Positions 1 to 64,000 of a DNA stretch of 64,000 nt are shown here, in pieces; position 1 is the first letter of the stretch; every line of letters begins with the position of its first letter. The position numbers were made by a program, and so were the translations under genes. The notes under the pieces are model-generated. The model ran no database searches and had not been told where the DNA came from. It saw only the letters and a list, made by a program, of their open reading frames with translations. Source of the stretch: Pecten maximus (Eukaryota); the NCBI RefSeq assembly GCF_902652985.1, contig NC_047029.1:22444001-22508000 (forward strand). The letters run 5' to 3'.

Positions 1-218
1 GAAGGTAGCGAGATCACTGACCGAGTATGTTTATAGAGTTCAGAGTAATTAGTTTTATGTCAACCTGACCAATACTCTTATTGATATATACACATGGTCC
101 ATATAAGATACGTTTATATAATATATAATATTATCTGATATATAATATACATTATATATATTATTACATTATTACATAAATGTGTCAATATCTCCCTGTA
201 CCTGATGATGATCCTTAC

Positions 219-399
219 CTGTGTTTGTTTCTCCGCGTTCCAAGTACGGAGTTAGAAATAACGGTTCTCCAGGATCGACTGCATTCCTTTCCATGTGTGG
301 ATAACGTTGGGGAAACATACCTCGAAGTCCTGACTGATGTGATTTACTGACCAAACTGATCAACAAAATCACCATGCTGGACTTCAGTATAACAGCCAT
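219..399 (-). CDS. CPVL: First coding exon of a CPVL-like (S10) serine carboxypeptidase; gene continues beyond the left edge
   Basis: ATG at 399 gives MAVILKSSMVILLISLVS (signal-peptide-like)...DPGEPLFLTPYLERG, resembling the CPVL N-terminal 'GxPLFLTPYIE.G' segment. Acceptor ttccag at 423-424; donor AG|gtaagg after 219 (phase 1). Only one exon is visible. Confidence 0.7.
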
Positions 400-981
400 A
401 TTTATAAAGGTAATTAGAATTTCTGGAAAAAACAAATCAGAATTTATTTTTTTTTTAGATATTTTAAGTTTTTAGTTAAAAATTCAAATGTGTAAAATTC
501 CAAAATATTTTGGAATATTGGATGAGGAGGAATCTACAAAGACAAATTGTATTATCTGATTAATATCCATGGAGTGCTTATAATTACTGATAAATAAATT
601 CAGATTGTGATAACAAACTCCAAACGTCAAAATCTAAGACATATGTAGCTGTCAGTGGCCGTTTTTTTCTTTATCAGTATAAAGATGGAAGATACATATA
701 TGCACAATTTGGGATCATTTGAAATTTAATATTTGATAAAGATCTATTACTTTCTGAGGTAAAAACTGAAACAACTGTCAAAAATGAAGATGTCTTGTTG
801 TCTTGTTGCTGTTAATTCAGTTTCAAAATAGAACATGAACAAACAAATATAAGATCCATGGAGAACATAAATGCTCTTCAAATAATTTTAAAAAGATCTG
901 AAATGTCTCAAGAAATTGCTCATATAGCAATTAATGGGTGGATACAGCATGCAGATGGCCCAAGCAGTAGATCATGAAATA

Positions 982-1460
982 AATAGAGGTTACACAACGA
1001 GTGGTTGGTGGATATGGAATTTATTTCACACGAGTAAGTTATTTTTTAAAAGTTACAAAAGACACAAGCTTTAGCGAGTGTTTTTTGCAACTTTTACAAA
1101 ATAACTTACGAGCATGAAATAAATTCCATATCCAACAATTTCGAGTCGTGTGACCTGTTTCTACCACAATAATATCGGCTTGAATCAAAGGGAAACGTGG
1201 CCAAGTATAATATTTCGCGTATGCAAATAAAGTGTACCGGTGACGTCCGGGACCCGGTGATGTGACGTCATTAGATTATTGATGACGTCAATAACAATTG
1301 CAGCTTGGGTCAAAGTTCACCGTGTTAGCCAATCGAAATGCGTACAGAGTTTATACCATGTGTGGTATAAACAGATTGTTAATCAACAGCTGTAATGATT
1401 AACTGATGGTCTGAGAGTTGAATAACACAGGGTATTGTGGTAGAAACAGGTGTTCAGCAC
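982..1460. mobile_element. Non-autonomous repeat with a long internal hairpin (tentatively Crypton-like)
   Basis: ggatatggaatttatttca..gtaagttatttt (~1010-1046) pairs with aaaataacttac..tgaaataaattccatatcc (~1098-1133). Similar architecture at 25580-26000 and 33130-33410. Family assignment is inference. Confidence 0.5.
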
Positions 1461-1715
1461 GCTCATTAGTCAAAGATTGATAATGACACCATGTTACACC
1501 TGGTTATTTTTATATTACTTGTTGTGCTATGTATGTTGATCGTTTTCCACATTGTGTTTTGATGTTTGTGTCTGTGTACGGTACTCGTTCTGTGATTATT
1601 GCGTTGTGCGTATCCTACGTTGTGTGTAATGTAGTCTTGTAGGTGTTATTCGTGAGTGTCTGGAGAGTATGTTCGTGTGACGTATGTACATTAGGTGTAA
1701 AAGGAAGAGAGTAGT

Positions 1716-1810
1716 GTGCCTCCACCAGGGATCGAACCAGCCACCCTCGGCTTACTGGTCCGCGGCTCTACCGACTGAGAGGGAAATTCCCCCCCAGCGC
1801 GAAGCTAGAA
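1716..1810 (-). mobile_element. tRNA-derived SINE fragment
   Basis: Minus strand ctcagtcggtagagc...ggttcgatccctggtggaggcac carries Pol III A/B boxes. A more decayed relative lies at ~2330-2415. Confidence 0.6.
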
Positions 1811-2200
1811 GACTACTGTATCACTATGTACAATTAAAACCTGCCACATAGGTGCGAAACAGGTTTGACCACTGACAGACAACACAGGACATGCTCATTG
1901 GGTTTTTCTCTTTCTTTTTTGCTATTGTACTTTTGCCGCCGTTTGGTAGATCTACTTTGACCATCAAGCAATTTTGCATGCACCTTTGAATGAACTGTGA
2001 TTTAAATAGTCCATAGAGCCCTTGCATGAATTCCAAACCTATACTGTCCTTATATATGTAATAGGAAGGAAAAATGAAAAATACCCTGCTCTACTCCTAT
2101 ACATATAAGGTCTTAATCCACCTGATTACATTGATGGATATTACATGACAGCCTGTCAAATGTTTCCTATCGTGTTAACCTCTAATATCATTGGAGTAAC

Positions 2201-2309
2201 CACAGGTGCCTGACTCGTTTTATAAAATAATAACATATAGAGTACATATAAATGAGATTTATATGTACTCTATATGTTATTATTTTATAAAACGAGTCAG
2301 GCACCTGTG
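2201..2309. mobile_element. Palindromic MITE, CACAGG termini, 7-bp TSD (P/Galileo-like)
   Basis: Near-perfect fold-back cacaggtgcctgactcg...cgagtcaggcacctgtg. TSD gagtaac at 2194-2200 and 2310-2316. Second copy at 54367-54492. Confidence 0.85.
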
Positions 2310-3729
2310 GAGTAACGTTAACCCTGCATGCATAGGCTTCGAACTAGCCACCTTTCGCTCTCATTGCAAATATCCTTTCACTAGGCTAAAGGGAAATTCC
2401 CTCTAGTTTGAGCTAGGGGATCTTATTCTCTCTACTTTTACGTAATCATGATTTATGGATAGTGGATTGGGAATTTGTGTGAAGTCCCTGTGAAACCGAC
2501 CAGATCAGTACCAAAGAGAAGTCAGGTCCTACATTTTGACCATTCCCTCTAGATCTGAATCAAGTATTTAGTATTTATCACAGCCTAATCGTACATTTAA
2601 AAAGCGCTTTATAATCGATTCCAATGTTGTATCGGTGCATAAATAGACATTGAATGATGTTACAAATTAAAATTAGACAATTCCATTACTTTAGTTCCTG
2701 ACCCCAAGTACCTGTGACATGAACGTACTTCTGGGCACGAACGTCCGAGTGCCCATGTAAATGCCACTTTCTATGTATTATATTAAGAATCTATCGAACC
2801 GAGATGATACACTTTTCATTGTTAGTAGACTGCATACATACCATTCAACGACAACAGCAACGGAGGCGAAACTAAACCACATGACTTACATGTGACTATA
2901 TAGGTATGATACTAATTACAGCGGGTGAGGAAAAAAAACCGGAATGCACTCAGGCGTGAAGAGATTTTTCATAATATTTTGTATTTATTAGGTCATATCT
3001 CCGTTATTACTGAATGGATTTTTGTTCGGACACCAGCAGTAAAAGGGTTGATTTATCCACTTTAAAATGGTATAAGTTATATTTAACAGTATCAAAAATT
3101 GGAAGTGAAAGTGGTGGCCGGAATGAACCCATATGGAATAAAAATGTCGATATTTACAACTGTTTTCGTTATAATAAATACCCATATCTCAAATAATACT
3201 GAACAGATTTTTGTTTGGGAACCATCAACAAACGAAGAATGTATTACCCTTTCACATGGTATAAACTGTTTGAATACATGTTCGATATTAATCGCAAGAG
3301 TGGTGGCCGGAATGAATTGAGGTGGTGTGAAAAAATAGCGAAATCGTCAAAGTTGCATGTAAATTTCCATCTTTATTGGCCCATAACTCTTTTATTACCG
3401 AACCGATTTCTGTTCGAGACATACTCTAGACAAGATAATTTTATATGCTTTAAACTGATATAATTTTTATTGATATTCATTACAAATTCGGTGCAAAAGT
3501 GGTGGCCGGAATGAACCTAGGTGAAATGTATTCAACCACAGGGACACGTTACAATAGTAATGTATACCCACAGCAGCGCCGATTAATGTTGAAAATGCAG
3601 CCTTCTAATACCAATGGTATAAATTTAGAAAATAAAACAGTCAAAACTTGAAATGAAGCTATGTTGTGCCATTCATTGACAATGAACTACAAACGGCGAA
3701 TCTGTTTTTTTGTGGGTTTTTTCTTGCAG

Positions 3730-3765
3730 CAGAGACCTATATACTATAGTATATATAGGTCTCTG
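3730..3765. mobile_element. 36-bp palindromic micro-element or footprint with 7-bp TSD
   Basis: cagagacctatata...tatataggtctctg flanked by cttgcag at 3723-3729 and 3766-3772. Confidence 0.75.
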
Positions 3766-4508
3766 CTTGCAGTAATTATGAAATTGATGAATTTGAATCG
3801 ATGGTGATATAAATGATATTGTTGTTCAATTTGCACTTTCTATTGCTATGGATCCTAGTTTAGAGTGGTCTCTGGTCATTAATTTTATAATTTTACAATT
3901 ATTTCTATATCTTAAATCAGTGCATTGACGCCGAAAAAAATAATTTGACGATTGATTTTTGCATGCCGCTCGTCAATTTGACGTTTGCTGCATGTAAGTC
4001 TTGTGTTTTGTCCAATATACAGACTCACCAATGTATATGTTAGCTTTGGTCATTGACACTAATTGGCCCCAAGGGGTTAATTAGAAGAGTCGTGACAAAG
4101 TCAAATTGGGTCACAGGTGAAGTCTCCAATTACCAACTTTACCTAAAGTGAAATTATGTTATTTGCAACGTAGATATATTTGCTAAAAAACAGTATATTT
4201 TTAATCATAATTTTGTATTAAATCAGTTCATGTGGAATTTGCATAATGAGGATGTTGGAATTAAAAAACATGTAAAAGAGCTATTTTGTAACATGTATAT
4301 AAAAATAAGATTCTTAAAAGTTAAATTATTACACCATTGCCAGCTCCCGGTATTCTCAGATTCAGATTCTTTTATTTCCTTGTGTAACAAGACACATTGG
4401 AGAGTAGACATATACAATAATACAATAGTACAGATAGCGATGGACAATCATACCAATCAACAATTTATGTATATATATTTTTATATAGAAGAACACATTA
4501 CATGGTAT

Positions 4509-4539
4509 CAGAAACTTATATTTAGTATATAGGTCTCTG
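4509..4539. mobile_element. 31-bp palindromic micro-element or footprint with 7-bp TSD
   Basis: cagaaacttata...tataggtctctg flanked by atggtat at 4502-4508 and 4540-4546. Confidence 0.7.
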
Positions 4540-6177
4540 ATGGTATATCATTAGATAATAGCAGAATGCAATACATTTACTTAAATGATGTCATTCATAT
4601 TAAATGATAATCACAGTGTTTATACACATGTACTTAAACATTCATTACATTGACCACTATATTTTCAAAATTTTTAAAAAGAAATTCTTCATACAAATCC
4701 TCGATAAAAGCCCCAGGATAAAATCTATATGAACACTGACATATTTATTAAGTATAAATAATATTCATATACATTTATCATAAATGCATAATAAAGTAAT
4801 ACAGTATACAATATGTTTCATTATAAATACAAGCATGAAATACTAGTACTATAGAAACGGTAAATAGTGTCACTGCCTACTTTATTTATATACACATACG
4901 ATTTTTACATATTTATTCATATTGCATTCATGTAGCTTTATAGGGACCACTGATTTGTAGACAGACAGTACAGCGATATATACTTTATATCATATAATTA
5001 TATAATCTCAACCATTCGACATGTCTTTTAAACTGATATACAGCTCTGATGTGTCTGTATCAACCTTAAAAATTATATATGATTATTTCGGCCTCATAAC
5101 TCCGTCCCCCAATTTGTTCGCAATTTCATGACATTGACATAGAAAACAGATAAATAACACATAAATAAATATTATAGAGGCATCGACCAAGCCATATAAG
5201 TAACTATAAGTAATATATATCATATACGAAATTTATATTATATGCGAGACCGTCAAAGGCTCGTTGTTTTTAACAGTGAAAACATCCAACGATGAAATCA
5301 ACACCGCACAACGATAGATTAGTTATTGCTGAACATGCAATATATCCACCTATATATATACATGGTGCTGGATTGCCGTGGCCTGTTTTAAGAGCTCTCT
5401 CTCATCCTCTTGGAAGTGGTGGATTTCACAAATAAATATACGCAACTGAAACGTTTGTCCAATGGTGAGATAGGATTTTGCGCCTTAAACATTTGTCTTA
5501 CTGCCTCAATTGTTTTCCTCCAGGGGTTTAACACCGTTATAAATTTCACATCCCAGAAAAATTCAATTATAAAACAAAATCTACACCCTCTGCATACATA
5601 TCTCCTCCCAATATCTCAATAAAAATATTTGTAATTTAATGCATTGTAGCATCTGTCATCACGCTTTCATTCATTTCTTCGTATTTCTCAACAGTCTTCA
5701 AGCTGTTTCTAGAAGTCGAATAGTTTTTCCGATAAGAACCAAAACTTTAAGTTTGTCCGGACAACTCCTCCTAAACCGAAGGGCCGATTTCAATGAAACG
5801 TCACACACATATAGAGGACCATGTGTAGATGTGCATCTTACTTTTGACATCACCGAATATCTTCAATCAGAATGGCATGCCAATACTTACATTGTAGATG
5901 ATTTTGTAAAGGACCTTGTACTTGACTTGTTGTTGTATTAGAAAATTGCTCATACCCAGTGATATCTAGAAATGTACTAATAAAATGTAATTATAGTATG
6001 TTAATGAATATAATTAAAAACAAAAAACAAAAACAAAAAAAACATTAGGGTCATTTGATGTGAATTCTTGTATTTCAATCAGAATTCTATTGTAATGGCT
6101 GCCATGTTTTTTTTTGGTATACATCATAGAATCTCCAAGACAACTGTAATTGAAGAATGTCAGGCCTCTCAGAAGAA

Positions 6178-6612
6178 TCATGACAACATCATGACAAAAC
6201 ATGACAAAAATGACAAAACATGACAAAAACATGACAAAACATGACAACATAACAAAATCATAACAAAACATGACATGATCATGACAAAACAGGACAAATC
6301 ATGACAAAACAGGACAAAAATGACAAAATCATGACAAAACAGGACAAAATCATGACAAAAATGACAAAACATGACAAAATCATGACAAAACATGACAAAA
6401 TCATGACAAAACATGACAAAATGATGACAAAACATGACAAAACATGACAAAAGCATGACAAAATGACAAATCATGACAAAAACATGACAAAACATAATAA
6501 AACATGACAAAACATAATAAAACATGACAAAATAACAAAATAATTACAAAACATGACAAAATCATGACAAAACATGACAAAATGACAAATAATGACAAAA
6601 TAATGACAAATA
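6178..6612. repeat. Minisatellite (ATGACAAAAC-like, 9-12 bp units)
   Basis: Direct inspection. It accounts for the repetitive ORFs at 6014-6703. Confidence 0.95.
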
Positions 6613-6765
6613 ACGTCATGAAATCCAACCCGGCTAGCCATTTACATACTATACTAGCATACCGAATGTCAATAACGGCATGAAATCCTACCCGGCTAGC
6701 CATCTACATACTATACTAGCATACCGAAAGTCAATAACGTCATGAAATCCAACCCGGCGAGCCAT
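6610..6765. repeat. ~62-bp tandem repeat, ~2.5 copies
   Basis: aataacgtcatgaaatccaacccggctagccat... recurs at ~6610, ~6671 and ~6733. Confidence 0.85.
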
Positions 6766-6895
6766 AAATCATCAACAACAGATATTGAAAGAAGATGTCC
6801 AAAAGAACCTAAAAGATAAAATCTCAAGAATATACAGTTAAAGAAAGGTATGTCACTTCTGTATTTGAAAACCAAGATACAGGGGAGAGAATTGA

Positions 6896-7011
6896 TGACT
6901 CCTATGGGGAATTTGTTTCTTCCAGAATGCCTCATTCAAGATGGCTGCCAACATTGGCAGCCATCTTGAATGAGGCATTCTGGGAGGAGAGAAAAATACC
7001 CCATAGAGTCA
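6896..7011. repeat. Imperfect palindrome (MITE-like hairpin)
   Basis: tgactcctatgggg..ccagaatgcctcattcaagatggctgcc pairs with ggcagccatcttgaatgaggcattctgg..ccccatagagtca. Confidence 0.75.
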
Positions 7012-7021
7012 GCACATCTCT

Positions 7022-7503
7022 CGACATATTCCAGGGGTGTAGAGAGTGATTTAGTGGACGTAACCCTGGAGTACCGAGGATGGACATATTCCAGGGGTGT
7101 AGAGAGTGATTTAGTGGACGTAACCCTGGAGTACCAAGGATGGACATATTCCAGGGGTGTAGAGAGTGATTTGACTCAAACCCCTGGAGTACCAAGGATG
7201 GACATATTCCAGGGGTGTAGAGAGTGATTTGACCCAAACCCCTGGAGTACCAAGGTGGACATATTCAAGGGATGTAGAGAGTGATTTAGTGGACGTAACC
7301 CTGGAGTACCAAGGTGGACATATTCAAGGGATGTAGAGAGTGATTTAGTGGACGTAACCCTGGAGTACCAAGGATGGACATATCCCAGGGGTGTAGAGAA
7401 TGATTTAGTGGACGTAACCCTGGAGTACCAAGGATGGACGTATTCTAGGGGTGTAGCGATCGAGCGATTTATTTGGCCCAACCCCTGGAGAACCAAGGAT
7501 GGA
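7022..7503. repeat. 57-60-bp minisatellite, ~8 copies
   Basis: gacatattccaggggtgtagagagtgatttagtggacgtaaccctggagtaccaaggatg is repeated head-to-tail with no unique spacers. Confidence 0.95.
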
Positions 7504-8489
7504 TTATGTAGTCACATTCGGATTATTTTTTCACATAGGCGGATTATCTCAGTCAGCGAGTTAACCATTATCATCATCATCTGATTAATTGCCTCGCGTT
7601 CTTGATTTCTGTGTTATACCATTTTAGCTGTGGGTCTTTCAAGGAATTTGTCTTTTTAAGATATTTACCATGTCATCTTCTCTGAATGCTCATTCCTTCG
7701 TACTCAGAAGCACAGGTCCTGGCCTCGTCTGTCAATACATCCAATATATAATCTGTGATCAGAAGTAAGGAGACAGGATGTGCGATATTCTTTGTAATGG
7801 CTTATGTAGACAAAGTAGATTCCTCGGTTGACGAGAGTTGGCCAACTTAATCAAAATATCCACTTCATATTGTGTTGGCCTATAACATATAGTGTATCTC
7901 GATGCACCTACTTTCTCTCTACCTTTGCAATATGCAATGACAAACTCGAAGGCTCCTTGCATAACTTCTTGCGAGTAAGTCTAAGTTTTAGAATAACTGA
8001 AATGCTTTTGATAAAGAGCAAAGACATCGCTCCGACAACACAAAGAAAATGTTAACCTACGGAAGCCGCGAGGGGATCTTTTGACTTTCGACATTTGACT
8101 AATGACTTTCGACTTCCTCACGGCTTCCGTATGAACAAGCTTTGATTTAGATCCTCTGTAATCTTCAGCATGGCAATTCGTCATGGATTTCGTGTCTGAA
8201 AAAATGAAATAATCAGCTACACTTAATTCTGTCCTGAAAACGGTAAAGCTCTAACTTAGATTGCAGATTCTTTGAATTTTAAAAACGTCCTATGGTTGAC
8301 AAGTTTTCTGACGTCAAATTTTGTCCATTTCCGAAGCACGGTCTTCTGTTGACTAAGCGAATTATTAAATCAATCGGCCAGCAAAACTATTATCATTTTA
8401 CAACAACCAGGAAATAATTAGTTGAGCTTTTATTTTTTCATTCACTTAAGGTAGTATGTGTGGTCAAATTAAGATGGGCGGAGTCAATA

Positions 8490-11400
8490 TCAAGGTGGGC
8501 GGGGCGACTTGCTCCGGCGTATATTATTGGTTCTTGCACTGCTGAGGGCTGCCTTCTTGGTGATGTTTCGTTTTGCCATGGCGCGGAGCTCCTCGTGGGT
8601 CAAAGGTCGAATATCGCCTTCATCTTGGACTACTATTATATCCGACAGGTCATCGTCATCCCTGTAATTGGAGAACAAATTGGTCATGTAAACACTGTAT
8701 CCTAATACTTGATCTAGAGTTTTTTTTAACTCATAGAAGCTACGTATTTGTTCGTCCTTATAAATAAAACCGCCGAGAAGACTCGCGTGACAGCCGACTG
8801 TGACGTACAGCCAGACACCAAATCCGTGAATTTGTATACCTAAATAGTATTAAAGTATAGTACGTAGATACTTGCTTTATCTTTAACAAATAACGTATAG
8901 AGAAAGTGTATATATCATAATCTTACGCAGAGGCTGGTGTCTGTATAGAGATGGGAGGAGGGATATCAGTTCGGATGAACTGTGTGATTGGCGGGGCTTC
9001 CTGTCCCTTCTTGTCCTTCTTCTCCGGTTTCGGCGGATTTTGCTTTAAGTGAAAAATACAGCAGTTCGTTAATATCTACTAATAAAGCAATGATTATTCA
9101 TTTTCTATAGCGCCCATTCTGCCGTTCGTGGTTTGTATCAAGTTCATTGCGAATTCAAAAATCCTAATTTAAATGCCAAATATTTCAACTTAAGAAGTTT
9201 ATCCAACCTTTTGACTAAAAGTGTATAACAGGAGGCTAAATGAGCCTGTATCGCTCACCTGATCTGCAATTTATACAGCAATGGTTACATTGCAACAGTT
9301 GATTAAGGTCATGGATGGGGAACTCAAATCCATACACTCTAATTCAGTAATTGTTTCATGTAAACTATCATAACCCTTGAATTCGCACCCAGAAACGAAT
9401 ATTTGCATATTTAAGAACATTCGACCTGTGTGACCTTGAAAATAGATCAAGGTCATTCATTTGAACAAGGTTGGTAGCATGAGGCTTTGAACCCAGGATA
9501 GTATTAGTATCCGACCCGGGAGTAGGACCAGTATCTGACCCGGGAGTAGGACCAGTATATGACCGGGGAGTAGGACCAGTATCTGACCCGGAAGTAGGAC
9601 CAGTATCTGACCCGGAAGTGGGACCAGTATCCGACCCGGGAGTAGGACCAGTATCCGACTTGGGAGTAGGACCAGTATCTGACCCGGGAGTAAGACCAGT
9701 ATCTGACCCAGGAGTAAGATTAGTATCTGACCCGGGAGTGAGACCAGTACCTGACCCGGGAGTGAGACCAGTATCTGACCCGAGAATGAGACCAGTATCC
9801 GACCCAGGAGTAGGACCAGTATCTGACCCGGGAGTAGAACCAGTATCTGACCCGGGAGTAGAACCAGTATCCGACCCGGGAGTAGGACCAGTATCTGACC
9901 CGGTAGTAGGACCAGTATCTGACCCGGCAGTAAGACCAGTATCTGACCCGGGAGTATAGGACAAGTTTCTGACCCTGGAGTTAGACCAGTATCTGACCCG
10001 GAAGTAGGACCAGTACCTGTCCCGGGAGTAGAACCAGTATCTGACCCGGGAGAAGAACCAGTATCCGACCCGGGAGTAGGACCAGTATCCGACCGGGGAG
10101 TAGGACCAGTATCTGACCCGGGAGTGAAACAAGTATTTTACCCGGGAGTGAGACCAGTATTTTACCCGGGAGTGAGACCAGTATCTGAGCCGGGGGTGAG
10201 ACCAGTATCTGACCCGGGAGTAAGACCAGTATCTGACCCGGGAGGGAGACCAGTATTTTACCCGGGAGTGAGACAAGTTTCTGACCCTGGAGTTAGACAA
10301 GTATCTGACCCGGAAGTAGGACCAGTATCTGACCCGGGAGTATGACCAGCATCTGACCTGGGAGTATAGGGCCAGTATCTGACCCGGGAGTATGACCAGC
10401 ATCTGACCTGGGAGTATAGGACCAGTATCTGACCTGGGAGTAGGACCAGTATCTGACCCGGGAGTGAGGCCAGTATCCGACCCGGGAGCGAGACCAGTAT
10501 CTGACCCGGGAATGAGGCCAGTATCTGACCCGGGAATGAGACCAGTATCTGACCCGGGAGTGAGACCAGTATCTGACCCGGGAGTGAGACCAGTACCTGA
10601 CCAAGGAGTGAGACCAGTATCCGACCCGGGAGTAGGACCAGTATCCGACCCGGGAGTAGGACCAGTATCTGACCCGGGAGTGAGACCAGTATCTGACCCG
10701 GGAGTAGGACCAGTATCTGACCCTCGAGTATAGGACCCGGGAGTAGGACCAGTATCTGACCTGGGAGTGAGACAAGTATCCGACCCGGGAGTAGGACCAG
10801 TATGTCGGCGTACCTTGAGGTGAAGATACTGCTGTATCTGTAACATCTCCATGGTCCTCTGTTCCATGATGCCCATGTAGTGGAGGATGTTTTTGTCTGA
10901 GATCGCCTCCTCGCTTCCCAACAAAGACTTGATAGTGCTCGGGTCACAGTGAATCGTATCGAACAGTGACGCGACACCACTTCGGAGTTCATCCAGCACG
11001 CCCTTAATGACGTCTATCTTCGTCTGTGCAACCTCAGTTTCGGCAGTCACTCGAGCGGACTTCGACTGCAAAGGTCGATTTGTCAACATTATAACGCATT
11101 TTTAACACATATTTGAAACATATTTCACTATCATAATTTGGACCAAAATGTTCGGTCAGATAAGGTCCATCCCAAAGATGATGAATTAATATTTAGTAAG
11201 ACGCCGAGACGAAACATTAAAATTTCAAGCCCCACCCCAATAACAAAACAATCAGACAGGCTCCTACTCTGCAGTCAAATTATCTAACCTTTGTCAGGCC
11301 AAGCGCTATTCACACCTTTTAAGGCCCCTGTGCTGCACTCAAATAGTATTGCCCTTGTCAGGTCCCTGCGCTGCAGTCTAATACTCTAATCTTTGTCAGA

Positions 11401-14400
11401 CCCCTGCGTTGCAATCAAATAATCTGATCTTTGCCCTTTTGTCTGTAATATAGGAGACATTGCCCAGTGTGTTACCTGAAGGTCCAGTAACGTAGTTTTG
11501 TTGCATTCCATCATTTCGATATCCTCAATCTCGAACCTCTCCATCTCTGCTTTCGTCTGTCGGATTTCCTCGTGCAGCCCCTCTACCTCTTCGTTCATCT
11601 CGTTGACGTAGTTGAAGAGTGCGAAGTTTTCGTCCTCACAGGCGATGAAATCGTCGACAATAACGGAGATGTCTTGTTTATCGGTAGTCTCCTTTATACG
11701 CTCAAACGCTTCCTCGTACACGCTAATCTGCTCCCGTTCAGCGTCCGTATCTTTGTCTCGGGCATCTACATAAGAAAGTAGTACATGCAATTTTTCTCGG
11801 GCTTCTACATAGCAAAACATTATATTATTATTTTTTTAATTTTATCGTCTAGTCTCTAAAGTACCGTTTGGGTTGGTATATCAGCTTTTATGAGCAATTA
11901 ATAGGATTGATGTACTACATTTTGTATATTATATTAAAATTCCTAAAAGTTTTTAAAAAGTTGTACCGCGGTAATCGGAACTAAACTTCGCGTCTAAACG
12001 ATGGCACCGAGAATGTAAGTCCTACTTTTGTTTTTCTTTGCCTCTTCCTCTTCCTTGAACTCTGCGCGGTCATGCGCCTTGAAGACGAGGAACTGTTTGA
12101 GCTTGTTGTCATGGTTGATAATACGCTGTAGGTCCTTCATTTCGACCTCGTGTTGCGCCATGTCTTTCTCGCTCCGCTCCTGTAATACATAAACAGTATT
12201 TGATAAACCTGTAAACCCATCAATCAACATTATGATTGATTTTTTAGACGCCAAACTTAATTCTTGAATAGCTATCCACAATCAATAGTGAGTCAATATT
12301 TCAAAACAATTTCAGAAGTCAATTGGCCATTTCAGCGATATCTAAAGCCCCCCGCCCCCCTTTTTTTTTTAAAACTAATTCTGATTGACAAGTCCTTTGG
12401 AACCTTCAAACACAGATAATGTACTTTATTTTAGTGCCTCAGTTACCTTGAGAGCGATCATCTTGTTCTGTGCCTCGTCCCGCTCTTCGTATGCGCGCGC
12501 AGCCTCCGCAATGACCTCATCCATCTGAGCCTTAATGTCGCTGAGGTCATTGGTGAGTTTTTTGAAGAGTCCGTCAAAAACTGACCGTTCCTGGCGGAGG
12601 TGGTCAATCTCCTGACGGAGGTGGGCATTGACTGCAAGCTGCTGGTTGAACTTGACCATGGCCTGTAATATAGGAGAGTCATGATTATTAATTTATTTCC
12701 TGAAAGTTCTGCAAAACATACATATATTTTTTTTTAAAAGAAGCACATGAACCAACAGTTTGCCAAGTAATATTGAAAACGCGTGACTTGTTTATCTTAA
12801 TCTGAAGTTTTCTTGGCCGTTAAAAATACACATATATAACAAATTTCCATCATCAATTATTTTAGTAACATCGCGAATGCATCGTCTATATTTCGTGAGC
12901 ATCGGTAACAGCTTAAGCATCAAGGACTTTGACATTTAATTACGCCAAGTTGCTGACTTTATCAAGCCTACTTGACATTTAATTACGCTAATTAACGGAC
13001 TTTATCAAGCCTATTTGACATTTAATTACACCAAGTTACCGACTTTATCAAGCCTATTTGACATTTAATTACGCTAATTAACGGACTTTATCAAGCCTAT
13101 TTGACATTTAATTACACCAAGTTACTGACTTTATCAAGCCTACTTGACATTTAATTACGCTAATTAACGGACTTTATCAAGCCTATTTGACATTTAATTA
13201 CACCAAGTTACCGACTTTATCAAGCCTATTTGACATTTAATTACGCTAATTAACGGACTTTATCAAGCCTATTTGACATTTAATTACACCAAGTTACTGA
13301 CTTTATCAAGCCTATTTGACATTTAATTACGCTAATTAACGGACTTTATCAAGCCTATTTGACATTTAATTACACCAAGTTACCGACTTTATCAAGCCTA
13401 TTTGACATTTAATTACGCTAATTAACGGACTTTATCAAGCCTATTTGACATTGAATTACACCAAGTTACTGACTTTATCAAGCCTACTTGACATTTAATT
13501 ACGCTAATTAACGGACTTTATCAAGCCTATTTGACATTTAATTACGCTAATTAACGGACTTTATCAAGCCTATTTGACATTAATTAACTAAGTAACGGAC
13601 CTTATCAAGCCTATTTGACATTTAATTACGCTAAATTACTTACCTTATCCAGCCTATTTGACATTTATTTACCATAAATTACTGACCTTATCAAGCCTAT
13701 TTGACATTTAATTACGCTAAATTACTGACCTTATCCAGCCTATTTGACATTTATTTACCATAAATTACTGACCTTATCAAGCCTTTTTGACATTTAATTA
13801 CCCTAAATTACTGACCTTATCAAGCCTATTTGACATTTAATTACGCGAAATTACTGACCTTGTCAAGCCTATTTTCCTTGACCATGATTTTCTTCTGTAT
13901 AGTCGTCTCGACCACCTGCTCCGTATTTCCGCCTTGCGTGCGCCGATGTTTAGTTATTTCCTCTTCTACACGTGCAACTTCCGCATCCAGTTCCGCGATC
14001 CGCTTCACCTCCTGTTCTGCCTGATTATTGAATGAGTCGAGGTTGTCAAGAAGCTCCATTAACCGATTTGTATTTTCAGTGTCCATATTTTCGTTTTTTT
14101 CGCTCTGAGCCAGACGCAAGACCGTGCGAATCTCCTCATTTTCAGACACAAGTGCCTCTTTTTCCGACCTGAAATTACACGTGCGTTGGTTTTATTTTGC
14201 GGAGAATGTAGTAATGTTCGCTTTACGATTACAGTTTATAAATGTGGACAAAAAATTGCATATTGATATTTTAAGTAAGGAGAAAGTCTATCTTTAATTG
14301 GAGAGAAAATAGAAATGTATTTGTCTGTAAAGGCGTACGTTGCATAACATTAAAGATGAATGCAATATTCATAGTTCATAGTTCATAGTATTCGACGTCC

Positions 14401-17400
14401 ATGCACAGGGACACGTTACAATAATAATGTATGTATAAAATATATGGGGGGTCGATATAAACATAACACAAGGGACGAAGCTCCGATTCTGGAAATCCCA
14501 GGGCGCCAATTTCAAATATAAATTAACAACACTTACTTTCAGTCTTTTTTCACGGGAATTGCTACTATCGTTTCGTTATAAGTTATAATTTTCACACATA
14601 TAATCCTTAATTGTCCATCTTTTCTCATACTCCCCATTTTAAAGCACTTTGTCGGAAGTTTTTAATATTCCCTCCAAAAAAGTGATGCTATGGACCGGAA
14701 GTTGCGCAACACCTTGGCAGGGCCGCAGAAACGTTGTATCATTGAATATATCATATCACAATTTACTTAGAAAAGGCCTTTCCTAATTATGGAATACGTT
14801 TGATAATTTTCCGATCACATATAAAGCGATTAATTAACGATTACTCACCAAGACACGATATCAGTCATATTTGATTAAAAAATTCCGCCAAAATTATTCA
14901 CTCCGGATATGACTCTTTCCGATTGCCTCGGGAGTTTTCTTACCTTTGGCTGCTATTGTCCATCACCTTCCGAAAGGTGTTGCGCAACTTCCGGTCCATA
15001 GCATCACTTTTTTGGAGGGAATATTAAAAACTTCCGACAAAGTGCTTTAAAATGGGGAGTATGAGAACAGATGGACAATTAAGGATTATATGTGTGAAAA
15101 TTATAACTTATAACGAAACGATAGTAGCAATTCCCGTGAAAAAAGACTGAAAGTAAGTGTTGTTAATTTATATTTGAAATTGGCGCCCTGGGATTTCCAG
15201 AATCGGAGCTTCGTCCCTTGTGTTATGTTTATATCGACCCCCCATATATTTTATACATACATTATTATTGTAACGTGTCCCTGTGGTCCATGTAAGTTTG
15301 TGGCTTCTGTTGACACATCTTCATGGTTGTACACTCATTTGCAGGTTGCGCAGAGGACACGTATACAACTTATATAAAAACTTAACTGGATGATTGACCC
15401 AATGCTTATTAAGCCTAGATTTAAAAGTATTAAGGGACGGGGAATCTACTACTGGTGTGGGAAGTCGATTCCATGTATTTACAGTCCTATTTTTAAAAGC
15501 TTGTCCCCTAATATTAGTGTTGTACCTAATCTTTTTAAGTTTTTTGGAATTCCCTCTAGTATTGAGGTTATCAAGTGTAGGAATTACTTGTTGGTTAGAT
15601 ATATCCAAGTTGTTAATCAGTTTATAGGTTTCAACCATGTCTGCTCTTAATCTCCTATATTCAAGTGATGGAAGTCCCAGATGACGTAGGCGTCCTGGAT
15701 ATGAGAGATCTTTTAGTGATGGAACTAATATTCGTACAATCTTAATCTCCTATTTACGATATTTTTTTCAGACTCAAATTCAAATTAATTTTCTAAATCG
15801 TAACAGCATGAACAATTTAATGGAACCGCCATAACTAACAGATATATTGTCGCCGTTTCCATACGGCAAGTTATAACGCTATAATAGTCAAGAGGAATGA
15901 CATCTACAGTCTGATTGGCTCATTCCCCGAACACCAACTCTGGTAAAGACAAAGGAAGGTGTTTATGTAGGAAGTTCTTTGAAGTTCAGTTATAGTCTGT
16001 TTCAATATATGGAATACCAGCTCAGGTAAAAAATAGGGTCAACTCAGGTATATGAATCAGAAATGGTTTTCTAAATTCCAATCACTATCGTATAGATTAT
16101 TTTACTAGTAAGAATGAAACGATAATATCATATCAATAAATAAGTATAAAATGAGTAAAAAAATAAATATTACATACATGTACATTTGTATGTACATGTA
16201 TATGGGTAATTTTATCTTATAGATATTTTTGACATGTTCACATCATCATCAATTGTCCTTATTATTTTTGGTAATGTAAAATGTATACTGCATGGTATTC
16301 ATTTCATCACTTATGTTATATGGGACAAGACGGATTTGAAGTTTTATACTTGTGTCTATACACATTTTTGTTTTGACAAATAAAATAGGTCTAAACAAAA
16401 AATAAAAAATAAAATTTTCAAAGCACTATGCCTAACTATATATTTCACTATTGATCATGACAATATTAGATTAAATTTAACGTACTAATTATATATATTA
16501 TTATTAATAATGACCTGTGCGTTCTCCATTTCGTGTATGATTAACAAAAAAATATTACTAATAACTAATCCTGAAACAGATACACACAAGAATGTTACAA
16601 TTTTTCTACAAGAACTGATCTATACAGTACTTATATGATAATCTAAACAAATCTGGAAATATCAATTTATGTATAGGTAATTGAAGTAAACCTGTACTAA
16701 TCAAACCTGATTACAGCTACAACTTTACAAGAATTTTACAATTCTACAATATCATAATTGTCTATACAAATCTGAAAAACTTACAAAGTTAATCAATATG
16801 AAAAAATCAAAGTCTAACTAATGTACAACTGCTTTACAGTGAAAAAGTAAGAATTTAAGATTCTGTTATTATGCCAATTTAAATGCTAATTCAAATGACT
16901 ATAATCAGATATATATTTACAATATAAATGAAAAATGATACTGGGCTGAATTGATTTAAAAGAATGTAAATTAAACAGCGGTATTAATGTATTGTTTGAA
17001 TATTTACACTTAATCTGAAAACAACCACAAATTAAATCAATGTGACACAAACTTTTACAAAATGTTGAAGTTTGATAAACTTTTTTTCAGAAAATATAAT
17101 TTAACAGTATTCAACGTACAACTGTTTTACAATTCAAGATTCAGTAAGTATTTGCATGTATATGTCTGCCACGATGTTGATAATTCAAATATCAAATCAA
17201 AATGTGATGATTTTCCAAAGGGTGCTTAGTTTTATACACTATTTGTGAAACAGTTTGGCAATCATTAACAGCTAATGATTTTCTGATCACCTAACAGGTG
17301 AATTGATTTACCTGTGTTCTTACTCTGAGGATATTTCTGTAACAGACTATAACTCCCTATCAACACACCTTAACCCCTATGTAAACACCCCACCCTAACC

Positions 17401-17838
17401 AGAGTTGGTGTTCGGGGAAGACCCCGTCTGATTAATGCCACTTAGTTACTTGTATGTCTGAAGAGCATTTTAAATAAATCAAAATTTAGAATTATTTGCA
17501 AGATAAACTCTCGGACGACACATGTGCAGAAGACATATATCTTTTCTGTTTAAACCAATATAATTAAAATTAAACTCGTAATTTCCACTCCTCTACGATA
17601 CACTGCAGTACAAGAGTGTATCGTATAGTATTGTAGAGTAATTGATGAATAATGAAGAGTAAAATACCAGGGATACAAACATTTTCTTTCGTAGGATGTT
17701 GTTTGACTCCTCGGCGTAGGCCCGACGATCACCCTCCATTACTCGGAGTTGTCGCTGTAGTTTGGCGAGTTCCAGAGTCTGTGTCGCCTCCTCCCCCAGC
17801 TCCTCATTGGAGTCTGTTTGAACCGTTCCCTTCCTCAT
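8490..17838 (-). CDS. CCDC63: Coiled-coil domain protein 63 / ODAD1 (CCDC114)-family outer dynein arm docking complex subunit, ~555 aa
   Basis: Exons (-): 17838-17681, 14168-13859, 12662-12447, 12179-12026, 11765-11476, 11065-10814, 9042-8927, 8661-8490. All are GT-AG with consistent phases; total 1668 nt. Family motifs: LQRQLRVMEGDRRAY, LRQEIDHLRQER, EDENFALFNYVNE, YMGIMEQRT, RPLTHEELR. CCDC63 versus ODAD1 orthology is not resolvable here. Confidence 0.9.
9228..9500 (+). mobile_element. Fragment of the 'tgaccttga' repeat family (probable non-autonomous Helitron/Helentron-type)
   Basis: aacaggaggc..gcctgtatcgctcacctg start and gacctgtgtgaccttgaaaatagatcaaggtcattcatttgaacaa core, shared with 43930-46175 and 60420-60980. 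Confidence 0.55.
9508..10803. repeat. GC-rich 20-21-bp minisatellite (gtaggaccagtatctgacccggga-like), ~60 copies, in a CCDC63 intron
   Basis: Direct inspection. It starts ~10 nt after the donor at 10813. Confidence 0.95.
12925..13873. repeat. 43-bp minisatellite, ~22 copies, alternating A/B units, derived from a CCDC63 exon end plus donor
   Basis: Minus-strand unit aataggcttgataag|gtcagtaa... matches the true exon end AATAGGCTTGACAAG|gtcagtaa at 13859. Confidence 0.95.
14371..15726 (-). mobile_element. 5'-truncated CR1/L2-type LINE 3' end, interrupted by a MITE
   Basis: Minus strand encodes VPSLKDLSYPGRLRHLGLPSLEYRRLRADMVETYK...TRGNSKKL...FKNRTVNTWNRLPTPVVDSPSLNTFKSRL, typical of a post-RT C-terminus. 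It ends in a (ctatgaa)n tail at ~14370-14390. Candidate TSD aatattc at 14364-14370 and 15727-15733. Confidence 0.85.
14404..15285. mobile_element. 882-bp fold-back element with 312-bp TIRs and 7-bp TSD (P/Galileo-like, non-autonomous)
   Basis: 14404-14715 is the reverse complement of 14974-15285 (one mismatch noticed). Termini CACAGGG..CCCTGTG. TSD gtccatg at 14397-14403 and 15286-15292. Confidence 0.92.
15917..17425. mobile_element. 1.5-kb AT-rich non-autonomous DNA transposon, GG..CC termini, 8-bp TSD
   Basis: TIR core ttccccgaacaccaactctgg (15923-15943) / ccagagttggtgttcggggaa (17399-17419). TSD gtctgatt at 15909-15916 and 17426-17433. Confidence 0.85.
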
Positions 17839-17924
17839 CCTAAAACAAACATGCCTACGCTTACTTTTGAGCAAAACGTTTGTTAAACCGCTTAACAGAC
17901 GTGATATATATTACATATTGTCAT

Positions 17925-19147
17925 TATGGCGGATTATGTTTTCTTCCGCTCACCTTTGCTGATATTCTAAGTGTTTTTGTTGATTATAAAATATTTGTTA
18001 ATTCATTTATAATAAAGTTCAAGAAAGATAAATTACATTAAATTGATTATAACAACTCTTCGATTTAAAATTAAAATGTTTTAAAAATAAATATTGCGGC
18101 CACTTCTAAAAAGTGAGCCATTATTTCGCCACATATTTGTTTTCTGGTTTTTATTTCGTCATATAAGGTAGCTAAACACAGCAAACAGAGCTCACAGCAT
18201 GGAGATTAGAATATACAAAGTGTATATTTGTATGAAGAAGGAGGGTTAGCACACTGATGCTTGTCCGAGTATTGACAGTAAAGGCAAAAAATACAGTTTG
18301 TAACAACAAACATGTTTTTGCACAAACTGACATTCCTTGTAATACTAAATCAACAATATGGGTAGCCACGCCTCTTGACCCATATATGGTAAGCGTCACA
18401 TCCGGGGTCGTAGAGCAAAGGTCATCGCTCATTGGTCAGTTCAGCTGGTCACCCCAACACTTAGAAAAAATTTTCAGAAGACGCCATCGTATCTAGAATT
18501 CAACCATCAAAAAGTGAAATTTAAATTATCAGTGTGCTTACCCTCCCATATATCCCTCCCTCGTTTATGTATCCAGGTTTGTTTTTTCTTTGTTTTTCTT
18601 GTACACTATTATATGGTTGCACCTTCCACAGTGTGACCACATTCTACATGTGAGGAAGTCTTAGTTATATTTTTATGCAGATTTGTTGTATGATTGTGTG
18701 TAACCTATATTAGGCGACATTCTACATGTGAGGAAGTCTTAGTTATATTTTTATGCAGATTTGTTGTATGATTGTGTGTAATATGGCGGATTATGTTTTC
18801 TTCCGCTCACCTTTGCTGATATTCTAAGTGTTTTTGTTGATTATAAAATATTTGTTAATTCATTTATAATAAAGTTCAAGAAAGATAAATTACATTAAAT
18901 TGATTATAACAACTCTTCGATTTAAAATTAAAATGTTTTAAAAATAAATATTGCGGCCACTTCTAAAAAGTGAGCCATTATTTCGCCACATATTTGTTTT
19001 CTGGTTTTTATTTCGTCATATAAGGTAGCTAAACACAGCAAACAGAGCTCACAGCATGGAGATTAGAATATACAAAGTGTATATTTGTATGAAGAAGGAG
19101 GGTTAGCACACTGATGCTTGTCCGAGTATTGACAGTAAAGGCAAAAA
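17925..19147. repeat. 366-bp direct duplication (17925-18290 and 18782-19147) plus nested 65-bp duplication (18639-18703, 18717-18781)
   Basis: The copies appear identical by eye, offset 857 bp. Confidence 0.9.
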
Positions 19148-19389
19148 TGGAAAGAGACAACAATACAATGTTAACACTGAGGCTCGAACCCGTGTAACTC
19201 CAAACCCTAGATGGACAGCTATATGCTGACCGCTGATCCGTTACACATAAATATATTTTCCCGCGGAATCTGACGTGACTGAATCGAAAATAACGCCCAT
19301 ACAATAGTACAAAATACCATAGGGACGTGACAATTATGTTCAACCTAAGTTCATATACAGTGTATTTCCAACCCACAGAGCAGTGGATA

Positions 19390-19710
19390 AATGCACGGCC
19401 AGACCGACGTTCAAACCTGGAACCTCTGGACACAAGCCGGATGCTCTACCAATTGACCTATCTGGTCGCCGTCGATCGACCCTGTCCAGTTCCGCCTCAC
19501 TCTTTCCCCTTTTTGGAGTTCTTTTTCTTGATCAATCCGAGTTTTCGACCCCGAAGACCTAAACAACTCAAACCCCAGTTTCGCGTATCACTACCTCAAG
19601 TATTCACCTCACTTGAAACAAAGTTTGGTCACAAGTATCAAATGTAAGAGGAGTGGGAAAATGCAATTGAGCTACCTGGTAGCCGATGATCGACTCAGTC
19701 CAGTTTCACC
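19390..19710 (-). mobile_element. tRNA-related interspersed repeat (related copy at 21413-21662 on +)
   Basis: Minus strand ggtcaattggtagagcatccggc..ggttccaggtttgaac..ggtctggccgtgc has A/B-like boxes. It shares tttcaagtgaggtgaatacttga with the 21413-21662 copy. Confidence 0.65.
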
Positions 19711-20303
19711 AAAGTTATAAGTACATGGACGTGCCACAAGTATTCGACAGCATGGTATTTTCATACTATACATTATATGTATATATTTTATTCAATTCGA
19801 TCAATGTTCAATGAAAAGCACGTAAAGGACCGGCGGTAAAATGCAGAACGTACGTTATCGCTGGCACATGGCTCTTAGTATGTTACTTTTTTTGTACCAA
19901 TATCCGGTGTCTCTTGATACACGAACTTGGTTCAAGATGTTGTTGCTTTAATTTCCTCATTGTTTATACAGTGTATGCATAATATTATGTGCACATGCAT
20001 GTAAATGGGAAAAAGTGAAAAGCCTAAGCCCTTTTCAAGAGTTTAAACACCCGCAGATAAACTAAAACATTGGGGAAAATAAACTTTTTGAACAGAACTC
20101 GCGTAGTGGTGTCACCTTGCAAATGAAATATTTTTTGTCGGGTGTGGTCAATTTTATTTATTGGAGTCGTGCCATAACACGGCCCGAAACTTTGGGATCA
20201 AGAATTTTTTAATGGGAACCGAATGGCACAAAAACTTGTATACTATAATTGACTGCCATTAATTTAACTTTCGTTCATATTACATTTAGTGTCCATATTA
20301 TAC

Positions 20304-20515
20304 CTGTAGATTTCGTTCCTCCTGTCAGATTCTGTAATCAGTGTTTCCTGCCCGTTTCCATCCTCCTTCGAGGAGATGTCTTTCTAACGTTTCTAGGGCG
20401 ACAATGTTTATATGACGTCATAGATTACATGACGTCATTCTATTTGTTTTTTAATGTACCCATTATGACGTCAAACTATTCCATGTAACACACGGGTCGG
20501 CATATTCTGACGTAA
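20304..20515 (-). promoter_or_regulatory. Candidate CCDC63 non-coding first exon and promoter: RFX X-box plus CRE cluster
   Basis: Donor cag|gtata after 20304. X-box-like GTTTCTAGGGCGAC at 20389-20402. TGACGTCA at 20413, 20430 and 20466; TGACGTAA at ~20508. Confidence 0.55.
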
Positions 20516-21167
20516 CTGAATTACAATTGGCTCTATATTGATTTATTTCTATAAACGAGGGTTTTATTCAGGGCGTTTCAAGAATTACAATGTAATACCA
20601 TGCGCATGAGTGTATTCTTGGTGCTGAGTAGGCTGCTATCGAATTCTCTGAGGTTCAACCCTGCACTGCTGTTGATATAGGAAGTTAAAAATGCAAAACA
20701 TTTATGATCAATCAGCATTGAGCTAAAGTATGATGTGTTTATAAAGGGCCTGTGGGTTCCGTACGATGTTTATGAGAAAAAAAATGGCTGCGGTTCTTAA
20801 AGATGCCACAACGCATTCCTGCATTTGCCATACTCCCTTTTAAGGTCCCGGGCGAAAGTCACCACAAAATGTATAGGTATTATAGATATAAATATTACAT
20901 ATATGGCCAGTGAGTTGGATCTTTTGTGATTCAGGGTCCGTACTTCCTTGCAGTGTAAATTTTCATTACAATGGCATATGTAGCCCGAGTTTCTTCTTGT
21001 CCTGATACCATGTCTGGTGTAGGTGGGGTCAGGATCAGAGGAAACACGGTTCATAAGTGAAGTTGTTCTGTAGACTCCATTACTCTACATAGATTATAAT
21101 ATAGTTTTCTCCAAGCACGCGAAGTTCTTACTGTGATTCAATTTGGCAATCGCCAGCAAAACATTCT

Positions 21168-21320
21168 CGCTGGTATCCATTCTCATAGGTGTTCATTCTA
21201 ATTGGTGTCCATTCTCATTGGTGTCCATTCTCATTGGTGTCCATTATCATTGGTGTCCATTCTCACTGGTGTCCATTCTCATTTGTGTCCATTGTCACAG
21301 GTGTCCATACTCATTGGTGC
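21168..21320. repeat. 16-bp minisatellite (attggtgtccattctc), ~10 copies
   Basis: Direct inspection. Confidence 0.9.
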
Positions 21321-21412
21321 TCTGTCAGTACAAGGCAACCGCGCGCCTTATGCAGCTTTAAAAATTATAATTTTCAAGACGAAAACGTTTCTAAGTAAAT
21401 GTGTGACGGGAT

Positions 21413-21662
21413 TCGACCGGGTCGACTATCGGCGACCAGGTAGCTTACTTGGTAGAGCTTCCGGCTAGTGTTCAGAGGTTCCGGGTTCGAACCCCGGTCT
21501 GGCCGTGCCTTTTTCCACTTCTTTTACATGTACCAAACCTTGTTTCAAGTGAGGTGAATACTTGACAAGGGATACCCGAACCTTGGTTACGAGTTGTTAG
21601 TTCTTCGGGGTAGTAGACTTCAAAAGAGAGGGAAGAGTGTGGCGGAACTGGACCGGGTCGAT
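21413..21662 (+). mobile_element. tRNA-related interspersed repeat
   Basis: tagcttacttggtagagc...ggttcgaaccccgg (A/B boxes). gaccgggtcga occurs at both ends. Confidence 0.65.
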
Positions 21663-22246
21663 ATACAGAAGAATTAAAGACAGAGTGATTATGATCGATT
21701 GAAAACAAGTCAATTAGAACATACTGTTGTTCAATTTCATATTATACCAAAAATACACACTTTGTGCCATTACCGGCTTCCAGATGTTTGCCTTTCGCTC
21801 TTTTTCTGATTTGATTTAAAGCGAATCATAATTGATTACATCCTGAAGGAATTCTATCCTGTGAACAATTTTTAGTTTTATAGATGATGTTTTTATTTCG
21901 CGGCTAGTATTACCTTGGTGTTAGATATATTCATATACCCTTGGCTAAGCATATTCGTGACGAGCATTACGCTGTCGACAGTGTTGCATCTTTTGTAACC
22001 AAATATTATAAAAAATATGGCTATACGTTTAAATTCCTTTCAGGGGTATCCATATTTATATCAAAGAATTTTTATTTTTTTTATTCATTTTTTTTTTTTT
22101 TTTTTTTTGCAAAAAATCTTTTTCACTGAACTGAAGAAAAACAATTTTGAATATGATTTGGGTTGTAAAGTGATCATATGTAGAATTCACTATGAAAAAC
22201 AGAATTTTGTTGCCATTGATACAGTTTATGTAATTGGATCCTGAGA

Positions 22247-22289
<43 letters not shown>

Positions 22290-23411
22290 CTCGGCCATGT
22301 CCGTACATTAGATATATATGACGGAATCATACCGTTTGTACGATTTGCACTTTTAAATTCAATTTGTATGAACAACTGACGTGTGACATAAATGCATGGG
22401 GCATAGAGATTTTCTGTTGTCATGGTGTAAATGGTGACGTCATTCATGTAGAGATTTTCTGTTGTCATGGTGTAAATGGTGACGTCATTCATGTGGCGGT
22501 TTATAAGTAGGGCGTATATACTCAATACTGGAGTTGTTCGCCTGTTTTATTTGTGTCGGTATTTTATCCGGACAACTCCAACAGTTTTCTTCACTTCATC
22601 ACACACTTAAGTTGAACACACGTTTATATTTACATTTGCTCCGCATTTCCCCATTGACACAATGCTAAGAGGCAGTTGCCATCATACGCCTATAACACCC
22701 AGTGCCTCGGGCTATAACACTAACGGGTTCCCATGCCATTTGCCCACCATACATCTTGCTACCATATCGACAATAACAACATTAAAACCGCTGTTCATTG
22801 CTTAAATGGCAGACATGTTCTGTTAAGCTATGACTTGACTGAATCTTGTCCGGACAACTCCTACAGTTTTTTATCCAAAGTTTTCGAAACTTCACTGTCG
22901 TAGTCAACACACACCGACACATTTTATAAACCCGCTCTTCCATTTTGGCCCGTCTACATGTATGGCAGTTGTGCCCCTTTTCCTACGTTTGTAAACATAA
23001 TCTTGTCTGGACAACTCTTTCAACAGTTTTCTGATGTACTAAGCACACATCAACACGGTCTTACAAGCGTAATTTAAAGTATTTTTTTTCTCATATGTTG
23101 ATGTTAATAAGATATATTTCTTCATCGTGGGTGCCATTTTAAAAGGGGGGAGGGGGGATTTTTTGTTTTTGTTGTTTTGTATATAATTTTGTTTTTTGCT
23201 TTTGTGAGTGTATACGATATCCACATTGCAAACGTAATTCTGCCAATGAACAGAGCGGCCAGACAGACATCCTCAATTAGTATACACCCTTCATCCCCGA
23301 TCTTTGCTACAGGAGTGATTTTTTTCTAACATGTAACAACAGAAGAAAACACAATATCTCTGGATCCTATTTATTTACATACTGAAATATTATATGACAA
23401 CATGATATAAT

Positions 23412-23604
23412 TACATGACAATGAATAATGATACAATGATACAATGTAACAATGATACAATGTAACAATGATACAATGTAACAATGTAACAATGATACAA
23501 CACATGATGTAACAATGATACAAAGTTACAATATAACAATGATACAATGTACGATGTAATAATGATACAATGTAACAATGATACAATGTAACAATGATAT
23601 AATG
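23412..23604. repeat. 8-bp-based minisatellite (acaatgat/acaatgta)
   Basis: Direct inspection. Confidence 0.9.
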
Positions 23605-24266
23605 ATGCTGCTCTCACTCATCCTTCATCTTTTACTGCCGTTTCACGACCTATACTCTTTCATATATTTATACAGGAACTTATTGTTCAAAATTTCCTTT
23701 CCAAATGTCCAAAAAGTTCAACCTGTGTTTTGAGATATACCTAGTTGCAGGACAGTTTCTTCAAAGGTATTTTGATCGAACTTTTATTAATTGATGTATT
23801 CAGTTAATAATCTATTGACCATATCCATGATGCAACTATTGGATTATCTTTTAAATGTCTAGATCTTTATTCCATGAATTGCAAAACGTCTCTTAGGTAC
23901 TCAAGACAATGGTAGACTTCACAGTACACAGAACATAAAGACATCTTAATGGTAATAACCTAAACTGGTCCATGACAACCCTTCTCCTCCATAGGTACCA
24001 GACGTATAAGTCTGGCCAGGTATGACTCCTTTCTGTCCACAAATCTTCCTTTAAGTCCCAGATACTACAGTAACTACCAAGACAGCTCGCCCAAAAATAA
24101 GAACAAAATTTTCCTTGATTGAAAATGTTTGACTGTCTCTTTGAGTTCACAAAGCCTTGGTGAAGTTTCCAGGGGCTATTCTTTAAGAGGTGCCCTTTTT
24201 CTGGTCCAACTTTCAGGTGATAAAGATTTGATGAGTTTGCACACGTCCTACATGTCCTGAGTGTCA

Positions 24267-40059
<15,793 letters not shown>

Positions 40060-41416
40060 CTTTCAAGCTGTGAAAATTAATATGTATTTGTAAAATAAGA
40101 TATTTATATGTGAATATGCACAGGAATTGGATATTCCATGATTAAGTAATTAATAAGAGCGAGCGAAGCTCTTTACCGTTAACGTGCACGTATGTACAAT
40201 ATTCTAGTCCAACTTTGCATAACGTCCTGCGTGATGTTACAGCCAGAAAAATTTCTGCTGGAAACGGAAACAGTAACGAGCCCGGTGCAGATGTCTGCAG
40301 AAACTGTTAACATAAAAAGTCTATATAACGTACAATCCAGTTGGTGTGTTCATAATGCTGACTAATTATTTTTATAAAAAATATCTCTAATAGCGTGAGA
40401 ATAAAATATAGCTCGAGTTATGGTTTCGAGGACGGAACTGGGAACATTCGGCATATTTCCGAAGATTGCTGGAAATTAACCGAGATGTTGCGATTGCATT
40501 TGGATGGAAAGTACCAACAGTTCTCGGTTGCAGAATCTGGATGTCGAAAACTACCGATAGTTAACGACTGTCAAAAGTCATGTCATATAAGGTCACATTC
40601 TCGTATTTAAACGGGAAACGTTTATCACTATATTTTTATGTTGTACATTGGCATACTAGCTAGCTTCGCTCTTATCACGCATTGCCTGTTTCATATTATA
40701 TTGATAAGAAGCATCTGAGGGCTAATATTTCAATCAATATTTTAATCACAGAACATCCAATTTCTGTGGTATACACCACGATTATACGACATGGGTTTTA
40801 GTATTTAGGTATTATTAGTAGTCCCTGATTTTTATTTGTTTATTTTTTTAATATGATTACATTATGTAAATGTGAATTTACTGATGGTATTTTAAACACA
40901 TGTGATGACTTGGCACTTGTTTGGTGTTTAAAGTGTTATAAACCAAAAGCTGAAAAGAAGACTCAACTCGTGTACTCGAATGTGTGCTTTGTTATATTTT
41001 AAATTACACCTCGGAAATAAACTTATAAAATGATGTAAACAATCACACAATGCCAATGGTAGCTAGCTATAGATCTGGGAAAGATTTCACGATGCTCCTG
41101 TTTTACAGAAAAACGTATCCTGACAAACTTATGAAATACCAAAGACATCTACAAGCGATTATGACTTCGAGATTGAAGGGTAGCACATACGGTTTTGTGT
41201 GAGCATGATTTGAAAATTTGGTGTTTGGGGCAGATGAGATGTTTTGACCGGTCTCGTGAGATCCCTCAGTACGACGTGGAAACATTATTCGATACAGATT
41301 ATTAGTCTCAGGGTAAAGCGAGGAATAGTTTAAATAATTCTGTGCTAGAGATGTATTGCAATTCGTAATTTGATCGTGTAATTAAGCATTTAAATCAATC
41401 TTATTGTAACACTTAC

Positions 41417-41530
41417 CACATGCGTCCACCGGAAGCGTTTGTCTTGCGTTAAGCGTGGTCAGTAAAAAGCTTAAAGCGTCTTCATGATCGGATATTGATA
41501 ATATAAAAAGAAAATGAAACCGCCACACTG
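41417..41530 (-). promoter_or_regulatory. Candidate EFTUD2 non-coding first exon / core promoter
   Basis: Donor TG|gtaagt after 41417 with an adjacent ETS-like CCGGAAG and locally raised CpG. The first coding exon has an acceptor 8 nt upstream of the ATG, so an upstream exon is implied. Confidence 0.45.
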
Positions 41531-41763
41531 AGATACGGAAATAAATTTTCCAAATAAGGACGTGTTTTTTTTTTATGTTGAAAAATATGAAATTTATTGA
41601 ATTTGGGCATCCCCATACACTCACTGATTTATGATTCATTTTGCTATACAATTGCACCAAACGAAAACTGCACATAGTTACATGTATATGAAAAAAAACA
41701 ACACAAAATAATCGCTGACTTATGTACAGTACAGCTAAAACAGCCTGGTTTACAATACAAAAT

Positions 41764-41787
41764 CAGAGACATTTGTATACGTCTCTG
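41764..41787. mobile_element. 24-bp palindromic micro-element or footprint with 7-bp TSD
   Basis: cagagac..gtctctg flanked by acaaaat at 41757-41763 and 41788-41794. Confidence 0.65.
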
Positions 41788-43929
41788 ACAAAATGTAACT
41801 TAGTGCTTTTTACTTTCGAATTTGCTAGTTACAGATAAAAAACAATATTCTGATAAATTGAAAAAATACCAACGACTGCGTTATACTAAGACAATCGTCA
41901 AAATAGTTTAAAACTATCACAACCGCTTAATTCTGTCATTCCAAGAAGGCTATTTTCACCACAGGGATGCCGACTTAACATACATAATTATGTACAAAAG
42001 AAAAAACACTACAAATCATCTTTTGATCCCTGTGATTATGCATATAAAGCTATCAAAAATAACAGAGTCGACCTAATTTTCGAATGGAATTGCTGAAGAT
42101 TCAAAAAATGAAATGTTTTTTTTTCTTTCTAAAATACAGCGCAGGCGCTTGAATATAAAATGTAAAGTTTTATTTTAGATTTTGCAGAGGTCTAGGTACT
42201 GCGAAAATGTAGTTTCTACAGTATCCAGACTCCTGCCAAATCTAAAAAGTTAATATTAACATTGTATCTATGCACGCGCCTAGCTGTGGCTGTGTTTGAT
42301 AAGAAATAGCCTATGATTTTATCGCTCCGACTCGTAGGCTTTCCAGCACTTTTTTTCTGTCATTCTGTCATCACATCATTTAACGTTCTTACAAGGCAAA
42401 CTCAGATCCATTATATTTTCGTATTATCTGCCTTTTCTTTTTAGCTAGCTCCTCCGTGTATTAGAAAATAAAATAGAAAACCAATTTTCGTTCTTCAGGT
42501 TGAGGAAAATGAGGAAAGAAAGAATTGTAGCGGTAAGGTAGTCCAAATCCGCGTGATCTGAGTCGGTCATTTATTTTCCAATGTCCCTACTTTCGATTTT
42601 CTACACTTTATATCTTGATATTTTATTGGCACAGAAGACATGCCAATAGTATATAATATAATACTCTGTATATAGATACCCTTATACGGTATATAGATTA
42701 CAAGAACACAGAGAAACTTCAAGAAAATGTTAAACACTAAAATATCGGTAGTTTAACAAAAAGTGCGGTCAAAAATTAGAACGGTCTCCATGCAAATACG
42801 ATTGCAGCACATAGAATAATGATGATAATACAACGCATTATCACTGGGAATGGGGTGTTGAAATGAGATACTTTTTAATAAAGAGAAGCTTAGACGCCTT
42901 AAAAAGTAGGTCGCTCACAGCTATTCAGTTTCGAAGAAACATGGAAGTTCATAAGATAAAACAATTTTCATACAGTCAATATATATTAAGGTGAAAAACC
43001 TAACCGACCAATACCTTTGTCAATCTCAATAAATAATATATGTCAATAGTCGTGTCACAAACTGCTAAGGTCCAAAAAGTTATATATACTTTAAACCAGA
43101 AGTCAGAACAAGCAGGCATGCAGTTAGCATTCGATCAAGCAAATTCAATTCTGAATTGTGAAATGTAAACAGTTTTCAATAACTGCTTAAACTGCAAAAT
43201 AATTGCCCATATCATGTGCAGTTGCTAGAAAACTGCCTAATTAATTGCTATCAAGAGCAGTTCAGTTTGATCTGGAATGTTAAAACTAGTTAAATTTCTT
43301 TCTTTACTTGTAAAAGGTTTACAGCACAGGCGCCTGCATCTGGTTAATATTCATAGGAAAAATCCTAACTCCTACTATAGCAACGTTGATAACTTGATAT
43401 GGTAGGAGTAAGGGCTAATATTTTTTCTTTAAAACTACAGGGGTGGGCGCGGACCTACCGTCAAAAAAAAAAAAATTGTCAGATGAAAAAAACAGACTCT
43501 CGATCCCGAGTATGACCTGTCCCATGACAGGATATGTAGTCGCGAGGCGGCTCATAGTCGGGAGAGGCTAATTTCTTTATCTGACAATTATTTTTTGTGT
43601 GTGACGTAGGTCTGCGTCTATCCCCTGTGACACTAACCACATGCATACGCTGGTGGTTTACTGGGATTAAAGTATGTATTTCATCAGACAAAAATATCTG
43701 GTGTAGGATGAATCAATCAGATCATCATTAGCTAGATTACGTATTGTAGTTGATAATCCATATTTTAATCAGATTGAGGATTAATCAGCATCGTTTAGTC
43801 AATAAGCATCGAAAGTATTTAATTGACAGGTTAATTTCAGAAAATTGTATACACTTGCATAATTGTGTTCATTTTGGCGAACGTTATTTCTTGGAGACGA
43901 TTTGGACTTATTCTAGTCATTAACGATAT

Positions 43930-46175
43930 AGCAAGTGGCCCAACAGGCCTGTGAAATGAAGTCTAATTAGTCTAATACTATTTCTCATCAGTCACTGGTC
44001 AATTCTAAATATTCTAACCCTGTGACTGTAATACCAGGGACGTATAATATGACAACCCTGTAATTACTCAGGAACAGAAGAATAAGATATTAGCACATGT
44101 GAAGGTGATTGAATTAAACAAATTTGGTATTTCTTTATCCAGATATTATTTTAGCGCCCAATATCCTGACCCTGTGACTTTCAGTTAATGAGAACTTGTT
44201 CAGATAGTTTTAACACATTTGAACTCTGTGACCTAGTTTGACAGCGGGTCAAGGTGATTCATTTAAACAAACTTTTTACCCTTTACCACAACATGTTAAT
44301 TACTAGTCAACCATGACCCCGGGCCTCCTGGTTAATGAACATTTTCTAATAAATTTGACGACGACTGACGGACGGACGACGGACGCCGCACCACTACATA
44401 AGCTGATATGCCCGTCATTCCATCTATAAGATAGCGATACTCCTTTATCCTAGCATCCTATAGACTCGATATCAGGTGTCTGGACAGCCTCGAAAGTAAA
44501 TCTTACATCATTTAGCCCAGGGTTTTACAGTCTCAAATATCTTGTATCTGTGCAATTTGCTTATTGAAAATAAGTCAGTTTAAAGATTTTAATACATTTG
44601 ACCCTTGTGGCAATGATAGCAGGTCAAGAACATTCATTTGAAAAACACACTCTTTTATCCCAGGATGACACAGGTCCAATATCAGGGGTCTGGGTTACTT
44701 GGCAATTGAGAAGAAGTTGTTACACAACACATTTAACCCCTATGACATTGACAACAATACATTTGACCCCTGTGATATTGAAAAAAGGTAAATGTAGTTC
44801 ATTTAAACAATCTTGGTTGCTCTTCATCCAAACATGCTACAGGTCTTTTTCAGATCTCTGGACCTCTTGGTCATTAAGAAAATGCAGTATGCAGTTGAAC
44901 CCTGTGACCTTAAAAGTAAGTTAACATAAAACATTTGAATACTGTGGGTAATTATAAATGGTAGCCCTTCATATAAATATGTTATAGGTGCAACCAATCA
45001 GGTCTCTGTGTCAAGAAGTTGTTTAAAAGATTTTATCATATTTGACTAATGTGACCTTGAAAGTAGGTCAAGGTTATTTATTTGAACAAACATGGTTGCC
45101 CTTAATCAAAACATGCTACAGGTCCATTATCTGGTCTGAGCCACTTGGTTATTCTGAAGACATTGATTAAAGAATTTATCACATTTGACCCTGAATAAGA
45201 CTCAAAGTAATTGATTTTAACAAATTTGGAAGCCCTTTATCTCAACATATTACTGGCCTTATACCCTAGGTCTCCTGGTTATTCAGAAGATATTGATTAA
45301 AGATTTTAACATATCTGACCTTGAACATACTATGTTGTTTGGTTACTGAGAAGCTCTTTATATTGACAAGAGGACCATGAACCAGAGTTATGAAGAATAC
45401 TGATAGATGATGTTCCACACATATGACCTTGAAATTAGGTCAGGGTTTGTTCTTTTGAAGAATCTTCTCAGTCTTTCATCCCAGCATACTAATTGACTTA
45501 AATGTCATATCCGTATGCCTCTTGGTTATTGAGAAAACATTTAAATATTTCAACATATTAGATTCCTTTTGACCTTGAAAGTGATCAAGGTCATTCAATT
45601 GCACAAATCTCATCATCCTAGTATGCCACTGGCTCAATATCATGACCATGAGCTTCAGTTATTGAGAAGTTGTTTAAAGATTTTAACACATTCGACCTCT
45701 GTGACCTTGAATGTAGAAAAGGTCATTTGAACATACTACTTGCCCAATAACTTCCTGGGCCTCTAATCGGTTATTGAGAAAATTTGAAGATGTGAATTGT
45801 TTACAGACTAACGACATACAATGCAGTGGTCGGGTGGCACAGTGGTAACACACTTGCCTTTCACCGAGGCGGCCGGGGTTTCGATTCCCCAATCGGACGT
45901 GAAAAGGTATGAGGTCACCTGCCCGACCACGTGGGTTTTCCCCGGGTACTCCAGTTTCCTCCCACAGTAAGACCCCTCGCGCGCTTCCATCCGAGCCAAC
46001 AAGCATGATTAATATAAGTTTTTGTTGTAATTGTTGTAAAATAAAAGTTTACATTACAATGCAGCCTAATGGACAAGAGGTCATTAGAATAGATCACTTG
46101 AGATTTATTCTCATGTGAAAGTTGACGATCGACGGACGGATGCTCGTTTGTCCAGTTGGGGACAGAAGAACTAAA
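43930..46175 (+). mobile_element. Decayed array of 'tgaccttga' internal-repeat elements (probable non-autonomous Helitron/Helentron-type)
   Basis: Recurrent diverged units (tttgacccctgtgaccttgaaagtaggtcaagg; ttggttattgagaa) and gacggacg tails at ~44360 and ~46130. Classification is inference. Confidence 0.6.
45826..46052 (+). mobile_element. tRNA-derived V-domain-like SINE inserted in the repeat array
   Basis: gtggcacagtggtaa (A box), ggtttcgattccc (B box), gtgggttttcccgggtactccagtttcctcccaca core. Confidence 0.85.
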
Positions 46176-46968
46176 AACTCCAAGATTACCTTTTCAAATA
46201 TCAAGACATAAATCTAACAGTGGAATTTACTATTCATAACTTTAAACATTCAGTTTGTCAAAAGAAAGAAAGTGTTAAGTATACACTTGTATATGTATCT
46301 TTCAGTGGCTTGAATATATGAACATGATGATTTTATTCTAAAAGTTGAGTATATATAAATATAACGCTATCTTATTAAATCTGGTGCCATTCTCCCATTA
46401 TCTCAGTGTAAATCTGGGCTGTATGTAGGAGTACATAGATGACATGATTGAAATGCTTCACACTGCGTTACGGATGAATCACAGAGTTTGTTTTGGTTGA
46501 GTACAATGGCATTACTATACGTCATTTTGACGGTATGATGATTATCATCAGAGCAATGCTTTGTACTGTGTTAGATTGGTTACAAATCAATCACATGAAT
46601 GAATTTGATTCAAAGATGCTGTTCCTTTTAATGAACATACAGGCGAAAGGGGAAAAAATAAAGTACTTAAAGAAAGAGTGTTTAATAGACCAGGTATTTA
46701 AAGGTATATATAGCATTGTACAATTAAACGCTTGTTAGATTGCACAAATATTGACAATCAATACAATCTAACAAGTATTTAATTATTAAATAAAATCAAA
46801 GTGTTTTGTAGACACAAACAATAAATAAAATCAGTATGGGTGTGTGAATTTCTTTATTTAAGACATAATGAATCCTGTCAAGACTTTAGTGAAATATATA
46901 AATTTGGATAAACCGTTCCATCAGTGATTAAAATTAATGCAAAAGTGCTAATATAAGTCATTATTAGA

Positions 46969-47082
46969 CACAGGGACTCCACACAATTTCCCAACCCATA
47001 CGTATATGTATTTGTATGTATCTTAAAACATACATATACTATACAACCTGCATGGGATTGGATATTGTGACAAGTCCCTGTG
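46969..47082. mobile_element. Decayed palindromic MITE with CACAGGGAC termini
   Basis: cacagggact..cacaat / attgtg..agtccctgtg. TSD is degenerate. A related right end lies at ~2465-2492. Confidence 0.55.
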
Positions 47083-48690
47083 ATCAGATTCATCGATAAT
47101 TCTCTGTAAATATGCCCTAAAATTTCAACATTTACACCTGTTATGTAAGACAGGAAAAAAAAAAATGTCTGGACACTGACAATTGACAAATCAACCTGAG
47201 TATCTAATGATGACAAGTCATATGGAATGTATGAAACGCTACTAGTATCAGAACACGGGATGAAGGCAATGTAAATGGCAGTACATTTGTATAAACAACA
47301 AAAATATCTTGACAGCAGGTGTAAAAATACCTCTGTTGACTTTCCGATACAAGAATGTTTCACCATGTCAAAACCGAAGTTCATGGTTTTACAATACAGT
47401 AACATATAGTGTAACTCATTAAAGTTGATCTCTTGTTTACAAACTTTTTCTGTATGTCTTCTTTAGTATCTTGTTTACTAGTAAACACTTAAAATTTCCT
47501 CGGACAAATGGTGCTAATAATTAGAGGATCAGGTCAAACTTGAGGTTGCGTACACATTCTGAGTATATACATAACATTATACACAAACAAATTACTGTAA
47601 ATCTTCAAACTCTTACCACATTTATCCTATTATAAGCCCATTGGGCTAACACATAACTTCAGAATCAGACAGAGGGTGTTTTTTTTTAAGAATAATGAAA
47701 GATAATTCATAAGTGATTTTACAGAACAGCAACAGAAATGGGTGGGTTAATTACCAAGTATGATGTGTAAATACTGTCATGCTTTGATAAGTCTAATGGA
47801 ATGCCCCTACAAGAATATTTAAACATTCACTGAAATACTGCTAAAGTCATTGATTTATATGTCTTCCCCAAAAATACTTTTCCTCTTTGTGTATTCCACA
47901 GGAATATCATTAAGCTTGTGGAAGACAGACTTATGTGCCTTCACAATAAATAAATCCTTCAATATAGCACTTATACAAATTGAGATATGAAAAATTACCT
48001 TCAGTGTAATTCCACCGATCTAGTTTCCCTCAGACCAGCTCACATCAATGTAACATTTAACACATGTATTTTTTTCCTCAGCTATATAGTTCAAACATAC
48101 ATTAAATGGTGTTAATACTGTTTTAATTAAAATATAAAAGATAATTAATAATACATTAAAATTGTTTTGTATTAAAATTTACTCAATTGATTACCTCCCT
48201 TTGCATTTTTTATACTGTATTGTTTCACTATATCAGAACAAAACACTGATATCAGTACAAGGAAGACATCTAAAAAGGTTCCAGTTTTAATACTGATTAG
48301 ATCTTTCATTGATATAATATATTTCATGAATTACAAAATTGGCAAGTTGTTAATGAAGACATCAAATACATGTTAACATCCCTTGTGGCTGTTTTTTAAT
48401 AGCCCTGAAAAAAATCAGAAAAAAAAAATTTGCTTTAAATAAGTTATTCATACTACAAGTCATAGAATGTATCTGATGACTTTTAAGTTTTACAAAATGT
48501 GCTGACTAGATATCTTTGATGAACACCTTTAATTTGAATACATCTAAAATTATTACACTTACCTCAGTTTTGGTATATTAAAACACCACCAAATCAGGTA
48601 AAAACGTACATACAGACATCACTTTTGAATACATACTTTGTATTGAAATATGTACAAAAATAATAATTATCTCCTTTATCATACTGCAAC

Positions 48691-48786
48691 CATAGGGACA
48701 TGTCAAGTGTTATATTATAAAAACTAGCCAGAAATACCTATAATAAGGCTATTTTCTCTAATACAGTACATAGACATGTCCCTGTG
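48691..48786. mobile_element. Decayed palindromic MITE, CATAGGGAC termini, degenerate 7-bp TSD
   Basis: catagggacatgtc / gacatgtccctgtg; flanks ctgcaac / ttgcaat. Confidence 0.6.
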
Positions 48787-49010
48787 TTGCAATGCTACAT
48801 CTGTCCAGAAAGTAAAAACACTTCTTTAAAAAGATTATCAAAACAAACCTCTGATGTTAAGAGTTACTTACTCAATAGTACACCAAACAGTTTTTTCTGT
48901 ATTAAAATATATCAAATGCTACAATGTTCTAGTGAAGAAAAAAAGTGTTTTACATAAAACTAGGACAGCACTCATACATCAATCACCTCCCTTCACTCAC
49001 GCCTAAACTA

Positions 49011-49179
49011 CAGTCGAACCTCATTATCTCAAGTCAAAGGGGCCATGAAAAAACCTTGAGATATTGCAAGTATTCAAGGTATCTGAGTATATTTTTACAT
49101 ATAGATTTACTCCCGAAATTTAATTTTTTGTTTAACAGGGTCCCTGAATTGTATGAGTTGAGATATGGAGGTTTGACTT
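49011..49179. mobile_element. pogo/Tigger-type MITE
   Basis: TA|cagtcgaacctcattatctcaa ... ttgagatatggaggtttgactt|TA. Confidence 0.7.
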
Positions 49180-50181
49180 TACCTATATACTTTCATCATA
49201 GAATAAATATTTGCATGTATACAAGAGACAGAGATATTTAATATTAAGTCCCTATTTTATCCTTTGATAACAAAAATGACTACGGTTTTGTGTGGGTCTG
49301 GCATATAGTCTATTGGTAGTACACACATAAATTTCCGATGTAACTTTGCCAATCATGGTACTGTAGTCTCAGGAGCCAACGATGATTTCATGAAATTTAC
49401 TGATATGATATGGTGTAGGAAAAACATCGAAGTGAGAATGGGAGGGTTGAGATTGTACCAAGTAAAAAGGGTTTGGAATCTGAGTCACACATTCTCTAGT
49501 GTTCTCAATCTCACAAATTTGGTATGGACATCTCAAGCTTTTAGAAATCTCCATATTTCTAGGCAGTATTTGGTAAAATTGATATGATCTTTTTAAAGCA
49601 ATGATGCCATATACACTTGCAGATATCAATAGCAAAAAGAAATAAACATTGCATTCTACTATTCAAATAAAAGAATGTCAGGTAATATTGCAGGCAAGTC
49701 ACTGATGAAACAAATAGTGATTTCCATAAGCATTTTTCTGGGAAAGGATGGAAATAATGACACTACCAATACATATGAAATGAGTTTAGGCTAAAAATAA
49801 TAAGCATTACAGTGTTTCTACTTTAATATAATCAATTAACTAAGGTACATGTAGGCTACTTACAATCAATACAGGTAGGTAGACTAAAGCTTTTGGCTAC
49901 AAGTGGTAGGATTAGGAAGTGAGATTTTTTTGTTGAACAATTATTCACCAAGAATTTAAACACAATAGCTGAAGTATTAAAGCAATACGAAAAACAATCT
50001 GGAAAGACAGAACAAATTTGGCCTTATTTCGGTAAATATAATCATCATAGTAACTTTTAAGTTTTACAGCACCATATACAACCATTCATGCCGCTACAAC
50101 ACTCTGAACTGTTTGCCTTGTGCATCTCCATCCCTTCAAATACATTTTAATATTTAAATTTTAAAATCTAATTAGTGATTA

Positions 50182-53100
50182 TTATAACTCGTCATGTTTT
50201 GGTCCACTGAACTCGTCATGTGAGATGAAGCCATCTTTGTCAGCATCCTCATGTTCGAAGATGGACTTGATCACATCTTGATGTTCTTTAGTGTCTAATT
50301 CCTCATCAGATCCTGCCTCTTTTGCTTGATCTATCATAAACTGGGATACCTGTTCAAGAAAATTTGACATACCAGGTAAGTGCATAAATCCAACATATAT
50401 TTCAGCAGACATCTAGAAAATGACATATAATTTGAGTTGGACCATGTTTCCTTTGGTTCCAACACCAGACATTTTGACATGCTATGATCCAACATACATC
50501 TGTCAAAATATACAATATCTAATGCTGTTGCCAGAGGAAATTTTGGGCATATACATTAGTGTAATATTGATATGAACCAACAAACCCTCAGGAAGTTTGT
50601 CCTGATGAACGTGGAGACGATTTATCAGGTTTATACTACAACCTGGAATATATTTTTTTCTTTTTTACATTCATTAAAATCTTTTTCTACAAAAAATAGA
50701 ACAAAAAAATTAAGGAATGAAAATGGAAAAATTTAGAAAAAAAATAATGAATGTAAAAATGAAAACATCCAGAATGAATTTTTCTTGTTTCAAACAGATT
50801 TTTTTTCATGTTTTTATGGATTCAGCCTGGACCCGATTTTCAGCGTCATGGTGTTCCCCTCCACTTCTTTAAATAATTTGCAGGTATTTAGATTTCTAAA
50901 ATTTCATTCAGACAATAAATGAAAAAGATAAAACACTTGCAATGAAAGTACCTACCCAGGTATCTATATGCAATCTATGGTCTTAACACCCTAGCACTAG
51001 TTCATTTCAACGGAAATCAGTCACACAGAGTATTTACCTCATCCTGAGACAGAGCATTGTCACCATCTGTATCAATCTGTTTAAAAATGTTCTGAGGAGC
51101 AGGACCTTCCTCAATCTTTTCAAGTTCCACGTCGAATACTAGAGTGGCCTTTGGAGGAATTTTATCTCCTAGAAATAAAAGTCACATTTGCTGTCAAAAG
51201 ACATTTATAATTGCTTGTGTTAATTTCTGTACCAGTAACAGATAAATATGTGTAAGAATTCTAGCATTAGTTGTAAAGCTTTAGCCTAAGTGTCAGTTCA
51301 TTCAGAGTTAGACATTTGTGTTGCCCAGTGATGCAGATTTTCTATAACAATGATGAAATTACAAGAAGCACAACTACACCAATAACACCATACAGGCATA
51401 AATTGATCCATCTATTAGCTAGGAACGTGTAGTGACCACATGTCGGGGATAAAATCATGACGAGACCGTAAAACTGACCAAATGGGAACAGTGTTGCCGT
51501 TTTGATTGATCCTCAAGTGGTCTATAATACAGTTCCTTAACTTTACATAATGATACGTACTAAGTAAACTTTACATTCTAAATGAACAGTGACATTTTCC
51601 TTTTCAACAATCTGTTAAAGAAATAATAACTGAACACTTATGAAGTAATTCCAGTAACACAATTTCCTGTACCATGCACTCTTGAATAAGTATCTGAATG
51701 TTTATATTGTTCCATAATATTGATTCCTATCTTGTAAAAGTCTCACCAGCGCCCTGCTCCCCATATCCAAGATGAGGAGGGATGGTTAATCTACGTTTCT
51801 CTCCAACACACATGTCTTCCAGGCCAACTTCCCATCCCTTGATTACTTGCCCAATCCCCATCTGGAACTGGAAGGGTTGTCCGTGGTCACGGCTGGAATA
51901 GTGAGGAATCACATATTAATTAAAATTTTATATTGTTCAATCATATTTTCTTTTACAACAGGCCTGGGGATGATACAATTATTGAACATTACTATATGTA
52001 CATTTATGTATGTATACTGATAAATTGGAAAACATCAAATCTTTGATTTAAGTCTGGTGCATTTGACAACCTAAGCTCAACATACTTACAAAACTATAAC
52101 TTACATGTTTTACATTGGACTGTACAGTATGTATTTACAAGTAATGGTTTACAAGTCTTATCTTTGTGGCGAGTGTTCACTAGAGAAATCATGGGATATA
52201 TCCTTTGGCTGAGACAAATGTTCGTTAAACTGGTAATTGATATTTAATTCTAAACTGACGGTAATATTTGACCGTATAATGTGACTAGGTGGGATATCAT
52301 CATTCTTCTGTGACTTCAACTGACAGTGACAGTTCAGTGTGACAGTAAGTACTATAAAATAGTCCTTCGTTTGCCCTTTACAAGTTAGTAGAAAATTGCT
52401 GTATCATTTCAGACAATTGTTATAGGTACTAGTATATATATAGAGAATACATAGTTAGTTTCTTAAAATATAAGCTTTATTTTGGAGAGGGTAAAGAATG
52501 ACTAAAGTGGCAAGTTTATGTTTATTTTGTTTAACATCCTCTTAACAGCCAGGGTAATTTAAGGACATGTGATCAGGTTTTGGAGGTGAAGGAAAGCCGG
52601 AATAACTGGAGAAAAAACATCGGCCTAGGGTCAGTGCCAGGCAACTGCCTTATACGTGGGTTTTGAACTCGCAGCCCCTCCTTCATTGTGATAAAAATAC
52701 AGCTTATATTTTAAGACACTGCATGACCATGTATTCTATTTATCCCACAACAGTCATCAAAGATCAGCATTTTTAAGTGAAACGGTATCAACAATGTTTC
52801 AAATATGTTTAAACGTTGCTTGACTTGGAAGTAGGTCATTCAAATTAATGTACATGCTTCTAAGATTCTAAAATACAGCTGTTTTCTGTCACAGCCGAAT
52901 ACAGCAAAAATATATGCGACGGGTGTGTACCAACAATGATCAATGTGGTGCCAGTTGCAGGATAAATATATTTTTGTGGTTATAGGACAGATATTGAAAC
53001 AATTTTTTTTTAAATGGGCTGCTGTCCCCCTATACATTTTGTATATATAACTAAAGGATATTTGATTTAAGATTATCATTATCTCTGGATCCCTTAATCA

Positions 53101-53789
53101 AATTGTCGGTGAGCATCAAAATATGTAGTCAACATATATATATTGCATGTTATGACAATACCTACCTGATGCTTCTTGCAAACATGGACTTCATTAATTG
53201 TCACAACATGCGTCTGCTTTTGGTTAGTATTTATAGAGAAAAAAATCTGTCCATGTAAGAGGCTTATATTTTTTTCTATTTATGATATATGCAGTATAAG
53301 GTTCCTATATATATGTAGTCCTCTTATAAATTTACAATATCCCAGTGAGTGACGGGCTGTACGACTATAAATATTATGTTCAGTGAAGTCCACGTGTACA
53401 TATATTTATTCATTCATTTTCCAACATCTAATCTAATTAAAACAATTATCAAATTACCGTTATTGCCTGCGGTCAATTTTATAAAATATAAATACACAAT
53501 ATTGCAATAGAAGACACTACTTTTAGATGCTTTAACATAATATTTTGACACAACATTCCACGTTTTGTACCCACCTTGAATCGAATTTAGTACCGTCTGT
53601 CAAGTAGCCGGTGTAGTGCATTGACAATAAATCATTTTTCTTCGTTTTCCTGTCGCAGTTTTCGGGTACCGACACCTTTTCTACTTTCAATTCGGTAACG
53701 TCTTCAACCCCGGATGGCGGGCCGGGTTCCGATTCGGCTGCAAATACAGCACATATGCACAGTAATAACACAAGGGATGTGGCAGCCAT
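50182..53789 (-). CDS. FKBP14: ER-resident FK506-binding peptidyl-prolyl isomerase with EF-hands (FKBP14/FKBP7 type), ~219 aa
   Basis: Exons (-): 53789-53575, 51892-51747, 51168-51038, 50349-50182 (660 nt). Signal peptide; [16 protein letters not shown]; [30 protein letters not shown]; EF-hands [12 protein letters not shown] and [12 protein letters not shown]; C-terminal HDEL. Confidence 0.93.
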
Positions 53790-54366
53790 ATTGGAAGTAC
53801 TTATCACTCTACAGTCGACAGAACAATAGCTCGTTTCAACCTCACACAGATGATAAGTAAGGTAAGTTTTGAAACGTGGCAGTGCTCTGTATGTCACTCG
53901 TAAAACACCTGCGGAAATGACCCGGAACAATTGACCTCAAGCCTTGATTCTGATTGGTTCATTATAAATAGAATCATTCCACGTGGACATGGAAATGACA
54001 ACAGATACGTATACTTTCCAATGATTGATGTGTGCTACATTTACATCAAATAAATTTGATACTCAACAAAGATAGACACACTGGAGCTTTTTAAAAAGAG
54101 TTTTTAGAATGCGTAGGACGTTTAAACTTAAATATGGCAACACAGACTGTGCTAATAGATCTATTTGACAAATTATTTATAGATTACATGTCGTGCAAGC
54201 TGCTGCTCATAGGAAAATATTCTCAACGATATACGCACTGTACCTAGTTGTGTTTGATAGGCCAGCGAAGCATAGCTATTTCATTACCTGATTTAGTGAT
54301 GTAATTATATGCTATTGTCAAACCTAAAACATAAATTATAATTAGGTACAATGATATCAGTTTTAC

Positions 54367-54492
54367 CACAAGTGCCTGACTCGTTTTATAAAATAATAAT
54401 TAAATAAGAGTACATATAAATGAGATTATATATATCTCATTTAAATGTACTCTTATATATTATTATTTTATAAAACGAGTCAGGCACCTGTG
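54367..54492. mobile_element. Palindromic MITE, same family as 2201-2309, 7-bp TSD
   Basis: TSD gttttac at 54360-54366 and 54493-54499. Confidence 0.85.
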
Positions 54493-56163
54493 GTTTTACC
54501 TTCCAAATAAGCGTATATGCATGGTTTATGTAACCAGGAGTTCATTTGTTATATGCATCATATAAGGATTTGGATTTTTCTACGGTTAGAAAGAGGTTTG
54601 TAGGCCTGTTCCATATAATTTATGTATTTATTCTCTTTATTGCCTCAAAAAATGAAGAGTACAAAGGAATGTAGAACATCATATTATATATACAAAACAT
54701 TCGGCACAATATGCATTACATATCTACACTTAAAAAAAAAAAAAAATTCATGTAAAACATACACAGTACAATAGTATCACATATATGTTATACAATATTT
54801 ACATCATTTCCTTATTTTCTTAATTTCATTATAGATAAAAATGATGAATGATTAATGAATAGTATCACAAATATTGTTGAAATATCACAGTTGGCATAAG
54901 TATTACGTTATATATTGCACATTATTGTTATGGAGTAAATTTGCTTTACCTAGGATTGCCCATGAAAGGCGATGTACAGCTTATTTCCAATGGGGTCCTC
55001 GAGTAAAAGAATTTTAATCATTATAATTATTTATTTATCATATTAAAAATTTGTCAAAAATATATAGCCAATAAAAGTGTAGGTATCAAATACTCTTTTT
55101 AAAAATATCAATTTGATAACAGTAGTGCAGGCCGAGTTTTTCAAGGGTTGGGGATACCCCTACCAGCGAGTTCTGCTCAACATGCACCCTGTGTACTCAA
55201 TCAGATATACAATATCACGGTGACAAATTATTAAAAATTTCTAAATTATAGATGTTACATAATTTTAATATTACAAAAGAATGATCCCATATATATCTTA
55301 ATTTAAAAGTTGATCATTTGAGAATTTGAATCATCATGGATAACACAGCATGTAATTGCCAGATAGTATTAGGCGATATCCTTATATGATGATATAATTG
55401 AATAAAAAAAACACAATTTTAAGTTTAATGTTGTTAATAAGCACTGACCCTATCAATTTAATAATAAAATTTCCGTCCAGTACAGACACCTAGCGGTTGG
55501 GCCAATCTCTACCAGCCAGCTATCTGCAGAAGATTAGAAAAAAGGAATACATGTACTTTATATGTATGTGTTTCCATATAAAGCGTAAAATCAATAAAAC
55601 ATATCAGAGAATATCTAAAAGATTAACTCTAAATTATGATATATTGATACGAGATGCACAATATTAATACGTGACTATGTAATAGACATTCAACTGATAA
55701 GATAAGTTTTTTTCTGATTCAGGGTTACATAAAGTCCTCTATACCAGACTCACAATAGATACATAATAAAAAATGGATTGATGTTGTATTTGTGAATACA
55801 TTCAATAAAGGTATCTATATAAATGTACAGTATACATATAATGCCTTCAAGCACATTCAATGAATGATTTATCTGAAGAGAATGATGGTTACAACTAAGT
55901 AAAAACGTCATTACTCAAAGACCAAATATAAATTCCATCGAAAAATGTCCCCCCCCCCCCCCCATGATTTGCATTGCGTTATCTTTTTTTTTTTAATTTC
56001 TTAGCTAAGCGAAATCTTTTTTTTTTGAAAGTCAACAACATTTTTAAAGATAAGAAATAATCGATCATATTTCGCCCAAAGCTGTGCAAGGGACAAGGGA
56101 GAGCACTCAAGTATTCCGGATATTTTTTTCCGGTACCGAGATCTAGTTTACATAAAAAGCAAG

Positions 56164-58979
56164 ATGGCGTCGTTTGTGAAGTCTGCACGAGGTGAAGATA
56201 TTTTATATTATTGGATATCGTCTTATGTGGTCTTCACCAGCCCTAGCATAATATCAAAACACACATTTGCAGCATTTGTATAAGTTGTGTCTAAGTATTT
56301 GCTATTGGCAAAATTTAGAAACATACAAGTAATGCAAAACTGATACGAATTGGTGATATGTCCTTCTGACAACTGTCAAGTTCACATCTGTTATAACTAT
56401 CATGTTATGTATATTCCACCACAGGACCTCGTTTCTATTGACCAGTAGAATTATTATATTTGAGTCAATCATTAGGAATCAAAAGAGCATATATATTACT
56501 TTGAAAACGTTTGATCACTGTCATAAAAGAGTCATTTGATTACTTGGATGTAAACATATACAAAAAGTCACATGATTTCTCAAAATGTTAAATAAGTTTC
56601 ATATTATTTTTCCTAATGAAGGTGTTGTCTGATTTTACAGCATGTCTGCGACCAGTGTCCGGTACATGGTCGCAACAAGTGAGACTAAAGCACAAGTATA
56701 ACAGCAAGAAACCATGGCTGAACCAGCGCTCTCACAAACACAGAATATTCCAGGTAGTCACACAGCCCCTCTATGTAAAAGAGGATTTTCCTGTCAGAGT
56801 CTGCCCTCATTTAGACCATCAGAAGAAACTTCTGGAGGTAAGTATAAAAATCATGTCATCTTGATTGCAAATCTGTTTTACAGTCCATCATTTCATATAT
56901 TATTACCAAAGAGCTTATTTCCTGCAGTTAACAGGATAAATAGTGTATGGATTCCAGGCTCTTGTACTCTAAATCCTGGTTATGTTTTGAAATTGATTAA
57001 GATTTCCATCCCATAAATAATTTTATAACTATATGTATAAATCCTAGGAATTAAGAGACAACCACAAATATATATGCTATCTGAGTATACCTGGACAGCT
57101 GTCAATGGCCCTTGTTGAAAACATTGAGATAATGTATGGGTTTACTTTCAGAAGCATTTGTAGTGAGATTTTGTTTCTTATATCTTGTAATTATTTCTTC
57201 AAATTCTTCATACATGAAATTTTGGAATTACACACATGTATTTGAGATTTCTCTTATGATTTATACCAAATTTACACTGTTTTGATGCCATTGTCATAGA
57301 TGAAGCCTCTACTGGACAGCTAGAGTGTGGTATATTTTACAGAGAAAAGGTATCGAGATGGGACCCGCTGAGGAGTTTATTTATAGGGGCTGTGAGCGAA
57401 TGTTCCGAGAAAACAAAATGATTATCGTCTGTCAGAATCTTCCCTGCCCTGCTGTCGATGTAGCCAAGGCAAAAGGACTCCTGAATAAATCTGGGTTAAA
57501 ACTGAAAGTGTTCAGTAACAAATATGCACGGTAGGTAATGAATACTGAATAAGACCGATTGGAAAACTCAGAACACTCTTGAAATGTATAACTCGAAGAA
57601 TGTCACATCAATTTTAATAATACATTTTTTGTTTATTTCTTTAAATAACAATATTAAGTCTAAGTATCTTTAATAACTTTTATAGTGTAGAAGTGCAGTA
57701 CATAGCTGAAAAAAATGCCATAAACAGTTTTTTGCTGGATGACATCTTTTTCCACACAAATCTACTTTATTGAATTTTGATGTGGGAGATTGTGTATGCA
57801 AACCTCCAGGCTTCAAAAAAGGACATCTGTTTATAGACCTAAATTTAACAAACTAACGTCAAATGTTCCTTAAAATTACATACTGCTTATTCTGATGGAC
57901 TAATTATATAATTAGAATTTTGAAAAGTATTGGATATTAAAAACAGGTTGCTGATAATTCATGTCAAAATTTCAGGATAAAAAACTGAATGTTTTCCTCC
58001 AAATAGGTAGTGTAAGGAGGTTTGATTTTACACATACCAAACCAAACCTGAACAAAATCAACATACCCTACGGGAGCTACTATATTTTAACAGTGTTCAC
58101 ATACATATTCGATGTATTGGTGTGGCTATAGAAAAATTGTGTAATTACATTGTACTTTCCTGGTTGAAGTTTTCTATTTATTTACAGGATGGCTGTGACA
58201 GGAACAGAATTGGAGAGTATGAAGCCGTGGTTTCAGGGGAGAAATGTCTACATTGTATCTGAGGAGCAGAATATAATGGCAGTGGTTAGAGATCTCAAAA
58301 AAACACCATTCTTACTGATGTTAGGTATGTGTGTTATTCTTACAGATGTTTGTTTTGCATACCATTCAACATTTTAGTGAACTTGTATCATATATTAAAT
58401 TTAGAATTTTTTTTTTTATTTTGAAATACCGCGTACCTGTATATGTCTTTTCCCAATTTCTTGCAAGTATGTTTTCCAAAAAACGCCAGAAAAAATGGTG
58501 AAATCTGAAGGAATTCTGTGTAGGTTGAATATCTGTCTTTTATGCATGCACAGTAGTTACAAAGAACAAAATAAAAGACAAACTACAAATGGAAGTCGGG
58601 ACAGAAAAATTAAATAGTCTCTTTCCTTCCCTTAACTTCATCCATCTTGTATACCAAGATTTTGACCTATTATGTATAGTATTCACCAGGGGTATTGAAA
58701 TGAATTTGAAATCCTCCAATTTCTTACCTATAATCTTTCATTGTTATCAGGAGGACTAGTAGATGGAAAATTACTCACCAAGGAAGGCTTACTGAAGCTG
58801 TCCAAGTTACCACCCTATAGAAGAGCTGAGAGGTGAACTCTGCAGCATATTAAACATGGCCGCCTGGAGGCAAAACATCAACTCTACTTCAAACACACCA
58901 ACAGACTCTAGCTGCTAATCTTGACCAACTGGTCAAGCAGGGAACTGCTGACCAGTCGAAACAGACAGTGGACGAATGA
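56164..58979 (+). CDS. MRPL10: Mitochondrial ribosomal protein L10 (uL10m), ~258 aa after correcting two apparent +1 indels in exon 5
   Basis: Exons (+): 56164-56191, 56641-56837, 57343-57530, 58188-58324, 58751-58979. Basic transit-peptide-like N-terminus; MFRENKMIIVCQ, LKVFSNK, LLMLGGLVDGKLL, LSKLP-IEELRGEL. YY1-like CAAGATGGCG overlaps the ATG. Confidence 0.8.
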
Positions 58980-60419
58980 CCAGATTTAAACTGTTAGGAA
59001 TAAGGATCAAAATGTTGTCACAAGATGAATACTAAAGACAATTATTGGTATACCAAAGAGGATTGTGGGTAATATAGAGGATTGTGACCATAGAGAATTA
59101 TGGGTATAAATCATAGATGATTGTGTGCCAATGTCCATCAACCACAGAGAGTTGTGCCCATATGAGTCAACATATGATCAACCATAGAGATTTGTGTCAA
59201 CATGGAAACTTCTGTTTCAATATAACATTATGACCAACCATCAAGAGAACTGTGTGTTGACATAAAAGTTTGACATTGAAAACTGTTGCCAGTCAATATG
59301 GGTCAACATATACTCAACCATAGAATCGTGTATCAATACGAGTCAACATATGACCACTGATAGGTATTTGTGATATATATGATCAAATATAACTGGTATA
59401 ATCAACCACTGATAAGTTTGTACATATGATAAACACTGTTGTCGACATGGGTCAACATATAATGAAAACTGTCAAGATGTGATCGGAAAAGTTTTACGAC
59501 AATGTTGGCTCACCAAGACTTTACTCATGCTGTTGTTTCCTTGACAAATTAAACCTCTTGAATATTTACAAATTTTTTGTATTTAATCAACTCTTTTCAA
59601 TAAATAAGTAAGTATGTTGAAAGTTGTGGAAATGACTCTTTGCATTTACATAATAACCATGAAAAAAGGGACAATTCTTGACCTAACATCATCAACAGAT
59701 CATGTAATATTTGAACATATGATAAAATATACTCTTATCAAACACATGGACAGACTGCAAAACTATAATCTCATTAATATTTTATGTGAAAGATGTGAAA
59801 GACAAAAAAGGAGAACTTAATTAAACTTAAAATTTACATACTCTAAGCACCATATTTTTAGCTGTCAACAGGAATGTTAGCAAGAAGATATTGCCTCATG
59901 AACAGCCAATGTCATTTTTAGGCAGTGTCCTCGCAGTAGCTGTTGACTACCTCACTGAACATCTACAGCAATTGGGGTAAAATCTCGAAGGGCAAGTGAG
60001 CTTATACCATAGTGCAGTAATTAGTGTTCGAAAGTAAAGGTGATCTGATGGCCCGTTGCTATAGAAAACCTAGTTGTCTATGTAAAATTTCTGTTGGCTG
60101 GGAAAAGTTTGAGTTCTGACATACATTATGATTCATGCAAACAACATTCCTATATTTTCTGACAAACCATCATATGAAATCGGAGCTTACAATCAAGATG
60201 TTTTTTTACCGAGAACAGTGCATTATTGGATTCAAACATTTGAGCAAGTATGAACTGGAAGATGCAAGCGTTTTCATGACATATTTATACTACTTTCAAC
60301 AATATGTGTTTACAAAATGGGTCTATGGAAAAATGACTTGGGCTATGGGATTTCAATTTTCTGTAGACTAATTGTCCAAGGAATTTTCATAATATACTTT
60401 CATACACTGGTAATTGTCC

Positions 60420-60980
60420 CGCTGGCCAACATCATCTTTTCCCTTTAACTAACTTCTCAATAATCAATAGGCCACGAGACCAGATATTGGGCCAGTTGCT
60501 TGCTAGGGTGAAGGGTTACTTAGTTTGCTCAAATGAATGACCTTGACCAACAATCAAGGCCACTGAGGTCAAATATGCTAAAATCTTTGAATTAATTTTG
60601 CTCAATAAGCAAGAGGCCCATAGACCATATATTGGGTCTGAACATGTAGCATGCTTGATTGTAGGCTACCAATTTTTTTTCAAATTGATGACCTTGACTT
60701 TTTTTTAATATTACAGGGGCCAAATGTATTAAAATCTTTAAAAGATCACTTTTTAATAACCAAGAGACCTGATATTCGACCTGTAGTATGCTGGAATGAA
60801 GGGGTACAACATACAGACTGTATATTTGAATAAAGAAATCCAGCCTATTACATGTACAACGTATTACATTTCAATAAGCTTAAGGTGGTAGTCAGTTTAG
60901 CATCTGAACAAATGACCTAGATCAACTTCAAAGTTGCATTAGAAGTAGGTGAACAATACAGGCCCATTTGGCCTCTTGTC
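60420..60980 (-). mobile_element. Reverse-orientation copy of the 'tgaccttga' repeat family
   Basis: Ends ...ggtgaacaatacaggcccatttggcctcttgt, the reverse complement of the family start seen at 9228 and 43930. Confidence 0.6.
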
Positions 60981-62647
60981 TTGTTTTCCCTTCCATCAAA
61001 ATGAGACAAATGACAAACAAAACAGTTTCACCAATAAACCAATTTATTGACACACATTGAACAAAAAAAAAACACAACATCATTTGATAATAGAATTAAA
61101 AAAAAAAACATGCAACTGTCATTTAATAAATCCTTATATTGTCTATGGAAATACTCTTGCATCCTTTGTAATAACTTTTTTTATCATTAGGCATATACAT
61201 CCTGAACAAGGATGAGAATTAATGTAAATATCTTTATCAACGCTACTTACTACATAATACTGCTAGCATGGCAACAAAATATGAATTGGACCAAACCTTT
61301 GCACCTATCTAAAAATTAGTATAGAATCTTTTAATCCCAAAGAAATACCCAGTAATTTCCATTCACTAGTGAAAGGCAACGCAAACCAAATACTTTGGGC
61401 ATGGGCAAGTTTTACCATTCTGATTAAATCAGGAGTTTTGAAAAAAAAAATCTAGGCATGCATACAGTTTACAATAATACTGATAGGTAATTATAATAAA
61501 TAAACAAAAATAATATATATAACAAGTGAAAGAAAAATTACAAAGTGAATAAATATATATATATATATATCACAATACCATGATCGTGCACTGGTATAAT
61601 GTTTTAATCACAGTAGGAATGTATCTGGCATGATAATGTAATAAATCTATGAAAACTATCCAGGTACTTGCTTTTAGAGATAGTAGTTTGCACTAAGAAA
61701 ATCATTCCTTTTAAAACGTTGTGCCTATTCAGCTTAATACATACAACTTTTGAATTATAGTTCATGTACTAAAATTTCTAAAAAAAATCACCATTAAGAC
61801 ATTTTTACCATAATCGATAGCTTCTGAATAGGTATAGAATGTTTCCTTTAATTGGCTATTAAAATGAAAACAAAAAATTCCAATTTGAAATTTTGAAATT
61901 ACTGTCCAAAAAGGCTGTTTTTCCTTCAAATTTTATGGATACATACAAAATTACTAGTGCAATATGGTTCCTTAGGATATTTTCATCAACAAATAAAATG
62001 GGTGTCCGTTCCGTGTAAATAATTTGTGCAGATAGGAAGAGTAGATTTTGTTAGCTAAAAAACATGCTCAAATCTGGATATGTGAACTTGATTTTATAAT
62101 GAGATCACAAAACGTACATTTCAGCACAAAACGATGGAAATGATGATACATCGTGATACATGATTGCATTCCCGGATGTTAAAAAACATATCATTCATAA
62201 AATACAGAAAAATGAAAAAGCGAATTCGAAATCAAATCTTATCTGCATACAAATACTGATTTTATAGGTTCATTAAATGCAACTTCTAAAAGCATTCCAA
62301 AAAGAAATCCCATTTCATCATGAATTAAACAAAATCAAATACTTTGTGTAAACTATAGGTTCATTAGCTTATAAAATCATTCTCTGAAGAAATCCCAACT
62401 GTCATAATTAAACAAAAGTAAACGCTTTGTGTAAAATATCATTTTGGGGGCATTTTTTATTTATTTAGAAAATTTACCAAAAAACATGTGAGAGATAAAA
62501 CATTAATAATTAGACAATATCCAAAAATAAAGACGACATCTGGTATTTCGTTTGATGTTCGCTGTATATAACCACTGTGAGATTGTTCCGTGATCACGTC
62601 CAGTTTTCCACCATAAGAATGTTGTTCCATAAGTTTTCAGTCTGCCC

Positions 62648-63421
62648 TCACCACTGCTTTTTGTAATCTATTGACTGTAAAAGAATCAATGAATATATGT
62701 GACAGAGACAGATCTTACCCAGATATCTTTACCAGACGTTGGCTCCACACCCTGTAGTTTTAAGAGATACAGATCTTGCAGCACATGCATATTTATCCAG
62801 CTATCTAGTCTAGTAATTATAATAAGGCCATCCAAATCTACTGACAGAATTATCAACAAATTCTTTTTAGGTGTTCCGGAATAAGCCAATATGTTTTGCT
62901 TCGGCTTACTGAAGGATAAATATGGTAAAGAAACTTTTGTTTACTGAAGGATGAATACGGTAAACGAAATTGGTTTTTTTTTTTTTTTTTTTATATGTGT
63001 ATGACATTGAACATCCTTACAAGTCACAGCAGCTAGGGACAACTGAGGACAGGACATGTGGTAACAATAGCTCTTACATGATACATGCACAAGTGAACTG
63101 TACAGTCATAATGACTTGACATCACTTGATAAAATAATTCAAATTATCAGCAAACGATATACATGTACACTGTATTAATCGTTCACCATATAGTTTTATA
63201 TATATTTATGGCATTCAAAATCTTAAACTTCATGAGTAAATATTTTTGAGATAGAAATCAGTGTAGTGGAGAGATACATTAAACAAATACATTATTATTT
63301 TTTTTTTTTTTACATTTTACTTCATTATACATTTCATAGAGTGTGACTTACATTGAGTCTATTGGGCAGTTTAGCAGAATAGTCTACAATTTGTTGTTGT
63401 CTCAAATCTTCTCGCCTTTGC
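62648..63421 (-). CDS. Last two coding exons of an unidentified gene entering from the right edge
   Basis: Exon 63421-63352 (atgtag|G...AAT|gtaagt) gives QRREDLRQQQIVDYSAKLPNRLN. Exon 62674-62648 (ttttacag|) gives SIDYKKQW*. Candidate AATAAA at 61043-61048. Confidence 0.55.
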
Positions 63422-63672
63422 CTACATATAAAAAAACAATGAATAAGCTGTATATACCTTTTAAACATTTGAAAACATAATTGAAAAAAAATTACAGCAT
63501 GTTATATAGAGCCCAATTTAATATCCCCCACAAACACGTTTCACTGATGGTTGATTATGAGGTCAGGACCGCATAACTTAAGAAAAAAAGCTTGTTATCT
63601 CCAGCAAAATAATGTTCATTACATCTCAGCAACCAGCCAGCATAAGGAAGCATGACCTTTCAACCAAACAAG

Positions 63673-63737
63673 AGGTCATGACCTCACAAGAGCGCAATGG
63701 GTCATGACCTCACAAGAGAGCAATGGGTCATGACCTC
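63673..63737. repeat. 26-bp tandem repeat, ~2.5 copies, with palindromic ggtcatgacc
   Basis: Direct inspection. Confidence 0.8.
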
Positions 63738-64000
63738 TTTTATATGCAGAATGGCTGATCACAAAGGACTTCAAACTTATATTGCAATATAAAAAGGGAA
63801 AAGAAATTCAGTCATGACCTAAAAAACCTGTTTACCTAGTGTGTACAAATACAGTTGTAATAAAGCAAAGTGAATAAATCTGTAAAAGTTGATTATATAG
63901 ACATGTATGCAATAACCTATATTTTTTTCTAAATTGATCAATTGACCTTGACCCTTTAGCCTGAAGTTGACTTGACCATTTAGCCTTGTGTGATGATAAC

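What the first reader, a model, noticed from the sequence alone, without database searches (positions are those of the whole stretch)
3723..4546. 24-36-bp palindromes with exact 7-bp TSDs: candidate P-superfamily excision footprints
Seen: three CAGAGAC...GTCTCTG-type micro-palindromes (3730-3765, 4509-4539, 41764-41787), each between a different perfect 7-bp direct repeat. They seem too short for typical MITEs. Established: Drosophila P transposase cuts leaving 17-nt overhangs, and end-joining often retains ~15-18 nt of each TIR between the TSDs; Galileo (P superfamily) makes 7-bp TSDs. Inference: these are natural excision scars implying P-like staggered cleavage in this lineage, at a density of 3 per 64 kb here.
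Basis: partly seen in the sequence, partly recalled or inferred. Interest (0 to 1): 0.7.

Follow-up and report, generated by a model that had tools for sequence, protein, structure and literature searches.

The report
P-transposon excision scars, family-specific cut depth
These three tiny mirror-image inserts belong to thousands in this shellfish genome that match the ends of P-element-type jumping genes still present there, and are likely the repair scars left when copies jumped out; their lengths suggest that sister families cut 17, 18 or 19 bases into their own ends, not always the 17 known from fruit flies.

Summary
Observation confirmed. All three palindromes lie between exact 7-bp direct repeats (0 in 30 shuffles). 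The genome holds 2,899 exact-motif matches against 86 for the control; 42 of 50 unselected sites have a 7-bp duplication (at most one mismatch) and show 43 different junctions. Parents exist: 9-14-kb elements with a P-type transposase, and 1.4-4.7-kb non-autonomous copies, with the same ends and 7-bp TSDs. None of 200 TSD-flanked elements was 57-643 bp. Another individual carries the empty allele of site 1. The scar reading is supported, with corrections. Arms stop at parent nucleotide 17 in the family of site 1, at 19 in a sister family (19 of 22 retrieved joins are exactly 19|19), and probably at 18 in a third, each just before an internal copy of the terminal motif. One asymmetric family does not clearly fit that rule. 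Three per 64 kb is a local cluster (genome about 3 per Mb). No full-element allele was seen at a scar site, and cutting was not assayed. This scan's unchecked notes report similar scars in other genomes; eight literature searches listed no such report.

The parts
3723..3729 (.). Site 1, left copy of the 7-bp target-site duplication
   Evidence: a contig of run X3 skips 43 bases (36+7) with 7 letters fitting either side = empty allele
3730..3765 (.). Site 1, likely excision scar of family C: left arm = parent nt 1-17, right arm = parent nt 1-17 with one extra dinucleotide inside it
   Evidence: the same 36-mer at two other loci with their own TSDs
3766..3772 (.). Site 1, right copy of the TSD
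4502..4508 (.). Site 2, left copy of the 7-bp TSD
4509..4539 (.). Site 2, likely scar: right arm = family C nt 1-17; the two bases beyond it and the left arm fit a related family (D) whose parent was not found; either 17+14 blunt or 19+12 with 2-nt microhomology
   Evidence: lies in multi-copy DNA, and contigs in three runs join across it with other letters between (weak)
4540..4546 (.). Site 2, right copy of the TSD
41757..41763 (.). Site 3, left copy of the 7-bp TSD
41764..41787 (.). Site 3, likely scar of the asymmetric T2/G2 family: right arm = 12 nt of the G2 end; left arm reads as the T2 end with a 2-nt insertion (assignment inferred)
41788..41794 (.). Site 3, right copy of the TSD

Best explanation
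The three palindromes are the outermost bases of the two ends of P-superfamily DNA transposons, joined between a 7-bp target duplication, and are likely donor-site scars left when the transposase cut the element out with a long staggered cut and end-joining repair sealed the two leftover single-stranded tails. Shown: TSDs, parents with the same ends, P-type transposase with catalytic residues, heterogeneous junctions, a length gap, an empty allele, and a sharp family-specific limit on how far an arm follows its parent (17 nt in family C, 19 in T, 18 in A). Inferred: that this limit is the position of the cut on the non-transferred strand (firm for T and C, thin for A); that repair used 1-4-nt microhomology, blunt joining or short templated insertion; that the scars cannot move again, because a unit no longer than two overhangs would fall into two unpaired strands when cut and lacks the inner part of the TIR. 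Least certain: that the cut is placed by an internal copy of terminal nt 3-7, which starts at nt 18, 19 and 20 in C, A and T and would re-pair with the transferred strand as in the Drosophila structure; a fixed protein ruler per family fits equally.
For: 2,899 vs 86 matches. TSD: 31 of 50 unselected sites exact 7 bp, 42 of 50 within one mismatch, 1 exact 8 bp. Parents: family A 13,671 bp with a 965-codon open frame plus a 1,357-bp derivative; family T 10,312 bp; family C non-autonomous copies of 3.7-4.7 kb (one 9.3 kb) closed by 7-bp TSDs in 14 of 16 fetched stretches and sharing their end and internal pieces at 82-88% with the C18 transposase locus; T2/G2 about 9.4 kb, paired by matching 7-bp flanks (1 kb of its interior not fetched). 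Transposases carry PF21787/21788/21789 and match PDB 6P5A at E 1.1e-13 with D303, D528, E531, K400, S409, F443, D444, N447 aligned (same motifs in four families). Arm limit: 1 of 356 arms reaches parent nt 20, and it overlaps the other arm. T: of 22 distinct retrieved sites 10 are parent 19|19, 9 are 19|19 with a variant parent end found at C13, 1 is 19|19 with one substitution, 1 is 37 bp, 1 is 19+6+19; all 22 have exact 7-bp TSDs. C: in blunt or insertion joins 43 of 68 arms stop at 17, 2 at 18 (both the 32-mer with a dinucleotide slip), none at 19. A: 6 of 26 such arms at 18, none longer. Empty allele at site 1. Same architecture as fly donor-site junctions (PMC2895639 Table 1).
Against: No allele with a full element at a scar site, nor a scar at a parent site, was seen (contigs only, 3 informative runs each, loose-end tables cut by 433 and 77 rows). 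Some junctions recur at many loci: over 80% of the depth laid on site 1 in run X1 lacks each of two 2-base pieces, i.e. the 32-bp form dominates, and 33- and 38-mers recur; a mobile micro-element would also give this. Untrimmed blunt joins are common here but were 0 of 66 in the fly table (1 blunt join after trimming; Rad51 mutants). The family samples were retrieved by similarity to one natural scar each, so junction frequencies are biased. Family A rests on one 18|18, one 17|17 and one 18|16 join plus 30-mers. In T2/G2 24 of 26 joins are microhomology-ambiguous, and the mirror 33-mer is easier to explain if the G2 end keeps 18-19 nt, not the 17 that the internal-repeat rule predicts. The D-family parent was not found. 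No cleavage assay.
Confidence: 0.87

Rival explanations
1. The palindromes are true micro-MITEs: a few TIR-only units arose once each and were then moved as units by the P transposase, making their own 7-bp TSDs.
For: Identical 30-, 32-, 33- and 38-bp units recur at many loci with different TSDs; summed contig depth on these units is tens to hundreds of times the flanking depth; the empty allele fits any insertion.
Against: 43 distinct junctions among 50 unselected sites, the commonest seen 3 times. Recurrent units are exactly parent ends joined blunt or at microhomology, including both mirror products of an asymmetric parent and the variant that matches a variant parent end. They lack the inner TIR and the internal repeat kept by all long parents; in the fly structure the inner TIR is bound and re-pairing is required for transposition (PMC7776569 section 8).
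Confidence: 0.07
2. They are extreme internal-deletion products of aborted gap repair from a sister chromatid, with no long staggered cut.
For: Aborted synthesis followed by end joining is the main repair outcome in wild-type flies (PMC2895639 passage); internally deleted 1.4-4.7-kb copies exist here, and one 644-bp one-sided copy.
Against: Aborted synthesis gives no reason for a one-base-sharp limit that differs by family, nor for no elements of 57-643 bp among 200 (36 of 42 incidental, untargeted elements were 18-54 bp and the other 6 were 909 bp or longer).
Confidence: 0.04
3. They are scars as in the best explanation, but every family cuts at 17 as in flies, and longer arms are templated insertions.
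For: Family C stops at 17; templated insertions of 1-15 nt are common in fly junctions; T2/G2 and most A joins are ambiguous.
Against: In family T both inserted dinucleotides would have to equal parent nt 18-19 on both arms at 19 of 22 sites, follow a variant parent end when it differs at nt 19, and never reach nt 20; no 17|17 or 18|18 T join was found among 178 small elements.
Confidence: 0.08

Closest known systems
Drosophila melanogaster P element and its donor-site repair junctions (PMC2895639 passages and section 7 with Table 1; PMC7776569 passages and section 8; PDB 6P5A/6PE2)
   Same: TSD + up to one overhang of each TIR + microhomology, blunt or templated-insertion junction + TSD; homologous transposase with RNase H and GTP-binding insertion domains; clustering of sites recalls local hopping and hot spots.
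   Different: 7-bp rather than 8-bp TSD; retained arm 17, 18 or 19 nt by family rather than 17; parents 9-14 kb with a single long transposase frame, no THAP match and a second unknown ORF; scars are natural, fixed or segregating, and number in the thousands; untrimmed blunt joins are frequent.
Galileo and 1360/Hoppel (P superfamily; PMC3698922 passages)
   Same: 7-bp TSD; single-frame transposase core; palindromic target preference (T at position 2 and A at 6 in 76% after symmetrising 167 exact TSDs).
   Different: The scar-making families have short TIRs (about 25-30 bp), not Galileo's long ones. The long-TIR P-type families in this genome have another terminal motif and gave no element under 104 bp among 10 found up to 1.5 kb. 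No excision scars or cut offset for Galileo appeared in my searches.
Zebrafish Pdre2/THAP9 (PMC10983969 passages)
   Same: Non-insect P-type element shown to excise.
   Different: 13-bp TIR, 8-bp TSD; the passages read describe flanking deletions after excision and give no cut offset.
MITEs such as BuT5 (PMC3698922 passages)
   Same: Non-coding, TIR-bounded, TSD-flanked, tied to a P transposase.
   Different: BuT5 is about 1 kb with a homogeneous interior; these are 18-56 bp, heterogeneous, and end where the parent's inner TIR begins.

Membership tests
P superfamily (parent elements) | P-type transposase: split RNase H domain with GTP-binding insertion | tested here: met
   PF21787, PF21788, PF21789 above cut-off in 3 of 3 scar-clade ORFs; only PDB match 6P5A, E 1.1e-13
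P superfamily (parent elements) | Catalytic D230/D303/E531 and GTP-contact residues | tested here: met
   D303, E531, D528, K400, S409, F443, D444, N447 aligned, K385 read as R; D230 lies outside the aligned stretch and is assigned by motif; the N447 row was mis-anchored and is not used
P superfamily (parent elements) | 7-8-bp TSD and terminal inverted repeats | tested here: met
P superfamily (parent elements) | N-terminal THAP domain | tested here: inconclusive
   No THAP match in the long ORFs or in the precomputed domains of the 120 listed relatives; an upstream exon was only inspected by eye
P-element excision footprint | Both TSD copies kept, with only terminal TIR bases between | tested here: met
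   42 of 50 unselected sites; 1 of 356 arms reaches nt 20
P-element excision footprint | Heterogeneous microhomology/blunt/insertion junctions | tested here: met
   43 distinct of 50; classes per family
P-element excision footprint | Arm limit of 17 nt | tested here: not met
   Met for family C only; 19 for T, probably 18 for A; hence a variant, not the fly case itself
P-element excision footprint | A full element formerly at the same site | tested here: inconclusive
   Empty allele at site 1 but no full allele seen
P-element excision footprint | Staggered cleavage by transposase, GTP dependence | not testable with these tools
   needs biochemistry
MITE | Homogeneous size and interior across copies | tested here: not met
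Galileo | Long, internally repetitive TIRs | tested here: not met
   Scar-clade parent ends diverge after about 25-30 nt

The most novel reading that the evidence does not exclude
The depth of the P-family staggered cut is not a constant 17 nt: sister families in one mollusc genome cut at 17, 18 and 19 nt, and the depth is set by the DNA itself, namely by where an internal copy of the terminal motif begins, the copy that re-pairs with the transferred strand in the transpososome. Thousands of natural scars record this family by family, map past insertion hot spots, and can seed new minisatellites.
Probability: 0.5. Interest if true: 0.75.

Novelty: new variant of a known kind. Interest (0 to 1): 0.62.

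Why it matters
The 17-nt staggered cut is described as a peculiarity of one enzyme, and how the cut is placed is open (PMC7776569 section 8 says that order and mechanism of cleavage are not known). Here the genome itself gives cut depth for several related transposases with intact reading frames, so 'protein ruler' against 'internal repeat' becomes testable by swapping ends between families. The scars also count past excisions that repeat annotation by size is likely to miss (inference), add small polymorphic insertions, show how a mollusc germline repairs breaks with long non-complementary tails, and at least once grew into a 1-kb minisatellite.

Tried and rejected
Chance: rejected. Terminal-motif hits within 1.5 kb of transposase domains were internal chance matches; true ends lie 2.5-9 kb away. 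A single 19-nt offset for all families was my reading after and was dropped when family C stopped at 17. The T '19+A+18' join first looked like an odd repair product; it is 19|19 with a variant parent end. The D-family parent was sought around three degraded transposase loci and by a DNA search: not found. The T2/G2 test was inconclusive. A covariance model could not be used on this genome. A genome-wide histogram outside 22-40 bp was not obtained, so the length gap rests on 1.94 Mb of selected, partly overlapping stretches. Read laying on a second cluster showed the scars shared by other runs and no empty or full allele; run X8 laid nothing. Runs with small word shares were not used. Another superfamily with 7-bp TSDs (hATw, recalled, from no call) was dropped because the parents encode a P-type enzyme. 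The structure paper and the 1997 cleavage paper were not held, so the exact base-pair register of the fly structure was not compared. No supplements were read.

Full report
Observation. The three elements are at the stated coordinates, each between an exact and different 7-bp direct repeat. A scan for the 7-base terminal motif (window 3730-3736) with TSD found these 3 and none in 30 shuffles. In the window's genome the motif pair with an 8-26-base spacer occurs 2,899 times against 86 for the control. That is about 3 per Mb, so the window is a cluster; clustering is general, with 6 of 49 gaps under 2 kb against 0.22 expected.

Unselected sample. I fetched all 50 sites listed. 31 have an exact 7-bp duplication, 42 one within one mismatch, 1 an exact 8-bp one; among the first 46, no other length from 4 to 10 gave an exact match. 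Lengths run from 22 to 38 bp with modes at 31 and 33, none at 39-40, and there are 43 distinct junctions. The target is weakly palindromic.

Parents. The genome has 44 matches to the P-transposase domain PF21787. One clade, 59-68% identical in protein to the family A enzyme, sits in elements that end in the scar motif. Family A: 13,671 bp, 7-bp TSD, 965-codon open frame, a second copy 99.7% identical over 10.2 kb, and a 1,357-bp derivative. Family T: 10,312 bp. T2/G2: about 9.4 kb with unlike ends, paired by matching 7-bp flanks. Family C, the type of site 1: 14 of 16 fetched stretches held a complete copy with a 7-bp TSD, 13 of 3.7-4.7 kb and one of 9.3 kb, related to the C18 transposase locus. 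The ORFs carry all three P-transposase core domains and no THAP match, align to PDB 6P5A with catalytic and GTP-contact residues in place, and have their closest relatives in scallops, mussels and oysters; the top hit is identical and labelled as a scallop protein.

Length gap. Across 1.94 Mb of fetched, partly overlapping and selected DNA there were 200 distinct TSD-flanked elements: 178 of 18-56 bp, none of 57-643 bp, 22 longer. Of 42 elements that were not the target of a fetch, 36 were 18-54 bp and 6 were 909 bp or longer. A full genome histogram was not obtained.

How far arms follow the parent. Only 1 of 356 arms matches a parent end for 20 nt, and it overlaps the other arm. Family T: a search with one natural 38-mer retrieved 22 distinct sites, the query among them, all with exact 7-bp TSDs; 10 are parent nt 1-19 on both sides, 9 are the same with a variant parent end that differs at nt 19, 1 has one substitution, 1 is 37 bp and 1 has a 6-base insertion between two 19-nt arms. 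Family C: in joins without microhomology, 43 of 68 arms stop at 17 and none reaches 19; four sites are exactly 17|17; the 32-mer is compatible with any offset of 16 or more. Family A: 6 of 26 such arms reach 18, none 19, with one 18|18 and one 17|17. These samples were retrieved by similarity to one scar each, so frequencies are biased. Joins with larger insertions than a longer-armed form would need were retrieved for T and C, so the missing longer arms are informative there (inference).

What may place the cut. Each parent end holds an internal copy of terminal nt 3-7, exact or with changes that a wobble pair tolerates. It starts at nt 18 in C, 19 in A and 20 in T and T2, that is, one base past the arm limit. 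In the fly strand-transfer complex the transferred strand doubles back to pair with the 5' part of the non-transferred strand, and this pairing is required (PMC7776569 section 8). So the cut would free exactly the segment that re-pairs. I wrote this down before the C and A searches but after preliminary data. The test case, G2 (repeat at nt 18 in a T-type element), was inconclusive: 24 of 26 T2/G2 joins are microhomology-ambiguous, and the mirror 33-mer leans towards 18-19 nt, which would favour a protein ruler.

Alleles. In run X3, a different sample and study from X1, a contig skips 43 bases at site 1 with 7 letters fitting either side: the empty allele. No full-element allele was seen at sites 1-2 or at a second cluster; both tables were cut and hold contigs only.

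Mechanism. Insertion makes the 7-bp TSD (shown for parents and scars). Excision would cut at each element end on one strand and 17-19 nt inside on the other, leaving each flank with a single-stranded tail of terminal TIR (inferred from the fly enzyme; PMC10983969 and PMC2895639 passages). End joining would seal the tails by microhomology, blunt ligation or templated insertion, as in Table 1 of PMC2895639. One difference: untrimmed blunt joins were 0 of 66 there (Rad51 mutants) and are frequent here. A scar no longer than two tails would fall apart if cut again and lacks the inner TIR, so it is predicted to be immobile. Recurrent junctions are the main point for the micro-MITE rival; they are all plain joins of parent ends.

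Known or new. P donor-site scars are known from fly experiments. Eight searches of the open library (listings and abstract starts only, apart from the four papers cited) showed no report of natural genome-wide P scars in molluscs or of an offset other than 17; subscription papers and Repbase were not searchable, and two key papers were not held. This scan's own unchecked notes describe similar scars in an abalone-like genome, a skate and another shellfish, with 17-20-nt offsets (consulted after my analysis); I did not test them. Verdict: real; P-superfamily excision scars at about 0.87; family-specific offsets at about 0.75; offset set by the internal repeat at about 0.5. New variant of a known kind, interest 0.62.

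Noticed in passing
L092:5028-6071 (G000:C1): A 1,044-bp minisatellite between an exact 7-bp TSD, made of 60 units of the family A terminus: 43 of 17 nt, 10 of 19 nt, 7 other. Looks like a scar that grew into a tandem array.
   Followed up: partly
L334:1436-1988, L306:631-1539, L296:1511-1566: Other arrays built on scars: a 65-bp-period array holding a 33-mer, a 909-bp array, a partial dimer.
   Followed up: no
window 2201-2309, 54367-54492, 14404-15285: Three foldback elements with 7-bp TSDs and a different terminal motif (109, 126, 882 bp); the 882-bp one holds a 350-bp palindromic element at 14670-15019; a solo end of its family starts near 3538.
   Followed up: partly
L040-L043, L046-L050, G000:C1, C2, C5, C12: Long-TIR (about 350-600 bp) P-type elements of 8.5-15.9 kb with 7-bp TSDs; ORFs beside the transposase in three of them match a PIF1 helicase, two with a PHD finger. 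This motif gave no element under 104 bp among 10 found up to 1.5 kb, so these families may not leave such scars.
   Followed up: partly
L031:6670-7812 (-), L035:1077-2198 (+), L036:8268-9365 (-): A second ORF of 366-381 codons, opposite to the transposase, in all three scar-clade families; no Pfam match.
   Followed up: no
L144, L168, L174, L052:5876, L131:1700: Full-length copies with small insertions or changes confined to the first 17-20 nt of one end, as expected from error-prone filling of the single-stranded gap after insertion or from repair of a one-ended cut.
   Followed up: no
L073:4959; L049:481 and L227-L231; L233-L244: Scars nested inside other mobile elements, including one inside the T2/G2 parent and ones copied along with their host repeat.
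   Followed up: partly
G000:C1296:7332-29122: Family T element with a 12.7-kb tandem duplication of one end and the gene; may be an assembly effect.
   Followed up: no
L073:6221, L328:1740; G000:C17, C4, C2570: A sister family (K) whose terminal motif differs at one base, with the same change in its internal repeat (starting at nt 17), also leaves scar-sized elements.
   Followed up: partly
window 9371-11101 (-): A 577-codon open frame, GC-rich, ending in 8-residue tandem repeats; the only long ORF in the window.
   Followed up: no
window 23440-23590 and 33427-33768: Short tandem repeats (16- and 33-bp periods) that mimic palindrome-plus-TSD structures in a motif-free scan.
   Followed up: no
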